64,000 nucleotides of DNA, taken from assembly GCA_018649725.1 (NCBI GenBank), contig JABIHH010000052.1, positions 37,406 to 101,405 of the forward strand. The letters are read 5' to 3'. The DNA is from Rhodospirillaceae bacterium. GTDB lineage: Bacteria > Pseudomonadota > Alphaproteobacteria > Rhodospirillales > UBA2165. Shown here in pieces: positions 1 through 64,000 of the stretch (position 1 is the first letter of the stretch; each line of letters opens with the position of its first letter). The notes beneath the pieces were generated by a model, which saw only the letters and a list, made by a program, of their open reading frames with translations, ran no database searches and was not told the DNA's origin. Position numbers and translations under genes: made by a program.

Positions 1-1314
1 GCCTTGCCCGTTCCACCAAGGTTTATGAACACCGGCCTCTTCCGGCGGCAATACATTGGCTTGCATCATGTGTTTGTTGGGATCGTAACCCGCATTGGTG
101 TACGGCTCATAAACGCCATGGCGGGTCTTGCCTTCATTACCAACCATCAAGCCAAAGATCGCTTTGCGTTCCAACTCGGGCATGCCGGGCAAATCTGCAT
201 AAAACGGCAGTACGAATTCGCCGCTTTCGATGCGTTCGGCCAGATCATGGGTGAGCGTTGGACCCTGGGTCTCATAGGGGTGCGGCGGCGGGCCATGATA
301 GAACATTTTTTGGCCGGGCGCCGTCTTGTATCGACCGGCCACATCTTTAATCTCATTGCCATCGCGGTCAACCCACGGAACCTCTTTGCCATTGGCATCA
401 AGGATCGTACAGGCAAACCACGTATTATGGGCATTACCTGTGCCATAACCAAAATACCTGAAACCACCGACAGTTCGTCCACCGGCTTCCATTTGACCAA
501 ATTCAGCACCGGCGTTATAGGCTATCGCGTTGCCATCACCAACACCGTTGGGATCATCGTGAATTGAGTTTGCACCAACAAGTTCCGTCGAGAACACCCA
601 CAGTCTTGTTGTTGTTCCTGTGCAGACGATGGTCGCCTTGGCTTTAATGACATAGAACTCGCCTGTCCTTAAATGGAATCCGGCCGCACCAATAACCCGG
701 CCGCCAATTTTACCGCCTTCGGTCAGCATGCTTGTGATCATAATTCGGTTTTTGATTTTCACCCCAAGACGATCCATTTCGTCATGCATGGCTTTTTTAA
801 TATAGGCACCCTGCACGCGGACAACGGTTTTGGAATCGTAATCATAGGCAAACATCAGTTTGGTTTCTTCATCACGGAAATCAGCGCCGACGAAATCATC
901 ATTTACGTCACGAATATCGATGCCCCATTCTTCGACATCTTGCAGCGCCTCCCAGCTTTCCATCGCTGTAATATAATGTGATGCGCGGCTACCATATTCA
1001 CTGGTGGCGATGCCTTTGCGGCACTCTTGAAAAGTATCTACCTGATCTTCGGGTGTGATTCCACTCACGGGGTTGGTGCAGGCATTGTGCCAGTGATCAA
1101 CACCCGACCCCCCACTGCCACTGGTCAGCACATTGGCTTTATCAATGACGAGGACATCGGCACCTTTTTTGCGCGCACTAATGGCGGCATGGCAGCCAGC
1201 GGTGCCACCGCCGATGATGAGAACATCTGCCGTGAGTTCGTTGACCTTGTCGTAATCAACCTTATACGGCCATGGCGGCGTATGCTCATTTAGCGGAGCT
1301 TCAAAAATCGACAT
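1..1314 (-). CDS. FAD-dependent oxidoreductase, SdhA/FrdA/AprA-like flavoprotein (C-terminus runs off the left window edge)
   Basis: Minus-strand frame is open from the ATG at 1314-1312 to position 1: I checked that plus frame 1 has no tta/cta/tca codons. It is missing from the ORF track because no stop lies in the window. Translation begins MSIFEAPLNEHTPPWPYKVDYDKVNELTADVLIIGGGTAGCHAAISARKKGADVLVIDKA, a GxGxxG FAD dinucleotide fold. The long antisense plus-strand ORFs 4..567, 673..981 and 1027..1293 are its shadows. Confidence 0.8.
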   Translation of the reverse strand, partial: MSIFEAPLNEHTPPWPYKVDYDKVNELTADVLIIGGGTAGCHAAISARKKGADVLVIDKANVLTSGSGGSGVDHWHNACTNPVSGITPEDQVDTFQECRKGIATSEYGSRASHYITAMESWEALQDVEEWGIDIRDVNDDFVGADFRDEETKLMFAYDYDSKTVVRVQGAYIKKAMHDEMDRLGVKIKNRIMITSMLTEGGKIGGRVIGAAGFHLRTGEFYVIKAKATIVCTGTTTRLWVFSTELVGANSIHDDPNGVGDGNAIAYNAGAEFGQMEAGGRTVGGFRYFGYGTGNAHNTWFACTILDANGKEVPWVDRDGNEIKDVAGRYKTAPGQKMFYHGPPPHPYETQGPTLTHDLAERIESGEFVLPFYADLPGMPELERKAIFGLMVGNEGKTRHGVYEPYTNAGYDPNKHMMQANVLPPEEAGVHKPWWNGQG

Positions 1315-1448
1315 ATAAATTCCCCATTTATCTATTATTATTTTTCTACAATGTGCTTTCGCACCCCCTTATGCCTTGATCATAGTCAAATATCGGAGCG
1401 AGAAGAAGAATTAATTTCCAATTAGAAAGTGCGTGCTAAAGGCGGTTT

Positions 1449-2714
1449 ATGCGTTATGATTTTTTAATGAATAATAAAAATAAACTCAAAGACGGGGGCA
1501 TTGCGAGGGCCTTTTCGAGCCGAAATTTCAGGATTTTCTGGTATGGCCATTTCAGCTTCATCATCGGTGTCTGGGTAAATCGCGTTTCTATTGCCTGGCT
1601 CACCTGGGAACTCACTAATTCAGAGCTCTGGTTGGGCTATATGGGGGCCGCCTCGATGGTGCCGATGCTGTTTTTAGGCCCGCTTTCAGGCGCGACTGCT
1701 GATCGTTATGGGCATCGCAAACAACTACAAATCGCCTCAGCTATGGGCGGCTTGGTTACGCTCATCTTAGCGATCATGGTTTTTACCGATCGAATCACCC
1801 CTGAAGTATTATTGTTCCTCACCTTCCTCGGTGGCGGAACCCGTGCTTTTACGGTCCCGGCCCGCAACGCCATGGTCCATTCTCTGGTCGGCAAAAAGGA
1901 TATTTCAGCTGTCATCGCAGTCAATGCGGCCAGTTATCACAGCGGTAATTTCATCGGCCCGGCGATTGCTGGTGGGGTCTTGGCCGCAGGCGGGGTCTCT
2001 ATTGCCCTATTTGCCTATTCGGCCATCGCCATTGGCGTTGCGCTACTCTACAATTTGCTCGACATCTGTGATGAAGGAAATCAAAAGAAAGACCGCAAAG
2101 CCCTGCTTAGCGAACTCAGTGAAGGCTTTCGCTATGCCTACAATCACGAAGGTATTCGCAATGTGATGATCCTAACCGCCGTCGTTACGCTTTTTCTACA
2201 GCCCTATATGGAAATGATGCCAGCCTTCGCGACAGAAGTGTTTAACCGCGCCGTTGATGGCTTTGCCATATTGCAGGCCTCAGCCGGACTGGGGGCAATG
2301 ATTGGTGGTCTCTGGCTGGCCCAGCGAGGGCGCACCCAGGGCCTTACCCGTATATTATTGATAAGCACTTTTGGTGGTGTCTGCTCCGTCACCGCCTTCA
2401 GTCAGATTGACCATTTTTACTTCGCCATGGCCGCATTATTTTTTGTTGGGATTTCCATTGTTGCCGCAAATATTGGTTCCCTGAGCCTCATCCAAAACTC
2501 GGTTGATGCCAAAGTTCGGGGCCGCGTGATGAGCCTCAATGGTGTTCTGGTGACAGGTGGCCCAGCGCTCGGTGCCATCCTCATTGGAACAGTAGCTGAA
2601 ACCTATGGTGTGCAAACACCCGTTATGGTGAGCGCGCTCATCGGATTTGTTATTTGGCTGGTCATGGTCCGGCCAACGGCTAAGATTACAGCAGAGTTAG
2701 AAAAAACTGATTAG
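1449..2714 (+). CDS. MFS transporter (EntS/MFS_3-like)
   Basis: 421 aa with about 12 predicted hydrophobic helices. The GPLSGATADRYGHRK loop between TM2 and TM3 is typical of MFS proteins. An alternative start lies at 1467. Confidence 0.85.
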   Translation: MRYDFLMNNKNKLKDGGIARAFSSRNFRIFWYGHFSFIIGVWVNRVSIAWLTWELTNSELWLGYMGAASMVPMLFLGPLSGATADRYGHRKQLQIASAMGGLVTLILAIMVFTDRITPEVLLFLTFLGGGTRAFTVPARNAMVHSLVGKKDISAVIAVNAASYHSGNFIGPAIAGGVLAAGGVSIALFAYSAIAIGVALLYNLLDICDEGNQKKDRKALLSELSEGFRYAYNHEGIRNVMILTAVVTLFLQPYMEMMPAFATEVFNRAVDGFAILQASAGLGAMIGGLWLAQRGRTQGLTRILLISTFGGVCSVTAFSQIDHFYFAMAALFFVGISIVAANIGSLSLIQNSVDAKVRGRVMSLNGVLVTGGPALGAILIGTVAETYGVQTPVMVSALIGFVIWLVMVRPTAKITAELEKTD

Positions 2715-2722
2715 GAGGCCTC

Positions 2723-3406
2723 ATGCCAACCGTTCTGATCACGGGCACCAGCCGGGGAATCGGCCTGGAATTCGTCAAGCAATACGCCGCCGAGGGTTGG
2801 AAAGTTATCGCCGTCGCCCGCAATCCAGGCTCAGACGATAGGCTTGGCGAAGTTTCCGGCGAAGTTTCGATCCATCTCCTTGACGTGACCGATGCCGCCG
2901 CTGTCGCATCATTTTCTGAAACGATTAAGGATCAACCGATTGACGTGCTAATCAATAATGCTGGCATAAATGGCAATCGGATGAAAAAGTTTGGTAATAC
3001 CGATTATGAAGCCTGGGAGGATATGCTGCGCGTCAACACCCTCGCCCCGCTCCGCATGACCGAGGCATTGATTAGCAATATCTTACAATCAAATATGAGA
3101 ACTGTCGCTTGCATTTCCAGCGTCATCGGCAGCATTGGTCGTAACTCGACGGGTGGCCGCTATGATTATCGCTCGAGCAAGGCGGCCCTTAATGCCGTTA
3201 TCGCCAGTATGGCACTCGATCTCGCTGAGCAAGACGTGAAAGTTCTGGCCCTGCATCCAGGTTGGGTTCAGACTGAACGCAATGGTCCAGAGGCACCCAT
3301 ACCGCTTGATGTATCGATTGCGGGCATGCGCAAACTCATTGATGATGCAACAGCCGAAACGTCAGGCAAGTATCTAAACTTTAGGGGTGAGGAATATGAC
3401 TGGTAA
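2723..3406 (+). CDS. SDR family short-chain dehydrogenase/reductase
   Basis: N-terminal TGTSRGIG cofactor motif, NNAG, and catalytic YxxxK (YRSSKAAL). AGGAGG RBS lies 5 nt upstream. Confidence 0.9.
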   Translation: MPTVLITGTSRGIGLEFVKQYAAEGWKVIAVARNPGSDDRLGEVSGEVSIHLLDVTDAAAVASFSETIKDQPIDVLINNAGINGNRMKKFGNTDYEAWEDMLRVNTLAPLRMTEALISNILQSNMRTVACISSVIGSIGRNSTGGRYDYRSSKAALNAVIASMALDLAEQDVKVLALHPGWVQTERNGPEAPIPLDVSIAGMRKLIDDATAETSGKYLNFRGEEYDW

Positions 3407-3412
3407 AATCCA

Positions 3413-4240
3413 ATGCTAACCAAACCAATCCCCTCCACTGGTGAAGCGTTACCAGTCATCGGCCTTGGCACCTACCGGGCGTTTAACACCTCGCTCAATC
3501 CGTTTAAGAAAAAGGCTTTGCAAGATGTCGTGAGACTGTTCTTTGAAGCCGGTGGTACCTTGATTGATTCGTCGCCCATGTATGGCAAAGCGGAAGCCGT
3601 CACCGGCGATGTGCTGGCCAGCATCGACGGCCATGGCAAAGCCTTTCTCGCCACCAAAGTTTGGACCGATGGCCGCCAGCGCGGCATCGATGAGATGGAG
3701 GACTCGCTACGCAAAATGCGCTGCACCGAGATTGAGCTTATGCAAGTTCACAACCTTGTCGATACCGATACTCATCTAGCAACTTTGCGAGAATGGCAAG
3801 CTGAGGGGAAGGTGAAATATATCGGCATCACCCACTACACCGAAAGCGCCTTAGGCGAACTTGGCCGCGTGCTCAAAGAAAATCCGGAAATCGCGTTCTG
3901 CCAGTTCCCTTATTCCATCGCCAGACGCGATGCCGAGGATTATTTTTTTGATCTCTGTGCAGACTTGGAAGTCGCAACGCTCATCAACCGACCCTTCGAG
4001 CAGGATGGACTATTCAACCGCATTAAACGTCAAGCTGTTCCAGAATGGGCGGCTGAGTTCGGCTGCTCTAGTTGGGCGCAGTTCTTTTTGAAATATATCT
4101 TTGGTCATGATGCCGCGACCTGCGCCATTCCGGCGACCAGCAACCCAGACCACATGGCGGATAATCTCATCGCCGGCGAGGGCCGCCTCCCGGATGCGGG
4201 TGAGCTCAAAAAAATGGCGGATTATTTTGACAATCTTTAA
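3413..4240 (+). CDS. aldo/keto reductase
   Basis: AKR-like features: GLGTY near the N-terminus, DSSPMYG, HYTE, and C-terminal IPATSNPDHMADN. It starts 6 nt after the SDR stop, so the two are probably co-transcribed. Confidence 0.85.
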   Translation: MLTKPIPSTGEALPVIGLGTYRAFNTSLNPFKKKALQDVVRLFFEAGGTLIDSSPMYGKAEAVTGDVLASIDGHGKAFLATKVWTDGRQRGIDEMEDSLRKMRCTEIELMQVHNLVDTDTHLATLREWQAEGKVKYIGITHYTESALGELGRVLKENPEIAFCQFPYSIARRDAEDYFFDLCADLEVATLINRPFEQDGLFNRIKRQAVPEWAAEFGCSSWAQFFLKYIFGHDAATCAIPATSNPDHMADNLIAGEGRLPDAGELKKMADYFDNL

Positions 4241-5148
4241 GCTGTCAGTTTTTTTTGAAACAACATCCGCGGCCTGATTCCCATCGCCGCCAGAACGCCC
4301 AACACCACAATCACAATACCGAGGCTTTCGATCGTGCCGGGCAACTCACCTAAAATGGGGATACCCATCAGCGTGCCAATGACCGGCACCAGCGAAATGA
4401 AAAGCGCGATCTTGGTTGGGCCCAATATTTGAATGCCACCGGCGAAAAATAAGACGGCGACAATACCGACCAGAAAGCCTTGATAGAATATCTGCAGCGA
4501 CAGTTGTGCCACGCTCGCACTCATGAAAACATTCTCAAAGAAGGTGAAGTAGATCGGTGTAAAGCTGATGATGCTCAGCACAGCAACGACAGCCACGGCC
4601 TGCACAGGGTCGACACCCCACTTGCGCACGGCAACGGTAAAGCACGCCCACAACAAGGCCCCACCTAGAAAGAATAAATCTCCTTTCCAGGCCCCTGGCG
4701 AACTCTCCAAGAAACCGCCCCAGCCCAACATTATCAATCCAACCAAGAGAGCGATGAGACCGCTCGCACGGTAAAAGCTTGGACGCTCGCCTAAAACGAT
4801 CCAACTTAAAATGGCTGTAAACATTGGCATAGTACCGGGGCCGAACACCGCGCCGTGGGCCGCTGGGGCATAGTTAAAACCCGTCATCAAAGCCAGATTG
4901 AATGTCCAACCGGCGCAAATTGTTAAAAAGATCGCTCTCGCCCAACCGAGACCACCTAGCGTTCTAAAATCAAGCTTCAAAACGATTGGCAATAATAAAA
5001 GACCAGAAAGATAGCGAAAAAATGTGAGATCCGCGCCGCTAAATAAGTCACGCACCCCAAACCGCGAAATCACGATAAAACCACCCATAATAAGGGCCGT
5101 CAGGGCGCCGCCGAGCATCGCTTGCTTGGGAGTCATCTTGTTAAACAT
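4237..5148 (-). CDS. DMT superfamily (EamA-like) transporter
   Basis: Ten hydrophobic segments in two EamA-like halves. The first 41 codons of the ORF-track version (to 5271) look non-coding, so I place the start at ATG 5148 (MFNKMTPKQ). Confidence 0.8.
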   Translation of the reverse strand: MFNKMTPKQAMLGGALTALIMGGFIVISRFGVRDLFSGADLTFFRYLSGLLLLPIVLKLDFRTLGGLGWARAIFLTICAGWTFNLALMTGFNYAPAAHGAVFGPGTMPMFTAILSWIVLGERPSFYRASGLIALLVGLIMLGWGGFLESSPGAWKGDLFFLGGALLWACFTVAVRKWGVDPVQAVAVVAVLSIISFTPIYFTFFENVFMSASVAQLSLQIFYQGFLVGIVAVLFFAGGIQILGPTKIALFISLVPVIGTLMGIPILGELPGTIESLGIVIVVLGVLAAMGIRPRMLFQKKLTA

Positions 5149-5269
5149 GAGGCATAACTTCAAAAATAAATAAAAATAGTCATGTGTGACCTGGAGCACT
5201 GCTTTATGCATTTCAATCCGGCATAATGCAAACAAGTGATAGAGAATGACCATTTCATGAGAGAAAGCC

Positions 5270-5518
5270 ATGAATAAACTAGAACGCAGATTTAATCAGA
5301 ACAGACGCGATGCCCTCGAACGTAGAAACGGGAAGGATCGTCGTACCACGAGTGAACGGCTTGCCGATGAACGCCGGGACAACGATCGCCGGGGCACGGA
5401 TCGGCGCAGTACCGAACGCCGCAAACACTGCATGCATTGCGGTATGCCCTATAGATTAGAGATAAAAGCCATCCAAGCCTGCACCTGCCGCGTGACCGCC
5501 CTTCGCGGCACACCATAG
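5270..5518 (+). CDS. small Arg/Asp-rich repeat protein with C-terminal Cys/His cluster (hypothetical)
   Basis: 82 aa. It carries nine [DEN]RR units (ERR, NRR, ERR, DRR, ERR, DRR, DRR, ERR and similar) followed by HCMHCG...CTC. It sits in a 408-bp gap between divergent genes. The low-complexity sequence also leaves the antisense frame open, so coding status is uncertain. Confidence 0.45.
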   Translation: MNKLERRFNQNRRDALERRNGKDRRTTSERLADERRDNDRRGTDRRSTERRKHCMHCGMPYRLEIKAIQACTCRVTALRGTP

Positions 5519-5556
5519 AACTTCCCTACCAACCGCGAATCTGATACCACAGCGCT

Positions 5557-6168
5557 ATGACTACAAACTCCATAGAAGTCGTCTTGTTTGATCTCGGCGG
5601 CGTTGTTGTTCAGTTTCAGGATCCTGGATATTTAGCCCGGGTATTGGACGAGGTTGATGATGCGAGTGCTTTGGCCAAATGGATCGCCTGCCCATCGGTT
5701 CATTCTTATGAAACCGGGAAATGCGATCGACATGATTTTGCCAATGGTATTGTCACGCATTTCGAACTTGAGGCCCATCCAGACGATTTTCTTGCTGATT
5801 TCCTCGCCTATCCTCAGGATGTCTTTCCTGGCAGTGAAGAGATCGTGTCCTCTATCCACTCGGATATTCGGGTTGGCTGCCTGAGCAATACCAGCGAATA
5901 CCATTGGGACAGCCAAAAATCATCTGAGACTATTCAAAAGATGTTCGAGCTGCGTTTTCTATCTTATGAAATGGGGCATCTAAAACCCGATCCGGAAATT
6001 TATCAAACCGTCGCTCGGCAATTGGACTGTCCAGCAAGCGCAATTCTGTTTTTTGATGATCACCCCGATAATGTCGCTGGTGCCAAAGAAGTCGGCTTTG
6101 AGGCCCACCTCACGAAAGGCATAGCGGAAGCGCACACTCACCTGCATCACTATGGGCTCGTTAAATAG
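5557..6168 (+). CDS. HAD-IA family hydrolase (variant 3, phosphatase-like)
   Basis: Motif I VLFDLGGVVV, motif II LSNTS, and C-terminal FFDDHPDNVAGA (motif IV). Confidence 0.85.
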   Translation: MTTNSIEVVLFDLGGVVVQFQDPGYLARVLDEVDDASALAKWIACPSVHSYETGKCDRHDFANGIVTHFELEAHPDDFLADFLAYPQDVFPGSEEIVSSIHSDIRVGCLSNTSEYHWDSQKSSETIQKMFELRFLSYEMGHLKPDPEIYQTVARQLDCPASAILFFDDHPDNVAGAKEVGFEAHLTKGIAEAHTHLHHYGLVK

Positions 6169-7063
6169 CGCGATACCACTCGGCTAAAGCTTCACCGATT
6201 TCATGGGGGCTGTCTTCGTGGACATAATGCAGGCCTTCGACGGTAACTTCCTTCTGGTTTGGGAAGGTTCGGGCATGGTCCAGGATTGCGCCTTTTAGAA
6301 CGGTCTCGGGCTCACAATGAATGAACAGCTTCGGCAGATCACTCGCCGCCATCCAGGCATTATTAGCATCGATCACTTCCAATACATCTGCCGGCTCACC
6401 CTCAACCGGAATTTCTCTCGGCCAGGTTAATGTCGGCCTGCGATCTTCACCGGGATTTTTATAAGGCCGGCGATATTCATCCCAGACGACTTTGGGCAAA
6501 TCTCGGATCACCATGGCGGGGAGAATCTTTTCAACAAAAAAGTTGTCTTGCAGAACCAAATCATCGCCCTCGCCCGAGCGAAATTTGCGCATCAGATCGG
6601 CGACTTCAGGTGTCCAATTCGACCATTGAAAATTCCCCATTACACCTTGGGTGTAAGCAATTGCTTTTATGGCTTCGGGGTGGTTTCTCGCCCAGGTGAG
6701 TCCGGTTTGCATACCCCAGTCATGCATCATCAGGGTGACATTTTTTTCAATGCCCAGCGCTGATATGAAACCATCGATATAGTCCTGGTGCTCGGCCAAG
6801 CGATATGAGCCCTCCCCGCTATCGGGCAGCTTCTCTGAATCGCCTTGGCCAATATTATCGACCGCAATACACCGCGCCTGATCTTCGACATGCGGGATAA
6901 TGTTGCGCCACATGTAAGAGGACGTAATATTGCCATGAAAAAACAAAATCGGATCACGCACATCGCCGGGCCCGCCGGTATCGACAAAGGCCATCGTCTT
7001 CCCTCGGATGGTCACCTTTTGCTTTTCGTATTTCATCTTTGAGTCGATGGTTTTTTTTGGCAT
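6161..7063 (-). CDS. haloalkane dehalogenase (HLD-II, DhaA/LinB-like alpha/beta hydrolase)
   Basis: FFHGNITSSYMWRNIIPHV closely matches the HLD-II HGNPTSSYLWRN signature. Nucleophile elbow is HDWG. Length is about 300 aa, with a C-terminal HYVHEDSP (catalytic His). Its 3' end overlaps the convergent HAD gene by 8 bp. Confidence 0.85.
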   Translation of the reverse strand: MPKKTIDSKMKYEKQKVTIRGKTMAFVDTGGPGDVRDPILFFHGNITSSYMWRNIIPHVEDQARCIAVDNIGQGDSEKLPDSGEGSYRLAEHQDYIDGFISALGIEKNVTLMMHDWGMQTGLTWARNHPEAIKAIAYTQGVMGNFQWSNWTPEVADLMRKFRSGEGDDLVLQDNFFVEKILPAMVIRDLPKVVWDEYRRPYKNPGEDRRPTLTWPREIPVEGEPADVLEVIDANNAWMAASDLPKLFIHCEPETVLKGAILDHARTFPNQKEVTVEGLHYVHEDSPHEIGEALAEWYRAI

Positions 7064-7123
7064 TAAGTTTGTTCAAGCCGAAGCAAAGCTCGACATTTCC
7101 CCGTTCATAAGTAACGTATTCCT

Positions 7124-8485
7124 TTGTTAAGGAATTCTCTCGTGCAAAGTAATCGACTTTTTTCAGCTAATACAAGCCCTAGGGAGCGCCATACCCAAGT
7201 TTTAAAACTGGCAGCCCCGATCATTTTGGCCAATCTTTCGGTGCCACTACTGGGCGCCGTCGATACTGCCGTGATGGGACACCTGCCCCATGCCCATTAT
7301 CTTGGTGCCGTCGCCATTGGCGCGACCATTATGCAATTTATCTACTGGGGATTTGGATTTCTCCGCATGGGCACGACCGGGTTAACCGCTCAGGCTTTTG
7401 GCGCCAATCAGCCAGCAGAAGTTAGAGCAAACTTTCAGCGCGCCGCAATCCTCGGCCTGATCATCGGCCTGCTGCTATGGGCCTTACAATATCCGATCAT
7501 CACGCTGTCGCTGCATCTCTTTGAAGCCAGCGCCACCGTTGAAGAACTCGCCCACGCATATTTTCAAATTCGCATCTGGAGTGCCCCTGCGGTACTCATA
7601 AATTATTGCCTTATTGGCTGGTTCATTGGCATCCATAACACCCGCCTCACTTTCATCCTCCAGGTCTGGATGAATTTGGTCAATATTCTGCTGGATTTGA
7701 TTTTCGTGCTGGGATTTGGCTGGGGTGTCGAGGGTGTTGCGGCAGCAACCGTGATCGCGGAAGTGAGCGCCGCTCTACTGGGGATAATTCTTTACCGGAG
7801 AGAGGTGAGCAGGATTGGTGGCACTCAGGAACCGGTTAAACTCATCGATACGGCGAAACTCAAACGCATGATAGCGATCAATCTTGATATATTTATCCGG
7901 ACGTTTTGTCTCATTTTTGCCTTCGCCTTTTTTACCGCTGAAGCGGCGAAATTTGGTGACGCCACTTTGGCGGCAAATGCTGTGTTGTTGCAGTTTCTGC
8001 ATTTTTTGTCTTTCGGGCTTGATGGCTTTGCCCAGGCCGCAGAGGCTTTGGTCGGTCAGGCCTTGGGGGCCAAAGATCGCCGGATGTTTAAGATTGCTGT
8101 TAGAACCAGCACAATCTGGGCTGTTGGTATATCCGGAGCTTACGCTTTGGTCTATTGGATCACAGGTCCCCTGATCATCGATTTGCTCACTGATATTGAG
8201 AGCGTTCGCCTGGCTGCCAAGGAGGTTGTCATCTGGCTTATCGTGCTTCCAATGATTGCCGTCTGGCCCTATATGCTTGATGGCATATTCATTGGTGCGA
8301 CGCGCTCGGCTGACATGCGCAATGGCATGATGATCTCGCTCGCGATCTTTGTCGCAGCACTCTTTGTTTTTAAAGCTGAATTCGGTTATCACGGCTTATG
8401 GCTGGCGCTTACCATCTTTATGGCCGCGCGCGGCATCACACTGGGATTCGTTTACCCAAAACTGGAAAGAAGTATCGGAAACTAG
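7124..8485 (+). CDS. MATE family efflux transporter (DinF-like)
   Basis: 453 aa with 12 TM segments. ILANLSVPLLGAVDTAVMGHL is typical of the MATE N-terminus. The start is non-ATG (TTG 7124 or GTG 7142), so the exact start is uncertain. Confidence 0.85.
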   Translation: MLRNSLVQSNRLFSANTSPRERHTQVLKLAAPIILANLSVPLLGAVDTAVMGHLPHAHYLGAVAIGATIMQFIYWGFGFLRMGTTGLTAQAFGANQPAEVRANFQRAAILGLIIGLLLWALQYPIITLSLHLFEASATVEELAHAYFQIRIWSAPAVLINYCLIGWFIGIHNTRLTFILQVWMNLVNILLDLIFVLGFGWGVEGVAAATVIAEVSAALLGIILYRREVSRIGGTQEPVKLIDTAKLKRMIAINLDIFIRTFCLIFAFAFFTAEAAKFGDATLAANAVLLQFLHFLSFGLDGFAQAAEALVGQALGAKDRRMFKIAVRTSTIWAVGISGAYALVYWITGPLIIDLLTDIESVRLAAKEVVIWLIVLPMIAVWPYMLDGIFIGATRSADMRNGMMISLAIFVAALFVFKAEFGYHGLWLALTIFMAARGITLGFVYPKLERSIGN

Positions 8486-9234
8486 AAGTGATAGCCGTAG
8501 CGGATACCGACTGATTCCAAGCCTTCATTTGTTGAGCAAAGCTTGGCATTTGAGATGTGATCAAGATGCGCCATGATCGAATGCACGCCGCCAAACCGAT
8601 AACCGATATCGAGCGACTCGCGAAACAGAATGCTACAGCCCAGCGATTTCCGATCAAGCTTGTCGGTCACCTTGTAGCCGTCGTGATAGCCACCACCGAG
8701 TGAGAAATTGGCAAAATAATTACCAAAGAACATCCACTCCCAAGTCAGCCCCAGATAAGCCTGATTGGTATCGCCAGCCGAGTTGTACGAGGCACCGATA
8801 TGAGGGCGCGGTGCCCAGATTTTTTTTAGGATTTCCGGCGAGGTAAATAATATTTCTAAGTTAGCGTCATAACCCGTTTCTTTGCGATGGCTAAATGGCC
8901 CTTCGTCATGAATAAGCGCGCCAATGCGTACCTCTGAAATAATGTTTTGACTACCAGAACGGTCGGCACTATCGAAATGAATGGGTTTTGCTGGCATACG
9001 TCTCGCCGGTGCGGACTGATCCGATTGTGGGTTGGCGGGTGAGCGAACCGTACGGTCGCCTAAATCTGGCCGCGGTGCCGTCTGCATCTTAGCAAAGGGA
9101 TGCGGTTGATTTAAAAAGCGCGACATATCATAGACGCCGCCTGCCGTTCCAGCGGAACCTGCTCCGGCAGAAGACAATAGAGCAATGGCAGCGAAACCTG
9201 CCGTTTTGAGAAACCCTTGAAATACTGACTGCAC
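8482..9234 (-). CDS. acyloxyacyl hydrolase (lipid A 3-O-deacylase PagL-like outer-membrane protein)
   Basis: Signal peptide, then a Pro/Ala-rich low-complexity stretch, then a beta-barrel domain ending HLDHISNAKLCSTNEGLESVGIRYGYHF. That ending has the PagL H-x-S-N catalytic motif and a terminal aromatic residue. GTG start. Confidence 0.7.
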   Translation of the reverse strand: MQSVFQGFLKTAGFAAIALLSSAGAGSAGTAGGVYDMSRFLNQPHPFAKMQTAPRPDLGDRTVRSPANPQSDQSAPARRMPAKPIHFDSADRSGSQNIISEVRIGALIHDEGPFSHRKETGYDANLEILFTSPEILKKIWAPRPHIGASYNSAGDTNQAYLGLTWEWMFFGNYFANFSLGGGYHDGYKVTDKLDRKSLGCSILFRESLDIGYRFGGVHSIMAHLDHISNAKLCSTNEGLESVGIRYGYHF

Positions 9235-9448
9235 GATCTAAATACCCGTCCCTATTCGATACACTTCTTAGAACAGCATAGTTTTTACACTGTCTCACCA
9301 GCTTGTCTAGGGTAACTCCGTCATCGGGAAATAAAAAGCGTAACTGTGAACAAAATTATTAAAGATCCGGCCTTTTCAAATTGTACACCGCCCGCTATTG
9401 ATGAAGATAAGAATTTAATAGGCAACACTCAAAATTTAGGGGACATCA

Positions 9449-10066
9449 ATGATTTACGAATTTCGAACCTATGACCTTCAGCCGGGCTCTGTGCCGGAAG
9501 TGATGAAGCGTTTCGAGGAAGCTTACGAAAAGCGCAAAGAGTTCTCAGAATTAGCTGCCTTTTTCTACACCGAAATTGGCCCGCTCAACCAAATTATCCA
9601 TATCTGGCCCTATGAAGATGTTAACCAGCGCCAGGAAATTCGCGCCGAAGCCGTAAAATCTGGCGTCTGGCCGCCAAATATCGCTGAGTTTATTCAACAC
9701 CAGCATGTCGAGATCATGATGCCCTGGTCTTTCTCGCCGGAATTAACACCCGGCAATCACGGACCTTTTTATGAAATGCGGAGCTATATCTGCAAACCCG
9801 GCTCGATCCCGGCAACTCAGGAACGCTGGCAGACCAAACTTGAAGAGCGCACCAAAATGTCACCGTTGGGTGCCGTTTTTAGTGTCGATATTGGAACAGC
9901 GCTCAAGATTGTCCATCTTTGGCCCTATCAGGACTTAAAACAGCGCAGTGATGTTCGGGGCGAAGCAGCCGAAAAAGGCATTTGGCCACCCAAAGGCGGT
10001 GGTCCCGGCTTCTTTTCACAGGAAAATAAAATATTGCTGCCTGCATCTTTTTCACCGATGCAGTAA
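9449..10066 (+). CDS. NIPSNAP family protein (two tandem NIPSNAP domains)
   Basis: MIYEFRTYDLQPGS... is repeated internally as FYEMRSYICKPGS. Both halves contain HLWPY/HIWPYED motifs. Confidence 0.85.
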   Translation: MIYEFRTYDLQPGSVPEVMKRFEEAYEKRKEFSELAAFFYTEIGPLNQIIHIWPYEDVNQRQEIRAEAVKSGVWPPNIAEFIQHQHVEIMMPWSFSPELTPGNHGPFYEMRSYICKPGSIPATQERWQTKLEERTKMSPLGAVFSVDIGTALKIVHLWPYQDLKQRSDVRGEAAEKGIWPPKGGGPGFFSQENKILLPASFSPMQ

Positions 10067-10090
10067 AAAATTAAAAAGAAACAAAATATA

Positions 10091-10121
10091 GGGGGCCGTC
10101 TGGTGATGGCCCCTTTGCTTT
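10091..10121. terminator. bidirectional rho-independent terminator between convergent genes
   Basis: GGGGGCC (10091-10097), a 10-nt loop, GGCCCC (10108-10113), then TTTGCTTT. An A-rich tract on the other side lets it serve both strands. Confidence 0.7.
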
Positions 10122-10332
10122 ACCCGACAACAAGTGTTTGCGGCATTACTTTTCTAATTCGGGCAAGGTGCTTGGCGACCGGATCAAATTTCCGCCACCG
10201 TTCTTGTTCTGCATAAGCTTGCCGGTAGGCACTCGTTTTTGAGGGATGAACACCCATGACCTGCTCGGCATTGGCGCTGTCGGTTACAACCCAGTTTTTA
10301 TTCGCACATTCGTATCTAACTGAATAACGCAT
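10120..10332 (-). CDS. hypothetical small protein (70 aa)
   Basis: AGGAGA RBS 7 nt upstream of ATG 10332, and the gene ends at the shared terminator. I recognise no motif with confidence, only a weak DUF2188-like feel. Confidence 0.55.
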   Translation of the reverse strand: MRYSVRYECANKNWVVTDSANAEQVMGVHPSKTSAYRQAYAEQERWRKFDPVAKHLARIRKVMPQTLVVG

Positions 10333-10403
10333 TCTGCGATCTCCTATGGATAGCCTTGAGCTAATCTAGAAGAAACTTCTTTATAAAAAATGAATAAAAA
10401 TCA

Positions 10404-11072
10404 TCAGTTGTCAGAAGGTGAATTTCCAAGACTAAGCGTAATCGCCTGTTCTTTTCCTCCGCGAACCGTCTCTACCGGATGTTTCGCATTTGAGAACACG
10501 CGACGAATGCCTCGCCAAATTTTGGGCAAAAGCCAAATTGCAAAAATAACAAAAATGCCAAATCCGAAAATAAAAACCACGGGCTTAAAAATCGCAATTG
10601 AAAGGCCTAAGAAAACCAACACATCCTCAAAAATAGAAGCCGCCCAATTGCTGGCAGGTTCGGGCGAGGTATTTATCATCGCGCGCGCACCGGCTTTGGT
10701 GAGATGAGCACCCGCCGCGATCGAGCCGCCCAACAACAAGGCTAAGCCGGTTTGAACTTCAGAACCCATACCCGTATCAAGCCCGCCAACGGCCCCAGCT
10801 GCCATGAGCGCGCCGGCAGGAATTCTAATAAATGTCTGTATCGCATCCCACATTGAATCGATACCAGGAAATTTATCGGCAAGGAATTCAACCGCATACA
10901 TGAAAATCGCGACACCCAATACCCAGGGGCTGGACAAAACTTGCAGATTATCGGGGAGAGTAATGACGCCTAACAAATCAAGCAGGCCAAGCAAGGCCGC
11001 AGTAGCGTACAAATTGAGGCCACTTGCCCAAGATGCGCCTAGCGCCAATGTCAAAGTTTCTAAAACGCCCAT
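10404..11072 (-). CDS. DUF4126 domain-containing membrane protein
   Basis: N-terminus MGVLETLTLALGASWASGLNLYATAALLGLL and multiple Gly-rich TM helices are characteristic of DUF4126. Confidence 0.75.
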   Translation of the reverse strand: MGVLETLTLALGASWASGLNLYATAALLGLLDLLGVITLPDNLQVLSSPWVLGVAIFMYAVEFLADKFPGIDSMWDAIQTFIRIPAGALMAAGAVGGLDTGMGSEVQTGLALLLGGSIAAGAHLTKAGARAMINTSPEPASNWAASIFEDVLVFLGLSIAIFKPVVFIFGFGIFVIFAIWLLPKIWRGIRRVFSNAKHPVETVRGGKEQAITLSLGNSPSDN

Positions 11073-11148
11073 TCTAGCTCCCTCTAGACATATTTAGTTC
11101 AGATTGATGCTGTGTCCAGAGGAATTGTGGCAAATGAACGCTTATTGA

Positions 11149-14100
11149 TTAGCCAAGGATTTCAATGAGCGTGCGTGATAGCTCATCCGCGCGAAACGGT
11201 TTGTTGATAATCGGAAACTGAATTTTATCATCTTCATCTAACAACGCACTTTGATCGGCATAACCGGTCATCAAAAGCACATTAATTTCAGGGGCGATTT
11301 CACGGGTGTGTTTGGCAACCATTGGACCGGAAATTCCGTTTGGCAAAACAACGTCACTCAACAGCATGTCAAAGCTCTGAATGTCTTCCGATGCCATATC
11401 ATAAAGCTGTCTTCCATCACCGCAATCGTAAGGCTTATAACCCAGGCGCGCCAACAAACTCAAGGTCATGTCGCGTACGTCCGGATCATCTTCAACAACC
11501 AGAATTTTTTCACCCTGCCCCAACATCAATTCCCGCGTGTTCTCCGCCTCAGAAACACGTTTCACCTCCCCTTCGAAACGAGGCAGATAAAGCGAAACTT
11601 TTGTTCCTCTCTCCAAGGCACTTTCGATTTCAATAGCACCGCCCGATTGAGAGACGAAACCATAGACCATACTTAAGCCAAGGCCACTGCCGCGGCCAAC
11701 ATCTTTGGTCGTAAAAAACGGCTCAAACACACGCTCGAGATGCTCCGGAGATATGCCATTTCCCGTATCGGAAATCTCGACACAGACACAGTCGCCAAGC
11801 GCTTTTTCGGTCAATTCGAGCTTTGCCAGCTTGCCAGCGGAAATGTTTTTGCAGTCTAGGGTCAAAGTCCCTCCAACCGGCATCGCGTCACGGGCATTAA
11901 TCGATAGGTTAAGGATAGCATTTTCCATCAGATTGATATCCACCTGGACGGGCCATAAATCGGCTTCGGTGGTGTGTTTTATCGTTACGTGTTCACCCAA
12001 TGTGCGTTCGAGCAAATCCTGCATCTCCCTAACCAAATCGTTGAGATAAGCCGGCTTGGGATTCAAGTTTTGTTTACGGGAGAAAGCAAGCAATCGACGG
12101 GTGAGCTCAGCCCCTCTTAATACGGATATCTTTGCCCGATTGATACGGCTGGTCAATTTCTCATCGCTTGACCATTTTTGTAGGACGAGTTCCAAATTTC
12201 CCAGTACCGCCGACAAAATATTGTTAAAATCATGCGCAATGCCGCCGGTCAATTGTCCGACGGCTTCCATTTTAAGAGCTTGATGGAGTTGGTCTTCACG
12301 ATGTTTTTCATCCGTGACATCCGTATGAAATACAATTCTTCTTCCATTGGCTAAGGCTTCCCGGCGCGCTTGATATAAACGACCGTCCTTAACAAAGATT
12401 TCAACGATGGTATTTTGACTTTGATCCGGATTTTCTTGTTCATCAGGCCCATTTTCTGAATCCTTCGGGTTATACAAGCTATATCCGAGCTCTCGGCGCT
12501 TTTCGATATATTTCGTTCGAGAAATATTTGGCTCCGCAAATTTTGCCATATCTGGAAACATCTCAAGATAACGGGAATTTCGCATAACCAATCGATCCGA
12601 TGAATCCCACAGAACAATTCCCTCGGAAACATTCTCCATCGCTTCACCGAAGATTTCCTGCACACCGCGCACGGCTTCACGGGCTTCAACTTCATCGGTT
12701 TCATCAAACGTCGTGCCTCGATATCCCCTAAAATCACCATTTTCATCGAATATCGGATTACCATTTACGCGTAAATATCGTCGGCGTCCTGTTTCGTCGG
12801 ATCGAGAATAGCGAAAATCGCGAAATGGATGACGGGCATCAAGCTCAGACCGATGAGCTGCCCAGATTAAATTATGCTGATCGATTTCTTCTGATTCCCA
12901 CCGCGTTTTCCCGAGCATGGGCGGAAAATCATTGGCGAAGGAGGAAGAAAAATAGATAAAACGGTGGTCAATATCAGTCTCCCACAAATCATCAGCAGCC
13001 GTGCTGGCAAAATCCCGGAACCGTCGCTCGCTTAACTCCAACTCGCGTGAATTTCTTTTCAGATCCGTAATATCCTCGGTCATAACCATGGCCACGTTTG
13101 GCGGGCAGTACGCAAAGGTAAGAATCTGTTCCTGGATTTTACCGCTGGTATAAAAGCTGTGCGTATTTTCCTTGGCAAATGTTTCCTTCAGAGCGATGCA
13201 TCTTTTCATCTCTTCCAAAATATCAGGGCGGGCACTGTTAAAGACCGAATGCTTAACACCTAATACTTCGGCGATTTTACCATCGGTCGCAATCAGTGCG
13301 GCTTCGTTATAATCAAATAATTCAAAATCATCCCCCACTTGGCGCCAACAATTGATGGGGACCGGAATAGATTTAAAGAGAGCGCGACGCTGAGCCTCGG
13401 TGAGCCTTAGTTGCTCTTCAGCATTTTTCCGATCCGTAATATCCTGTACCGTTCCAATAATTTTTATAACCTCGTCAAATTCATTTTTAACCGGACGAAG
13501 TGAGACAAAATGATGGACATGGCGACCACTCGGTAGGGTGAGGGAATAATCATCTTCAGAACCGCGGCCATGCTTAAGAGCTTGCGTCATATTTGAGACA
13601 AACCGCTCACGACTTTCAAACTGTAAATATGTATGAACGTCTTTTTCTCTGAGGGGACCGAGTGCCGGGTCCCGCTCCATTAACCGATAGATCTCATCAG
13701 ACCAGGTTACTTTGTTGTTTTTAAAATCCCGCTCCCAACTACCGAACCGTCCGGTTCTTTGGGCCTCTCGTAACGCCTCTTCACTTTGCCGCAGAGTTTC
13801 CTCAATCTTATTATGCCAAACTTGAGTATTTAAAATGGCATCGGCGAGGGGATATAACAGCATCAGAATAAACGGCATCGTCAAAACTGACGTTTGTAAG
13901 AGTTGCAGGCCCAGCTTTACATCGGGCAATAAGAGCGCTGTCGGAGAAATTAGGACGCCCATAACAATGCCGCACAAAGCCAATTTACTGAAACGAAGCT
14001 TACGATCGTCACCGAGGGGGAACTTGACCAAAATAAGGCCCAAAATAACGGGCAGTATTAACGCGGTAATTCCAGCAAGAGTTCCCGCGCCGCCAATATG

Positions 14101-14388
14101 TACTCGATAGGCTCCCGCAATCACACCGGCAACAAGGGGAGCCAAATACCCTCCGAAAGGACCGGACAGGGCGATTAAAATGGCACGACTATCGTAAAAT
14201 ATCCCTTCGGCAAATTGAATGGGCACCATCATGGAAATTAAAGTGGCTGCACCAAATAAGATACCAAGAAACACCTGTTCGCTAATTTTGCCGTTGCCAA
14301 TCAAGCGTAATGGTAGCCTGCCGATGAGGAACGCAAGCACCAGCAACAGGGCAAAATTCTCGATCAAGGAGATGATAATTTGTGGCAC
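11149..14388 (-). CDS. hybrid sensor histidine kinase/response regulator (5TMR-LYT membrane module, multiple PAS, HisKA, HATPase_c, REC)
   Basis: 1079 aa with a LytS/YhcK-type 5TM N-terminus and several PAS-like blocks. H-box GGIAHDFNNILSAV; N/G boxes NARDAMP, DTGNGI, GSGLGL. C-terminal receiver ILVVEDDPDVRD...LLSDVVLP. Confidence 0.9.
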   Translation of the reverse strand: MPQIIISLIENFALLLVLAFLIGRLPLRLIGNGKISEQVFLGILFGAATLISMMVPIQFAEGIFYDSRAILIALSGPFGGYLAPLVAGVIAGAYRVHIGGAGTLAGITALILPVILGLILVKFPLGDDRKLRFSKLALCGIVMGVLISPTALLLPDVKLGLQLLQTSVLTMPFILMLLYPLADAILNTQVWHNKIEETLRQSEEALREAQRTGRFGSWERDFKNNKVTWSDEIYRLMERDPALGPLREKDVHTYLQFESRERFVSNMTQALKHGRGSEDDYSLTLPSGRHVHHFVSLRPVKNEFDEVIKIIGTVQDITDRKNAEEQLRLTEAQRRALFKSIPVPINCWRQVGDDFELFDYNEAALIATDGKIAEVLGVKHSVFNSARPDILEEMKRCIALKETFAKENTHSFYTSGKIQEQILTFAYCPPNVAMVMTEDITDLKRNSRELELSERRFRDFASTAADDLWETDIDHRFIYFSSSFANDFPPMLGKTRWESEEIDQHNLIWAAHRSELDARHPFRDFRYSRSDETGRRRYLRVNGNPIFDENGDFRGYRGTTFDETDEVEAREAVRGVQEIFGEAMENVSEGIVLWDSSDRLVMRNSRYLEMFPDMAKFAEPNISRTKYIEKRRELGYSLYNPKDSENGPDEQENPDQSQNTIVEIFVKDGRLYQARREALANGRRIVFHTDVTDEKHREDQLHQALKMEAVGQLTGGIAHDFNNILSAVLGNLELVLQKWSSDEKLTSRINRAKISVLRGAELTRRLLAFSRKQNLNPKPAYLNDLVREMQDLLERTLGEHVTIKHTTEADLWPVQVDINLMENAILNLSINARDAMPVGGTLTLDCKNISAGKLAKLELTEKALGDCVCVEISDTGNGISPEHLERVFEPFFTTKDVGRGSGLGLSMVYGFVSQSGGAIEIESALERGTKVSLYLPRFEGEVKRVSEAENTRELMLGQGEKILVVEDDPDVRDMTLSLLARLGYKPYDCGDGRQLYDMASEDIQSFDMLLSDVVLPNGISGPMVAKHTREIAPEINVLLMTGYADQSALLDEDDKIQFPIINKPFRADELSRTLIEILG

Positions 14389-14497
14389 GGTTTCACCAAT
14401 TAAAACTATAGCCTTATCATATGGCTATTCTCAGCCAATTTTAAAGACCATAGAGGTTAATTTATAACCAAATTTAACGTGTAAATCGTAGCGAAGC

Positions 14498-14896
14498 TTA
14501 AGCCTGACCGCTATCCGCGAAACGCTTATAGGCCATGTCCTCGATCAGGATATGATTATTCCACCAATCGTGCAGAAATTTGGCCGTAACTTCGACAACA
14601 CTCACTTCACCTTTTTCGCACTGGTCGCGAATATAGGTCAGCTGGTCGAGCATTTCATGATGGCGTCGACGATGATCCTCCATGCGAGGGAAACCGATCT
14701 CTGTCATATACTCTTCTTCGGCTTTGAAATGAGATTGTGAATAATCGCCGAGTTGATCAATGATGAAACGCACGGTTTTGAGGTCCAGACCAGAATCTGA
14801 TTGGGTTAAATAGGTATCGATCAAGTTGAGAATAATGACGTGATCGTCATCGAATTTTGCAACGCCGACGCTGTACTCATTTTTCCAATTCATCAA
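14498..14896 (-). CDS. bacteriohemerythrin (hemerythrin-like metal-binding protein)
   Basis: W(K)NEYSVGVAKFDDDH start, HFKAEEEYM, and RRRHHEMLD...HDWWNNHILIEDMAY carry the His/Glu diiron ligand pattern. Confidence 0.9.
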   Translation of the reverse strand: MMNWKNEYSVGVAKFDDDHVIILNLIDTYLTQSDSGLDLKTVRFIIDQLGDYSQSHFKAEEEYMTEIGFPRMEDHRRRHHEMLDQLTYIRDQCEKGEVSVVEVTAKFLHDWWNNHILIEDMAYKRFADSGQA

Positions 14897-14952
14897 TCAA
14901 CCTCCAACCAAAAATGTTAAGATTAATCTATAGCGTCTTAAAATCCGCGCCT

Positions 14953-14964
14953 TGATCTAGATCA
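14953..14964. promoter_or_regulatory. perfect 12-bp palindrome TGATCTAGATCA upstream of the hemerythrin-kinase operon (candidate operator)
   Basis: Read directly, about 57-68 nt upstream of the hemerythrin start. It is flanked by a second inverted pair, CTTGAT (14951-56) and ATCAAG (14972-77). I recognise no matching regulator family. Confidence 0.3.
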
Positions 14965-14992
14965 GATACTTATCAAGAAGTTACTCTGGTAT

Positions 14993-16429
14993 TTATTGGG
15001 GCAATAGCTTTCCTGGATTCATAATGCCCTTCGGATCAAGTGTCGCCTTGATTTGCAGCATGACGGCCAAAGCCACCGGGTCCTTATAGTTCGTCATAGC
15101 ATAGAGCTTGCTTGTGCCGATGCCATGCTCTGCGCTAAACGAGCCACCAAAATCACCAATAGCAGCATAGACGGCGGCTTTAATTTCATCCGCCTTTGCC
15201 ATCATTTCATCCGCCTGACCTTCTGGCGGATAGATTGAATAATGAAGATTACCATCACCCAAATGTCCCATATGGCACATCCGAAGGCCGGGCAAGATAG
15301 CCTCTGACTGGCGTGTCATTTCATCGACAAAGGCATGAACTTGATCAAGCGGCAGAGATATATCAAAGCCAATACGGGCACCGGCAGCCGTCACAATTTC
15401 CAAAGCCCCTTCCCTCATATCCCACATTTCGCGCCGTTGAGCCTCAGAGGAAGCGATTACGGCATCCAGCACACTACCGTCCTCAAATCCGGCCTCAAGT
15501 ATTTTTTCCAGCTTTTCTGAAACCGGCGTGGCCCCTCCTTCGCTCGCAATAGACTCCGCATCGGATGTTGCAGCGATCTCAATCAATACGCACAATTCAG
15601 GAATTTCCTTAAATGGAATGGTATGTTGCGGCCCATATTTTTGCACCATCTCCAGGAAGACGCGTGGGATCAACTCAAAGGCTTCGACCGCACCGCCGGT
15701 TTCTGCTTGCGCGCGGTTGAGCAATTCCAGGCCACGGCTGATATCCGGCACCACCGCGAAAGTCGTCGCCCGTGCTTTGGGCAAATGAAACAGCTTCATG
15801 GTCGCCACCGTAATAATGCCAAGCGTGCCCTCTGAGCCGATAAATAAATCGCGTAGATCATAGCCGGTATTGTCTTTGCGTAAGCCCGACAACAGATTAA
15901 CGATCCGACCATCCGGCATCACCGCTTCAATGCCGAGACAGAGCTCGCGGGTATTGCCGTAGCGCACGACATTTTGACCGCCGGCATTGGTCGCCAAATT
16001 GCCGCCGATCATGCAGCTTCCCTTGGCGCCAAAATTAAGTGGGAAAAAAAGATCCTGCGCTTCAACCGTTTGATGAAGAGTCTCCAACACACAGCCGGCT
16101 TCCACGGTCATGGTCATCGCCGATGGGCTAACATCTCTAATCTTGTTCATGCGTTCCAATGATAGGACGATAGCCGTGCCGCTATCATCGGGGACAGAGC
16201 CACCGGCAACGCTGGTATTACCACTTTGCGGCACGACCGGCGTCGCGGTTTCAAAGGCCAATTTCATTACAGCTGCGACGTCCGTAGTATTTGTCGGCCG
16301 AACGACAGCTAGCGCCCGGCCAGTCATCGTACCCGGCCAATCAGTGATGTATTTCGCCATATCTTGATCGTCGGTGAGCACCGTTGCGCTGTCAAATTGT
16401 GACTTCAATTCCGTTATGATATCGATCAT
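14993..16429 (-). CDS. FAD-binding oxidoreductase (GlcD / D-lactate / D-2-hydroxyacid dehydrogenase family)
   Basis: 478 aa with an FAD_binding_4-type N-terminal half (VVPQSGNTSVAGGSVP, GGNLATNAGG). The C-terminal FAD-oxidase_C half ends DPKGIMNPGKLL. Confidence 0.85.
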   Translation of the reverse strand: MIDIITELKSQFDSATVLTDDQDMAKYITDWPGTMTGRALAVVRPTNTTDVAAVMKLAFETATPVVPQSGNTSVAGGSVPDDSGTAIVLSLERMNKIRDVSPSAMTMTVEAGCVLETLHQTVEAQDLFFPLNFGAKGSCMIGGNLATNAGGQNVVRYGNTRELCLGIEAVMPDGRIVNLLSGLRKDNTGYDLRDLFIGSEGTLGIITVATMKLFHLPKARATTFAVVPDISRGLELLNRAQAETGGAVEAFELIPRVFLEMVQKYGPQHTIPFKEIPELCVLIEIAATSDAESIASEGGATPVSEKLEKILEAGFEDGSVLDAVIASSEAQRREMWDMREGALEIVTAAGARIGFDISLPLDQVHAFVDEMTRQSEAILPGLRMCHMGHLGDGNLHYSIYPPEGQADEMMAKADEIKAAVYAAIGDFGGSFSAEHGIGTSKLYAMTNYKDPVALAVMLQIKATLDPKGIMNPGKLLPQ

Positions 16430-16558
16430 ACTTGTTGCCCTTTGGTTTATAGTTCAAGGTACCAACTATAAGAATTCGGAAGAGAATGGCAATGTTGTGA
16501 ACCTAGCAATTGACCGGCCCTTCCCATTTTCACGCGATTAATGTTGTAGGGTTCTATT

Positions 16559-16984
16559 TTGCCACATCGAATTAAAATTGAGCATGAATTGAATTGTGTA
16601 TTCATCCAACATTATGGCGATGTGGATGCCGAAGAGGTTTTGGAGCAAGTTAAAGCACTCGGCAATGATCCGAATTTCTCTCAAGGAATGAATCTGTTGC
16701 GAGATTTCTCACAAACCAAACTTCCCGCCAATTACGGCCTTGATCGGTTCAAGACCGGCTACGACCGCTGGATCAAAAACAATGACCAATTATTGGGGTC
16801 ACGGCGTAAAGTTGCCTGGGTGCTGAAGGACAAGGAAGACTTTATAACCATTCATCAGTTTTGCGTCGTTACAAGACTGAACAACATGGTCGCAGATAGA
16901 AAACCTTTTCGCGACATGGCAAACGCGCGTAAATTCCTCGAGATTCCCGACGAATATGTCATTGAATACCCCAAGCTTCCATAA
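16559..16984 (+). CDS. hypothetical protein (141 aa), immediately upstream of selU
   Basis: TTG start; the stop lies 18 nt before the selU ATG. No motif recognised. The alternating beta/alpha pattern is vaguely SpoIIAA/STAS-like, which is only an impression. Confidence 0.5.
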   Translation: MPHRIKIEHELNCVFIQHYGDVDAEEVLEQVKALGNDPNFSQGMNLLRDFSQTKLPANYGLDRFKTGYDRWIKNNDQLLGSRRKVAWVLKDKEDFITIHQFCVVTRLNNMVADRKPFRDMANARKFLEIPDEYVIEYPKLP

Positions 16985-17002
16985 AATAGGAAATGGCCGA
17001 TA

Positions 17003-18061
17003 ATGGGCGCACCGATAACCGAGACAAAGAAATGGCAGTCGGCTGAGTACGACATGGTCATCGATGTGCGCTCGCCAAGCGAATTTGCCGACGATCATAT
17101 CCCGGGCGCGGTCAGCATGCCGGTCATGTCTGATGCTGAGCGTGCCGAAATTGGTACCGTCTATAAACAACGCTCTGCCTTCCTTGCCCGTAAAAAAGGC
17201 TCGGCTCTGGTTGCCCGCAACATTGCTGACCATCTCGAAACCAAACTGCATGACATGCCACCGAATTTTACTCCGCTGATCCATTGTTGGCGGGGCGGCC
17301 AAAGGTCGAAGGCTTTTGCCCAGATTTGCAGTGAGATCGGCTGGCAGACCTATACGTTGAAAGGCGGCTATAAAAGCTATCGTCGGGACGTGCTGCAAGG
17401 ACTTGAAGAGCTGCCCGCACAGCTGTCTTTCATCGTCATCGCCGGTCGCACGGGCTCGGGTAAAACCGATATCCTGGCTGGCCTTGCCGATCAAGGTGCC
17501 CAGATGCTTGATCTCGAAGAACTCGCCCAGCATCGCGGCTCTTTGCTTGGCCGGATGGTTGATCGCCCGCAACCCAGCCAACGCATGTTCGAGTCGAACC
17601 TTCTCGCAGCCATCCAAAACTTTGACCCTGGCCAGCCGATTTATGTTGAGTCAGAAAGCTCCCGCGTCGGCGATATTCAATTGCCGCCCGTTCTTTGGCA
17701 AAAGATTATTACCGCGCCAATGATTTCAATCGCCACCTCCAGAACAGCACGGGCGACATACTTGCTCTCAGGCTATAAACAACTGACCGAAGATTTATCG
17801 GATTTGCAAAAACTCGTCACCGGCATGACCCATCGCCACGGCCATGAACGCACGGCCATCTGGCAGGGATTAATAGAAGACAAAAACTGGCAGAACCTGG
17901 CAGAAGACCTCTTGGAATGTCATTATGATCCGGCCTATGACAAATCCATCCTTCGCCACGACCGTCCTCTGTTAGCTGAAATCGAACAAATAGACTGCGC
18001 GCCAAGGACCATCAAGGCGACGGCCAGCGAGATTTTAGGTATAGACAATCATCTAAACTAA
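17003..18061 (+). CDS. selU: tRNA 2-selenouridine(34) synthase
   Basis: N-terminal rhodanese domain with active-site loop HCWRGGQRS, followed by P-loop GRTGSGKT. Length (352 aa) and order match MnmH/SelU. Confidence 0.9.
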   Translation: MGAPITETKKWQSAEYDMVIDVRSPSEFADDHIPGAVSMPVMSDAERAEIGTVYKQRSAFLARKKGSALVARNIADHLETKLHDMPPNFTPLIHCWRGGQRSKAFAQICSEIGWQTYTLKGGYKSYRRDVLQGLEELPAQLSFIVIAGRTGSGKTDILAGLADQGAQMLDLEELAQHRGSLLGRMVDRPQPSQRMFESNLLAAIQNFDPGQPIYVESESSRVGDIQLPPVLWQKIITAPMISIATSRTARATYLLSGYKQLTEDLSDLQKLVTGMTHRHGHERTAIWQGLIEDKNWQNLAEDLLECHYDPAYDKSILRHDRPLLAEIEQIDCAPRTIKATASEILGIDNHLN

Positions 18062-18187
18062 GGCCTGCGACACGACTCCTAAAAGTTGACGACATCTAAA
18101 GCAAACGACTAGTTTGACCTTGTATTGCAGCGCCTTAACGGCAATTTTTTTGGGTTCTTTATTCGGAATTATCTCGCGGACGGTACA

Positions 18188-19204
18188 ATGGCAATTCAAT
18201 CAGCCGATCACATTCCAATTTTAGACATTGGCGCATTTTTGAGCGGCGATGAAAGTACAGCGATTGAAGTGGCAAGCCAATTGCGCTGGATCCAGGAAGA
18301 AATTGGCTTTTACTACATCGTTAACCATGGGCTCTCGGCAGAACTTATTCAAAGAGCTATTGAGCAGGTTCGGGGCCTCCATTCACTACCGATGGCCGAT
18401 AAGCTCAAACTGAAGGTCGACGAAGATACCACCGGCTACGTACCCATAAACTCAACCATCTATGTGACGACCGATGCCGGCGATAATGATCAATATGATT
18501 TAAACGAAAATTATCGAATTGTTCGGGAACGCAAAGCTGACCACCCGTCGATCCAAGCCGGCAGACGTTTCACCGGCCCCAACAAATGGCCACCGCAAGA
18601 TCTGCTGCCTGATTTTAAATCCACCATGCTGGAGTATTACAACGCGATGGAAAATCTTGGTCGCGCCCTCTTGCCGCTTTATGCCCGGGCTTTGGATTTA
18701 GCGCCAGACTATTTTGATGAGTTGTTCACCGATCCGACCTGGCTAACCCGCAATGTGCATTACCCAGCGGCCCCCGCCAAAGACAACCAGTTCGGCATCT
18801 CGCCGCATACCGATCATGGTTTCATTACGCTGCTGCCGGTTTCAAAGGTGCCGGGCCTGGAAGTTAAAACTCAAACCGGCGAGTGGATGACCGGCGATTA
18901 TGTTGAGGGTGCCATGATCGTCAACAGTGGCGACTTTATGCAGAAATGGACCAATGGCCGTTTCATCGCGACACCGCACCGTGTCCTGGCCCCCAAAGAA
19001 GAGCGCTATATCTCAGCTTTTTTCTTTAATCCTAATTGGGACGTCCGCTCAGAGCCCCTGCCCAGCTGCGTCAGTGCCGAAGCGCCTGCCCAATTTGACG
19101 TCACAACTTTCCACGAACACCTCTGCAACTATGTCGACCGCAACTACTCAAAATCGTCGGGTGGTCAAGCGGATGAACAGACGAGTGATCCAGCGGTTTC
19201 CTAG
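18188..19204 (+). CDS. 2OG-Fe(II) oxygenase (isopenicillin N synthase family dioxygenase)
   Basis: HTDHG...(H)RV facial triad (SPHTDHGFITLL, TPHRV). N-terminal IPILDIG...GFYYIVNHG is a DIOX_N motif. ATG at 18188 is preferred over the upstream TTG at 18125. Confidence 0.85.
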   Translation: MAIQSADHIPILDIGAFLSGDESTAIEVASQLRWIQEEIGFYYIVNHGLSAELIQRAIEQVRGLHSLPMADKLKLKVDEDTTGYVPINSTIYVTTDAGDNDQYDLNENYRIVRERKADHPSIQAGRRFTGPNKWPPQDLLPDFKSTMLEYYNAMENLGRALLPLYARALDLAPDYFDELFTDPTWLTRNVHYPAAPAKDNQFGISPHTDHGFITLLPVSKVPGLEVKTQTGEWMTGDYVEGAMIVNSGDFMQKWTNGRFIATPHRVLAPKEERYISAFFFNPNWDVRSEPLPSCVSAEAPAQFDVTTFHEHLCNYVDRNYSKSSGGQADEQTSDPAVS

Positions 19205-19247
19205 CTCAGCCATCGCGACCTTTGCGTCCGTGGCTTGCCGCAATAAA

Positions 19248-19724
19248 TTACCCTAAAACCGTTCCCTTACTTTCATCATCCATCATAATTGTGTCATGAG
19301 AGGCGGTCAGGGCAGCCGTAAATTCTGGGTCCTGGGCTTGCTCAGGCGTCAAATCCTGGACGGCGGAGAAAAGTTTCTCCATTCCGCCCGGCGTATAAAC
19401 CATGAGCATCTTCATGCCCCCTTCAGACTCAATTTGATGCGGTACCCCTGGAGGCACATGGACGCAAGAGCCTTGTACGGCCTCAAAATTCTCACCCCCT
19501 ACAATAACTTTCGCATCACCCTCAACAATATAAAACGTCTGGGAGCGATCATTGTGACGATGCAGCCTTGAGACAAAGCCCGGCTTACAAACCTCCTCAA
19601 TCAACTCAAACGCACCGCCGGAATCCTGAGCCCGAACCATAATATTAAGCTCATTCACTCCCGCCTGATAAACATTCCCACCCTTCGGACCTATCAATCT
19701 AACTTCATGCTGCATTGCCGACAT
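19248..19724 (-). CDS. cupin domain-containing protein
   Basis: Cupin motifs HRHNDRSQTFYIVEG and VHVPPGVPHQ. Confidence 0.8.
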   Translation of the reverse strand: MSAMQHEVRLIGPKGGNVYQAGVNELNIMVRAQDSGGAFELIEEVCKPGFVSRLHRHNDRSQTFYIVEGDAKVIVGGENFEAVQGSCVHVPPGVPHQIESEGGMKMLMVYTPGGMEKLFSAVQDLTPEQAQDPEFTAALTASHDTIMMDDESKGTVLG

Positions 19725-19972
19725 ACCGACCTCCTTCCCTGAATTTATATCTCAAAGAGTATAATTCGAGGCACCCACCCCGTCACCCCGGACATGAGTC
19801 GGAGGACACGATATTTAGTGCCACCCGAAAAACGCCCCCGACGAGATCCCAGACACTTTCGGGAATTTGGCCAAAGTTGGTACCTCACGGCGTGCGCTTG
19901 ACCGAGATCGTGAGGGCAGCATAGCAGGCATTAATACCCAAGCGATGAATTTAGGTTCTTACCTTGATTGGC

Positions 19973-20449
19973 CTAAGCTGACGGCGCTTTCTTCGTTAAG
20001 CTAGGTTTGAAAATCCCAAATATGATGATAATCAAAATGGGTATCGTATTGGCGGCGCCGATTATCTCTTCTTTCAGCAAGGTGGCTCTAAAGGAGTCAG
20101 AAATTGCACCGGCTTCCAGACTGGCTTTGGCCAGTTCGGTTAATTCTGGATTCATCGGAATGAGGAAGAAGGTCGCCATTACGGCAAGATAAGCTGATAA
20201 CACGACCTTGACCCAAAGCCATTTCGGCCTTTTAGGATAACTCCAGAACATTAAGCCACCGGCAATTAAAGCAATGGCTAACCCGGGCCCAATCAGAATA
20301 TAGGCGACGTATTCCATAAATATCCGCCCTTGGTACAACCCCTGCAAGTCGTGTCCCGCCACGGCTATAATAACAATATGGGCCAGAATGCCGCCGACAT
20401 ACATTACCAACCCGACAACATGAAAAAACTTAAATAGTTTCATAGACAT
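19973..20449 (-). CDS. DUF2269 family membrane protein
   Basis: Four TM helices. The FKFFHVVGLVMYVGGILAHIV start is typical of DUF2269. ATG 20449 is preceded by GGAGGG, so the track's GTG 20476 extension is unlikely. Confidence 0.7.
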   Translation of the reverse strand: MSMKLFKFFHVVGLVMYVGGILAHIVIIAVAGHDLQGLYQGRIFMEYVAYILIGPGLAIALIAGGLMFWSYPKRPKWLWVKVVLSAYLAVMATFFLIPMNPELTELAKASLEAGAISDSFRATLLKEEIIGAANTIPILIIIIFGIFKPSLTKKAPSA

Positions 20450-20518
20450 TTGAAGGCCCTCCGAAAATTTATCCACACCAAAATCTTATTAAATCATATT
20501 TAAACAATTTTGTTGACT

Positions 20519-20533
20519 AGTTAAATATTAACT
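20519..20533. promoter_or_regulatory. candidate MarR operator: AGTTAA-ata-TTAACT palindrome plus a third TTAACT half-site
   Basis: The palindrome lies in the 98-bp divergent region between DUF2269 and marR, adjacent to a TTGACT -35-like hexamer (20512-17). A further TTAACT is at 20536-41. Confidence 0.4.
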
Positions 20534-20547
20534 GCTTAACTAAATGA

Positions 20548-21003
20548 ATGTCAAATGAAATCATACCTGATCCCCTCCCGTCATTGGGTCGCCTTTTGTA
20601 TATTGCTAATCGAGCCGTAGCCGATCAGGCGGAGGCTCGTATCGCTAGCCATGATCTGACGCTAACTCAATGGATAACCTTAACGGCTCTTTGGCGTCAG
20701 GATGGCATGACCAATAATGGCTTGGCGGAATATAGCGAAGTAACACCGGCCGCATTATCCAAAACATTAGGCCGTATGGAAAAGAAAGGTTTAGTAAAGC
20801 GGGAAATGGATAGTACTGACCGCCGCGTTCAACGGGTATTCCTAACGCCTAAATCAAAAAAACTGGAACCTTTAATCAGCTTTTATAGCGAGACGAATGA
20901 ATTAATACTGGCCGAGTTTGGCACGCAGGAGAAAGAATTATTGTTCAATATGCTCAACCGTATTATCGATCGAGCAGGTTCTTTGGAAATCGACACGGCA
21001 TGA
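20548..21003 (+). CDS. MarR family transcriptional regulator
   Basis: 151 aa with a winged-helix core: LTLTQWITLTALW...GLAEYSEVTPAALSKTLGRMEKKGLVKREMDSTDRRV. Confidence 0.9.
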   Translation: MSNEIIPDPLPSLGRLLYIANRAVADQAEARIASHDLTLTQWITLTALWRQDGMTNNGLAEYSEVTPAALSKTLGRMEKKGLVKREMDSTDRRVQRVFLTPKSKKLEPLISFYSETNELILAEFGTQEKELLFNMLNRIIDRAGSLEIDTA

Positions 21004-21147
21004 ACGACAGTTACATTTCAGCCCTGGTTTCACCACCGTCAACTAAAACTTAACCAAGATTGAGCCATCCAGACCGTCGCAATAGTCACTATTGCGCATG
21101 CGATCAAGTTATTACGAAAATTCATCAAAAAATAGAGAAAATTAACA

Positions 21148-21480
21148 ATGGAAATACATAAGAAAGTTTTGAAAAATGCGATTGTGGTTTTTGTGCTTAT
21201 AGCCGCACTCTCAACGACCTCAGTTCTAGCTGAAGATAAGACCTTTGCTGATGTCTGTAGCGAATGTCATACAGGTGGCTTCAAAGGCTGGGTATCTGGC
21301 GCTCCAAACGTTAAAGAAAAGGACAAGTGGCAGAAATTCATTGAACGTGATTCCATAACAAAAATGAGAGAAATTGTCCTTAACGGTACCGACGACCATA
21401 AAAGAAAAGGCGGATGTGAAACTTGCTCAAATTCGGATGTTGTTGACGCAATCGATTACATGATGTCGTTGGTTAAATAA
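21148..21480 (+). CDS. cytochrome c5 family protein (periplasmic class I c-type cytochrome)
   Basis: Signal peptide, heme motif CSECH, GAPNV, a late Cys pair CETCS, and C-terminal DAIDYMMS. This layout matches cytochrome c5. Confidence 0.8.
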   Translation: MEIHKKVLKNAIVVFVLIAALSTTSVLAEDKTFADVCSECHTGGFKGWVSGAPNVKEKDKWQKFIERDSITKMREIVLNGTDDHKRKGGCETCSNSDVVDAIDYMMSLVK

Positions 21481-21626
21481 CTGAAGAACAATTAGATCTG
21501 CTCAAGTTTAAGTCGCTACTCCAAGCCAAAAACATATCATAATTTAGCTTCCAGCTTAATCCCCACTACTTTTACCACCCTAACGATCGACTACTTAACA
21601 TTCCACTTCATTCCACTATATCTCAA

Positions 21627-21653
21627 CCAAGTCGGGACCAAAACCGGGACCAA
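21627..21653 (+). repeat. 27-nt direct repeat copy A (CCAAGTCGGGACCAAAACCGGGACCAA)
   Basis: Read directly; identical to copy B except one base (A/G at repeat position 17). Each copy contains two CGGGACCAA sub-units. Confidence 0.85.
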
Positions 21654-21662
21654 TTTAGCAAC

Positions 21663-21691
21663 CACGGGTTCGGAGACCTAATGGGTCACCA
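21663..21691 (+). other. degenerate inverted copy of the tRNA-Glu 3' end (T-arm plus acceptor plus CCA)
   Basis: CACGGGTTCGGAGACCTAATGGGTCACCA versus the tRNA 3' segment CACGGGTTCGAATCCCGTAGGGGTCACCA. By my count 23 of 29 positions match. It lies on the opposite strand to the tRNA gene. Confidence 0.7.
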
Positions 21692-21735
21692 TCACGATAA
21701 AAAAAATGTAAAAATGCGATTTTTTTTAGATCGAG

Positions 21736-21762
21736 CCAAGTCGGGACCAAAGCCGGGACCAA
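21736..21762 (+). repeat. 27-nt direct repeat copy B (CCAAGTCGGGACCAAAGCCGGGACCAA)
   Basis: See copy A. The two copies start 109 bp apart and bracket the tRNA 3'-end fragment and an A8/T9 tract. Confidence 0.85.
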
Positions 21763-21814
21763 ATCTCCCTCTGATTATTTTTTTTGGCTGTTTTCTGCGG
21801 TTTTTTCCGAGCGA

Positions 21815-21892
21815 TGGTGACCCCTACGGGATTCGAACCCGTGTTACCAGAATGAAAATCTGGCGTCCTAGACCTGGCTAGACGAAGGGGTC
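21815..21892 (-). tRNA. tRNA-Glu (anticodon UUC), CCA encoded
   Basis: The reverse complement reads GACCCCTTCGTCTAGCCAGGTCTAGGACGCCAGATTTTCATTCTGGTAACACGGGTTCGAATCCCGTAGGGGTCACCA. It has a 7-bp acceptor, anticodon stem CCAGA/TCTGG with loop TTTTCAT (anticodon TTC), T-arm ACGGG-TTCGAAT-CCCGT, and close similarity to E. coli tRNA-Glu. Confidence 0.95.
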
Positions 21893-22008
21893 GGTAACCA
21901 TCGGCTGGAGACGAGGGTTTATACGCCTCACCGCCTGAAATCAAGTCCCTATTTACGTCAATATGTAAATTTTTTTAATCATAGGTTTTTGGGGGTTTTG
22001 CGCCGAAT

Positions 22009-23220
22009 TCAGGTGCTGGATTGGCCCCGGAGCTTCCATAGAGCCAGCGGACCGAGAAGTGCGACGATGCCCATTGAGGCGAAAGCGAGGCCCCATGACG
22101 TCACGTTCAGGCCTGCGCCGGAAAGATCGAGCACCATGCCGACCACCAGCGGGCCAATTGCACCGCCGCCAAAGCCGATCAGGGCATGAAGACCCAATGT
22201 CGCCCCCCGCCGGCCTTTTTCAGCCGCCATCACGGCTCCGGCGGTCAAAGCTGCCGAATCTAGTTGAACCAGCCCGGCATAGAGAATAACCAAGAGCACA
22301 ATAATCCAATAGGGCAGCGCGGCCAAAAAGCCTAAAACCAAGGCCAAAAGGCCCGCAGATATGAGATAAATCACCACCATGCGGCGGCGGCCAAAACGGT
22401 CGGCGAGTTCACTGCCGCCGATACTGGTCACCATGGCAAAAAAGGCGCTCAGGGTTACGACCACTGTCGGCGCCATAAACCCGGCTGTGCTGCCGGGCTG
22501 TAAAGTCAGGCTATACGCCAAAAAGGCCACCATCCAAGAGCGCATGGCGAACAGCTCCCAACTATGGGCGCAATAAGCGAGCACATAGCCCATGGCCTCC
22601 CGGTTGCGCAGCACCGGCCGAAAATCCAGTAACTTGGTCTCAATATCGGGTTTAGCTGGGGTGATCGGCCGCATCGTCACAAATACCAACAAAGCTGCCG
22701 CCCCGGCACAAAAGCCTGCAATCATATGCGCCTCTGACCAGCCCAAAGCGTTGCCGACTTCACCCGAGTAATAAAACGAAATCGCCGTACCTAGGCTAAA
22801 ACTCGAGGTATAAAAAGCGAGCGCCCGGGCCTGCTTTTCACCGCCATAGCGATCAACCAAAACGCGGAGACCCGGCATAAAGGTTGCGGCTAAGCCAACG
22901 CCCGCCAACATACGCAACAGCAGGGCCGACCAGAAACCACTGGCGAACGTGGCAAAGCCAAACAGCGCGGCCGCCGTCAGAAGTGCTCCGCCGAGATAAA
23001 CCCAACGCGCATCAATACGGTCGGTCAGGCTGACCAATACCGGCACGCTCAGAGCATAGCCGCCGAGTAAAATCCCGGCAATCCACCCAGCTTCGGTGTT
23101 GGAAAGCTGCCAGGTTTCGATGAATTCCGGCATGAGAGAGGGAAATGTAAAAACGCCAAGGAGCGTTAAAACCTCGGCCAGACACATAATACCAACGATA
23201 TAGAAAGGAGATTGGCGCAT
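22009..23220 (-). CDS. MFS transporter
   Basis: 403 aa, 12 TM segments, DRIDAR and DRFGRRR loop motifs. Confidence 0.85.
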   Translation of the reverse strand: MRQSPFYIVGIMCLAEVLTLLGVFTFPSLMPEFIETWQLSNTEAGWIAGILLGGYALSVPVLVSLTDRIDARWVYLGGALLTAAALFGFATFASGFWSALLLRMLAGVGLAATFMPGLRVLVDRYGGEKQARALAFYTSSFSLGTAISFYYSGEVGNALGWSEAHMIAGFCAGAAALLVFVTMRPITPAKPDIETKLLDFRPVLRNREAMGYVLAYCAHSWELFAMRSWMVAFLAYSLTLQPGSTAGFMAPTVVVTLSAFFAMVTSIGGSELADRFGRRRMVVIYLISAGLLALVLGFLAALPYWIIVLLVILYAGLVQLDSAALTAGAVMAAEKGRRGATLGLHALIGFGGGAIGPLVVGMVLDLSGAGLNVTSWGLAFASMGIVALLGPLALWKLRGQSST

Positions 23221-23226
23221 TTTCAG

Positions 23227-25020
23227 CTAGCCAACCGGCGCTGCGTCATCGATCAAGAGCTGCACCGATGAGCGGCCTTGCCAGATATTCTCCCTGAGAC
23301 GGCCAACGATATGAAGCGGCATACCGTTATGGTTTAGCAGCGCTTGGCCCAATTCGGTATCAAGACAGCGAAACGCGATTGCCGCGAGCTGCTTTTTACT
23401 GTCGATGCCACTTAAAAAACAGCGCACATGATTAACCCCGACGACATCAACCTTAGCGATGCGAATACTATTGAAAGCGAGCCTAGGCTCGGCATTACCA
23501 TTACCAAAAGGTGCCAATTTCTGCAAAACTTCAACAAGATCCATGGTTGCACCTTCGAGCGTGACACTACCATCGACATTCAGCGTCGGCACAATGCCTT
23601 CTTCCTCAATCTGCTTGCCGATCCGCTCTGCGAGAAAGCTTTCAAAAGCACCGAGTTGCCCCTCCTCCAGCGAAAAACCAGCTGCCATGGCGTGACCGCC
23701 ACCATTGGTGAGAATTCCGGCTTGGCGGGCTGCGATAACGCAAGCGCCAAGATCAACGCCGGTAATTGAGCGCCCGGAGCCGGTCGCCTTGCCATCTTGC
23801 ACTGTCACCACACAGGACGGCAGGCCATAGCGCTCTTTTAATCTGCTGGCGACAATGCCGATTACGCCCGGATGCCAGCCCTGACCAGCGATGAAGACGA
23901 CCGAGCCCGCTTCTTCTGCTTTCGTTTCAGCCAGAGCCAGTGCCTCTTGCAAAACCATATCTTCGATCTCGCGGCGCTCGAGGTTATAGGCATCGAGCTT
24001 TTGGGCAATATTGAAAGCTTTTTCGGTGCTGTCAGTGGCCAATAATTGCGCCCCTAAATAACTTTCGCCAACCCGCCCGCCAGCGTTTACCCGGGGCCCC
24101 ATAAGGAAGCCAAGATGATAAGTCGACGGCGCTTCATCCATGCGCGAGACATCCGCCAAAGCGGATAATCCAGCGTTCTGACGCTTCGCCATCACCTTCA
24201 ATCCCTGCACCACGAGGGCACGGTTAACGCCGGTGAGCTGGACCATATCAGCAACCGTACCAAGCGCCACAATATCCAGCCAATTCATAAGGTTAGGTTC
24301 TTTTATTGAAGCATTTCCTTCAAAAAATTTGACTTCCCTAAGGCCTCGGTTTAATGCCACGGCCAACAAGAAAGAGACGCCCACTGCCGCCAATTGGCCA
24401 TGCTCGCTGATCTCATCCAGCCGGTTCGGATTGATGACCGCGACCGCTTCCGGCAAGCCTGCTTCGGCAACGTGATGATCGACCACAATGACATCAAGAT
24501 CCTGTTCTTTCGCAAAAGCCAAAGGCTCATATGCTGTCGTGCCGCAATCGACCGTGATGATGACTTTCGCACCATCCTTTTTTAGTTTTTCAAGTGCTGG
24601 AATGTTTGGTCCATAGCCTTCGCTGATGCGGTCCGGGATATAAATCTGGTGGTCAGCTTCGATCGCCTTGAAATAGCGCGCTAAGAGTGCCGACGATGTT
24701 GCGCCATCGACGTCATAATCACCGAAAATGGCGATTTTTTCTTTACCCTTGATGGCCTGAACAAGGCGTTCGACGCCGACAGCCATATCCAGCAAATGAC
24801 CGGGGTCTGGCAGAGATGAGCTGAGCTTGGGATCAAGAAAGGTATCGACCTGCTCAGCGGCAATGCCACGGGCGTTCAAAAAACGTCCAATAATCTCAGG
24901 GAGTTGAAATTGCTGCGAAAGAGCGAGGGCTTGGCGGGAATCACTTGACCGCTCCAGCCACCGTTTTCCACTAAAAGACCGCTCAACGTCAAAAAAAAGC
25001 TTATCGGAAGCGGTCCCCAT
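23227..25020 (-). CDS. recJ: single-stranded-DNA-specific exonuclease RecJ
   Basis: DHH motifs IFGDYDVDGATS, DCG, VVDHH and the GGGHAMAAG DHHA1 motif; 597 aa. Confidence 0.95.
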   Translation of the reverse strand: MGTASDKLFFDVERSFSGKRWLERSSDSRQALALSQQFQLPEIIGRFLNARGIAAEQVDTFLDPKLSSSLPDPGHLLDMAVGVERLVQAIKGKEKIAIFGDYDVDGATSSALLARYFKAIEADHQIYIPDRISEGYGPNIPALEKLKKDGAKVIITVDCGTTAYEPLAFAKEQDLDVIVVDHHVAEAGLPEAVAVINPNRLDEISEHGQLAAVGVSFLLAVALNRGLREVKFFEGNASIKEPNLMNWLDIVALGTVADMVQLTGVNRALVVQGLKVMAKRQNAGLSALADVSRMDEAPSTYHLGFLMGPRVNAGGRVGESYLGAQLLATDSTEKAFNIAQKLDAYNLERREIEDMVLQEALALAETKAEEAGSVVFIAGQGWHPGVIGIVASRLKERYGLPSCVVTVQDGKATGSGRSITGVDLGACVIAARQAGILTNGGGHAMAAGFSLEEGQLGAFESFLAERIGKQIEEEGIVPTLNVDGSVTLEGATMDLVEVLQKLAPFGNGNAEPRLAFNSIRIAKVDVVGVNHVRCFLSGIDSKKQLAAIAFRCLDTELGQALLNHNGMPLHIVGRLRENIWQGRSSVQLLIDDAAPVG

Positions 25021-25063
25021 TTTACATCCCTATTATATCCGGTGCAATTTTACCTGCTTTAAA

Positions 25064-26056
25064 TTAACTGGTGGCGGGCGCAAAGCCCGGCTTGCGGTCA
25101 AAGTGATGCTCAGATTCGATATAACGAACCGTGCCAGATTTAGAGCGCATGATCAGCGAATGGGTCGTCGCGCCGCCTTTGAAGCGCCTGACACCCTTAA
25201 GCATCGTGCCCATGGTCACACCGGTGGCCGCAAACATGGTCTCACCGCCGGCAAGCTCCATCAAGCCATACTTCTGGTCGAAATCAGTAATACCGAGACG
25301 TTGCGCCCGTCCCCGCTCATCATCATTGCGGAACACCAGACGACCTTGCATCTGGCCGCCAATACAGCGAAGTGCAGCTGCTGCCAAAACACCTTCTGGC
25401 GCGCCGCCTGTGCCCATATAAATATCAACACCAGCTTCTTCGGTGGAGGTTGCGATCACACCGCTGACGTCACCGTCGCCGATCAGCATGATACGCGCGC
25501 CAGCTTCACGGGTTTTCGCGATAATTTCTTCATGGCGCGGGCGATCCAGCACGCAGGCAACCAAATCACCAATATCAACATCTTTGGCCTTGGCGAGATT
25601 ATTTAAATTTTTCTCAACGCTTTCATCAAGATCGACCACACCTTCGGGCAAACCATGCCCAACAGCGATCTTATCCATATAGGTATCCGGTGCATTCAAA
25701 AAGCCACCCTCTTCCGCCATGGCGATAACCGCCAAAGCATTGTTGCCGCCTTTGGCCGTGATGGTCGTACCTTCCAGAGGATCAAGCGCAATATCAATTT
25801 TTGGACCTGAACCACTGCCGACTTCTTCACCGATATAAAGCATTGGCGCTTCATCGCGCTCGCCCTCACCAATGCGTACGGTGCCTTGCATATGCATGCT
25901 GTTGAGTGCGGTGCGCATGGCGTCAACGGCTGCCTGATCAGCTGCCTTCTCATCGCCCCGCCCCATCAATTTGGAGGCTGCCAGAGCAGCGGCTTCGGTT
26001 ACGCGGACAGCTTCCAGCGCAATATTTCGATCCATTTTTGCAGTATATTCGCCCAT
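25064..26056 (-). CDS. glpX: class II fructose-1,6-bisphosphatase
   Basis: NIALEAVRVTEAAALA...GRGDEKAADQAAVDAM start, DPLEGTT, and GGAPEGVLAAAALRC are hallmarks of GlpX. Confidence 0.95.
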   Translation of the reverse strand: MGEYTAKMDRNIALEAVRVTEAAALAASKLMGRGDEKAADQAAVDAMRTALNSMHMQGTVRIGEGERDEAPMLYIGEEVGSGSGPKIDIALDPLEGTTITAKGGNNALAVIAMAEEGGFLNAPDTYMDKIAVGHGLPEGVVDLDESVEKNLNNLAKAKDVDIGDLVACVLDRPRHEEIIAKTREAGARIMLIGDGDVSGVIATSTEEAGVDIYMGTGGAPEGVLAAAALRCIGGQMQGRLVFRNDDERGRAQRLGITDFDQKYGLMELAGGETMFAATGVTMGTMLKGVRRFKGGATTHSLIMRSKSGTVRYIESEHHFDRKPGFAPATS

Positions 26057-26099
26057 AATCTTTCTTACCTTTTTTTAAATTTTATTCTTAAAGCGCCTT

Positions 26100-27395
26100 T
26101 TAAAACGACTCTATCCTAATTAGCCGGGGAGGTTCCACCACCGCGTCATTTTTTGCGATCGCATCTAACGTTGCAACCATCGAAGCCTCATCCGCCTCAT
26201 GAGTTGTCAGTACAACGGGCACGGCCTCATTCTCGGAGCGGCCCCGCTGTAACACGGCCTCCATTGAGACATTATGTTCATGTAAAGCACCGGCAATCGT
26301 CGCAAAAACGCCCGGCTTATCAGCTACCATAAAGCGCACATAGTACGATCCAACATGGGATGAAATCGGTGCCTCTTGCATCTTTGCGAGATTGTCAGCC
26401 GGAATAGCAAAGGTGTTTGGCATTCGCCCGCGCGCTATATCGATAATATCGGCAACGACAGCAGAGGCCGTTGGCCCCTCGCCCGCGCCCCGGCCCTCAT
26501 ACATCGTCGTGTCGACAAAATCGCCATCAGCAACGACCGCGTTAAAGACGTCTTCGATATGCGCTATTGGTGCATCAAGCGGCACCATGCAAGGATGAAC
26601 ACGTTGCTCTATACCCTTATCAGTCTGGCGCGCAATACCCAGTAATTTAATGCGATAGCCGAGATCTTCGGCAAATTCGATATCAAGCGGCGAGATATGA
26701 CGGATGCCTTCAATATGCACGGCATCAAAGTTCAGCTCACAGCCAAAGGCCAGGCTGGTCAGGATCGCTAATTTGTGGGCAGCATCAACGCCGTCAACAT
26801 CAAAAGCCGGATCCGCTTCGGCATAGCCAAGCTCCTGAGCTTCCTTTAGCACAACGTCAAATTCTTTACCGGTCTCCCGCATTTCACTTAAAATGTAATT
26901 GCAGGTGCCGTTCAAAATACCAAAAACGCGCGAAATCGTATTTGCAGCGAGGCCTTCACGCAATGCTTTGACAATTGGAATACCGCCCGCGACAGCGGCT
27001 TCAAAAGCGACGGCAACATTTGCCGCCTCAGCAGATTTCGCCAGAGCAGTGCCATGGTGCGCAATCAGGGCTTTATTGGCTGTCACCACATGCTTGCCAT
27101 TGGCAATTGCAGCCTCAACCAAATCTTTCGCCGGCCCATCTTCTCCGCCGATTAGTTCAGCAACAACATCAACGCTGTCATCTGAGGCGAGCGCCACCGG
27201 ATCATCGTGCCAGTTAAAGCCTGCCAGATCGACGCCGCGGTCTTTAGAGCGATCACGCGCAGAAACGGCTGTCACCGTGATTTCACGGCCACATCTCATG
27301 GCAATTAAGGAGGCTTGTTGCTCGAGCAGCTTGATCGTTCCGGCACCAACCGTGCCGAGCCCGGCTATCCCAATTCTTAGAGGTGAGTTACTCAA
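26100..27395 (-). CDS. hom: homoserine dehydrogenase
   Basis: N-terminal GLGTVG NAD-binding fold, central homoserine dehydrogenase catalytic region, C-terminal ACT domain (YYVRFMVADKPGV). The start overlaps the upstream aminotransferase stop (ATGA-type overlap at 27392-27395). Confidence 0.95.
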   Translation of the reverse strand: MSNSPLRIGIAGLGTVGAGTIKLLEQQASLIAMRCGREITVTAVSARDRSKDRGVDLAGFNWHDDPVALASDDSVDVVAELIGGEDGPAKDLVEAAIANGKHVVTANKALIAHHGTALAKSAEAANVAVAFEAAVAGGIPIVKALREGLAANTISRVFGILNGTCNYILSEMRETGKEFDVVLKEAQELGYAEADPAFDVDGVDAAHKLAILTSLAFGCELNFDAVHIEGIRHISPLDIEFAEDLGYRIKLLGIARQTDKGIEQRVHPCMVPLDAPIAHIEDVFNAVVADGDFVDTTMYEGRGAGEGPTASAVVADIIDIARGRMPNTFAIPADNLAKMQEAPISSHVGSYYVRFMVADKPGVFATIAGALHEHNVSMEAVLQRGRSENEAVPVVLTTHEADEASMVATLDAIAKNDAVVEPPRLIRIESF

Positions 27396-28624
27396 GACGC
27401 TGCTGCTCGTTTCTTTTCTGATTCTTCCAGTACTTTATCATAAGAACCGAGGAAGGTCTTTAAATTACGCGCCGCCTGACGGATGCGATGGCGATTTTCC
27501 ACCAAAGATACCCGCACATGACCATCGCCATGCTCACCAAAGGCAACACCCGGCGAAACTGCAATTTCAGCTTCTCTGAGAAGCATTTTAGAGAACTCGA
27601 CAGAACCCAAATGTTTGAACGCATCCGGGATCGGAGCCCAGGCAAACATGGTTGCCGGTGGGCTTGGAATATCCCAGCCAGCCGCACTGAAGCTTTCAAT
27701 CAAAACGTCCCGGCGTTCCCGGTACATTTGCCGCATTTCATCAACGCAATCTTGCGGACCATTGAGCGCAGCTGCTGCAGCAACCTGGATTGGCGTAAAA
27801 GCACCATAATCCAGATAGGATTTAATGCGCGCTAGAGCCGCAATCATGGTCTTGTTGCCAGCCGCAAAGCCGATGCGCCAACCCGGCATCGAATAGGTTT
27901 TACTCATCGAGGTAAATTCGACAGCAATATCCCGTGCACCAGGAATCTCCAGGATTGAAGGCGGTGGGTTATCGTCGAAATAAACTTCCGAATAAGCCAG
28001 ATCGGAAAGAATATAAATGCCGTGATGCTTGCAGAAATCGACAACCTGGCCGTAAAAATCCAGATCCGTCGTAATTGCCGTCGGATTATTGGGATAATTC
28101 AAAACCACAGCTGTCGGTTTCGGCACCGAATGGATAACCGCAATCTCTAAAGCTTTGAGATAATCCTGATCCGGGTTCACCGGCACGTTCCGAACCGCAG
28201 CGCCTGCAATGATGAAGCCGAACTGGTGGATCGGATAGCTGGGGTTCGGCACCAAGATCACATCGCCCGGGCTGGTGATCGCCGAAGCTAAGTTCGCCAA
28301 GCCTTCTTTAGAGCCAAGCGTCACGATGGCTTCTGAATTGGGGTCGATCTCAACATTAAAGCGCTCACCGTAATAGGCCGCAAAAGCTTTGCGTAAACCT
28401 GGAATTCCTCTGGAAGCTGAGTAGCGATGGGTGCGAGGATCGTTGACCGTCTCGATCATTTTTTCGACAATATGGCGCGGCGTCGGTTGATCCGGATTAC
28501 CCATGCCAAAGTCGATGATATCTTCGCCTGCCGCTCGAGCACGGGCCTTCATTTCGTTTACTTCATTGAAAACGTATGGAGGTAACCGTTTAATTCTATG
28601 GAATTCCTGTTCCATTGCTCGCAC
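27392..28624 (-). CDS. pyridoxal-phosphate-dependent aminotransferase, class I/II (AlaC / LL-DAP-aminotransferase-like)
   Basis: RIKRLPPYVF...DFGMGNPD start, NPNNPT, and PLP-lysine motif SMSKTYSMPGWRIG. This is the conserved alphaproteobacterial position upstream of hom. Confidence 0.9.
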   Translation of the reverse strand: MRAMEQEFHRIKRLPPYVFNEVNEMKARARAAGEDIIDFGMGNPDQPTPRHIVEKMIETVNDPRTHRYSASRGIPGLRKAFAAYYGERFNVEIDPNSEAIVTLGSKEGLANLASAITSPGDVILVPNPSYPIHQFGFIIAGAAVRNVPVNPDQDYLKALEIAVIHSVPKPTAVVLNYPNNPTAITTDLDFYGQVVDFCKHHGIYILSDLAYSEVYFDDNPPPSILEIPGARDIAVEFTSMSKTYSMPGWRIGFAAGNKTMIAALARIKSYLDYGAFTPIQVAAAAALNGPQDCVDEMRQMYRERRDVLIESFSAAGWDIPSPPATMFAWAPIPDAFKHLGSVEFSKMLLREAEIAVSPGVAFGEHGDGHVRVSLVENRHRIRQAARNLKTFLGSYDKVLEESEKKRAAAS

Positions 28625-28751
28625 TGCCGATCCTATTAAATGTTAAGTCACAATTGACCATATAAACTCGTCACAAATCCATCCGGGCCCGCCCTCATAA
28701 CAAGAGCAGGCCTAACGAATTCGTTCAAACGATGGTTTAACGCCCGGGAGG

Positions 28752-29924
28752 CTAGAAGTCGATATAAATCTCGGTCCGACGATTTCCCGCTTCACCCGAA
28801 GGCATATATTCGTAATAACGCGGTTCATTATCAGAAACGGAGCCAACAAACAATTTATTTGCTTTCACTCCCATTTTCACCAATTCCTTGGCAACCCGTT
28901 CAGCCCTTGCCGTAGAGACCTGAAAGTTGGCCATTTTATGACGGATGGGATCATTCGTCTTGGTCCGACGACTGGCGTGACCGACAATGCGAAGCGTGCC
29001 ACCGACTTGTTTGTGCTGGGCAATTACTTGACGCAGCACCCGGCGGTCACGGGCACCTACTTTGGCCGAGCCGTTAGAAAACAGGATCGTTGCGACTTGG
29101 TAAGAACCTTGCAGGTCATTAACATTTAATTGATTAAGCGAGTTGACCCCAGCGACATTGACTTTTCCAGCCGACCGGCGCGAGCGCATTTGTCTAACCT
29201 GGCCTTGGGTATTCATGGTTTGGACGCCACTGCCGGAAACAATCACCGTCTCATTTTGACCTAAAGCTGCCGCCAAGCCTGGAATAGTTCCCATTTTTGG
29301 TGAATTTGGATTGACCGCAGGGATTTTAAGCATCGGCGATGGTGGCGCGACGCGCAATTTCGGCGACACTGATTGCCCGGTATTAACCGAAGCAACCGAC
29401 TGCATTACCGGTGCAGGTTTTGGCGCCATCACGACCGGCTTGGGAGCCGGCTTGAGCATGGCTTTTGGTTCAGGCTTTGGCATCGGTGTAGCTTTTACAA
29501 TAGGCGCCGGTGTTGGCTGAACTTTAGCGACCGGTGGCGGTGCGGGCAAAGAACTCGCGGAATCGCCCTGACGGCGAATAACTTCATTCGAATATTTCCG
29601 AGATTCTTCACGGTCTGCAACCAACCCGTCGGCAATGCGTTTACGCTCTTGCTCAACAGTGCTCTTTGGCTTTGCCGGTACGGAAGAAAGTTTTGGAAAA
29701 CTGTCTTTTTCTCCCGGAATCGCCTTTTCGCTCGTCGGCTTATCCTTGGTATCTTGCTTTTTTTCATCGTCACCCGTGATCGCATCACGCGCGCCTTTGT
29801 ACCACTCAACCGGATTAATCGCATCCGGCACCGATGAACAACCGGCCAACAGTGCCGTTAAGGCAACCGTTGCTAATAAATTACGTGACGAAAACTCTTT
29901 GATTGGACTTTTAAAATCCCTCAT
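28752..29924 (-). CDS. OmpA family lipoprotein with Pro-rich linker
   Basis: Lipobox LLAGCSS, a long PxPxP low-complexity segment, and a C-terminal OmpA_C peptidoglycan-binding domain (GHASRRT...NRRTEIY). Confidence 0.85.
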   Translation of the reverse strand: MRDFKSPIKEFSSRNLLATVALTALLAGCSSVPDAINPVEWYKGARDAITGDDEKKQDTKDKPTSEKAIPGEKDSFPKLSSVPAKPKSTVEQERKRIADGLVADREESRKYSNEVIRRQGDSASSLPAPPPVAKVQPTPAPIVKATPMPKPEPKAMLKPAPKPVVMAPKPAPVMQSVASVNTGQSVSPKLRVAPPSPMLKIPAVNPNSPKMGTIPGLAAALGQNETVIVSGSGVQTMNTQGQVRQMRSRRSAGKVNVAGVNSLNQLNVNDLQGSYQVATILFSNGSAKVGARDRRVLRQVIAQHKQVGGTLRIVGHASRRTKTNDPIRHKMANFQVSTARAERVAKELVKMGVKANKLFVGSVSDNEPRYYEYMPSGEAGNRRTEIYIDF

Positions 29925-30086
29925 ATCCTCAACCCCCTCGTGATGGGTCCCCTATTATTTTACGACTCAGTTTGCACCATGGCGCAATTTAGTTAACAGG
30001 TTACAAACGCGCTCTTAGTTTATTTGAAAAGTATTTTTCCCTCTACGACCAACAAAGTATATACCTCTTTGGCCAATTAGCAGACA

Positions 30087-30620
30087 TTATTTTTCGAGAT
30101 ATTCCTGATATTCCTTGCCTAAATTAACATACAGACCGACACCGTAAGGCAGCAGCTCAACTTCTTCAGGCTTCATGGCGCGCATCATTTTTGCCGGAAC
30201 GCCAGCCCAAAGCTCGCCTTTTTTAACGCGCTGACCTGGCGTCACCAGCGCGCCCGCAGCGACCATGGCACCCGTCTCAACAACCACGTTGTCCATCACC
30301 GTCGCTGACATGCCGATAAAACAGCCGTCTTCCAACGTTGCGCCATGGATGAGAACTTTATGGCCGATCAGCACATCACTACCGATATGAGTTTCGTATT
30401 TGCCGCCGGTGACATGGACAATGGTACCATCTTGTAGGCTGGTTCGTTCGCCGACAGTGATCGCCTCAACATCACCCCGCAAAACCGTATTAAACCAAAT
30501 GCTCGATCCTGCCCCGATCTTCACCTTGCCGATGATCGTCGCATTCGGCGCGACAAAGGCATCTTCAGCAATATCGGGAAAGACACCTTGATAGGGAATA
30601 ATTAAACCACTCATAACCAC
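30087..30620 (-). CDS. gamma carbonic anhydrase family protein (left-handed beta-helix, YrdA/PaaY-like)
   Basis: Hexapeptide repeats throughout, with the characteristic VLRGD, GHKVLIHG and G(V)PAK segments. Confidence 0.9.
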   Translation of the reverse strand: MVMSGLIIPYQGVFPDIAEDAFVAPNATIIGKVKIGAGSSIWFNTVLRGDVEAITVGERTSLQDGTIVHVTGGKYETHIGSDVLIGHKVLIHGATLEDGCFIGMSATVMDNVVVETGAMVAAGALVTPGQRVKKGELWAGVPAKMMRAMKPEEVELLPYGVGLYVNLGKEYQEYLEK

Positions 30621-30814
30621 TCAATCTGTTCCAAAAAATGTAATAGGTACATGCCTGTTCGGGCCTCGGATCATAAGTCCTAAACAAAATGAAATATTAT
30701 ATAAGCGCTCCCTGCATTGACATTTGCCTTATTTTCGCCTATCTCGCCCCCCATCTTAATGTTTATGAGTGATAGTCACCTGTTCAAATACAAATTTAAA
30801 CTGGAATACAGCAT

Positions 30815-32236
30815 ATGAGCTTCGACGAGCTAGGTCTCAGTGAAGAGGTTCTGAAGGCTGTGTCTGATGCCGGTTATACCGAACCGACACCCATCCAGGA
30901 AAAAGCCATACCAACTGTTCTTATGGGCCGCGATATTCTCGGCTGTGCGCAAACCGGAACCGGTAAGACGGCCTCCTTTACCCTGCCGATGATCGATATC
31001 CTGGCCAATGGCCGCGGTCGCGCGCGGATGCCGCGCACGCTGATCTTAGAGCCAACCCGTGAGCTTGCCGCCCAGGTAGCCGAAAACTTCGACACTTATG
31101 GCAAATACAACAAACTCTCCAAAGCCCTGATTATTGGCGGCTCCTCTATGGCCGAGCAAAGTAAATTGCTAGACCGCGGTGTTGACGTCTTAATCGCGAC
31201 ACCGGGCCGCCTGCTTGATCTGTTTGATCGCGGTGGCTTGCTGTTGAGCGATGTTAAAATTCTGGTGATCGATGAAGCTGACCGGATGCTCGATATGGGC
31301 TTTATCCCGGATGTCGAAAAGATCGTCTCGGTTATTCCGAAAATTCGCCAAACATTATTTTTCTCAGCGACCATGCCGCCCGAGATCAAACGACTGGCCG
31401 ATGCCTTTCTGATGAACCCAAAAGAAATCACGGTCGCCCGCCCCGCCACACCTGGCGAGACGATCACTCAAGGCCTGTTGATGGTTGATCACCGGACCAA
31501 ACGTGATCTCAGTGGCCTGCAAAAGAAAAAACGCGATGCACTGCGCCAACTTATCAAAAAAGAAAAAGTTAAAAACGCTTTGGTTTTTTGCAATCGCAAA
31601 AAAGACGTCGACATCGTCAACAAATCTTTCCTCAGGCATGGCTTCAATTCGGCGACGCTACACGGCGACATGGTGCAATCCGCGCGTATGGCCACCATGG
31701 AAAAATTTAAAGCCGACGAGTATGACTATCTGATCTGTAGTGACGTTGCTGCCCGCGGTCTCGACATCGATGACCTCAGCCACGTCTTTAACTTTGACGT
31801 GCCGATGCATGCCGAAGATTACGTCCACCGCATTGGCCGCACCGGTCGCGCCGGCAAACAAGGCCGCGCTTTCTCGATCGCCTGGAAAGAAGATAAAAAA
31901 TACATCGATGCGATTGAAAAGTTGATCGGGAAACCGATCCCCCGCATCACCCTCGACGGCCAAACCGCTTCTGAAGAACCCGCTAAAGAACGGGCTCCAA
32001 AAGAAAAAAGCCCAGAAAAGCCCGAAGAAAAATCGGCAGAAAAAGCTGAAGAGAAAGCCGAGGCCAAAAAACCCTCTCGCAGCCGTGCTTCCAAGAATGA
32101 CGAGAAAAAAGACGTTAAGAAAGACGTCAGAAAAGAACCCAAAAAAGCAACTCCCGTCAAAGAAGCCGCCGAAGATCTAGCTGCCGACGGCTGGGGCGAA
32201 CACATGCCCGCCTTCCTCCTACGCCCCGTCAAATAA
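30815..32236 (+). CDS. rhlE: DEAD-box ATP-dependent RNA helicase (RhlE-like) with Lys/Glu-rich tail
   Basis: Q motif (F..LGL...GYTEPTPIQ), AQTGTGKT, PTRELA, DEAD, SAT, HRIGRTGRAG. The basic C-terminal tail ends MPAFLLRPV. Confidence 0.95.
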   Translation: MSFDELGLSEEVLKAVSDAGYTEPTPIQEKAIPTVLMGRDILGCAQTGTGKTASFTLPMIDILANGRGRARMPRTLILEPTRELAAQVAENFDTYGKYNKLSKALIIGGSSMAEQSKLLDRGVDVLIATPGRLLDLFDRGGLLLSDVKILVIDEADRMLDMGFIPDVEKIVSVIPKIRQTLFFSATMPPEIKRLADAFLMNPKEITVARPATPGETITQGLLMVDHRTKRDLSGLQKKKRDALRQLIKKEKVKNALVFCNRKKDVDIVNKSFLRHGFNSATLHGDMVQSARMATMEKFKADEYDYLICSDVAARGLDIDDLSHVFNFDVPMHAEDYVHRIGRTGRAGKQGRAFSIAWKEDKKYIDAIEKLIGKPIPRITLDGQTASEEPAKERAPKEKSPEKPEEKSAEKAEEKAEAKKPSRSRASKNDEKKDVKKDVRKEPKKATPVKEAAEDLAADGWGEHMPAFLLRPVK

Positions 32237-32533
32237 TCTGAAACACCCCCAAGTTGGATACCCGGGTCGAGCCCATTGGTGTCCGGTTCAATTTCATAGT
32301 CGTCCTCGCCGTGCCAATTGCAGAGGATAGTCTGGATTCTAACTTCGTCAGAATGACGAGGTAGTTGTCACGTGTCCCCGTAACTTGCAACGACCACGGA
32401 ATTGTAATTAAATTAAGTATTGCATCCCCGACTGCTCGACTGCTGATCTACTGGGTATTAATGTTTTTTATCATTGGTTTCGTAGTCATTTTCAGGAGGG
32501 TGTTTGGCGGTTAAACGAAGAGGAAATATACTT

Positions 32534-33013
32534 ATGACTGATTGTCCTTGTGGCTCTCAAAGATCAATGGATGAATGCTGCGGACCCATTATTGCCGGAA
32601 CGCCTGCGCAAACAGCCGAAGCCTTGATGCGCTCAAGATATACTGCCTTCACGCTCAAAAATCTCGATCATATTGAAAACACTCATGCATTAGAAATTCG
32701 TAAACAGTACAATCGTTCTGCTGCGCAAGGAGTGATAAATGATTCAGAATGGCTCGGTCTAGAAATACGTGAAGTCGTGGAGGGAGGTGTTGAAGACCAG
32801 GTTGGCACAGTAGAATTTATCTCGAATTTTCTACGAGATGGTGAAAATTACACACATCATGAATTGGCCAGTTTCAGAAAAGAAAATGGTAAATGGGTTT
32901 ATGTTGATGGCAAAATGAACCCTCGATCAAACCCCCGTATTATGGAAAAAGTTGGTCGAAATGAGCCATGCCCATGTGGTTCAGGAAAAAAGTACAAAAA
33001 GTGTTGTGGATAG
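32534..33013 (+). CDS. YchJ family protein (UPF0225) with SEC-C metal-binding motifs at both ends
   Basis: N-terminal CPCGS, C-terminal [16 protein letters not shown], and a central NTF2-like region. ATG 32534 is preferred over the upstream TTG. Confidence 0.85.
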
Positions 33014-33041
33014 CATGCGATCGTAACGTCGGTTTTTAAAA

Positions 33042-33806
33042 ATGGAATATCATTTTGATTGTACAATTTGTGGAAAGTGTTGTTATGGTCAAGTACCATT
33101 GACAATCAAAGACGCGTTAACTTTTGCGGACCGTTTTCCGTTAGCCATCACCTGGACTCCCGTTGGTGCTGATAATAAGTATTTTGAACATACAACAAAG
33201 CTAGGTTCATTGGTTAACCTTTCAAAACGCAAAGAAATTGGCCTGCGTATAACGCCTACAGCCTATATCCCTCCATCGCTTCCTTGCCCGGAACTTGCCG
33301 AAGATAATAGATGCAACATCCAGGACAAAAAACCATCTCGATGTCGAACGATGCCGTTTTCCCCCTACCGTGAGGAATCAGTGCAAGCAGAATTACTTAT
33401 ACCGCGCGAAGGCTGGGAATGTGAAATTTCCGAAGAAGCTCCTGTTGTTTATCGAGACAAAAAAATAGTTGACCGCCAGGACTTTAAACTAGAATACGAA
33501 GAGCTTCTCCAGCAAACCGATATGCTTAGGCGTTATGCTGATTGGCTTCTTGCTAGCGCCCCAGAGTTAATGAGAGAGTTAAATCGGACGTCAAAAAAGA
33601 AAGGCGGTGGTCAGGTCATCGTTAGTTTTCTTTCTCTTATTCCTCATCTACCCGATGTTGATATTAGTGATTTTGCCGCCAAACAGCTCCCAATAGTGGA
33701 GGAATTTATAAAAAAAACTGCGGGAGCCTCTGTGTTAAAAAAGCATCACAAACACTACAAAGAGTACGCTGCTGATTTAGCGAAGACCGTTAAGCAACAC
33801 GTTTAG
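33042..33806 (+). CDS. YkgJ-type CxxCxxCC cysteine-cluster protein with long C-terminal extension
   Basis: CTICGKCC at residues 7-14 and a second cluster CPELAEDNRCNIQDKKPSRCRTMPF (PF03692-like). About 110 further residues have no motif I recognise. Confidence 0.75.
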   Translation: MEYHFDCTICGKCCYGQVPLTIKDALTFADRFPLAITWTPVGADNKYFEHTTKLGSLVNLSKRKEIGLRITPTAYIPPSLPCPELAEDNRCNIQDKKPSRCRTMPFSPYREESVQAELLIPREGWECEISEEAPVVYRDKKIVDRQDFKLEYEELLQQTDMLRRYADWLLASAPELMRELNRTSKKKGGGQVIVSFLSLIPHLPDVDISDFAAKQLPIVEEFIKKTAGASVLKKHHKHYKEYAADLAKTVKQHV

Positions 33807-33985
33807 AAAGTGAATATCAAAATAAATTCAGTCCGGGGGCACGTAACAAGTATATATCCCCATATCTCTGCATTCGGCGAGTATTCCATCGACACCAAAA
33901 TAGCCTGAATTCCTTTCCAACGAATTTTCTGTATGATAACAATCCTATAGGTATTTATTAGCCGGCGAAAAATCCCGGGGAGAGA

Positions 33986-34231
33986 ATGATGCAGACTGTA
34001 TTTGTCCAGGTTAAATGTGAACTCGGCCATGTGTATAGCGTCGCTGAGCAGGCGATTGAGACGGTTGATAAGATTTCAGAGATCCATTCGACGTCTGGGC
34101 AATTTGATTTGCTGATCAAATGTTATCTCGATGACAGCGATGATATTGGGCACTTTATCAATGAGAAAATTCAAACACTGCCCAACGTCAAAGACACTTA
34201 CACGCTTATCACCTTTAAAGCTTTTTCTTAA
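33986..34231 (+). CDS. stand-alone Lrp/AsnC ligand-binding (RAM) domain protein
   Basis: 81 aa. VFVQVKCELG....V......I..I.EIHSTSGQFDLLIKC......D.IGHFINEKIQTLPNVKDTYT matches the AsnC_trans_reg fold without a DNA-binding domain. GGGGAGAGA RBS. Confidence 0.8.
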   Translation: MMQTVFVQVKCELGHVYSVAEQAIETVDKISEIHSTSGQFDLLIKCYLDDSDDIGHFINEKIQTLPNVKDTYTLITFKAFS

Positions 34232-34249
34232 AAATCCAGTTAGGCCCAG

Positions 34250-35902
34250 ATGGCAACCGCAATAAATTTCGATGGATTGGGTAGCGACGATAGTCGTCCG
34301 CTCGGCATTGATGTTGCAACGCGTGAATTTGTTCGCGCTTTTTTTCGCTGTAGCACGCAGGAGAAATTTCCTTGTGTCTGTCCCAATGATACGGCGCTTG
34401 GCCAATTCAAAGCTTACGCTCAGGACGAAAGAATAGATCCCGAGCGCTGTCATGGGGTTAATCAAAACGATGCCGACAGCTTAGAGCAGTCCGGTCATCT
34501 CTTTCGCTATGACCCGGGCTTTATCAAGCACGTCTGGGCTCGCCGCCAGTTTGGCCAGCAGCGCTATTCCATCAGCGGCCTAGTCCATGCAAGCTCAACC
34601 GACAGCGCGATGGAGACCTTCGGCCAATATCTGACCGCGCCAACGCAAAGTTGGGACGCACTGATTTGCCCCTCCAATTCAATCAAGTCCGCTGTTATGA
34701 CGGTGGTTGAGCATTGGCAGGATTATCTCAAGCAACGGACCGGCAGCGATTTCAAATGTCCGATGCAATTCCCGGTCATCCCGTTGGGCGTTGATACGCG
34801 GCATTTTAACGCCATCACCGGCGAGCCAAAGCGCAGCGAACAACGTGAACGCCTGAAAATTGAGAACGATGAGATCGTGATATTATATTCCGGCAGGCTC
34901 AACTTCATCGCTAAAGCCAACCCACTACCCCTTTTGCTAGGCGTCGAGCGCGCAGCGGTCGAAAGCAAAACACCGGTGCATTTGGTTTTCTGCGGCTACT
35001 TCAACGATGAGCTTAACGAACAAGCATTCAAGGAAGCCGCGGCCAGTGTTTGTAATTTAGCCAAGGTCTCTTTTATTCAGCATGGCGATACAGATTTCCC
35101 GGATGGATTTTGGGCAGGGGCGGATATTTTTTGCTCGCTCGCAGATAATATTCAAGAAAGTTTTGGCCTGACACCGATCGAAGCTATGGCTTCCGGTCTT
35201 CCGGTCGTGGTCTCCGATTGGGACGGCTACCGCGATACGGTGCGAGACGGCGTTGACGGGTATACCATTCCAACCTTGGCGCCGCGCAAAGGGCTCGGTG
35301 AAGATATCGCCTATAAATATTTTTCCAGCCAAAGTAATTATGGCGACCATTTAAGCGCGACCCAGCAATCGATTTCGATCGATCTAGACGAATTGGTCAA
35401 AGCCTTTAAGCATTTAATCGAAACCCCTTCTTTGCGCCAGAAAATGGGCGAAGCTGGTAAAGACCGCGCCAATGCTGTCTTTGCCTGGCCTCGGATTATA
35501 ATGGCTTATGAGGAATTGTGGGCGGAACTGGCAGAGCGGCGTGCGACGGCGGCGGAAAGCGCCCCTCGCGCAAAAGAAATGCCGTTTCACCCCTCTTACC
35601 CCGACCCTTTCGATATGTTTGCCGACTTCCCGTCCGAGCATTTCTCGGAATCGGGCGAGATTGAACTGGTGATCAAGAATTGGACCGAAGCGATGAAGCT
35701 TATCTCGCTCAAAGTCGGCTTCGTTTATCCGCATTCTTTGATCGAACTTGAAGACATGCCTTTTTTACTCGGCCATCTGGAGCCCGGCGCACCGGTACCG
35801 ATTAAAGTCCTAATTGATCTTCTACCCAAGCTTGATAGCAATAATCTGGTGCTGACTTTGGCCTGGCTAACCAAGCTTGGGATCTGTCGCTACCATCCAT
35901 AA
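34250..35902 (+). CDS. glycosyltransferase family 4 (GT-B, group 1) with N- and C-terminal extensions
   Basis: The E-x7-E region ESFGLTPIEAMASGLPVVVSDWDGYRDTV is typical of GT4. 550 aa. It starts 18 nt after the RAM-domain gene. Confidence 0.85.
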   Translation: MATAINFDGLGSDDSRPLGIDVATREFVRAFFRCSTQEKFPCVCPNDTALGQFKAYAQDERIDPERCHGVNQNDADSLEQSGHLFRYDPGFIKHVWARRQFGQQRYSISGLVHASSTDSAMETFGQYLTAPTQSWDALICPSNSIKSAVMTVVEHWQDYLKQRTGSDFKCPMQFPVIPLGVDTRHFNAITGEPKRSEQRERLKIENDEIVILYSGRLNFIAKANPLPLLLGVERAAVESKTPVHLVFCGYFNDELNEQAFKEAAASVCNLAKVSFIQHGDTDFPDGFWAGADIFCSLADNIQESFGLTPIEAMASGLPVVVSDWDGYRDTVRDGVDGYTIPTLAPRKGLGEDIAYKYFSSQSNYGDHLSATQQSISIDLDELVKAFKHLIETPSLRQKMGEAGKDRANAVFAWPRIIMAYEELWAELAERRATAAESAPRAKEMPFHPSYPDPFDMFADFPSEHFSESGEIELVIKNWTEAMKLISLKVGFVYPHSLIELEDMPFLLGHLEPGAPVPIKVLIDLLPKLDSNNLVLTLAWLTKLGICRYHP

Positions 35903-36031
35903 ACCCTACAGACCGTAAGGCCTAAGACCAATATTTAGCGAGATTGGGCTGGCAATCTGTGACTTGGCAAACTAAATTAACTTTAAATGAAACACCGCCC
36001 CTGACGGGCGAAGATTTTTCGGAGATTAAAT

Positions 36032-36910
36032 ATGTTTATCCAAACTGAGGCGATGCCGGATCCATCGCGTATGAAGTTTTTCCCAGGTGAAGTTGTCCTG
36101 ACTGCAGGCTCTGCTGAGTTCCTCGATGAGGAAGCCGCTGAACGCTCACCTTTGGCGGTACGCCTTTTCGAAATTGACGGCGTTGATGGCGTCATGCTCT
36201 ACACCGAATTTGTCACCGTGACCAAGGAAGAAGGCTTTGACTGGCAGCTCATGAAGCCGATGATCTTGGGAGCGATCATGGATCATTATACCGCAGGTGA
36301 TTTAGTGATTTTAGGCGTTACTGAGACAAGTGATGACGATTTAGAAGCCGAGCTCGCCGCCCTCTTTGTTGAGCGCGAAGAAGACCGCGAAGCGGTTGAG
36401 CAAATTAAAGAACTGATGGAAAGCCGCGTTGCCCCAGCCGCCGAACAAATGGGCGGCTCGGTTCTCTATAAGGGCTATCTCGAAGGCATCATCTATGTTG
36501 AGTTCGTTGGCCCAACCTCGGCTTTGGCCGGCGGCATGACGAACATCTTCGGTCACTACATCCCCGAAGTGCGCGCCGTTAAAGATTACCGCGATGCCAT
36601 CCCCAAACCGGGCTTGGAAACCGATGAAGGGCGCGCCATCCTACAAGTCTTGGATGAGCGTATCAATCCATCAATCGCCAGTCATGGCGGGCATATTTCG
36701 CTGATCGATGTTAAAGACAACAATGTCTATGTGCGCCTCGAAGGCGGCTGCCAGGGCTGCGGCATGGCCGATGTCACGTTGAAGCAAGGCGTCGAAGTCG
36801 AGATTAAAAATGTCGCGCCGCATATTATAGCTGTATTGGACGTCACCGATCACGCGGGTGGCTCGAACCCTTATTACGCACCTGGTAAAGGGGACGCACC
36901 TGCGAAGTAA
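36032..36910 (+). CDS. Nfu/NifU family Fe-S cluster carrier, three-module form
   Basis: Nfu_N domain (MFIQTE..PDPSRMKFFPG). A middle NifU-like module has lost the CxxC (GPTSALAGG where GACxxCPSS is expected). The C-terminal NfuA-like module has GGCQGCGMADVTLK and a TDHAGGSNPYY ending. GGAGA RBS. Confidence 0.85.
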   Translation: MFIQTEAMPDPSRMKFFPGEVVLTAGSAEFLDEEAAERSPLAVRLFEIDGVDGVMLYTEFVTVTKEEGFDWQLMKPMILGAIMDHYTAGDLVILGVTETSDDDLEAELAALFVEREEDREAVEQIKELMESRVAPAAEQMGGSVLYKGYLEGIIYVEFVGPTSALAGGMTNIFGHYIPEVRAVKDYRDAIPKPGLETDEGRAILQVLDERINPSIASHGGHISLIDVKDNNVYVRLEGGCQGCGMADVTLKQGVEVEIKNVAPHIIAVLDVTDHAGGSNPYYAPGKGDAPAK

Positions 36911-36915
36911 AGCTT

Positions 36916-38319
36916 ATGCAGGTTCTCCTTCTTTCAACCTATGATCTTGGCCACCAGCCCTTTAGCCTTGCCTCACCAGCGGCAAAGCTAAAATCTGCTG
37001 GCGCTGCAGTCACGTGCAATGATCTCGCCGTTGATAGTCTCAATGAAGACGCCGTCAAAGGGGCCGACCTAATCGGTCTCTATCTGCAAATGCATACCGC
37101 GACCCGGTTGTCGGTCGCCCTCCTGCCACGCTTGAAAGCGCTAAATCCAAAGGCTCATATCGCTTTTTATGGTCTCTATGCGCCGCTTAATGCCGACTAT
37201 CTAAAATCAATTGGCGGCGACAGTTTTATCGGCGGCGAGTTCGAGGACGGCTTGGTTGAGATTTATCTAGATCTGGCCGAAAGCAATCCTAGCGCTGGGT
37301 CCGACCTCACCTCAACCGCCAATCTCGATTTTGACCGCCCCTTACGCGACGACCTGCCGAGTTTGGATTGCTATGCCCACTTAAATGTCGGCGATGGCTC
37401 GACCAAAATCGTCGGCTATACCGAAGCCAGTCGAGGCTGCAAACATAAATGCCGTCATTGCCCCATCGTGCCAGTCTATCAGGGGCGCTTTCGCATTATT
37501 CCGGCGGATGTTGTGCTGGCTGATATTCGCCAGCAAATTAATCCAAAAAGCGGCCCGGCGGCTGAACATATCAGCTTTGGCGATCCCGATTTTCTCAATG
37601 GCCCGCGTCATGCCATGGATATTGTCACAGCCCTGCATGAAGAGTTTCCAGAAATCACCTATGATGCAACCATCAAGGTTGAGCACCTGCTCAAGCATGC
37701 CGATCTGTTACCAATGTTGAAAGAAACCGGCTGCCTGTTTATCACCACAGCCGTTGAGTCTGTCGAAGAGGATGTCCTGCGCCTACTCGACAAAGGGCAC
37801 ACCCATGATGACTTTAAACGCGCTGCGAAGCTTGCTCAGGAAATTGGCCTGACCTTGGCCCCAACGTTTGTTCCCTTCACGCCTTGGACCACCAAGCAAG
37901 GCTTCCGCCATTTGCTCGACACCATTGCCGAATTGGGTTTAGTGGAAAACGTCGCGCCGATCCAGCTTGCCATTCGCCTGCTGATCCCCAACGGCTCTTA
38001 TTTACTGGATCTGCCGGAAATTGAGCCACACCTTCTAGGTTATGATCAAGAAGCGCTTAGCCATCGCTGGCAGAATACAGATGAAAGCGTTGAAGAATTC
38101 TGCTCTCAAATCCAGGAAATTGTCGAAATTGGCGCGCGCGACAATCAGTCACGAATTGAGACCTTCAAGGCGCTCTATAAAGCGACCCAGCAGGCCTGCG
38201 GCATCGACACGCCAACCCTGCCCGACCTCCAACCCCTCCCATTGCTCACCATCCCCGCCATGAGCGAACCCTGGTTCTGTTGCGCTGAACCCTCACAAGA
38301 ACAACTCTCTCGCCTTTAA
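36916..38319 (+). CDS. B12-binding-domain radical SAM protein with C-terminal CCAEP tail
   Basis: N-terminal Rossmann-like B12-binding-type domain (VLLLSTYDLGHQP...), SAM cluster motif CKHKCRHC, C-terminus ...MSEPWFCCAEPSQEQLSRL (codons TGT TGC). It starts 5 nt after the nfu stop. Confidence 0.85.
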   Translation: MQVLLLSTYDLGHQPFSLASPAAKLKSAGAAVTCNDLAVDSLNEDAVKGADLIGLYLQMHTATRLSVALLPRLKALNPKAHIAFYGLYAPLNADYLKSIGGDSFIGGEFEDGLVEIYLDLAESNPSAGSDLTSTANLDFDRPLRDDLPSLDCYAHLNVGDGSTKIVGYTEASRGCKHKCRHCPIVPVYQGRFRIIPADVVLADIRQQINPKSGPAAEHISFGDPDFLNGPRHAMDIVTALHEEFPEITYDATIKVEHLLKHADLLPMLKETGCLFITTAVESVEEDVLRLLDKGHTHDDFKRAAKLAQEIGLTLAPTFVPFTPWTTKQGFRHLLDTIAELGLVENVAPIQLAIRLLIPNGSYLLDLPEIEPHLLGYDQEALSHRWQNTDESVEEFCSQIQEIVEIGARDNQSRIETFKALYKATQQACGIDTPTLPDLQPLPLLTIPAMSEPWFCCAEPSQEQLSRL

Positions 38320-38364
38320 ATCGTTAACATTGTAAAAAATACACTAGGTGTACTTTTTATACAT

Positions 38365-39627
38365 ATGAGTAATGGACACATGCCGCGCTTGCTGCTTCTC
38401 ATTCCATCGACATCGTACCGGGTGAGTGACTTTGTCACGGCGGCACACCGGCTGGGAGTCGATGTGACGATCGGCTCCAATGAACGCCAGGTTTTAGAAG
38501 CGCTTTCGGACGGTGGCAGCGTCACCATTGATTTTTCGAACCCCGATCAAGCGGTTGCCGAGATTGAAGTATTTCACAACAACCATCCCCTCAGAGCCGT
38601 CGTCGCGGTCGATGATGTTACCAGCGTCATAGCGGCCAAGGCTTCAGAGCAGCTTGGCTTTCGCCATAATGATCCGGCTGCCGTGCAGGCCACTGGCAAT
38701 AAATTGCTGTTGCGGGAGATTTTGTCGCACGCTGATCTTGCCTCGCCCAATTTTCGGCGCATTGCACTAGAAGACGGTCCAACGCCAATGGCTCAACAAA
38801 CAGACTATCCTTGCGTACTCAAGCCGCTCAATTTGTCGGCCAGCCAAGGCGTCATCCGCGCCAACGATCCGGCAGAGTTTATCGCCGCTTTCGAGCGTAT
38901 CAAGACCCTGGTCACTGACATTGGTGAAAAAGTCCCGCACAAACAGGCTGCGGAAATTTTAATCGAAGACTATATCGATGGCGAAGAAGTCGCTCTCGAA
39001 GGATTAATGGTCGAAGGCAAGCTAACCATGTTGGCTCTATTCGACAAACCCGATCCTTTGGAAGGCCCCTATTTCGAGGAAACCATCTATGTGACGCCGT
39101 CACGGAAATCTTTGGAACTTCAAGACTCTATTCGAAACATGGCAGAACAAGCCGCTAATGCCATTGGTCTGCATGAAGGCCCTCTCCATGTCGAACTTCG
39201 CGTTAAACCCGATGCCCGGGGTAGCAATGAAGCCGGTCCTTGGATCATTGAGATGGCCGCGCGCTCAATTGGCGGGCTATGTTCTAGGAGTTTGCAATTC
39301 GGTGACGACTTAACCCTCGAAGATATTATTTTGCGCCATGCGATGGGGGAGCCGGTCGTACCGGACCGCGAAGAAAAAGCTTCCGGCGTTATGATGATCC
39401 CGATTCCCAAAGCCGGCATTTTGGAACGCGTCGACGGTACGCTGGATGCACAAGCCGTCACCGGCATCACCGACCTCACCATTAGCATCGCGACCGGTCA
39501 AAAAGTCGTGCCACTGCCAGAGGGTAATAAGTATTTAGGGTTTATTTTTGCTAAAGCGGATAAGCCTGAAGACGTTGAGGCCGCTCTGCGGGCCGCTCAT
39601 GCAAAACTTGAAATCATCATCGCTTAA
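38365..39627 (+). CDS. ATP-grasp domain protein (L-amino-acid-ligase/carboxylate-amine ligase type)
   Basis: YPCVLKPLNLSASQGVIRA (ATP-grasp K loop), EDYIDGEEVALEG, LHVELR, and EMAARSIGG, which is typical of LAL-type ATP-grasp enzymes. Confidence 0.8.
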   Translation: MSNGHMPRLLLLIPSTSYRVSDFVTAAHRLGVDVTIGSNERQVLEALSDGGSVTIDFSNPDQAVAEIEVFHNNHPLRAVVAVDDVTSVIAAKASEQLGFRHNDPAAVQATGNKLLLREILSHADLASPNFRRIALEDGPTPMAQQTDYPCVLKPLNLSASQGVIRANDPAEFIAAFERIKTLVTDIGEKVPHKQAAEILIEDYIDGEEVALEGLMVEGKLTMLALFDKPDPLEGPYFEETIYVTPSRKSLELQDSIRNMAEQAANAIGLHEGPLHVELRVKPDARGSNEAGPWIIEMAARSIGGLCSRSLQFGDDLTLEDIILRHAMGEPVVPDREEKASGVMMIPIPKAGILERVDGTLDAQAVTGITDLTISIATGQKVVPLPEGNKYLGFIFAKADKPEDVEAALRAAHAKLEIIIA

Positions 39628-40667
39628 GAACAAATCTCGGCAAACAGATCAGCGGCGCGGCTCACTCCTGCCTCATCAACATCCAGATGCGTCACTGCCC
39701 GCATGCTCGTTGGGTTCATCGCACCCATGCGAACACCCCCAGCCAGCAAACGCTCTGAAATTTCAGGCGCAGATAAAGCCGCCTCACCAACGTCGATGAT
39801 TAAAATATTGGTCTCGACTGTCAGCGGGTCAATTTTTACGCCTGGAATTTGTGCCAGCCGGGTCGCTAGAGTGCGGGCATTGGCGTGATCGATGGCCAGT
39901 CGGTCGACATTATGATCCAACGCATACAGCCCGGCGGCTGCCAAAACACCTGATTGCCGCATCGAGCCGCCGAGGCGCTGCTTCCACGGCCAGGCCTGCT
40001 CGATAAAGTCTTTGGTGCCCGCAATCACGCCGCCGATTGGACAGCCGAGCCCTTTCGAAAGATCAATCCACACCGTATCGACGGTTGCCGCGTAATCTTT
40101 GGCAGAGACACCGCTTGCAACAACCGCATTGAGCAGACGCGCGCCGTCCATATGGCTGACAAGATTGTGCTCGGCGGCCAATTCCTTGAGCGATTGCAAT
40201 ACTGCCAACGGCCAAATACTACCACCGCCCAAATTGGCCGTCTGCTCGACGGCGATCATCTTTGAGCTTGGTGCATGACGAAAGCCGGCCCGCAAAGCTT
40301 CCCTAGCCTGCTCAAGCGTATACTGGCCACGTATACCATCCAGAGGCTTAATCATGGCGCGGGCAATTACCGCCGGACCGCCTGCTTCAAAATTAATGAT
40401 ATGCGCCGTCTTGTCGGCAATGATTTCATCGCCCGGCTGACATTGCACCGCCATCGCGATTTGGTTGCACATTGTGCCGGACGGCACGAACAGAGCAGCC
40501 TCTTTACCGAGCAAATCGGCAACACGCTCTTGCAGTGCCAGCGTGGTCGGATCTTCACCCGCCTGCTCATCACCGCATTCAGCCTGCATCATCGCATCAA
40601 GCATGGCCTGGCTTGGTTTAGTTTTGGTGTCGCTAAACAACTCGATTTCTATTGTGCTCATATCCAA
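39624..40667 (-). CDS. ltaE: low-specificity L-threonine aldolase (beta-eliminating lyase family, PLP)
   Basis: DTKTKPSQAMLDAM...GDEQAGEDPT start and the PLP-lysine context DLSKGLG. 347 aa. Convergent with the ATP-grasp gene with a 4-bp overlap. Confidence 0.85.
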   Translation of the reverse strand: MDMSTIEIELFSDTKTKPSQAMLDAMMQAECGDEQAGEDPTTLALQERVADLLGKEAALFVPSGTMCNQIAMAVQCQPGDEIIADKTAHIINFEAGGPAVIARAMIKPLDGIRGQYTLEQAREALRAGFRHAPSSKMIAVEQTANLGGGSIWPLAVLQSLKELAAEHNLVSHMDGARLLNAVVASGVSAKDYAATVDTVWIDLSKGLGCPIGGVIAGTKDFIEQAWPWKQRLGGSMRQSGVLAAAGLYALDHNVDRLAIDHANARTLATRLAQIPGVKIDPLTVETNILIIDVGEAALSAPEISERLLAGGVRMGAMNPTSMRAVTHLDVDEAGVSRAADLFAEICS

Positions 40668-40721
40668 CTCGACATTGATGAAACCTTTGCATCTTTCTGC
40701 CCGATTTTATACTCTCCGTCT

Positions 40722-41357
40722 ATGCGTTATCCAAAAATACTCATTGCAGCAGGATTGCTAATCTTGCTAGTCGGTGCCTTGTTCATTCGCCATCAGGAAG
40801 CGGGTTACATCGCATATTTAAACGGAAATTTTAAAACTGCCGAGGCTGAATTCATAAAACGTGCAGAAAATGGTGGCATGTGGGAGGCCTATCTCGTTGG
40901 CTCAATGAACGAAAACCCAACCTTCCGCGTGAGGAATCTGGCTCAAGCAAGCAAAGCTTATTTAAACAGTGCTGAGCTTGGAAATGTCGCCGGTGCGATG
41001 AAATATATTCTATTTATCAATCACTCCGCTCACCGCAATATAGATTGCACGACATTAAACAGACTGACCGAAAGGGCGATCCAAACTCATCATTTTGTTG
41101 CCGTCCACACAATGGAGCGCCGATTTCTCAGGAATAGTTGCAGCAAGCTCGATAAACTCAAAAGCCTGCAATACACCAAATGGGCAGGAGAATTAGAACC
41201 GCAATATGGGTCTAATTTTCATCGTGAATATCAGAACCTGACTACCGTAGAACGCAAGAAATTTGACGGTACAAAACTCCAAAAGCCGTCCCGTATCAGT
41301 GATGCCGAATTTTTAAAATTCTTCTTTGCGACACTCGCGCAGATCAAGCCAGCCTAA
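40722..41357 (+). CDS. membrane-anchored hypothetical protein, possibly Sel1-like repeat
   Basis: ATG 40722 gives MRYPKILIAAGLLILLVGALFI (a single TM or signal anchor). Weak Sel1-like A..y...AE.GN..A motifs follow. The ORF-track N-terminal extension (from 40275) is antisense to ltaE and is rejected. The gene looks AT-rich by eye. Confidence 0.55.
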   Translation: MRYPKILIAAGLLILLVGALFIRHQEAGYIAYLNGNFKTAEAEFIKRAENGGMWEAYLVGSMNENPTFRVRNLAQASKAYLNSAELGNVAGAMKYILFINHSAHRNIDCTTLNRLTERAIQTHHFVAVHTMERRFLRNSCSKLDKLKSLQYTKWAGELEPQYGSNFHREYQNLTTVERKKFDGTKLQKPSRISDAEFLKFFFATLAQIKPA

Positions 41358-41358
41358 A

Positions 41359-42009
41359 TTACTTTCTCTTCTCAACTGAATTGATGTGATGCCACAGCAG
41401 CCTGGCCGCAACGCTTCGCCAGGGTCGCCAGGCCTCTGCCATTTCAATCAGTGCGTCACGTGGAGGCCGTTCTTTCAGGCCTTTCAGATGCATCAGGCCT
41501 TTGACCACGCCCAAATCATCAACCGGCCAGAGATCCGGCCGGCGCAGGGCAAATAAGAGATAGACTTCTGCCGACCAGCGCCCAATTCCTTTCAGCTTAA
41601 TCATTTCCTCAATGGCAGCCTCATCTTCCATCCGGGCAACCCGTCTGAAACTAAACTCCCCGCTCTGAATTGCTTCAGCGATACCAAGCGCATAATTCAT
41701 CTTCTGACCGCTCAAGCCCACCGCACGCAATTTCTCCGGCCCTAGCCTTAGAACCGTTTCAGGCCGCATCGGGTTTTCAATGGCATCCAGACGCCCACCA
41801 ATTGCACGCGCCGCAGAGGTAGAAACCTGCTGGCCGCAAATGACTTTGAGTATGGTGCTATAACCGGATGATCTCGAGCGCAGACCGGGCAGACCAATAT
41901 CTTTGACCAGCCGGGCAAAGTCTTTGTCCCGCTTACCCAACTCCCTGGCCCCTTCGGCAAAAGTTATTTTTGTGATTTTCATAGACATGCGCCACGATAG
42001 CGATGCCAT
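41359..42009 (-). CDS. DNA-3-methyladenine glycosylase II family protein (HhH-GPD, AlkA-like)
   Basis: The HhH-GPD region LKGIGRWSAEVYLLFALRRPDLWPVDDLGV carries the catalytic Asp context. The real start is probably an internal ATG at 41988 or 41982. Confidence 0.85.
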   Translation of the reverse strand: MASLSWRMSMKITKITFAEGARELGKRDKDFARLVKDIGLPGLRSRSSGYSTILKVICGQQVSTSAARAIGGRLDAIENPMRPETVLRLGPEKLRAVGLSGQKMNYALGIAEAIQSGEFSFRRVARMEDEAAIEEMIKLKGIGRWSAEVYLLFALRRPDLWPVDDLGVVKGLMHLKGLKERPPRDALIEMAEAWRPWRSVAARLLWHHINSVEKRK

Positions 42010-42111
42010 CGGGCGGGAACAATATAGAAAATGACGTGCCTGAAAATTAAATGTAAACTATCCCAAATTATTATCACCTATCTCATCACCTAAATCTCTG
42101 GGGAGGCCATT

Positions 42112-42903
42112 GTGCTCGTCGAACAAATCTGGACCGAAAACAACTATCGTAATTTTAACTATCTCATAGCTTGTCCGGAAACTGGTGAAGCCATGGCGAT
42201 TGATCCGCTCGATTCTGAGAAATGTCTGGCAGCGGCTAAAAATCGCGGGTGGGAAATTACCCAGATTCTTAACACCCACCACCACCACGACCATATCGAT
42301 GGCAATCAGGCGGTTGTTGATGCGACCGGGGCAAAAGTCATCGCTCATGCCGAGGCGAGCGATCAAATTCCGGGCATGGATATCGGGCTCAAGGCTGGAG
42401 ATGTCGTTAAAGTCGGTAAATCAGTCGACCTCGAAGCACTCGACACCCCTGGCCATACCATGAGCCATATCTGCCTGCTGTCGCAAACTGATGTCCCGGC
42501 GCTCTTTGCCGGTGATACGATGTTCAATGCCGGGGCTGGTAATTGCAAAGGCGGCGGCCATCCGGACGCGCTTTATTCAACTTTTAGCGGCCAGCTTGCC
42601 GGTCTGCCGGACCACACCTTGATCTATCCTGGCCATGACTATCTGGTCAACAATCTCCAATTCACGCTCGACCGTGAGCCTGACAATGAAAAAGCGAAAA
42701 GCCTGCTCGATACATTGGAGAATTATGATCCGCACCAGCCGATGGTGACGAATCTCGGGTTGGAAAAGGAAGTGAACACCTTCTTCCGGCTCGGCAGTGA
42801 CAGCGTCATCGCTCAACTGCGAGACAGCTTTTCAGATCTCCCGGAAGAGCTGGATGAGAAAACCGTCTTTCTGAAATTACGCGAACTTAGAAACGACTGG
42901 TAG
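42112..42903 (+). CDS. gloB: hydroxyacylglutathione hydrolase (glyoxalase II)
   Basis: Metallo-beta-lactamase motif THHHHDHIDGN, TPGHTMSHI, C-terminal HAGH_C-like region. GTG start. Confidence 0.9.
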   Translation: MLVEQIWTENNYRNFNYLIACPETGEAMAIDPLDSEKCLAAAKNRGWEITQILNTHHHHDHIDGNQAVVDATGAKVIAHAEASDQIPGMDIGLKAGDVVKVGKSVDLEALDTPGHTMSHICLLSQTDVPALFAGDTMFNAGAGNCKGGGHPDALYSTFSGQLAGLPDHTLIYPGHDYLVNNLQFTLDREPDNEKAKSLLDTLENYDPHQPMVTNLGLEKEVNTFFRLGSDSVIAQLRDSFSDLPEELDEKTVFLKLRELRNDW

Positions 42904-44139
42904 TTATTCCGCCGGTTGAGCCGCAGTACTGGTCCGGGCATAACGCCCGGCTGCCAGTGCTGTGACAATTGCGAAGAACATGAAAACAGCCGCACCATAA
43001 TAGATGCCGGTGATTTCACCTGAGTCCATAATTCGGCCAAAGATGATTGGCCCAACCATACCGCCAAAGCCAAAGCCCGAGTTTACGAAGCCAAAAGCTT
43101 TCCCTGCATTGCCTTTTGGCGTCACGGCCCGCACCAAGACATCGCGGGACGGCATCACAATGCCGGTCATGAAGCCGGCTATAATTAAAGCCACTGCAGC
43201 CCATAAAAACGGCAAGAAATTTAACGCCACGATGACGGTCATAATAATGCCCGCGAGGTAGCCGACACTAGCCACCAACTCCAAGCGCTGGACTTTATCG
43301 GCAATATATCCGCCCACCAAAACACCGGCTGAGATAGCGGCCATATAAATAAAGAGCACATGGTTCGCGGTCGACAATTCGATGCCATACATGTCCGGCA
43401 AAGCCGAGGGTGAAAACTGCTGGACACCATTGCCTGCCAAGGCGACGGCAATATAGAAAAAAAACAAGATTAGAATAGGCGGAAATTTAATGAATTCCAT
43501 CACGCCCATGGACTGAGAAGCTTGCTGGTTTTTTGCCTCGGCATGCGGCGCTTCATCTTCGCCGATCAACAAATCTTTATTGAACAGCAATATCAGCGTC
43601 ATAATCAGACCCAAAACGCCGGCAATGACCAGCGCGTTCTGCCAACTTGACGCTACCCGAAGCGAATCAACAACAACCGGGGCTGCGGCAAAGCCGGCGA
43701 AGCCTGCAAAAGCATGGGTCGCATAAGCGCGCCCCGATCTTTTGGGCGCAACTGAAGCGGTTAAAACCACGAAATCGGCTGGATGAAAAACACTATCCCC
43801 CCACCCTGCAATCAACGCTAGGCCAACCATCACCCAATAAATCGGGATCAATCCCATCAGCACAAATACCGATGAGACCGTCAACATGCCCAGGATCAAT
43901 ATCCATCTAGGGCCGTATTTATCCGCCAGAACCCCCATCGGATATTGACCGGAAAAAGAGCCAACCGCATAGACAGAGACGATCACACCGAGCTCTGTAA
44001 AGGTGAGATGCAGATCTTCTTTCATCGCCAGAAAAAGCGGTGGCAGAGCCAACAGATAAAAATGTGAAAAGAAGTGGGCTGCGGAAATTAGATGAACGAC
44101 TTTGCGCTCTTTTTTCCGCTCCGCTTTTTCGGCGTCCAT
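42904..44139 (-). CDS. MFS transporter (co-transcribed with LVIVD paralog 1)
   Basis: 411 aa, 12 TM segments, GVLADKYGPRW loop motif. It starts 14 nt after the upstream LVIVD gene stop. Confidence 0.85.
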   Translation of the reverse strand: MDAEKAERKKERKVVHLISAAHFFSHFYLLALPPLFLAMKEDLHLTFTELGVIVSVYAVGSFSGQYPMGVLADKYGPRWILILGMLTVSSVFVLMGLIPIYWVMVGLALIAGWGDSVFHPADFVVLTASVAPKRSGRAYATHAFAGFAGFAAAPVVVDSLRVASSWQNALVIAGVLGLIMTLILLFNKDLLIGEDEAPHAEAKNQQASQSMGVMEFIKFPPILILFFFYIAVALAGNGVQQFSPSALPDMYGIELSTANHVLFIYMAAISAGVLVGGYIADKVQRLELVASVGYLAGIIMTVIVALNFLPFLWAAVALIIAGFMTGIVMPSRDVLVRAVTPKGNAGKAFGFVNSGFGFGGMVGPIIFGRIMDSGEITGIYYGAAVFMFFAIVTALAAGRYARTSTAAQPAE

Positions 44140-44153
44140 AAATCGTTCCTAAT

Positions 44154-45455
44154 TCAACCGGTGAATTCCAAGATATCGAAACCTTTGTCACGGTCGAACA
44201 GATAAATCAAACCCCGTTCGTCAACTTCACAATCATTACTTTGCGGTGCTGCGAAGCCGGCGCGAGGCTCCGGCATGAAATAGCCAACCTCTTCCGGGCG
44301 AGATGGATTGGCGACATCGACAATGCGCAAACCGCCGGCAAACCAAGTCGCACAGACCACACTGCTTTCAAGGTGATCGGTGAACTGATGAGCGCCAAAG
44401 CGAGCGCCGGGCGTCCGCGACCATGGGCAATCCATCTCGGAAACATGGTAAGAGCCAAGCCCTTGAATGTTGTTAAAATCCGTCACATCGAAGGTCCAAA
44501 GATTGGCCGGTGCCTGACCATTGCCAGGAACGCGAGTGTGCTCCTCATCAACGACAACAGCTATGCGGCGGTCATTGATCAACTGAGGGACCGGCAAAAT
44601 CGTATGCGTGGGTTCCCGCACCATCGGATGATAAGTGTGCTCTGCCATTGTCGTCGGCTTGGTGATATCGGAGACATCGATCACTCGAAAGCCCGCTTGC
44701 CAGACAGCCGCCCACATCTCATCACCAACCCGCAAAGCATGATGCAGGCGATGGCTATAACGCGTCCAAGTCGGTGTCTCGCCGCCCGCCAGATGCTGAC
44801 CCGGCATATGCCAGCGCGACACTTCGGTTGGATTGGTAGGATCTGCTAGATCATAGATCACTAAGATGTTGCCGATATAGCCTTCCATCTCGGTCGAGAT
44901 ATAAGCGTAGTTTTCGTCCATATCGAAACGATGGGTGCCAAAACCATGAGTCTTCACATGGGCAAGCTCTTTGGGATTGGTTGGATCAGAAATATCCCAG
45001 GTTTTGAAGCCGCCATCGGTATAGAAGCCCTCTTCCTGGGCCGCGATCATTTCGGGAAGCACATCAATTTTAACGCCTAGCGCTGCGGCAACGCCGGCAT
45101 CTGACGCATCTTTACCTTCGGCTTCGAGCATTACGCGGGTTTCAGGGATACGCGAGCCGGCGCGTAAAACATGGCGGTTATTTTGCTCAACATTGGTGAT
45201 CATGATATCACCGGCCACCCGCACTTTATGAGTATGTGACTTATCGTCACCCAACTTGCTCTGCCAGACAATCTTTGGGTTTTTCGGGTCAGCGACATTA
45301 ATAATGGTCGTGCCATCACGCGGCTTCATATGACCGACATAGGCATAATCGCCCTGGACGACGACTTGGCCGCCGCCAATAAGATCGAGCGAGCCAAGCT
45401 TGGTAATGTTGTGAGCTATGTCGCCGCCGCGATACTCCAATTGTGAATCTGGCAT
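44154..45455 (-). CDS. LVIVD repeat beta-propeller protein, paralog 1 (no signal peptide)
   Basis: Repeated hydrophobic-[IV]-[IVF]-D-[IV]-[SA]-[DN]-P units (TIINVADPKNP, LVIYDLADPTNP, FRVIDVSDITKP, LRIVDVANPSRP). ATG 45455 is preceded by GGGGAGA; the track's upstream extension is rejected. Confidence 0.8.
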   Translation of the reverse strand: MPDSQLEYRGGDIAHNITKLGSLDLIGGGQVVVQGDYAYVGHMKPRDGTTIINVADPKNPKIVWQSKLGDDKSHTHKVRVAGDIMITNVEQNNRHVLRAGSRIPETRVMLEAEGKDASDAGVAAALGVKIDVLPEMIAAQEEGFYTDGGFKTWDISDPTNPKELAHVKTHGFGTHRFDMDENYAYISTEMEGYIGNILVIYDLADPTNPTEVSRWHMPGQHLAGGETPTWTRYSHRLHHALRVGDEMWAAVWQAGFRVIDVSDITKPTTMAEHTYHPMVREPTHTILPVPQLINDRRIAVVVDEEHTRVPGNGQAPANLWTFDVTDFNNIQGLGSYHVSEMDCPWSRTPGARFGAHQFTDHLESSVVCATWFAGGLRIVDVANPSRPEEVGYFMPEPRAGFAAPQSNDCEVDERGLIYLFDRDKGFDILEFTG

Positions 45456-45545
45456 GTTTATCTCCCCGTTTTTGTATTTTATTGAGTGACAGATTACGCT
45501 GTTAGCGCCAAACTGCAAGCCTGAGAAATATGGGGAAATTGAGAA

Positions 45546-46253
45546 ATGGCGAGTGACGAGATTAAAATATTAAGCGCTGGTGCACCAAAATCTGCAGTCG
45601 CCGGTTGCGCCGATGCATTCAGCGAAAAGACCGGTATTCCAATTTGGTACGAGTTCGCCACAGCCCCGATGTTGAAGGAAATTGTCGGCTCTGGCGACTG
45701 TGAAGCAGACATCGTGGTGGCACCCGTCGCAACCTCTCAAGCCTTTGCCGAAGCCGGGCATACTCTTGCCGAGAGCGGCCCTGTCTTAGGCTCCGTCAAA
45801 GCAGCGGTGACGATCAAGAGCGGTGCCACCGAGCCCGACCTCAGCTCAGCCGATACCCTCAAACAAGCCCTCCTCGGCGCCGAGTCCATCGTCTACAATG
45901 AGGCATCGAGCGGTCAATACATCCACACCATGATCGAGCAAATGGGCATTACCGACGCCGTCGCGGACAAGGTCACTCGAACCAAGACCGGCTCAGCCGT
46001 AATGGAACACCTACACGCGAGTTCCCTCACCAATGAGATCGGCTTCGGGCAAGCAACCGAGATTCAAGTTCAGATCAATAAAGGCCTGGATGTCAAACTC
46101 CTCGGCACGCTGCCCAAGGAAGTCGAAAAAATCTCAACCTATAACGCCTCTTTGCTAAGCGCTTCCGCTGACAATCAAGCCGCCAAAGACCTGCTTGAAT
46201 TCATCGCCTCAGACGAAGGTCAGGCCATTTGCAAAGCTACTGGATTGATATAA
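45546..46253 (+). CDS. ModA-like periplasmic-binding-protein-fold protein lacking a signal peptide
   Basis: 235 aa. It begins directly with the first beta-strand (IKILSAGAPKSAV...) of a type II PBP (molybdate/anion-binding-like) with no hydrophobic leader. Confidence 0.65.
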   Translation: MASDEIKILSAGAPKSAVAGCADAFSEKTGIPIWYEFATAPMLKEIVGSGDCEADIVVAPVATSQAFAEAGHTLAESGPVLGSVKAAVTIKSGATEPDLSSADTLKQALLGAESIVYNEASSGQYIHTMIEQMGITDAVADKVTRTKTGSAVMEHLHASSLTNEIGFGQATEIQVQINKGLDVKLLGTLPKEVEKISTYNASLLSASADNQAAKDLLEFIASDEGQAICKATGLI

Positions 46254-46297
46254 AACGGTTTTTCCGCCTATTTAACGACTGTCGTTAAATTAATCAT

Positions 46298-47572
46298 TTA
46301 GCCCTGCCATTCAAGAATATCTAACCCGTTGAAGCGGTCGACGAGGAAGATGGTGCCGTTGTCGGTGACGAAGACGTCGTTGCTTTGCGGCGAGGCGTTA
46401 CCGTCAACCGGTGCTGGCATGAAGTGGCCGACCTCTTGGGGAGTGTAAGGATCAGCGACATCGATGACGCGGAGGCCGCCATTGAACCAGGTGGCGAAAA
46501 TGAGCGTGCCGATGGGTTTCTCATGAAATTGATGCGCACCGAAACGCCCGCCTTTGCGAGCATACGGGCTGTCGAGCTCGCTTAAAACAAATATTGAGAT
46601 CGGTTTAAGCTGGGTCTCATCCGTCACATCAAACACCCAGAGGCCGGCGGGCGGTTGCCCCGTAACCTGGCCGTGCTGCTCATCCACCCCGACGGCGATT
46701 TTCATACCAGCCACGTCTTGATCGAGCGGCATCAACGTGTGTGCCGGCTCAATGAAAGGTGGATTGGTATCATAGGTGCAGATGGTTTTGGGATTGGTAA
46801 TGTCAGACACATCGATCAGCCAGTAGCCGCCATGCCACGCCGCTGCCCAAATGCGATCGCCAAAGCGGAGCCCGTGATGGAGACGGCGATGATCCGCGTT
46901 CCAGTAAGGCTTCTCGCCCGCTGAAATTTTCTGGCCGGGCATCCACCAATGCGACACCTCTTTCGGATCACTCGGATCCGCGCAATCATAGATCACCAGA
47001 ATATTGCCCTGATAGCCGGGCATCTCGGTCGAGATATAGGCGTAGTTCTCATCGACATCAAAACGGTGGGTGCCGAAGCCGCCGGTGCGGACATGCTTGA
47101 GAAGTTTAGGCGCGGCTTTGTCTTTAATGTCATAGACCTTAAAGCCGCCGTCGTGATAGCCCTGCTTACTGGCGGCATCCAAAACCGCAACCTCAGACTC
47201 GCGGATATTCATCTCAGCTGCGACATTCGCATCCGTTGGCTCTTTGCCAGCGGCGGTCAAACTTACACGGATTGCCGGAATGCCATCGCCGCGGCGCATG
47301 TAGTGGCGGTTAAACTGCTCGACATTGGTATACATGATGTCGCCCACCACCCGTGCCTTGTGGGTATGGGATGCCTCTCCCTTGAGCATGATTTGCGAGA
47401 CGATTTTCGGGTTTTTTAAATCCGATATGTCGAGGATCGTCGTCCCGTGCGGCGGATCCATATGGCCGATATAAGCGTGGTTACCAACGACCTCGACCTG
47501 CCCCGCGCCGGGCAAATCGAGATGAGAAATACGCGTTACGTTTTCAGCAATATCTTTATCCGTAGGGGTCAT
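46298..47572 (-). CDS. LVIVD repeat beta-propeller protein, paralog 2 (no signal peptide)
   Basis: Collinear with paralog 1, with long identical blocks (SHTHK, GFGTHRFD.DENYAYISTEM.GY.GNILVIYD, RFGAHQF, ATWF.GGLR..DVA.P). The start at 47572 overlaps the tctA stop by 17 nt. Confidence 0.8.
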   Translation of the reverse strand: MTPTDKDIAENVTRISHLDLPGAGQVEVVGNHAYIGHMDPPHGTTILDISDLKNPKIVSQIMLKGEASHTHKARVVGDIMYTNVEQFNRHYMRRGDGIPAIRVSLTAAGKEPTDANVAAEMNIRESEVAVLDAASKQGYHDGGFKVYDIKDKAAPKLLKHVRTGGFGTHRFDVDENYAYISTEMPGYQGNILVIYDCADPSDPKEVSHWWMPGQKISAGEKPYWNADHRRLHHGLRFGDRIWAAAWHGGYWLIDVSDITNPKTICTYDTNPPFIEPAHTLMPLDQDVAGMKIAVGVDEQHGQVTGQPPAGLWVFDVTDETQLKPISIFVLSELDSPYARKGGRFGAHQFHEKPIGTLIFATWFNGGLRVIDVADPYTPQEVGHFMPAPVDGNASPQSNDVFVTDNGTIFLVDRFNGLDILEWQG

Positions 47573-49082
47573 TCAAAGCAGCCTTATTTCGACGATAATC
47601 CATGAAGTAAGGCAATGCCATCGAGATGACCAACAGAACCCAAAGCGTATTACCGATGGAAGATGAGAAAATCACCATGATATCGCCCTGCGACATCTTC
47701 ATGGCGCGGAGGAAATAGGTCTCCATCAGCGGCCCTAAAATCACACCGATCAAAATGGCGGCAACGTGATAGCCGGTTTTTCGAGCAACATAGCCAATCA
47801 CGCCAAATACCAGCGCCAAGTTCATATCAAACAGATAAGCGCGCGGCACGAAGGAGCCAACGAGCGTAAACGAAATGATGATCGGCGCCATGTAGATGGT
47901 GGAGACGACCGTGATATTCGACATATAGCGCGCCAATGGCAGCACCGAAAATACCATAATTGCGTAAGTGACAGCCATGGCGGTGAACGGTCCAAAGGCA
48001 AGCTCGGGGCTGGTTAAAAAGAGATCCGGTCCGACCGTGACGCCATGGAACTGCAGCACAACCAACATGATAGCTGCTGTCGCGCCGCCGGGAATACCAA
48101 TGACCAACAACGGCACCAAGGTACCCGATGTCACACCATTGTTAGCTGATTCTGGCGCGATCAATCCCTCGACGTGTCCGGTGCCATAAAGCTCGGGCGT
48201 TTTGGAGTAGGTTTTGGATTGCTGATAGGCAACAAAAGACGCAATCGCCGCCCCTGCTCCCGGTACGACGCCGATCACCAAGCCGATGATGCTGTTCCAG
48301 GTAATGTGCCACCATTTGGACGCAGCAATGCGCGCGCCTTCGAACGTCGCCGCCCAGCCAGGCTTGCCCATGGCCGCTTTACCGCGCTCGGTCAGGATCG
48401 ATTGGTTCTCAATTATCGCAAAGGCTTCCGAGATCGCGAACAAACCAACCAAGGCCGGGATCAATGGCACTTTGTCGTAAAGCTCCAAAAAGCCGAAGGT
48501 GCCGCGCGGCGTCTCATAGACAACATCGGTACCGATAAAACCAATCATCAAACCGAAAAAACCGGCAATCAAACCCTTTAACGTATCTTTTGCCGCAATT
48601 GTCGCAATCAAAGATATGCCAAAGAACATGATCACAATCATCTCGACCGAATGGAGATAAAACGCAATTTGTGCCAGCCACGGTAATGAAATCAAAGCCA
48701 CGACTGTGGTCAGCAAACCTCCGGCAATAGACGCGACAAACGACATGGCGAGCGCCTGCTGGCCGCGTCCTTGTTTGGTCATCGGATAGCCATCCAGCGG
48801 CGTTGCCGCGGCCCCTGCGGTGCCTGGAATATTTACCAGGATCGCTGGAATACCTGCGCCCATGCGTGATGACGCATAGAGCGCTACCATAAAGGTTAGA
48901 CCTGTTTCCGGATCCATGGCTAATGTCAGCGGCAGCAAAATAATGATCGTGTTTGCAGCACTAAAGCCCGGGATCGCACCAACAATCAGACCTAAGAATA
49001 TTGCCGGTAAAATAACCCACCAAAAGCTAAAGGTCCGAGCGAACATTTCGACATAGAATGCTAGATCATAATCGAGTTCCAT
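47556..49082 (-). CDS. tctA: tripartite tricarboxylate transporter permease TctA
   Basis: 508 aa, highly hydrophobic, with typical TctA segments (GAIPGFSAANTI, GVVPGAGAAIASFVAY). Confidence 0.9.
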   Translation of the reverse strand: MELDYDLAFYVEMFARTFSFWWVILPAIFLGLIVGAIPGFSAANTIIILLPLTLAMDPETGLTFMVALYASSRMGAGIPAILVNIPGTAGAAATPLDGYPMTKQGRGQQALAMSFVASIAGGLLTTVVALISLPWLAQIAFYLHSVEMIVIMFFGISLIATIAAKDTLKGLIAGFFGLMIGFIGTDVVYETPRGTFGFLELYDKVPLIPALVGLFAISEAFAIIENQSILTERGKAAMGKPGWAATFEGARIAASKWWHITWNSIIGLVIGVVPGAGAAIASFVAYQQSKTYSKTPELYGTGHVEGLIAPESANNGVTSGTLVPLLVIGIPGGATAAIMLVVLQFHGVTVGPDLFLTSPELAFGPFTAMAVTYAIMVFSVLPLARYMSNITVVSTIYMAPIIISFTLVGSFVPRAYLFDMNLALVFGVIGYVARKTGYHVAAILIGVILGPLMETYFLRAMKMSQGDIMVIFSSSIGNTLWVLLVISMALPYFMDYRRNKAALNDPYG

Positions 49083-49083
49083 T

Positions 49084-49599
49084 TTAGAAAAACCCCTTCA
49101 TAAATGTTTCAAAGGGTCCGGCGGGAAATCTCGTTTTGAAAGCAACAATGAATAACAAATAGCCACCGAGCGATAAAGTTGCCGCAAGCGCAAAGATAAG
49201 TCGCTTCTTGCGGAAATCGCTTAGCACTAGCATAGCCATGCTGAGGAAGAGGAAAGTCGTGATCGTAAAACCAAGGCTTGGCACTATAAAAATATAACCA
49301 ATGGTCAATGCTAAGAGACCGAGGCGTTTGGGGATGAAGGATTTCGGATTAACCAAATTATTGAAATTCAATTCACCCTCGCCTGAACTCAAGGAGCGAA
49401 CGGATTTTATAACAATCAATACGACCAAAAAGAGGAGGATTGAGCCGACGATGAAAGCCGCGACTTGTGCCGTCCATGGCGCATTCCAGATGGTGATAAA
49501 ATAATAGATCGTGAAGAAAAATGCGGCGACTGGGATGATGAGTTCACTGCCAATCGAAACTTTCTCAGAGCCTTGAGCTTCGGCATTCTCAGCCATCAA
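49084..49599 (-). CDS. tctB: tripartite tricarboxylate transporter TctB family small membrane protein
   Basis: 171 aa, 4 TM segments, 1-nt gap to tctA. Position and size are typical. Confidence 0.8.
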   Translation of the reverse strand: MMAENAEAQGSEKVSIGSELIIPVAAFFFTIYYFITIWNAPWTAQVAAFIVGSILLFLVVLIVIKSVRSLSSGEGELNFNNLVNPKSFIPKRLGLLALTIGYIFIVPSLGFTITTFLFLSMAMLVLSDFRKKRLIFALAATLSLGGYLLFIVAFKTRFPAGPFETFMKGFF

Positions 49600-49709
49600 G
49601 CAAACTCCCCCTTAATTTTTATTCTGCTAATTCATGCTGTTAGAAATTGGAAATGGGCGGCGTTACTTCTAAAAGCACGCCGCCCAATCCTAGTAGATTA
49701 CTCGCTAGA

Positions 49710-50744
49710 TTAAGTCTTTTTACCGGTTAGGAGATCTTTAAACTCCGCACCGATTTTAGCGATATTTTTCGTATACTCAGCAGCTTGTGCAGCATCCCGG
49801 TAGCCAACGAACTCCCATGGAGATTTCGTTTTTGCATAGGCTTTCTTAAACGCCGGATCCTTGAAAACTTCTTTCAAAGTTTTTTCGATCTTCGCAAAAC
49901 GCTCAGGATGCTTTGCGATGGCTGATTTCTTGACGCCAAAGGCACGTGAACCAGCAATCAGTGAAGGCATACTAGTTTTGAAGTGATCGTTCATGGTCGG
50001 TGCATTTTCAGACCGGCCTGGTAGTGGATTTTTATGCGAGAACATCAGCAAGACTTTGAAGCCTTTTTTGCGGTTAACAATACCGCCTGATGGTAAAGCG
50101 CCGCAATCCATCTCTCCGGTCGCAACACCCGCGCGGGTATTTTTACCACCAGAAAGCGGGATCGGATTGAACTTTGCACCCGTATGTCTGCCAAGCGCCA
50201 GCGCGCCCAAAGTTGCCGGATGAGCCAAACGGCTAACACCAACGTTTAGAGTGCGTTTCTTACCTTCGGCAATTAGATCGTCGATGGTCTTGAACTTAGA
50301 GCGGCGGCTGACAAAAATAATACCGGGATCGCTATCAACTTGAGCAAAATACTGGAAAGTATTGAGATCAAAAGTTGGCTTTTTTACGACCCAGTTAAGA
50401 ACTTCTGGTCCCATGTTACCGAACAGCAATTCATACATATCGTCTTTTGCAAGACCCATATATTTTTCATAGCCAACACGGCCCGCTGCACCTGGGAAAA
50501 ATGACGGCTCAAAAGCAGCGCCAAGGTGATTTTTCCAGACGCCGGTAATAGCGCGGTGTAAACGGTCAGCGCCGCCGCCTTCACGGGTTGGTATATAAGA
50601 TTTAAGATTGTGATCAGGATAACCAGCCGCAAATGCTTTACTAAACGGCATGGTAGAAGCCGCAACTGCACCCGCAACAGCCATAGAGCCTTTAAGAATA
50701 TCCCGGCGGCTCATGCCGAGGTCAATTTTATCATCGAAGTCCAT
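49710..50744 (-). CDS. tctC: Bug/TctC family tripartite tricarboxylate transporter substrate-binding protein (Tat-type leader)
   Basis: Twin-arginine leader SRRDILKGSMAVAGAVAAS...AFA followed by a Bug-family fold (YPDH...IPT.EGGGADR). Confidence 0.85.
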   Translation of the reverse strand: MDFDDKIDLGMSRRDILKGSMAVAGAVAASTMPFSKAFAAGYPDHNLKSYIPTREGGGADRLHRAITGVWKNHLGAAFEPSFFPGAAGRVGYEKYMGLAKDDMYELLFGNMGPEVLNWVVKKPTFDLNTFQYFAQVDSDPGIIFVSRRSKFKTIDDLIAEGKKRTLNVGVSRLAHPATLGALALGRHTGAKFNPIPLSGGKNTRAGVATGEMDCGALPSGGIVNRKKGFKVLLMFSHKNPLPGRSENAPTMNDHFKTSMPSLIAGSRAFGVKKSAIAKHPERFAKIEKTLKEVFKDPAFKKAYAKTKSPWEFVGYRDAAQAAEYTKNIAKIGAEFKDLLTGKKT

Positions 50745-50847
50745 AGTTAATTCCTCCCTTGGAACGTGAGTTAGTTTTATCTAATTTTGTGAAACGATCT
50801 TAGACGTCGTTTTAATTTTTTACCAGTGCACAAATCCGTGAGCACCA

Positions 50848-51777
50848 CTAGCCTTTATAAATAGGCTCAGGTTGTGTCAAAAATGTGTGCAAAATTTGAT
50901 AAGCCATCAGGTAATTTATCTGCTGGAAACTCGCATGTGAAATGCCAGACATAACCTTGAATTGCTTGTCGGGGTTTGGCAGCAAATTAAAGAATTTCAA
51001 CAAATCCTCCATCCCCGCAATACCATCCCACTGACCTCGCATGATCAAACTTGGCATGGTTATTTTGATAGGATCTACGACCGGCAAGTTCTCACACATG
51101 TCTATATAGGTGCCGTTCGGGATCGAGCTATCCAAGGCACAGATCGCCTCGGCAAAGGCCTCAACCACTTTATCTTCAGCGCAGCCAGGATGATCCCGGC
51201 TAAAGATTGAGCGGACAAAATCCAGATCGATCGGACGGCGCCGATTGGCTTTAAACTCAGGTAATTTTTTCCGGCGATTTTCCAGCGTTGGGCTGCCCTC
51301 ACCGGTCCAAACCATAGCATCCATGGCAAGACGATTAACCATGTCTGGATTCCGTTGGGCAAACAGTGCAGCTCGAAGTGCACCAGATGAAATACCGTAG
51401 AGATCTACTTTATCGATGCCTCTGGTTTGGATGATATAATCACAGGCGGCTTTTAAATCATCAGCACTATTCGAAATTAGAAAATGATCATCTCGATCTT
51501 TGTCGGAGCGGCCATAACCCTCCATATCAACACACCAAGTATCAAACCCCTGGAGTGCAAACCAATTCATCACCGACGAATAAGGTCGGCCTTCAACATG
51601 CAGATCAAATGTTGGCTGAGAGGCCATTGAGGAGCCGTGGACAAATACGATAGTACCTTTTTTATCAGCGGGACTATCGACATATTTCTCCCACAGGAAA
51701 AGTTTTATGTCACCTTTATTGGTCCAGTGTTCTTCCCCGGTTACGTCCGCTTCTGAACGTAGACTTTCTTCGCTCAT
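50848..51777 (-). CDS. alpha/beta hydrolase
   Basis: HGSS oxyanion region, nucleophile elbow GISSG, C-terminal GISHAS (His). It heads the same-strand tctCBA-LVIVD gene string. Confidence 0.8.
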   Translation of the reverse strand: MSEESLRSEADVTGEEHWTNKGDIKLFLWEKYVDSPADKKGTIVFVHGSSMASQPTFDLHVEGRPYSSVMNWFALQGFDTWCVDMEGYGRSDKDRDDHFLISNSADDLKAACDYIIQTRGIDKVDLYGISSGALRAALFAQRNPDMVNRLAMDAMVWTGEGSPTLENRRKKLPEFKANRRRPIDLDFVRSIFSRDHPGCAEDKVVEAFAEAICALDSSIPNGTYIDMCENLPVVDPIKITMPSLIMRGQWDGIAGMEDLLKFFNLLPNPDKQFKVMSGISHASFQQINYLMAYQILHTFLTQPEPIYKG

Positions 51778-51901
51778 CTATATTCCCCAATGCGCTAGCG
51801 TTGATTTATTTTTTTTACACTTTGGCAATAAAATAAAGGAAGAACAAGCCCATATATGAAACAAACTTAAAAAATGATTAGAAGTCTTAGTAAAATCATC
51901 G

Positions 51902-53902
51902 CTACCCTTTAGGTACCGATAATTTAAAATATTCTTCGAATTCCAAAACCACTTTGGTGTCACTGAAGAGCACAGAATTCGCTTCCCTTATGCGCTCTGA
52001 CATTTGTCCGCGATGGGCTTCGTTCTGGCCTAGTTTCAATGCAATACGGACATAGTCTTCGAGGCTACCTGCAATCATCTCCTCGCCCCCCATCATCCGG
52101 TACATACCAGCTGTCACTCGCCCACGCATAAATTCTGCGTCATGGGTTACGACCGGTTTGCCCAGCGCGAAGGCTTCGAATGACGTGTTGCCACCGCTAA
52201 AATGCGGCGTATCTAAAATAACATCAGCGGCATTTTGCAGCGCGATGAAATCTTCCGGAGATTGGCGCGGCACGACTTTAATACGCGCTTCAACATCGGG
52301 TATCGTATCTCGCCACCGATCCCGCACTTGCACTGTCCACTCGCCAACCGCCCCTTCGACAATAGCAATCTCAGCTGCCTCATCCCCCCGCAATATTTCG
52401 CCGAAGATAAAATCCACATCCGGGTGATGCTTAATCGCACTTTGCGGACAGAGATAAAGAGTACAATCCTGGGATAAACCAAAATCGCCGCGGGATTTCA
52501 TGTCGGTAGGCAATTCAATTGGATAGTACCGCGTCGGCAGGCCTTTTAAGCAATGTAGTGCCTCACTGTAATGACCCCCTGCCCCCTCAGGCTCAATCAA
52601 CTCGCTCGAAATAAAGCCATCGATATTGGGAATGCCGGTCGTATCGGGATGCCCCCATGTCACGCATTGATGCGGAGCCAAGCGGGCAAAGGCCAGAAAG
52701 TAAGTTCTGACATCCATACCTAGATCAGCATAGAATAAAATATCCAACTCCTCTGCTGCGACAATTTGCTGGGCTTCAAAAGTATCATCCGGCAAAAAGA
52801 CAACGGTGGCGGCATTGCCTTGGATATCGCGAGCGATTGGATCGCGCTGTCCGCGAGGCGTAATCACCACGACTTCAAAATCATCTTTGGAAATTTCAGC
52901 AATCAACCCCTGCATCATTCGGCCAATCGAATGGCGGCGGAAATAAGCTGATAAAAAGCCGATCTTGATTTTACCGGTCGGCACTTTTGGGGCTTCACAA
53001 TGTGGCGCTACAAAGCCCAAAGCAGGGCAAGCCTTCAGGATTACTTCCGCCGTCTTCTCTTGTAGCTCCCGGTCTGATTTAGCTTGATAGGCCAGGAAAA
53101 AATTCGTGGTCGAAATCTCCAGCGCCGGATCAACCAGCGCCAGATCATCTTTTAAAAGTCGAGCTAATCCATCACTCAATCTATGTCGCACGTCGTCAAT
53201 GTGAGCCGCGTCGCGATAGACCACCGGCAAGGTTGTCGCCTGCTTGATGCGAATGCCATCATGGAAGCGATTGCCGAGCACCTGTTCATAGGCATCGATC
53301 GCTTTCTCGTCCTCACCTTGGCGGCGATAGGTATTGGCAAGATTAATCAGCGCCCGATTGTTTTTTCGTTCTCCGTCTGGCTCAATTCCGATGGCGGTCT
53401 GGAAGCATTTAATGGCCTGCTCCAATTGACCGTTGTCGAAAAAAATATTACCCATATTGACGAGCGCGTCCTGTCGTTTGGGATCAATCGACAGCAATTT
53501 TTCGTAGATCAAGAGTGCGGCATCAGGCAATTCCATCTGCTTGTAAAGCTTAGCAAGATTGTAATACCCCTCGGTGAAAGAGCCATCGGCATCAATGGCG
53601 TGCTGATAGGCTGCTTTAGCTTGATCATATTTTCCGAGATCTTGGAGAATCACACCGAGATTAACATGATAGGGCGCATTTCTAGGTTTGAGTTCAATGG
53701 CCCGGCGTAAAAATTCGACGGCCTGCTCGGGTCGTCCACTCTGTGCCAAGGTGGTCCCTAACAGGTGGAGAGCATCGGCGTGAGTAGGCTCCAAGCGCAG
53801 AATTTTGATGTAGAGTTCTTCGGCTTCAGAGAGACGCCTTGCCTGATGATGGGTTTGAGCCTCAGCAAAAAGTGCTTTGATTTGTTTTTTGGGCGAGGTC
53901 AT
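51902..53902 (-). CDS. TPR-repeat protein fused to a GT41 (SPINDLY/O-GlcNAc-transferase-like) glycosyltransferase domain
   Basis: About 6 N-terminal TPR units (A..Y...L...P....AL..LG). The C-terminal half has APHQCVTWGHPDTTGIPNIDGFISSELIEP and SGGNTSFEAFALGKPVVT, typical of bacterial GT41. ATG 53902 with GAGG RBS is preferred over TTG 53914. Confidence 0.8.
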   Translation of the reverse strand: MTSPKKQIKALFAEAQTHHQARRLSEAEELYIKILRLEPTHADALHLLGTTLAQSGRPEQAVEFLRRAIELKPRNAPYHVNLGVILQDLGKYDQAKAAYQHAIDADGSFTEGYYNLAKLYKQMELPDAALLIYEKLLSIDPKRQDALVNMGNIFFDNGQLEQAIKCFQTAIGIEPDGERKNNRALINLANTYRRQGEDEKAIDAYEQVLGNRFHDGIRIKQATTLPVVYRDAAHIDDVRHRLSDGLARLLKDDLALVDPALEISTTNFFLAYQAKSDRELQEKTAEVILKACPALGFVAPHCEAPKVPTGKIKIGFLSAYFRRHSIGRMMQGLIAEISKDDFEVVVITPRGQRDPIARDIQGNAATVVFLPDDTFEAQQIVAAEELDILFYADLGMDVRTYFLAFARLAPHQCVTWGHPDTTGIPNIDGFISSELIEPEGAGGHYSEALHCLKGLPTRYYPIELPTDMKSRGDFGLSQDCTLYLCPQSAIKHHPDVDFIFGEILRGDEAAEIAIVEGAVGEWTVQVRDRWRDTIPDVEARIKVVPRQSPEDFIALQNAADVILDTPHFSGGNTSFEAFALGKPVVTHDAEFMRGRVTAGMYRMMGGEEMIAGSLEDYVRIALKLGQNEAHRGQMSERIREANSVLFSDTKVVLEFEEYFKLSVPKG

Positions 53903-53923
53903 GCCACCTCTCAAACCACGCGG

Positions 53924-54919
53924 CTATATAAGACCAGAAAGCGGCGAAGATGGATCGGCATACATCTTGCGCGGCATCCGGCCAGCAAGATAAGCCAAGC
54001 GACCCGCTTCAACGCCGGCTTTCATCGCACGGGCCATTTTAATCGGATCTGTAGCACCGGCAATTGCCGTGTTCATCAACACACCATCACAGCCAAGCTC
54101 CATTGCAATCGCCGCATCAGATGCCGTGCCGACACCGGCATCAACCAGAACAGGCACGGAGGACTGTTCCTTGATCAGGCGAATGGTGACCGGATTTTGC
54201 ACACCCAGCCCAGAGCCAATCGGTGCCGCCAGTGGCATGATCGCGTGACAGCCCATGTCTTCGAGGCGCTTTGCGATGATCGGATCATCGCTGCAATAAA
54301 CCATAACTTTAAAATCTTCTTTGAGCAGAATTTCTGCCGCTTCAAGCGTCTCGATCATTTTCGGGTACAGCGTTTTCTCATCGCCCAAAACTTCGAGTTT
54401 CACCAGATCCCAGCCCCCAGCCTCTCTCGCCAAACGCAAAGTTCGAACCGCATCATCGGCGGTAAAGCAGCCAGCGGTATTTGGCAGATAGGTATATTTC
54501 TTGGGATCAACATAATCGACCAGCATCGGCTGGTTCGGATCGGTGACGTTCACCCGGCGCACGGCAACGGTAACAATCTCTGCGCCCGATGCCTCGATCG
54601 CAGCCGCGGTTTCTTCGAAATCCTTATATTTGCCAGTGCCAACCAGAAGGCGTGATTTAAAGACCTGCCCAGCTACCTCAAAGGTATCGTCGGCACTAAC
54701 CGCACTCGTTCCTTCAGGTGCACCGCCGCCAATGAAATGGACAATCTCAAATTTATCGCCATCAGTTACGGCGACTTCGCCATATTGGGATTTGGGCACG
54801 ATTTCCAAATTGCGCTCAACCGCCACCTTGCGACCATCCAGCCCAAGATTTCCCAAGAGTTGTTCTACCGTAGCGGCACCGTCGATGGTGCGACCTTCAC
54901 CGTTAATTGTTACGTTCAT
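53924..54919 (-). CDS. thiG: in-frame fusion of sulfur carrier ThiS and thiazole synthase ThiG
   Basis: Residues 1-66 form a complete ThiS ending ...[10 protein letters not shown]. No stop follows: a linker of about 20 aa leads into ThiG ([12 protein letters not shown]...[14 protein letters not shown]...[14 protein letters not shown]). Confidence 0.9.
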
Positions 54920-55105
54920 AGATCTTCCGTCATTCTTTACAAAATAATGAACCGCAGTATGTGCCGCCCTTCCCGACCTTTCAACCCGCTTTGCAATTAT
55001 ATGACCAGTTAAATATGGAGATTAAGGGTTCCTTCATCGCTTTAATTTAGGGTTGAATTTAAAGTTGTCCGTGTTAGAAACCGGGCGTCTTACAGGAAGT
55101 GGATA

Positions 55106-55543
55106 ATGACGCAGTCAGTTTTGATAATGAACGGCCCCAATTTGAATATGCTGGGTACCCGCGAACCAGAGGTTTACGGAAAGCAAACGCTCGGCGATAT
55201 AGAAAAGCTTTGCCAGACCCGCGCTGGCGATTTGGGACTGGAAATTGATTTTCGCCAAAGCAACAGTGAAGGCGAACTTGTCGACTGGATTCAAAAAGCC
55301 AATGCGGACCATGCGCTGATTATCCTGAACGCTGGGGCTTACACCCACACCTCAATTGCCATCTTAGATGCGCTGCGTGCTTCTGGATTACCGGTTATCG
55401 AAGTTCATATCTCCAATATTTTTCAGCGCGAAGAATATCGCCATGCCTCCTTCGTTTCTGAAGCTGCAACCGGCGTTATTTGTGGGTTTGGCAGCAAAGG
55501 CTACGAATTGGCGTTAGACGCGGCCGCAGACCTAATCGGTTAA
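55106..55543 (+). CDS. aroQ: type II 3-dehydroquinate dehydratase
   Basis: [44 protein letters not shown], and EVHISNI signatures. Confidence 0.95.
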
Positions 55544-55643
55544 AAACTCAAAATTCGCCGTATATATTGTTGGTTTTCTTCCAAAAACGCCTATTTATTT
55601 AATACCCCATACTGTGTGGGGTTTAGTAGATGGAAAGAGTTCG

Positions 55644-56321
55644 ATGACCAGTTCTGACGGCATGTCACCAGAACAGATCAAGCTAACCCCCGAAATTATA
55701 TTGCGGGCCTATGCGGCTGGCATTTTTCCGATGGCGGAAAGCCGGGACGATACGGATCTGTTCTGGGTCGATCCGGAAATGCGTGGCATCTTTCCATTGG
55801 ATGGACTCTATGTCTCGCGCAGCCTTAAAAAACGCGTGCGGCAAAATAAATTTGATATCCGCTACGATTTCGATTTCAACTCTGTCATTCGGGCCTGCGC
55901 CGATTCAAGTGATGACCGGCACGAGACTTGGATTAATGGCGAGATCATCCGCCTCTATACGCGACTGTTCCAGATGGGCCATGCCCATACGGTGGAATGC
56001 TGGCAGGACGATGAGTTGGTCGGGGGCTTATACGGCATATCACTTAAAGGCGCTTTTTTCGGTGAGAGCATGTTTTCCCGAAAATCTGATGCCAGTAAAA
56101 TTGCCTTGGTCCATCTCATCGCCCGCTTGGTCGAAGATGGGTTTACGTTGCTCGACACGCAATTTGTTACCGAACATCTAACCAGCCTGGGCGCCATCGA
56201 AATTCCCCGCGATGACTATCACCGCCAACTCGATAACGCCCTCTTGGTGGAAGCGACTTTCAATGGACAGGGCAATGCTGCTACCCACCAGACCCATATT
56301 GAGCGATTATTTGAGAAATAA
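55644..56321 (+). CDS. aat: leucyl/phenylalanyl-tRNA--protein transferase
   Basis: [44 protein letters not shown], and [19 protein letters not shown] 55644 is preferred over GTG 55614. Confidence 0.9.
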
Positions 56322-56345
56322 GCCGAGACAAGCCTTTCGTCAGCT

Positions 56346-56750
56346 CTATTTCTGGATCGAGGTATCACCGGCATTTTTGCAATCGAGCACCCAGACATCA
56401 TAGACCGGATGTTCCATCGCCGCTAATGCCGGGCTGGAGGCAAACATCCAGCCCCGATATATGCTCGCAGCCGGCTCACCTGGGCGCACTTCCCAGACAT
56501 CAATAAAAGCTGCACTTTCAGGCGTTTCTTCGGGCGGGCGTTTATCGCAGGTCCGGGCAATAATTTCGAGCGTGCCAAATTTCACGGTTCGGCCAATCGG
56601 TGCAATAAAAGTAGATACCCGGGCCGTCACTTTATCCAAGCCCTGCAACACGGCCATATTGTATTGAACAGCATTGGCAGCCGAGCTCAGCATCACGGCT
56701 AACACCCAAAGGCTTAGACCTAACCCAGTAAAGATAAATTGATTCTTCAT
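56346..56750 (-). CDS. DUF2155 domain-containing protein (secreted)
   Basis: Signal peptide, then LQGLDKVTARVSTF...GTLEI..R.C.KRPPEE.PE.AAF, characteristic of DUF2155. This is the typical alphaproteobacterial position beside mlaD/NDUFA12. Confidence 0.8.
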   Translation of the reverse strand: MKNQFIFTGLGLSLWVLAVMLSSAANAVQYNMAVLQGLDKVTARVSTFIAPIGRTVKFGTLEIIARTCDKRPPEETPESAAFIDVWEVRPGEPAASIYRGWMFASSPALAAMEHPVYDVWVLDCKNAGDTSIQK

Positions 56751-56783
56751 GTTGGTGAGTTCACTTCAAAAGCAGAACGCTTG

Positions 56784-57242
56784 CTACTTCTTTTTGTCAC
56801 CACTTGTTGCCAAGAAAATAATTTCCCCGACCTGATCTTCAAGTGATTTGAAATCTTCTGTCTTACCAATCGCACCATCTGGCTTAATAAAGGTTTTAGC
56901 ATTCCCTGGACGAAGCCGGACATATTTACCGCCGATCATGCCTTCGCTGGCAATCATTGCGACCGTGTCTTTTGGTAGTTTAACCGTCGGCTCGATCGAT
57001 AATTTCACCACGGCATCATAGGTTTCAGGATTAAGCCCACTATCGATGACCGTGCCGACATTGATGCCACTGATGCGCACGTCGCTGCCTTTTTGAAGGC
57101 CACCAATTTTAGCAAATGTGGCCGAGACGTTATAGCCTTGGACAGCGGTTACTTGGGCCGTATTGACAAAGAAATAAAGGAAGACCAGGGCAACCGCTAA
57201 AACCAAGCCACCCATGACTGTCTCTGCGAGATTTTTACCCAT
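56784..57242 (-). CDS. mlaD: MlaD-like MCE domain protein (outer membrane lipid asymmetry maintenance)
   Basis: N-terminal TM anchor and an MCE domain (Y.V.A.F..IGGL..GS.VRISGI.VG.V). Confidence 0.8.
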   Translation of the reverse strand: MGKNLAETVMGGLVLAVALVFLYFFVNTAQVTAVQGYNVSATFAKIGGLQKGSDVRISGINVGTVIDSGLNPETYDAVVKLSIEPTVKLPKDTVAMIASEGMIGGKYVRLRPGNAKTFIKPDGAIGKTEDFKSLEDQVGEIIFLATSGDKKK

Positions 57243-57269
57243 AATATAGTGTCTCCCTTATTTCTTAGT

Positions 57270-57725
57270 TTACTTCTTGGCGCGCTTTGCTTTTGCTTCA
57301 CCAATTATCAATTCGAGCAGATCTTGCACAACGACAGAATCCTGCGTCATGGTTATCTCATCACCAGTACCGAGATATTCTTCGTCGCCGCCCGGTTCGA
57401 GCGTAATGTATTTTCGGCCAAATAAGCCGTCGGTATGAATGGCCGCAGAGGTATCGTTCGGCACCTTAATCGGATTATCAATGCGCATCATGACAACGGC
57501 GGTGTAATGATCACCTAAATCGAGGGTCGAGACCTTGCCGACCACCACGCCTCCCATGCGTACGTCATCGCCAACGGAAAGCCCATCGATCTGATTAAAC
57601 ACAGCTTTGACGAAAACGCCTCTAGGTGCGTCCATATTGCTGCTGGAAAAAGACAGCCCCGCAACCAGCATGAGCACAACCAATGTGGTTAGGCCGATGA
57701 AGATATGGCGAACTTCTTCTTTCAT
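57270..57725 (-). CDS. second MlaD-like MCE domain protein (divergent tandem paralog)
   Basis: Same architecture (TM anchor, F.KAVFNQIDGLSVGDDVRMGGVVVGKV), same length class, 27 nt upstream of the first copy. Confidence 0.75.
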   Translation of the reverse strand: MKEEVRHIFIGLTTLVVLMLVAGLSFSSSNMDAPRGVFVKAVFNQIDGLSVGDDVRMGGVVVGKVSTLDLGDHYTAVVMMRIDNPIKVPNDTSAAIHTDGLFGRKYITLEPGGDEEYLGTGDEITMTQDSVVVQDLLELIIGEAKAKRAKK

Positions 57726-57747
57726 TTAAATCACTCGAAGTTGACGA

Positions 57748-58104
57748 TTACTTTGGTGACCAAGCCTCGTAATCACCGGTTGCAGCATCGCGCTGACCAC
57801 CTTTGAATTCGTGCCCGGAGGGCCGATACGCATTGGCAGTGCCCGTTAAATTTGGAATATGCGGTTGTTGCCAAGGACGCGACTTGGCCGCTTCTTCAGT
57901 CAGCGGCTCCTGAACCGTGTGGTGGAGCCAGGCATGCCATTCAGCCGGCACCTTTGACGCTTCAGGTCTGCCTTGATAAACCACCCAGCGGCGCTCGCGA
58001 CCATGCAATTTCTTACCTTTGCCACGATAATAATTATTGCCGAACTCGTCCGTTCCAACGAGATCGCCATTTAACATCGTATAAATCCAGGTACCCAAAC
58101 TCAT
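57748..58104 (-). CDS. NADH:ubiquinone oxidoreductase subunit NDUFA12 family protein
   Basis: GD.VGTDEFGNNYY, RRWVVY, VP.EWH.WLHH motifs. ATG 58104 is preferred over the longer track ORF. Confidence 0.9.
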   Translation of the reverse strand: MSLGTWIYTMLNGDLVGTDEFGNNYYRGKGKKLHGRERRWVVYQGRPEASKVPAEWHAWLHHTVQEPLTEEAAKSRPWQQPHIPNLTGTANAYRPSGHEFKGGQRDAATGDYEAWSPK

Positions 58105-58260
58105 GTTTTTTGATCTTTCCTTAAGGTCTAAGCCGCTACTGTTATTCAAAGCGGTTACACTATACTCCTTAAATGAGGCCAACGAAGCGTTAAGTCAACT
58201 AAAATGCCCAATTTGATGACGCCATTGCGTAGGCAGGAGCTTATCGGTAAAGACATTTGA

Positions 58261-59865
58261 ATGTCCGACAATAAAGCACAATTACTCGAACTCTTATTTA
58301 GCCAAGCTCAGGCTTGCGAGCGCGACGGCGATTGGCCGGGGGCGATTGAGCACTACCGGGCGTCACTCACCGAGCGGGCTGATTTTTTGGAAGCGCACCA
58401 CAATTTGGCTGTCGCTTTGCGCCATACCGGCAAAGCCGCCGAGGCCTTAAAATCCGCCCAACTGGCAGCCACCCTCGCACCTGACCACCCAACCGTGCAA
58501 TTTTCACTCGGTGTATCGCTGGAGCAGGTCGGCCAAAGAGATGCGGCGATTGTTGCCTATAAAATTTCTGCTGAACTCCGGCCCAATTATGTCGCTGCTT
58601 TGAGCAATCTTGGGCGATTGCTCGAAGTTAAAGGCCGCATCCCCGAATCGATTGAAATTCTGGAGCGTGCTATTGCCCTGGCACCGACCACAACTGCCGT
58701 TCGCCTCAATCTGGCCAATAGCTACTTACTGGGCGGCAGGCCGGATCAAGCAACGAAATTGTTGCAGAGGTTGATCCAGGATGATCAGGAAATGACCGAC
58801 ATTTCCCTATCCCTGGCCTATAACAGTCTCGGCGTTGCTGCCCATGTTGAGGGAAAATGCGGCGCGGCGATTGACCATTTCAGAGCAGCGATCGACCTGG
58901 CGCCGGAATTTGCCGAGGCCCATGAGAATCTCGCTCAGGCACTGTTATTTGAGGAAGACTATAACGAAGCCTGGGTTGAATATGAATGGCGCTGGCTGAA
59001 TGAAAGTAACCGTCAAACCAAGCGACTTTATCGTGAAATTACGGATAAAGCGGTTTGGACGGGAGCCCCCCTATCGGGTCAAACGCTACTAGTCCATGCT
59101 GAGCAAGGATTCGGTGATGTTATCCAATTTGCCCGATTCGTGGGCCAAATCAATAAGATCAGTAAGGGTGTTGGCACCCTCATTTTTGCCTGCCACGCCG
59201 CATTGATTGATCTCTTTTCAGGACTTGAAGGCGTCGATCAGGTGATCGACATTGATGGGGAAATTCCCGACTTTGACGCTCACCTGCCGTTATTGAGCCT
59301 GCCGCGCCTCTTAGGCATAAATGACACCAATATACCTAAAGATGCCTATTTGCCATCTGGGAAGTCGCCAAAGGACGCCGATTCGAGAGCGTTGAAAGTC
59401 GGTATCAACTGGGCTGGTATGCCTCGGCATGAATTTGACCCCCATCGCAACCGTTCTTGTCCGGTTGAGAGCTTCAAATCCCTGTTAAATCTGCCTGATA
59501 TCGAGTTTTATAGTCTTCAAACCGGTCCAAATAGTGTTGAACTGGCTAAAATCAATCCATCAGGGGCGATTGTTGACCTGAACCCACAGATCCAGAGCTT
59601 TAAAGATACTGCCACGTTGATATCTGAGCTGGATTTGGTCATCACAATCGATACCGCGCTGGCCCATTTGGCCGGTGCTATGGGGAAAAAAGTCTGGATT
59701 TTGCTCGCCACTTGCGCCGATTGGCGCTGGCTGGAAGAGAATCAAGAAAATCCCCGGGACAATCCATGGTATCCAACAGCCCGTCTATTTAGACAAAAAA
59801 CCCCAGGAAACTGGTCTGACCCGCTAGATGATGTAATTTCCGAATTGCAGGACTTGATTCTCTAG
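58261..59865 (+). CDS. TPR-repeat protein fused to a GT9 (heptosyltransferase-like) glycosyltransferase domain
   Basis: The N-terminal half has about 6 TPR units. The C-terminal half has LLVHAEQGFGDVIQFARF, VGINWAG, and ITIDTALAHLAGAMGKKVWILL, typical of the GT9 fold. Confidence 0.8.
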   Translation: MSDNKAQLLELLFSQAQACERDGDWPGAIEHYRASLTERADFLEAHHNLAVALRHTGKAAEALKSAQLAATLAPDHPTVQFSLGVSLEQVGQRDAAIVAYKISAELRPNYVAALSNLGRLLEVKGRIPESIEILERAIALAPTTTAVRLNLANSYLLGGRPDQATKLLQRLIQDDQEMTDISLSLAYNSLGVAAHVEGKCGAAIDHFRAAIDLAPEFAEAHENLAQALLFEEDYNEAWVEYEWRWLNESNRQTKRLYREITDKAVWTGAPLSGQTLLVHAEQGFGDVIQFARFVGQINKISKGVGTLIFACHAALIDLFSGLEGVDQVIDIDGEIPDFDAHLPLLSLPRLLGINDTNIPKDAYLPSGKSPKDADSRALKVGINWAGMPRHEFDPHRNRSCPVESFKSLLNLPDIEFYSLQTGPNSVELAKINPSGAIVDLNPQIQSFKDTATLISELDLVITIDTALAHLAGAMGKKVWILLATCADWRWLEENQENPRDNPWYPTARLFRQKTPGNWSDPLDDVISELQDLIL

Positions 59866-59891
59866 ATTCGCGTCATTTGTGCTAAGTACTT

Positions 59892-59900
59892 CTATCCACA
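59892..59900 (+). promoter_or_regulatory. DnaA box-like 9-mer CTATCCACA (8/9 to TTATCCACA)
   Basis: Read directly in the AT-rich region upstream of nrdJ. Confidence 0.45.
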
Positions 59901-59924
59901 CAAAAAATAAGAATTCTGATCGCT

Positions 59925-59933
59925 TGTGAATAA
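59925..59933 (-). promoter_or_regulatory. DnaA box TTATTCACA (fits TTATNCACA), reverse orientation
   Basis: The plus strand reads TGTGAATAA. Confidence 0.45.
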
Positions 59934-59966
59934 CTTTAGCTAACTATTTGTTTTAAAAGCATAAAG

Positions 59967-59975
59967 TTATCCACA
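59967..59975 (+). promoter_or_regulatory. perfect consensus DnaA box TTATCCACA
   Basis: Read directly. This is the third box within 85 bp. Confidence 0.5.
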
Positions 59976-60038
59976 GGGAAATTGCACTTTAAACATGCAA
60001 TTTTAAGCTATTGAAATAAAACAACTTTTCATAAAGCA

Positions 60039-60054
60039 ATCCATTATATTGTGA
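60039..60054. promoter_or_regulatory. NrdR box-like site 1 (ATCCATTATATTGTGA)
   Basis: Compared by eye with the published NrdR consensus acaCwAtATaTwGtgt: right half 7/8, left half 5/8. Confidence 0.45.
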
Positions 60055-60069
60055 TTATTTTCACCCAAA

Positions 60070-60085
60070 ACACTATATCTTGCGG
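60070..60085. promoter_or_regulatory. NrdR box-like site 2 (ACACTATATCTTGCGG)
   Basis: Left half 8/8, right half 5/8 to the NrdR consensus. Its centre lies 31 bp from the centre of site 1, the three-helical-turn spacing typical of tandem NrdR boxes. Confidence 0.5.
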
Positions 60086-60281
60086 TTTTCACTTGCGTCG
60101 AAAATCAAGCAGGTCTACATTTTCTGCTTCGGAGGCCAACGCCACACTAAATGTAGTGGCTGCGGGAATTACAATTTTAGTACCGGCCTGGGAGACTATA
60201 ACAGAACGCACCGCCTGACATCCTTGGGGAGAAGGCAAAAGTTCTTTAGTCAGGTATGCCGGGGAAGACGTCGGGGGACGC

Positions 60282-63200
60282 ATGCAAATACAACGTTATT
60301 TTACGACCAAAAAATCTGGCCCTTATGCAGGAATTGAATTCCGCACAACCGCAAGCGAAATCCGTAATCCGGATGGCTCTGTCGTATTTTCACACGATGC
60401 CATTGAGGTTCCGGCCGATTGGTCGCAGGTGGCTTGCGATGTCTTAGCGCAGAAATACTTCAGAAAAGCGGGTATCCCGGCAGCTTCTAAGAAAGTTGAA
60501 GAAAATGATGTGCCGTCCTGGCTATGGCGCAGCGTCCCGGATGAGAAGAAATTAGCGAAATTACCCGAAGAGGAACATTACCGGGGCGAAAACACCGCCC
60601 AGGAAGTTTTCCATCGTCTCGCCGGTACCTGGACTTACTGGGGCTGGAAAGGTGGTTATTTCGATAGCGAAGAAGATGCCCTCGCTTATTACGAAGAAAT
60701 GACACATATGTTGTGCAAACAGATGTGCGCACCGAATTCGCCGCAATGGTTTAACACCGGATTGCATTGGGCCTATGGTATTGATGGGCCATCGCAGGGT
60801 CATCACTATGTTGATTTCCAATCAGGTGAGTTAACCCGCTCCGAGTCTTCTTACGAGCACCCACAACCGCATGCCTGTTTCATTCAAAGCATCAATGACG
60901 ATCTCGTCAATGAAGGCGGCATCATGGATCTCTGGGTTCGTGAAGCACGATTGTTTAAATACGGCTCCGGCACCGGCACCAACTTTTCTAATTTAAGGGG
61001 TGAAAACGAGCCTTTGTCTGGCGGCGGTAAATCCTCCGGCGTGATGAGCTTCCTTAAGATTGGCGACCGCGCAGCCGGTGCGATTAAGTCCGGTGGCACC
61101 ACGAGGCGTGCCGCAAAGATGGTTATTTTGGACGCCGATCACCCAGATATCGAAAGCTTCATCAATTGGAAAGTTAAAGAAGAACAAAAGGTTGCAGCCC
61201 TCGTTGCCGGCTCAAAAGCCGCCGAGATTAACCTCAATAGCGTGATGGCGGCGTGTCATGAAAACGACTTAGATAACGACAACGCAGATCGCTTTAATCC
61301 TCGTAAAAACAAGGCGTTAAAGAAATCTGTTATAGCGGCACGTAAAGCACTTTTACCGGAAAATTACATCCAGCGAACGATCGATTATGCCAAACAAGGC
61401 TTCACGACGATGGAGTTCCAAACCTATGACACCGATTGGGATTCTGAAGCTTATTTGACGGTTGCCGGGCAAAATTCCAACAATACCGTTCGGGTAACGG
61501 ATGAGTTTTTACGTTCGGTCGAAGAAGGCGCGGATTGGAATTTAATCCAGCGTAAAGACGGTGAAATTGCCAAGACAATCAATGCCCGTGATCTTTGGGA
61601 ACAGATCGGCGAAGCCGCCTGGTCTTGCGCTGATCCAGGGCTGCAATATGACACTACAATCAATGATTGGCATACGTGTCCGAATACAGACCGGATTTAC
61701 GGCTCTAATCCCTGCTCTGAATATATGTTCCTCGACAACACAGCGTGTAATCTTGCCTCGCTTAATTTGAAGGCGTTCCAAGATGAAGACGGCGTGTTTA
61801 ACGGCGAAGCCTTCGCTTATGCGACCCGCCTCTGGACGGTTAATCTGGAAATTGCGGTCCTGATGGCGCAATTCCCGTCACCTGAGATAGCTCAACTTTC
61901 ATACGAATATCGGACTTTGGGCCTCGGTTTTGCCAATATCGGCGGACTTTTAATGTCGATGGGCATTCCTTATGACAGCAATGACGGCCGGGCCATATGC
62001 GCTGCGATTACCGCGCTGATGACCGGCGTTTCCTATAAGACATCGGCTGAAATGGCATCACTTTTGGGCACGTTCCCAGGCTACGAGGCTAATGCAGAGC
62101 CGATGCTACGCGTCATCCGTAATCACCGCCGAGCGGCTCATGGTGAAGCGAAAAAGTATGAAGATCTTGCCGTTTTACCCGTACCGCTCAAAGACAGTAA
62201 ACATGAAGAGGCACAGGGCCTCATCGAAATGGCCCGGAAATCTTGGGATGAAGCCCTCGATCTCGGCGAAAAGCACGGCTACCGCAATGCGCAAGTCTCC
62301 GTCGTTGCCCCAACCGGCACGATCGGCTTGGTTATGGATTGCGATACCACCGGTATTGAGCCTGATTTTGCCCTGGTGAAGTTCAAAAAACTCGCCGGCG
62401 GCGGATATTTCAAGATCATCAACCACACTGTTCCGGTCGCCCTGCAAAAACTCGGCTATGACGAGGCGCAAATTGAAGCAATCATCCAATATGCGGTGGG
62501 TCATGGCACGCTCGACGGCTCTCCTGCCATCGGTCACGATGTGCTGCGTGAAAAAGGCTTCACCGATGAGGCGATTACGGCTCTCGAAGCTGCCTTAGGT
62601 GATGCATTTGATATTAAATTCGTCTTCAATAAATGGACGCTCGGCACCGAGTTTTGCACATCTGCACTCGGCTTTACCGAAGAACAGCTGGACGACATGA
62701 ATTTCGACATGCTGGCTGAGCTTGGCTTTTCCGGCAAAGATGTCGCGATTGCCAACAACCATGTTTGCGGCGCGATGACTTTGGAAGGCGCACCTGGCCT
62801 GCAAGATGAGCATTTGCCCGTCTTTGATTGCGCCAATCCGTGTGGCCGTGATGGCAAACGCTATCTCTCAGTCGAAAGCCACATTCGCATGCTGGCTGCC
62901 TCGCAGCCGTTTATTTCCGGCAGTATTTCCAAAACCATTAATATGGCCAACACAGCAACCATCGAAGACTGCAAAGACGCTTACATGTTGTCTTGGAAGC
63001 TTGGTTTGAAAGCCAATGCGCTTTATCGCGACGGCTCTAAGCTCTCGCAACCATTGAACTCACAAATTCTCGATGATGACGAGTTGGAAGAGGATTTTGC
63101 AGAAGAAATCACCAGCCAGCCGACGGCTGTTAAGGCTGAGAAGATCGCCGAGCATGTGGTTGAACGCTATATGGCCAAACGCCTCCGCCTACCCCATCGC

Positions 63201-63965
63201 CGTAAGGGCTACACCCAGAAAGCAACGGTTGGCGGCCACAAAGTTTATCTCCGTACCGGCGAATATGAAGATGGCCGGGTTGGCGAGATCTTCATTGATA
63301 TGCACAAAGAAGGCGCGGCCTTCAGAAGCCTGATGAACAACTTCGCCATCGCGGTTTCAATCGCCCTGCAGTATGGCGTGCCGATGGAAGAATTCGTTGA
63401 AGCCTTCACCTTCACACGGTTTGAACCATCGGGCATGGTTGAAGGTAATGATTCGATCAAAATGTCGACCTCTATCCTCGACTATCTGTTCCGCGAGCTC
63501 GCGGTCTCTTACTTAGGCCGCAACGATCTCGCTCATGTGCAGCCGGAAGATCTCATGCCGGACAGCGTTGGCCGGGGTGAAGGCGACGAAGATATCATCA
63601 GTTCCGCCACGCAAGAGGTGATGGAGCGCCTAACCAGCCAAGGCTTTATTCGATCCAGCACCGTCACGGCAAATGGCGGCGGGAATGGCGGCGCTAGCAC
63701 ACCAACAAAGCCAGAGCCGATTACGACGGCGGTAGATGCCGTCGGTGATTTGGCCCTGGCTGAACTGGAAACTTTGAGTGTTGAAGCGGTCTCAGTCGAA
63801 GCGACTTTGACAAGATCTGCCCACACGCAAACAGATCAAGTCCGAGAAGCTCGGATGAAGGGATATGAGGGAGACGCCTGCGGTGATTGCGGCAACTTCA
63901 CCCTCGTTAGAAATGGCACTTGCCTGAAATGTAACACCTGTGGCGCAACGAGTGGCTGCTCTTAA
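60282..63965 (+). CDS. nrdJ: adenosylcobalamin-dependent ribonucleoside-diphosphate reductase, class II (long alphaproteobacterial form)
   Basis: 1227 aa. It has the [11 protein letters not shown] start and the catalytic regions NPCSEY(M)FLD and [18 protein letters not shown], plus the finger loop/thiyl Cys context and SISKTINM. A low-complexity linker leads to a C-terminal Cys-rich tail, [22 protein letters not shown]. Confidence 0.95.
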
Positions 63966-64000
63966 GGAGCCTTTCGCGACGACCACTTAATTTTTATTGG

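Follow-up and report, generated by a model that had tools for sequence, protein, structure and literature searches.

Organization of the Locus

The locus described here raises the question of what is made by a radical SAM (rSAM) enzyme that ends in a vicinal cysteine pair and is encoded beside an ATP-grasp ligase. Within the window (i.e., the whole 64,000-nt stretch of DNA that was analyzed), three genes lie on the forward strand at 36032-39627: a long nfu ORF (36032-36910; 292 aa), an rSAM ORF (36916-38319; 467 aa), and an ATP-grasp ORF whose longest form spans 38365-39627 (420 aa). The intergenic gaps of 5 nt (nfu-rSAM) and 45 nt (rSAM-ATP-grasp) match those given in a preliminary description of the sequence, and homologs together with other gene callers place the ATP-grasp start at an ATG at 38380 (38380..39627, forward strand; 415 aa), which would widen the second gap to 60 nt. 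An aldolase ORF on the reverse strand (39624-40667) converges on the ATP-grasp gene and overlaps it by 4 nt. In the interval between the glycosyltransferase and nfu genes, a consensus scan identified a terminator-like hairpin (CGCCCCTGACGGGCG, then a T-run; 35996..36010, forward strand) that may be the upstream boundary of a putative nfu-rSAM-ligase transcription unit, the number of terminator-like sites in the region being no higher than in shuffled sequence by the same scan. As stated earlier, no precursor-peptide ORF was present in either gap (5 and 45-60 nt); the sole small ORF nearby consisted of 34 codons with a TTG start and overlapped the start of nfu.

The rSAM Protein and Its C-Terminal Tail

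The rSAM protein scored 582.3 bits (E = 7e-175) against NCBIfam NF040546, for which the cutoff is 500, and its sequence identifies it as a true member of the curated, functionally uncharacterized CUAEP/CCAEP-tail family, to which it had been provisionally assigned in the preliminary description. In species-representative genomes, the family accounts for no fewer than 596 matching stretches. The protein consists of an N-terminal Rossmann-like (B12-binding-like) domain, an rSAM barrel that matches Pfam Radical_SAM, and a C-terminal tail. The B12-binding domain originally proposed stands as a likeness at the fold level only, with a PF02310 score of 15 bits vs. a cutoff of 32. The motif CKHKCRHC (residues 175-182; 37438-37461, forward strand) is of the CxxxCxxC type, which was invariant in an alignment of 120 family members and four ArsL-like proteins, and Cys175, Cys179, and Cys182 are the predicted ligands of the SAM-cleaving [4Fe-4S] cluster. 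The AF2 model had a pLDDT of 89.4, with values of only 66-82 in the tail. Its top Foldseek match was AprD4 (TM 0.67); MiaB was also among the structural neighbors and PylB was a remote fold match only. SPASM, twitch, and RRE domains were not detected by profile search even at E = 10.

The final 19 residues of the ORF, MSEPWFCCAEPSQEQLSRL (nt 38260-38316; 38260..38319 with the stop codon, forward strand), agree with the ending first described. The tail motif, SEPW[FY]CCAEP, was found in nearly all of 120 homologs, five of which end at ...EPWYC, and the best score was to NF040546 rather than to a characterized family. Judged by this conservation and by that score, the pattern is not due to chance. 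On the forward strand, the codons of the vicinal pair read TGT for Cys455 (38278-38280) and TGC for Cys456 (38281-38283), the latter position being selenocysteine (Sec; TGA) in other lineages. The suggestion that Sec replaces the second Cys was borne out in 75 homologous loci, of which 38 carried TGA at this position and the other 37 encoded Cys (TGC, 33; TGT, 4), and where a SECIS-like hairpin lay downstream of the TGA forms only. Such an exchange, accompanied by a SECIS-like hairpin, indicates a direct chemical role for the second residue of the pair. Besides the cluster motif, there are four family-specific conserved Cys/Sec positions, namely Cys34, Cys273, and the tail Cys-Cys/Sec.

ArsL Is the Closest Characterized Relative

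By sequence, the only close characterized relative of the rSAM protein is ArsL, which the preliminary description had missed. The ArsL model (NF040542) scored 271 bits over residues 3-401, under its cutoff of 450, and every other named rSAM family in NCBIfam scored 40 bits or less. By tblastn, identity to ArsL was 28-33% over residues 1-395/406 (E = 1e-43 to 1e-52), and 37 positions were invariant across the 120 family members and four ArsL-like proteins. ArsL cleaves SAM to methylthioadenosine (MTA) and a 3-amino-3-carboxypropyl (ACP) fragment, making no 5′-deoxyadenosine (5′-dA), and attaches the ACP group of SAM to an arsenic atom that its own Cys-rich tail binds, thereby forming a carbon-arsenic bond. 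The acceptor, As(III), is bound by the C-terminal RCCLKC cysteines of ArsL, whose CC was aligned by MAFFT with the CC of the tail described here; the ArsL tail binds no cluster. On methylarsenite, no ArsL variant is more active than the one whose tail is shortened to 'MCCA', so that a bare CC-A tail is able to present an atom. An identity of ~30% to ArsL is nevertheless insufficient to assign the C-S bond of SAM that is cut, the determinants of which are not established even for ArsL.

The two proteins share a two-domain architecture, the CxxxCxxC core, and a Cys-rich tail with an aligned vicinal Cys-Cys. Furthermore, Firmicutes ArsL-like genes likewise cluster with ATP-grasp genes of the L-amino-acid-ligase type; those of Alicyclobacillus, Bacillus cereus, and Priestia include a ligase of the same domain architecture, although these ligases are 23% identical to the window ligase and are not its nearest relatives. 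Unlike ArsL, the window protein carries its CCAEP/CUAEP tail after a linker that is ~35 residues longer and lacks the third cysteine, and its family has conserved core residues Cys34 and Cys273 that are aliphatic in ArsL. Sec was found in none of the four ArsL-like tails read. The window family also greatly exceeds that of ArsL in size and breadth (596 or more stretches vs. 147 cited ArsL sequences) and does not share the arsenic-island context in which all ArsL-type clusters inspected lie: arsM, arsQ, arsN, ArsR, and efflux genes were absent from the window and did not recur across 80 loci, where the neighbors of the rSAM gene were housekeeping genes and genes for arsenic, mercury, or other metals did not recur beside it. 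At one of these 80 loci (L061), the rSAM gene lies beside DUF169, a methyltransferase, and a fused HgcAB-like gene.

The ATP-Grasp Ligase and the Two-Gene Cassette

The third ORF contains the EMAARSIGG motif and the Pfam domains ATPgrasp_N, ATP-grasp_4, and LAL_C2. It matched the PDB sequence 3VOT (E = 6e-32), and its AF2 model (pLDDT 86.4) aligned by Foldseek with 3VOT (BL00235; TM 0.83), BacD/YwfE (~0.80), and RizA (0.73). These three enzymes have the same domain order and the ExAAR..GG motif but are just 18-25% identical to the window ligase. Domains and modeled fold thus agree with the earlier assignment to the L-amino-acid-ligase type, a predicted function that implies a free α-amino acid as substrate. 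The protein fell under every NCBIfam equivalog cutoff, PylC was reached only at E = 6.5e-4 in a profile search, and the ligase forms a well-conserved subfamily of its own (mean column identity 65%; invariant Cys145 and Cys301).

In 47 of 66 loci, the rSAM gene was accompanied by a ligase homolog, so that this part of the proposed partnership extends well beyond one genome. The linkage spans Acidobacteriota, Alpha-, Beta-, and Gammaproteobacteria, and other phyla, but not Chloroflexota; the 19 loci without a nearby ligase include all six Chloroflexota loci as well as those of Thermomicrobium roseum and Ferruginivarius sediminum. The rSAM gene of F. sediminum follows cysG-cysI-cysH on the same strand, a cys-operon context seen in one of ~100 loci. 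Two loci (L098 and L100) retain the backbone of the window (glycosyltransferase, Nfu, and aldolase genes) and lack both rSAM and ligase; therefore, the latter two form a cassette. The aldolase, previously regarded as a possible functional neighbor, and the glycosyltransferase are bystanders that belong to the synteny backbone.

Nfu was likewise found alone in this backbone, and the view that it is a dedicated partner was not sustained. It comprises a Pfam Nfu_N domain (89 bits), a NifU-like middle domain devoid of Cys, and a NifU domain (97 bits) with GGCQGCG, and this architecture is kept in operon-linked copies. Long Nfu adjoins the ligase in all seven contexts examined, some of them otherwise unrelated; in three contexts, Nfu and the ligase adjoin without rSAM. 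As a neighbor of rSAM it is mostly limited to Alphaproteobacteria, and in the loci surveyed it was missing from the neighborhoods of Acidobacteriota, Chloroflexota, and Beta/Gammaproteobacteria; NifU-domain carriers with differing N-terminal domains lie beside rSAM in several lineages. Nfu is thus a lineage-restricted neighbor that is not exclusive to the cassette. NfuA-type Fe-S carriers serve radical SAM enzymes, as NfuA does LipA, and the window Nfu resembles them in the CxxC of its NifU domain, its NfuA-like C-terminus, and its position directly upstream of an rSAM gene; it differs in having three domains over 292 aa, in scoring 84 bits on the NfuA model (cutoff 269), and in occurring alone or beside the ligase without rSAM. 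It probably supplies the rSAM cluster.

Proposed Chemistry and Alternatives

Family membership, the Sec/Cys alternation, ArsL as the nearest characterized relative, the ligase fold, and the cassette behavior are established, whereas the chemistry is proposed. We tentatively favor a pathway in which the tail presents an atom on which the rSAM enzyme builds a γ-substituted 2-aminobutyrate, a product that the ligase then converts to a dipeptide. As homology to ArsL suggests, the [4Fe-4S] cluster ligated by Cys175/179/182 would reductively cut the Cγ-S bond of SAM, yielding MTA and ACP, the latter as a radical or an iron-bound fragment. The flexible tail Cys-Cys (elsewhere Cys-Sec), possibly assisted by the family-specific Cys273 and Cys34, would then offer ACP a soft acceptor atom, which could be sulfur, selenium, or a metalloid; a new carbon-heteroatom bond would form and the γ-substituted 2-aminobutyrate be released. 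Fold and gene linkage suggest that the ligase would join this product with another amino acid or an amine.

A somewhat doubtful alternative, essentially that of the preliminary description, is a canonical rSAM enzyme whose 5′-dA radical alters a free amino acid or small molecule by isomerization, dehydration, or C-C bond formation, with the tail shuttling hydrogen atoms or electrons as a redox arm and the ligase coupling the product. The CxxxCxxC core is fully canonical, the closest solved fold (AprD4) is a canonical 5′-dA enzyme acting on a small molecule, and the tail could be part of a thiol relay that also involves Cys34 and Cys273. The C-terminal vicinal Cys-Sec/Cys-Cys arms of high-Mr thioredoxin reductase (GCUG) are redox shuttles that carry electrons, and the corresponding arm of mercuric reductase MerA (...CCAG) delivers a soft metal ion to an active site in the protein interior; both proteins share the flexible dithiol/selenolthiol and its Cys/Sec interchange with the window protein but have a flavoprotein disulfide reductase fold rather than a radical SAM barrel. 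Canonical rSAM amino-acid mutases are teamed with ATP-grasp ligases in the PylB/PylC (pyrrolysine biosynthesis) and BlsG-type pathways. PylB/PylC is a functional analogy, in which an rSAM enzyme yields a non-proteinogenic amino acid to which the adjacent ATP-grasp enzyme couples a second; the pair is not orthologous to that of the window, and PylB uses canonical 5′-dA chemistry without a Cys-rich tail. A swinging redox arm is possible, but the nearest characterized relative by a wide margin makes no 5′-dA, the canonical families all score 40 bits or less, and the tail CC aligns with the CC by which ArsL binds its acceptor.

In a further reading, which is unlikely, an auxiliary Fe-S cluster or a persulfide/perselenide on Cys34, Cys273, and the tail Cys-Cys/Sec would be sacrificed as the donor for sulfur or selenium insertion and rebuilt by Nfu. 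LipA, BioB, and MiaB consume an enzyme-held site as sulfur donor, and NfuA regenerates the sacrificial cluster of LipA. The four conserved Cys/Sec positions, the recruitment of NifU-domain carriers in several lineages, MiaB as a structural neighbor, and the cys genes of F. sediminum are consistent with such a site; against it stand the groups in which Nfu is missing from the neighborhood, the cluster-free homologous tail of ArsL, the single occurrence of the cys-operon context, and the use of Sec as an Fe-S ligand, for which we know of no precedent.

Modification of a protein or RNA, in which the rSAM enzyme adds ACP or another radical-derived group and the ATP-grasp enzyme amidates or extends the new carboxylate, is improbable. 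ACP transfer by Dph2 followed by ATP-dependent amidation by Dph6 offers a parallel, and the neighborhoods are of a housekeeping kind, lacking exporter or resistance genes, with a broad and vertical distribution of the family. However, the ligase has the complete architecture and fold of the free-amino-acid type, no candidate target gene recurs nearby, and close relatives differ in whether they have the cassette, a pattern more in keeping with an accessory metabolite than with a modification central to translation.

Quite improbable, too, is an arsenic (or antimony/mercury) enzyme fully or nearly isofunctional with ArsL, in which the Cys-Cys/Sec pair serves as the binding site for As(III) or methylarsenite and the ligase turns an arsinothricin-type amino acid into a Trojan-horse dipeptide. 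The homology and aligned tails, the 'MCCA' variant, the ligases of Firmicutes ArsL-like clusters, the HgcAB-like context of L061, and the link drawn by Haft between CU motifs and heavy-metal handling all point this way, but the ArsL model score is under its cutoff, the third tail cysteine is missing, the HgcAB-like context is confined to one of 80 loci, and arsenic genes are neither present in the window nor recurrent across the 80 loci, unlike in the ArsL-type clusters inspected.

Maturation of a ribosomally made peptide is very unlikely: rSAM and ATP-grasp pairs are known in some RiPP clusters, but the gaps are short, the only small ORF nearby is that of 34 codons overlapping the nfu start, SPASM, twitch, and RRE domains were undetected, no small ORF family recurred in the 80 loci bar an antisense artifact, and the ligase is of the free-amino-acid type.

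Under the favored pathway, rSAM and ligase would constitute a two-gene accessory module for a small peptide-like metabolite, with the neighboring long Nfu of Alphaproteobacteria probably loading or repairing the rSAM cluster. The cassette is shared by bacteria of soil and sea, with hundreds of species carrying it.

Membership of the radical SAM enzyme in the CUAEP/CCAEP-tail family

The middle gene of the three (36916-38319, + strand) is a 467-aa ORF that is predicted to encode a bona fide member of NCBIfam family NF040546, "CUAEP/CCAEP-tail radical SAM (seleno)protein". The protein scored 582.3 bits on this model (cutoff 500; E = 6.7e-175), with its residues 3-465 aligned to model positions 1-467, so that the assignment suggested in the preliminary description is borne out. 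Pfam PF04055 scored 52 bits, and the cluster motif CKHKCRHC was located at residues 175-182, with C175, C179, and C182 (CxxxCxxC) invariant. The second-best NCBIfam model was that of ArsL, the arsinothricin radical SAM (rSAM) enzyme with an RCCLKC tail (NF040542), whose cutoff of 450 bits was not reached (271.2 bits over residues 3-401), and every other named rSAM family scored 40 bits or less. An AF2 model of the protein (pLDDT 89.4) consisted of a Rossmann-like N-terminal domain and an rSAM barrel, and the nearest solved folds were AprD4, TsrM, MgmA, MiaB, and OxsB. A B12-binding domain had also been proposed, but PF02310 reached only 15.2 of the 32.1 bits required (E = 0.019), and the likeness is confined to the level of fold (AprD4, TsrM, OxsB). 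With PF02310 below threshold, cobalamin dependence of the enzyme is unsupported; ArsL was reconstituted in vitro, cobalamin going unmentioned. In Haft's 2022 preprint the CUAEP/CCAEP family is described as uncharacterized and CU motifs as rare and metal-associated, and our literature search found nothing newer on the family.

Selenocysteine/cysteine exchange in the C-terminal tail

The C-terminus of the enzyme reads MSEPWFCCAEPSQEQLSRL, in which residues 455-459 are CCAEP. The codons of Cys455 and Cys456 are TGT and TGC, respectively (nt 38278-38283), the window gene being of the Cys form. The motif SEPW[FY]CCAEP was present in nearly all of 120 homologs, five of which end at ...EPWYC. In a scan of species-representative genomes, at least 596 stretches were found to encode a relative, and 80 loci were kept. 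As had been suggested, the second tail cysteine is replaced by selenocysteine (Sec) in some species: among the 75 loci whose tail could be read, the codon was TGA in 38, TGC in 33, and TGT in 4. Past the TGA the frame is conserved (AEPT..Q), and a SECIS-like hairpin begins ~15 nt further on in the TGA forms; its median stem is 7 bp and its MFE -11.3 kcal/mol, as compared to 4 bp and -6.3 kcal/mol in Cys forms (Mann-Whitney p ~1e-8, a value inflated by kinship of the sequences). The Sec/Cys state did not correlate with presence of the ATP-grasp ligase described below (20/29 vs. 25/34).

An example from a cultured organism was found on the megaplasmid of Thermomicrobium roseum DSM 5159 (L089:8935-10440; NC_011961.1, 796591-798027), where the RefSeq/PGAP coding sequence ends at an in-frame TGA (...ESWFC). 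Read-through would extend the protein by ~23 residues (ESWFC*AEPLED), and the T. roseum enzyme is a selenoprotein whose annotation is truncated. No ATP-grasp gene was detected within 9 kb of it.

Gene organization and the ATP-grasp ligase

The three genes lie on the + strand in the order previously described, with an Nfu-type carrier (36032-36910, +; 292-aa ORF) upstream of the rSAM gene and an ATP-grasp gene downstream, whose longest ORF spans 38365-39627 (+; 420 aa). Homologs and other gene callers favor the ATG at 38380 as the ATP-grasp start (415 aa), which widens the second intergenic gap from the 45 nt first reported to 60 nt. On the opposite strand, a PLP aldolase ORF (39624-40667, -) runs toward the ATP-grasp ORF and overlaps it by 4 nt. 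We likewise found no credible small ORF that could encode a precursor peptide in the gaps between the three genes. The gap that separates the rSAM and ligase genes contains a short, AT-rich inverted repeat (38334-38358; AAAAAA-TACAC-TAG-GTGTA-C-TTTTT) that was too weak to be detected in a terminator scan and could be an attenuator or operator. A 360-aa ORF at 40275-41357 is probably over-extended, its 5' part being antisense to the aldolase gene; other gene callers start it at ~40722, yielding a 211-aa product with no Pfam match.

Assignment of the third protein to the L-amino-acid-ligase type of ATP-grasp enzymes was upheld by scores above the gathering cutoffs for ATPgrasp_N (44.8 bits), ATP-grasp_4 (115 bits), and LAL_C2 (60 bits). 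Its best PDB sequence match was the L-amino-acid ligase BL00235 (3VOT; E = 6e-32), and an AF2 model (pLDDT 86.4) matched the folds of 3VOT (TM 0.83), YwfE/BacD (0.78-0.81), and RizA (0.73). The four distinct top fold matches comprised these three L-amino-acid ligases and an annotated PurD (4DIM, 0.68), with PurT and biotin carboxylases ranking below them. None of the NCBIfam equivalog cutoffs was reached, the scores for BacD and DdaF being 53.6 vs. 850 bits and 48.7 vs. 840 bits, respectively.

A two-gene cassette in a conserved backbone

Neighboring genes were surveyed by unbiased clustering of all flanking ORFs followed by tblastn. ATP-grasp, named at the outset as a partner, was found in 47 of 66 loci whose downstream sequence was long enough, and in 34 loci it lay on the same strand immediately 3' of the rSAM gene. 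By taxon, it occurred in 24/30 loci of Acidobacteriota, 7/9 of Alphaproteobacteria, 7/9 of Beta/Gammaproteobacteria, and 0/6 of Chloroflexota. No alternative conserved partner was found in the 19 ligase-less loci, whose assorted neighbors encode a GFO/IDH oxidoreductase, arginase, a glutamate synthase domain, a circularly permuted ATP-grasp, a histone-deacetylase-family protein, and a short-chain dehydrogenase. A second recurrent partner, absent from the window, is DUF169 (PF02596, COG2043), which was observed downstream of the rSAM gene in ~10 of the 80 loci (L006, L007, L017, L030, L041, L058, L061, L071, L072, and L080), often between it and the ATP-grasp gene.

Loci syntenic with the window showed which of its genes travel together. 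Orthologs of the long Nfu in L098 (P0338) and L100 (P0335) occupy the window's own backbone, i.e., DEAD helicase, AsnC-like protein, glycosyltransferase, Nfu, aldolase (-), HhH-GPD (-), GloB, and MFS (-). In both, Nfu almost abuts the aldolase, and the rSAM and ligase genes are missing between them, whereas L099 and L101 have the order Nfu, rSAM, ligase, aldolase. The rSAM and ligase genes have thus been gained or lost together and form a two-gene cassette, while the glycosyltransferase, Nfu, and aldolase genes belong to the backbone. The aldolase, which had been thought able to supply or remove a β-hydroxy amino acid, therefore falls out of the pathway; it persists without the cassette and recurs in only 2 of the 80 GTDB loci. 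The glycosyltransferase was rejected as a pathway member on similar grounds (kept with Nfu in L098 and L100; recurrence in 1 of 80 loci). Elsewhere in the backbone, an 81-aa ORF (33986-34231) encodes the ligand-binding domain of AsnC/Lrp alone, without the DNA-binding HTH, and lies 18 nt upstream of the GT4 glycosyltransferase gene (34250-35902; 550 aa). This pair is kept in the syntenic backbone (L024, L099-L101), with or without the cassette.

The backbone position also weakens the reading of Nfu as a dedicated Fe-S carrier. The protein comprises Nfu_N (PF08712, 89.3 bits), then a NifU-like middle domain that lacks cysteine, and lastly a NifU domain (PF01106, 97 bits) with a conserved GGCQGCG; models for the NfuA equivalog were not reached (84.5 vs. 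269 bits). Nfu-type genes flank the rSAM gene in 13 loci, mostly alphaproteobacterial, one of which (L071) encodes a copy with a different N-terminal domain. Outside the syntenic backbone, the ligase adjoins a long Nfu in L097, which has the rSAM gene, and in L081/L082, L083/L084, and L095, which lack it. The link between Nfu and ligase is hence more than synteny. In the latter three contexts (L081/L082:4725-7275, L083/L084:5112-7293, L095:4126-6221), orthologs of the window ATP-grasp with 55-57% identity adjoin a long gene of the Nfu_N+NifU type, and in two of these contexts only 26-38 bp separate the two genes. Within ±6 kb of the L081-L084 pairs no rSAM gene was detected by tblastn, and there was none among the genes called within ±5 kb in L095; Nfu and the ligase may form a unit of their own.

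Two further contexts were each seen once. In a Pyrinomonadaceae MAG (L061:8761-13042; JAICGZ010000062.1), an rSAM gene of the Sec form is followed by DUF169, a UbiE-like methyltransferase, and a gene whose product joins a CdhD-like corrinoid domain to membrane-spanning segments and a 2x[4Fe-4S] ferredoxin. The HgcA-like cap-helix motif of this product (DVWCAAGGG) indicates a fused HgcAB-like protein, a context found in 1 of 80 loci; a DUF169/UbiE pairing has been reported in a preprint beside HgcA-like genes of Nitrospina. In the cultured alphaproteobacterium Ferruginivarius sediminum (L102:2262-9915; QPMH01000003.1), cysG, DUF2849, sulfite reductase (cysI), DUF934, and PAPS reductase (cysH) precede the rSAM gene on the same strand, with a lipoamide-dehydrogenase-type flavoprotein 3' of it and no ATP-grasp nearby. 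A link to sulfate assimilation or to a disulfide reductase was rejected, as it recurs in no other locus and the "reductase" bears a lipoamide dehydrogenase signature. Both contexts are weak leads on the acceptor atom.

Comparison with ArsL

To our knowledge, ArsL is so far the sole rSAM enzyme of canonical fold that cuts the C-gamma-S bond of SAM. Its fold and SAM binding are canonical, yet it yields methylthioadenosine (MTA) together with a 3-amino-3-carboxypropyl (ACP) species that is either a radical or bound to Fe, and As(III), the acceptor atom, is bound by the cysteines of its C-terminal RCCLKC. A variant with the reduced tail MCCA had the highest activity on methylarsenite. No solved ArsL structure was found among the PDB entries searched.

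Annotated plasmid-borne ArsL proteins with the RCCLKC tail are 28-33% identical to the window enzyme over residues 1-395/406, and 37 positions were invariant across the 120 CUAEP family members and four ArsL-like proteins. In a MAFFT alignment, Cys455 and Cys456 of the window enzyme fall on the CC of ArsL, whereas the third of the As(III)-binding cysteines is missing from CCAEP. The CUAEP family has conserved cysteines of its own, C34 (113/120) and C273 (119/120), which are aliphatic in the ArsL-like proteins. Arsenic-island genes (arsM, arsQ, arsN, ArsR) were present in every ArsL-type cluster inspected but were found neither in the window nor among the recurrent neighbors of the 80 loci. The ArsL family is small and tied to such islands, and its CUAEP sister family is much larger. 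The window system lies outside the ArsL family and plausibly works in an ArsL-like manner.

ArsL-like RCCLKC clusters on plasmids of Alicyclobacillus (L091:118-5272), Bacillus cereus (L092:1139-9537), and Priestia (L093:2330-9522) each encode an L-amino-acid-ligase-type ATP-grasp with the domain architecture of the window ligase, a small CMD-family protein, and a "GTP-binding protein", which in B. cereus is CobW-like by Pfam. These Firmicutes may produce an arsinothricin-like amino acid in peptide form. The idea that the two rSAM-ligase combinations are sister pairs was discarded, the Alicyclobacillus ligase being just 23% identical to that of the window, whose best plasmid matches were Streptomyces and Pantoea proteins (~30% identity). 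The parallel extends to enzyme type only.

Proposed function and alternatives

We tentatively propose, by analogy to ArsL and with confidence well short of even, that the rSAM enzyme would transfer the ACP group of SAM to an atom presented by its Cys-Cys/Sec arm, and that the ligase would join the resulting amino acid into a dipeptide. Since ACP products are α-amino acids, a ligase of free amino acids is the enzyme expected to act next. A further reading, which we regard as possible but doubtful, is that the CUAEP/CCAEP family constitutes a second, far more widespread ArsL-type clade of non-canonical rSAM enzymes that would form a C-chalcogen or C-metalloid bond on an atom borne by a Cys-Sec arm and, with a dedicated ligase, would produce a hitherto unknown S-, Se-, or metalloid-containing dipeptide in Acidobacteriota abundant in soil and in Alphaproteobacteria of the sea.

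No sequence determinant is known for the regiochemistry of SAM cleavage, and canonical 5'-deoxyadenosine chemistry, in which the tail would serve as redox arm, is also a possibility, albeit a rather doubtful one. It is unlikely that the enzyme carries an auxiliary site sacrificed for S/Se insertion and rebuilt by Nfu. Modification of a macromolecule in a diphthamide-like manner seems quite improbable. A strict arsenic or metalloid function would fit the tail cysteines shared with ArsL but is very improbable. Arsenic itself is unlikely as the acceptor atom, since the loci share no recurrent ars genes and their contexts consist of housekeeping genes. RiPP maturation is scarcely credible, there being no credible small ORF and no SPASM, twitch, or RRE domain even at E = 10.

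Implications

The rSAM family is already curated and the gene itself is not new. Absent from the literature searched, which contained no paper on the rSAM/ATP-grasp pair, are the sister relationship to ArsL, the cross-phylum partnership with an L-amino-acid ligase, and the behavior of the two genes as a cassette. If the same chemistry were directed to another atom, non-canonical rSAM chemistry would prove widespread among bacteria of soil and ocean. An orphan selenoprotein family would then gain a function, and the existence of an as yet undescribed amino-acid or dipeptide metabolite would be indicated. If the chemistry were instead canonical and the tail redox-active, this would be the first rSAM enzyme with a Cys-Sec arm like that of thioredoxin reductase. 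The conserved two-gene cassette and the existence of cultured carriers (T. roseum DSM 5159, F. sediminum, and Nonomuraea sp. NPDC050783) make the hypothesis directly testable. For a large orphan selenoprotein family, it is a concrete hypothesis that can be tested cheaply.

Follow-up and report, generated by a model that had tools for sequence, protein, structure and literature searches.

The solved protein nearest to those described here is Sb-PTE, the haloalkylphosphorus hydrolase of Sphingobium sp. TCM1 (PDB 5hrm, 5ioj), a seven-bladed LVIVD-type beta-propeller. Its substrates are neutral xenobiotic triesters. The metal ligands, the secretion, and the three disulfides of this enzyme were reportedly described by Mabanglo and colleagues in 2016, and we take the ligands to be E201, H258, H317, H389, E407, and H475, a list checked solely by finding the expected residue type at each of these six sites in the PDB sequence. 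SBP56/methanethiol oxidase (MtoX, SELENBP1) is also a beta-propeller with a His-bound metal, and bacterial MtoX is periplasmic and copper-requiring. TctCBA (TTT) transporters adjoining a catabolic gene, such as TphC/TpiBA for terephthalate and SlcHFG for sulfolactate, encode, together, an organic-anion importer that depends on a solute-binding protein and an enzyme that acts on what is imported. Herbaspirillum lusitanum TQ07 has a chloranilic-acid (hydroxyquinone) cluster in which an 'LVIVD repeat-containing protein', cadB1, is listed as a pathway enzyme; its gene adjoins one for an FAD oxidoreductase and another for a pyrone hydrolase (PMC13191619).

The locus described here lies in a window of 64,000 nucleotides from a marine Rhodospirillaceae bacterium (contig JABIHH010000052.1, positions 37,406 to 101,405); all coordinates below refer to this window. 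It likewise joins a TctCBA importer to adjacent enzyme genes, but, unlike in the TphC/TpiBA and SlcHFG systems, the partner is a predicted propeller metalloenzyme for which no earlier tie to TTT transporters was found, and the TctC protein belongs to a divergent subfamily with Tat signals. The cadB1 gene lies directly beside that for a solute-binding protein, cadB2, which parallels the present family as far as a likeness by description goes, but the transporter there is of the TAXI-TRAP family rather than TTT.

Gene organization of the locus

Five genes on the reverse strand form a string that begins with an alpha/beta hydrolase gene (50848–51777; 309 aa) containing a GISSG nucleophile elbow (Pfam Hydrolase_4, 6.6e-18; Abhydrolase_1), whose product is not close to any characterised protein (E 8e-5 for the best match in the PDB). 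It is followed by genes for a TctC-type periplasmic solute-binding protein with the twin-arginine signal SRRDILKG (49710–50744; Pfam TAT_signal), the small membrane subunit TctB (49084–49599; Pfam TctB, 3.7e-10, 40.5 bits), the large permease subunit TctA (47556–49082; Pfam TctA, 1.7e-120, 402.9 bits), and the propeller protein LV2 (46298–47572; 424 aa), whose first 17 nt, ATG included, coincide with the end of tctA. The TctC protein misses the Pfam TctC model (E 0.01), which its orthologues carry (PF03401), and matches TTT solute-binding proteins in the PDB at E 8e-12; with TctA, TctB, and TctC all encoded in one operon, the transporter is assigned to the TTT type. A second propeller gene, LV1 (44154–45455; 433 aa), also on the reverse strand, is followed after 14 nt by an MFS transporter gene (42904–44139, reverse strand; 411 aa; Pfam MFS_1, 1.6e-46). 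Anion transporters (PgtP/OPA, 2.4e-28; D-galactonate, 1.1e-23) are the NCBIfam families closest to the MFS protein, which falls far short of the cutoff of each. The sequence-only reading had given the same identities for these genes, with the same coordinates for the two propeller genes, and had listed no regulator, and none was found within 42904–51777.

Between LV1 and LV2 lies a forward-strand gene (45546–46253; 235 aa), absent from that reading, which encodes a leaderless protein of the ModA fold (Pfam SBP_bac_11, 6.1e-26). Its AF2 model (pLDDT 93.8) has ModA/YvgL-like binding proteins as top Foldseek matches (TM 0.75–0.8), and it shares with ModA the type II periplasmic-binding-protein fold, with Ser/Thr-rich loops at the positions of the ModA anion site. 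An identification as the molybdate-binding protein ModA was rejected, the score against TIGR01256 being 35.8 vs 62.5 bits, so that the fold alone matches. The protein has no signal peptide, no genes for the ABC partners modBC lie nearby, and, unlike ModA, it is encoded divergently from an LVIVD enzyme gene. Most of its relatives among the matches listed (120) are 231–241 aa long, and a few reach 268 aa. The 90-bp divergent intergenic region common to this gene and the LV1-MFS pair (45456–45545) contains promoter-like matches on both strands, none above chance. Between the convergent ends of the ModA-like gene and LV2, a 17-nt palindrome can be read from the sequence (TTAACGAC-A-GTCGTTAA; 46272–46288); it was not scored in the terminator scan and is possibly a bidirectional terminator.

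Two paralogous leaderless LVIVD proteins

LV1 and LV2 align end to end with 55% identity (E 7e-164), in agreement with an earlier estimate by eye of roughly half, and both contain LVIVD repeats (PF08309; 65.9 and 55.8 bits, respectively, vs a gathering threshold of 20.2). The His blocks noted at first reading (SHTHK, GTHRFD, RLHH, EP[TA]HT, and GAHQF) are present in both proteins, and His accounts for 4.6–4.7% of their residues. Neither protein has a signal peptide, a conclusion that held when alternative upstream starts were checked: LV2 has no in-frame start upstream of its ATG at 47572, and the sole possible extension of LV1 (TTG at 45518, 21 aa) is not signal-like. A GGGGAG ribosome-binding site lies 7 nt upstream of the LV1 ATG at 45455, and, across the family, N-termini begin about 10 residues ahead of the first strand. 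The cell-surface location with signal peptide or anchor that was part of the original description of LVIVD proteins does not apply to LV1 and LV2, which score 41 and 36 bits with the choice-of-anchor B HMM vs a cutoff of 100, although some members of the wider superfamily have signal peptides of their own.

Clustered at 90% identity, the family comprises over 4,100 groups, and it occurs in at least 580 species; no functional name or characterised member was found in the databases and literature searched. The name 'RNA polymerase sigma-70' given to the family in some databases was rejected as an annotation error: matches to sigma regions 2 and 4 are lacking, and the sigma-like signal is confined to a 48-residue helical insert resembling sigma region 3 (PDB 1rp3, E 0.0036), with faint matches to PF04539 in two of the hits. 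LV1 is 58–66% and LV2 53–59% identical to TTT-linked orthologues. In the tree, LV1 nests within the canonical clade, members of which directly follow tctA in most genomes, and LV2 groups with proteins from relatives L085, L086, and L087 in a separate, older paralogue clade restricted to a few lineages. Genes of the LV2 type always lie between tctA, which they directly follow, and a ModA-like gene. The gene arrangement in L085, a close relative, is identical to that in the window, L086 has an FAH hydrolase gene instead of the MFS gene after its second LVIVD copy, and in L091 the LV2 copy is reduced to a 59-aa remnant in an otherwise intact cluster.

Fold and predicted metal site

The AF2 model of LV2 (pLDDT 88, pTM 0.88) is a propeller of seven blades with four strands each and an N-terminal closure. 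Foldseek with this model placed 5hrm at rank 1–2 (E 5e-17; TM 0.67 for the query and 0.58 for the target), and the matches that followed were generic WD40 proteins at 1e-8. A profile of the wider superfamily matched Sb-PTE over its full length in an hmmsearch against the PDB (5hrm, E 1.3e-20), and hhalign gave a probability of 99.1% (E 1.7e-18, 352 columns), at only 15–24% identity to Sb-PTE.

Seven histidines are invariant among 187 family members (H37, H71, H169, H232, H233, H278, and H347), and an eighth, H69, is present in 186; the mapped ligand residues are also invariant in 17 superfamily members at 30–54% identity. In the AF2 model, H169, H232, H278, and H347 fall on the first strand of blades 3–6, and H69 and H71 immediately precede the first strand of blade 2. 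By MAFFT and hhalign, H258, H317, H389, and E407 of Sb-PTE correspond to H169, H232, H278, and E298, respectively, and H475 corresponds to H347 by hmmsearch and lies at most three residues off by other methods. On the ligand list given above, four of the six binuclear-Mn ligands coincide with invariant family residues and a fifth comes within three residues, the matched ones following the same blade order. The active or metal site suggested by the sequence-only reading is borne out as a predicted constellation of invariant His and Glu residues carried by inner strands of the seven-bladed fold. Neither this fold nor a metal centre of this kind is undescribed, Sb-PTE being a distant solved homologue.

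Several features set the family apart from Sb-PTE. The bridging E201 is not conserved, an H-x-H-K motif (H69-x-H71, K72) occupying the same spot, and K72 and R170 stand where Sb-PTE has Ala and Met. The metal site could thus differ in nuclearity or chemistry, given the unconserved Glu201 and the surplus invariant histidines (H37, H69, H71, and H233). The 48-residue helical insert is a further difference. Sb-PTE is reportedly secreted and has three disulfides, whereas LV1 and LV2 are leaderless, with two to three non-conserved Cys and no Cys conserved across the 187 family members. Unlike the gene for Sb-PTE, those of the family sit inside a TTT operon, and their substrate is proposed to be anionic rather than neutral.

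Conservation of the gene neighbourhood

The adjacency of TTT and LVIVD genes seen in the window is widespread: TctC-TctB-TctA lies directly upstream in 44 of the 58 species loci with enough upstream DNA, and TTT genes lie within 200 bp of the LVIVD gene in 42 of 80 species loci. Of 48 TctC proteins of the module, 39 have a strict RR motif, and several of the other nine show looser RR variants; orphan TctC proteins encoded nearby have Sec signals. Orthologues of the hydrolase, at 64–82% identity, adjoin the TTT-LVIVD unit, and a hydrolase at 60% identity or more is present in 23 of the 80 species loci.

The module has further conserved members beyond those first listed. One is the ModA-like protein; another is an aldo-keto reductase, encoded at a median distance of 10 bp downstream of the LVIVD gene in 24 loci; the others are a hydrolase of the FAH family, a TauE-like exporter, and OsmC. 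The ModA-fold gene adjoins the LVIVD gene in 10 of 80 species loci, as well as in L085, L086, L087, and L091, and the TauE-like exporter is present in 11 of 80, without overlap between the two sets. In Skermanella rosea, the operon order is regulator-TauE-AKR-ABH-TctCBA-LVIVD. Amidohydro_2, LigAB, and GST genes also occur in family loci, genes for sulfide and sulfite lie near those of Kiloniellaceae, and LVIVD relatives elsewhere have links to solute-binding proteins of sugar type and of the TAXI family.

Proposed function and alternative explanations

We consider it about evenly balanced whether LV1 and LV2 are cytoplasmic binuclear metallohydrolases that act on an anionic substrate imported by the TTT transporter and form a branch of the Sb-PTE-like LVIVD propeller superfamily. 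The Tat-exported TctC would capture an anionic organic solute in the periplasm and TctBA would bring it into the cytoplasm, where the propeller enzyme, presumably translated next after TctA on a shared mRNA, would cleave an ester-type bond (a phospho- or sulfo-ester, a lactone, or a carboxyl ester) by means of a hydroxide that two metals on the propeller axis activate. The predicted ligands are H169, H232, H278, E298, and H347 together with the H69-x-H71 motif, which would replace the bridging Glu of Sb-PTE, and the invariant K72 and R170 beside them may hold the anionic group. A three-helix insert (residues 89–137), which we place over the active-site face, probably sets specificity. As its gene stands at the end of a carboxylate-uptake operon, the propeller is probably the first enzyme to act on the imported compound, and its cytoplasmic location is suggested by the absence of a signal peptide and the tight linkage to the aldo-keto reductase. 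Aldo-keto reductases normally use cytoplasmic NAD(P)H. The alpha/beta hydrolase and, in other genomes, the aldo-keto reductase, FAH-family hydrolase, OsmC, and TauE-like anion exporter may serve the same pathway, the ModA-fold protein being a likely binder of an oxyanion moiety or product. The anionic ester-type substrate class is a guess, and the accessory genes for the reductase, FAH hydrolase, OsmC, and Amidohydro_2 would fit a pathway of oxidation or ring cleavage roughly equally well.

It is unlikely, though worth weighing, that the propeller instead binds Fe or Cu through His and works as an oxidase or oxygenase, either oxidising thiols as SBP56/MtoX does or cleaving rings or quinones. 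The imported acid, a thiol, phenolic, or hydroxyquinone compound, would then yield an aldehyde, peroxide, or sulfide, and these products would be handled by the reductase, OsmC, the FAH hydrolase, the alpha/beta hydrolase, and TauE. The His surplus over the phosphotriesterase centre is consistent with such a site, as are weak matches to SBP56 and MtoX, the OsmC, aldo-keto reductase, FAH hydrolase, Amidohydro_2, LigAB, and GST neighbours, the sulfide and sulfite genes of Kiloniellaceae, and the place of cadB1 in a hydroxyquinone cluster, although cadB1 is likened by description. The SBP56 and MtoX matches are local and below cutoff, however: the former spans about 27 residues (19.6 and 24.6 bits vs 34), the latter reaches 16.3 bits vs 650, and neither protein is among the top Foldseek matches. 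The only strong relative in both structure and sequence is a hydrolase, Sb-PTE. Multicopper sites are also unusual in the cytoplasm. The sequence-only reading had proposed two enzyme variants for two substrates, with TTT serving LV2 and the MFS transporter serving LV1. Its view of leaderless cytoplasmic enzymes fed by an importer fits the TTT linkage, but the part that gives each paralogue its own transporter is improbable. The tight spacing of both pairs and its preservation in L085 speak for it, as do the divergence of the paralogues at 45% of positions with all predicted catalytic residues kept and an MFS gene of the same subfamily next to LVIVD genes in five other species. Yet 75 of 80 loci lack that MFS gene, and in the remaining five it is convergent, on the opposite strand, with a product 34–39% identical; the second copy in L086 lacks it, LV2 has decayed in L091, and the MFS protein could equally export. 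LV1 is, moreover, of the canonical type that follows tctA in most genomes, and LV2 is better seen as an ancient extra copy, possibly with shifted specificity.

Two further explanations leave the propeller without a catabolic role in the cytoplasm. TTT systems import metal-citrate complexes (bioRxiv 10.64898/2026.07.27.740893), and the propeller might be a non-catabolic cytoplasmic metal-handling partner that, for example, takes or releases the metal of an imported metal-carboxylate. Its His-rich axial site is compatible with metal binding, and its gene directly follows tctA regardless of the surrounding genes. We nevertheless regard this as very unlikely, since the predicted ligand set reproduces a catalytic binuclear centre with invariant Lys and Arg beside it, and since the gene travels with hydrolases and reductases and the solute-binding proteins linked to its relatives, of sugar type and of the TAXI family, are not metal carriers. 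Least probable, and indeed hardly to be expected, is an export route in which the folded, leaderless propeller hitchhikes through Tat with the twin-arginine TctC and works in the periplasm before uptake. The module TctC is nearly always a Tat substrate where neighbouring orphan TctC proteins use Sec, Sb-PTE itself is reportedly secreted with disulfides, and some superfamily members have signal peptides. The absence of conserved Cys and the tight coupling to the aldo-keto reductase and other leaderless enzymes argue against such export, and Tat signals occur on TctC proteins elsewhere that have no such partner (judging by the name of PDB entry 5oei).

Implications for TTT transporters and the Sb-PTE family

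TTT transporters are very numerous in Proteobacteria, and few have known substrates. A dedicated and highly conserved TctCBA-plus-enzyme unit, found both in the ocean and in soil and in 580 species or more, offers a tractable entry to these substrates: one TctC ligand screen and one enzyme assay would provide annotation for thousands of genes, and the recurrent mis-annotation of the family as 'RNA polymerase sigma-70' is corrected. As for the origin of Sb-PTE, a flame-retardant phosphotriesterase, the enzyme can be placed by fold and metal centre in a large natural family of mostly cytoplasmic (as predicted), transporter-linked members. We put forward as a tentative and rather doubtful extension that TctCBA-LVIVD, together with the alpha/beta hydrolase and a TauE-like exporter or ModA-like protein, constitutes a widespread, unrecognised pathway for the uptake and cleavage of an abundant anionic ester and represents the ancestral chemistry for Sb-PTE. 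Sulfated or phosphorylated hydroxy-acids, or a lactone acid, are candidate substrates of such a pathway, and in a broader form it would recur as a general motif of two genes in TTT, TRAP/TAXI, and ABC systems alike. If true, this pathway would be the native chemistry from which the xenobiotic phosphotriesterase was recruited.

Gene organization of the block

The region contains eight genes, seven on the minus strand and one on the plus strand. From 5' to 3', the minus-strand genes encode an alpha/beta hydrolase (51777-50848), the TctC, TctB, and TctA components of a tripartite tricarboxylate transporter (TTT; 50744-49710, 49599-49084, and 49082-47556, respectively), the LVIVD propeller LV2 (47572-46298), its paralogue LV1 (45455-44154), and an MFS transporter (44139-42904). 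The sequence-only reading had named the hydrolase, TctB, TctA, and MFS genes correctly according to Pfam, and TctC, which carries a Tat signal by Pfam, was identified through its match to solved TTT binding proteins (E = 8e-12). The sole omission from that inventory was the plus-strand gene located between LV2 and LV1 and divergent from the latter (45546-46253), which encodes a leaderless ModA-fold protein of 235 aa. The 17-nt overlap between tctA and LV2 and the 14-nt spacer between LV1 and the MFS gene were reproduced exactly. LV1 and LV2 are collinear paralogues, as had been judged by eye, aligning over their full lengths with 55% identity (E = 7e-164), and each exceeds the Pfam LVIVD threshold. 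Both also lack a signal peptide when alternative starts are considered: LV2 has no in-frame start upstream, and in LV1 a GGGGAG ribosome-binding site is present at the ATG at 45455, the sole possible extension being not signal-like. Short N-termini are found throughout the LVIVD propeller family.

LV2 and the ModA-like gene converge, and the gap between their 3' ends contains a perfect 17-nt palindrome, TTAACGAC-A-GTCGTTAA (46272-46288). A promoter/terminator scan of the cluster yielded nothing above shuffled expectation, and no riboswitch or RNA element was identified in the cluster by an Rfam search. A plus-strand gene (42112-42903) whose product is a glyoxalase II-like metallo-beta-lactamase bearing an HAGH_C domain abuts the stop codon of the MFS gene base-to-base; it is conserved only in L085, the locus of a close relative. 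Directly 5' of the hydrolase gene and on the same strand are genes for a TPR and GT41-like (O-GlcNAc-transferase-type) protein (51902-53914, minus strand) and a ThiS-ThiG fusion (53924-54919, minus strand), which are syntenic in L085.

Size, distribution, and naming of the family

A homology search in which 8,000 candidates were scored assigned over 4,100 clusters (90% identity) to the family, nearly all encoding proteins of ~425 aa. When one genome per species was scanned, relatives were found in at least 580 marine and soil species of Alpha-, Beta-, and Gammaproteobacteria, e.g. Kiloniellaceae, Pelagibius, SAR116, Skermanella, Xanthobacteraceae, Burkholderiales, and Arenicellales. Their names in public records are absent or wrong (hypothetical, LVIVD repeat-containing, or 'RNA polymerase sigma-70'), and the ten clusters checked at source bore only these designations. 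Literature searches on LVIVD proteins, on TTT with beta-propellers, and on homologues of the Sphingobium sp. TCM1 phosphotriesterase (Sb-PTE) yielded no characterization of the LV1/LV2 family, the sole lead being cadB1 of a chloranilic-acid cluster, which adjoins the TAXI-TRAP solute-binding protein gene cadB2 (PMC13191619).

Conservation within the family is strict. Seven histidines (H37, H71, H169, H232, H233, H278, and H347) are invariant in 187 of 187 members, as are K72, R170, E85, D297, E298, and N398, and H69 and D399 are each retained in 186 of the 187.

Fold and putative metal site

The AF2 model of LV2 is a seven-bladed propeller (pLDDT 88, pTM 0.88). H169, H232, H278, and H347 lie on the innermost strands of blades 3-6, and H69 and H71 lie just ahead of the innermost strand of blade 2; in the model, the residues are thus placed as an axial metal site would require. 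In blade 2, a three-helix insert (residues 89-137, window ~47162-47308) separates strands B and C; it is missing from shorter relatives of 385-395 aa. A weak resemblance of this insert to sigma region 3 explains the misnomer 'sigma-70'.

A Foldseek search of the PDB with the LV2 model returned Sb-PTE (5hrm), a two-metal seven-bladed propeller, first (E = 5e-17), followed by generic WD40 proteins (1e-8). Single-sequence searching of the PDB matched just one LVIVD repeat of 5hrm, and the full-length match (E = 1.3e-20) required a profile of the wider superfamily, for which 17 sequences sharing 30-54% identity were used, some of them equipped with a signal peptide; hhalign of the superfamily against Sb-PTE gave a probability of 99.1%. 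Readings of LV1 and LV2 as SBP56/MtoX, choice-of-anchor B, or N2OR-like proteins were rejected on scores.

The binuclear-Mn ligands of Sb-PTE are reported to be E201, H258, H317, H389, E407, and H475 (Mabanglo and colleagues, 2016). Given an offset of 87 residues between 5hrm and 5ioj, the PDB sequence shows the matching residue letter at all six positions, and these letter-checked positions were mapped to LV2. H258, H389, and E407 correspond to H169, H278, and E298 of LV2 in MAFFT, hhalign, and hmmsearch alignments, and H317 corresponds to H232 in MAFFT and hhalign; H475 matches H347 exactly in hmmsearch and within 3 residues in the other two. In the 17-sequence profile, the residues invariant throughout the superfamily are precisely these five. 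The bridging E201 is not conserved in the LV1/LV2 family, in which an H69-x-H71 motif stands at that spot. The family also has invariant Lys72 and Arg170 beside two of the ligands, whereas Sb-PTE has Ala and Met, and this substitution suggests, at the sequence level, that the substrate may be anionic rather than neutral.

Linkage to transporters and recurrent partner genes

In a set of 80 species-level loci, an orthologous TctA gene (≥50% identity) lies on the same strand within 1.2 kb upstream of the propeller gene in 49 loci and within 200 bp in 42. Counting only loci with enough upstream DNA, it is present in 44 of 58. No same-strand LV1-MFS pair was found outside the window and L085; a further five species have an MFS gene (34-39% identity) that is convergent to the propeller gene. 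Loci without an upstream TctA are mostly betaproteobacterial and carry an orphan Bug-type TctC nearby instead.

Orthologues of the window hydrolase (64-82% identity) precede TctC or directly follow the propeller gene, and 23 of the 80 loci contain one at ≥60% identity. Other recurrent partners are an aldo-keto reductase (24/80, median 10 bp downstream), an FAH-family hydrolase (16/80), OsmC (~12/80), a TauE-like exporter (11/80), the ModA-fold protein (10/80), and Amidohydro_2 (8/80). In the cultured Skermanella rosea, a suitable model for genetic work, plasmid pSR-2 (NZ_CP086113.1, ~494-502 kb) carries genes for an FCD/GntR-type regulator, TauE, aldo-keto reductase, alpha/beta hydrolase, TctC, TctB, TctA, and LVIVD in a single string, with FAH hydrolase and CoA-ester lyase genes divergent from it. 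SulP permease, persulfide-dioxygenase-like metallo-beta-lactamase, and SQR-like flavoprotein genes occur 2-5 kb downstream of the LVIVD gene in five Pelagibius/Kiloniellaceae loci (L013, L026-L028, and L032), which may reflect synteny particular to this lineage or point to sulfur chemistry.

A strict twin-arginine motif is present in 39 of the 48 module TctC proteins (loci L005-L084), with looser RR variants in several others, and the signals of the orphan Bug-type TctC proteins found at these loci are mostly Sec-type. That the leaderless propeller is a Tat hitchhiker with the twin-arginine TctC is a long shot.

The ModA-fold gene product lacks a signal peptide. Of its 120 listed relatives, the majority have 231-241 aa, a few reaching 268 aa. 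Its AF2 model (pLDDT 94) best matches ModA/YvgL-type oxyanion binders, and its sequence falls below the modA HMM cutoff. Searches of the PDB with the hydrolase, TctC, and the ModA-like protein found no informative close relatives. The ModA-fold gene adjoins an LVIVD gene in at least 14 loci, none of which also has the TauE-like exporter, and its more distant homologues are found in unrelated contexts. On the simplest reading, its product would bind an oxyanion group or product in the cytoplasm.

Relationship of the two paralogues

All outside orthologues are nearer to LV1 (58-66% identity) than to LV2 (53-59%). In a rough neighbour-joining tree, LV1 falls inside the canonical TTT-linked clade, and LV2 belongs to a basal clade of its own, whose other members are P0001, P0003, P0005, and the first propeller copies of loci L085, L086, and L087. 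Genes of the LV2 clade are always situated between tctA on one side and the ModA-like gene on the other, and single-copy genomes with the latter have tctA, the ModA-like gene on the opposite strand, and an LV1-type gene, in this order. In locus L091, this position holds a 59-aa LV2-type remnant (7705-7884) and the remainder of the cluster is kept; the second paralogue is dispensable there. Gene order, tree, and remnant together indicate one cluster in which the second propeller is optional, replacing the two independent transporter-enzyme pairs originally envisaged.

More distant relatives occur beside other importers. The gene for a 387-aa Xanthobacter-type relative closes an ABC importer operon, and the relatives on Rahnella, Erwinia, and rhizobial megaplasmids (30% identity) are leaderless and follow an orphan sugar-type solute-binding protein gene. 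In Rahnella aceris pRAHAQ01 (L093, 7897-10221) and locus L088 (184-5138), the distant leaderless relatives (~30-42% identity) show these two placements, behind an orphan sugar-type ABC solute-binding protein gene or at the end of an ABC importer operon. Taken with cadB1/cadB2, these relatives suggest a general pairing of solute-binding protein and His-propeller genes across transporter families.

Proposed function

The best-supported reading is that LV1 and LV2 are cytoplasmic binuclear metallohydrolases: an anionic solute would be imported by the dedicated TTT and hydrolysed by the two-metal propeller, and the alpha/beta hydrolase and other partners would act in the same pathway. The analysis shows the homology, fold, ligand conservation, cytoplasmic signature, and genomic linkage, and from these we infer the metal identity, hydrolysis, and substrate. 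A TauE-like exporter or ModA-fold protein, an MFS whose nearest families are anion transporters, and a phosphoesterase relative are compatible with, and not proof of, a phospho- or sulfo-ester of an organic acid as the substrate; cleavage of a lactone or carboxyl ester is about as likely. A real rival is an oxidative role for the propeller enzyme, which is favoured by the extra invariant His residues of the family and by neighbours that include OsmC, reductase, FAH hydrolase, and aromatic-degradation genes, while the closest structural match, Sb-PTE, is a hydrolase.

An importer operon with a catabolic enzyme is an ordinary kind of system, and of the proteins with this fold, one distant relative has been characterized. 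The novelty lies in the branch itself, which is cytoplasmic, coupled to transporters, very large, and tightly conserved, and whose putative metal site is altered and adapted to anions.
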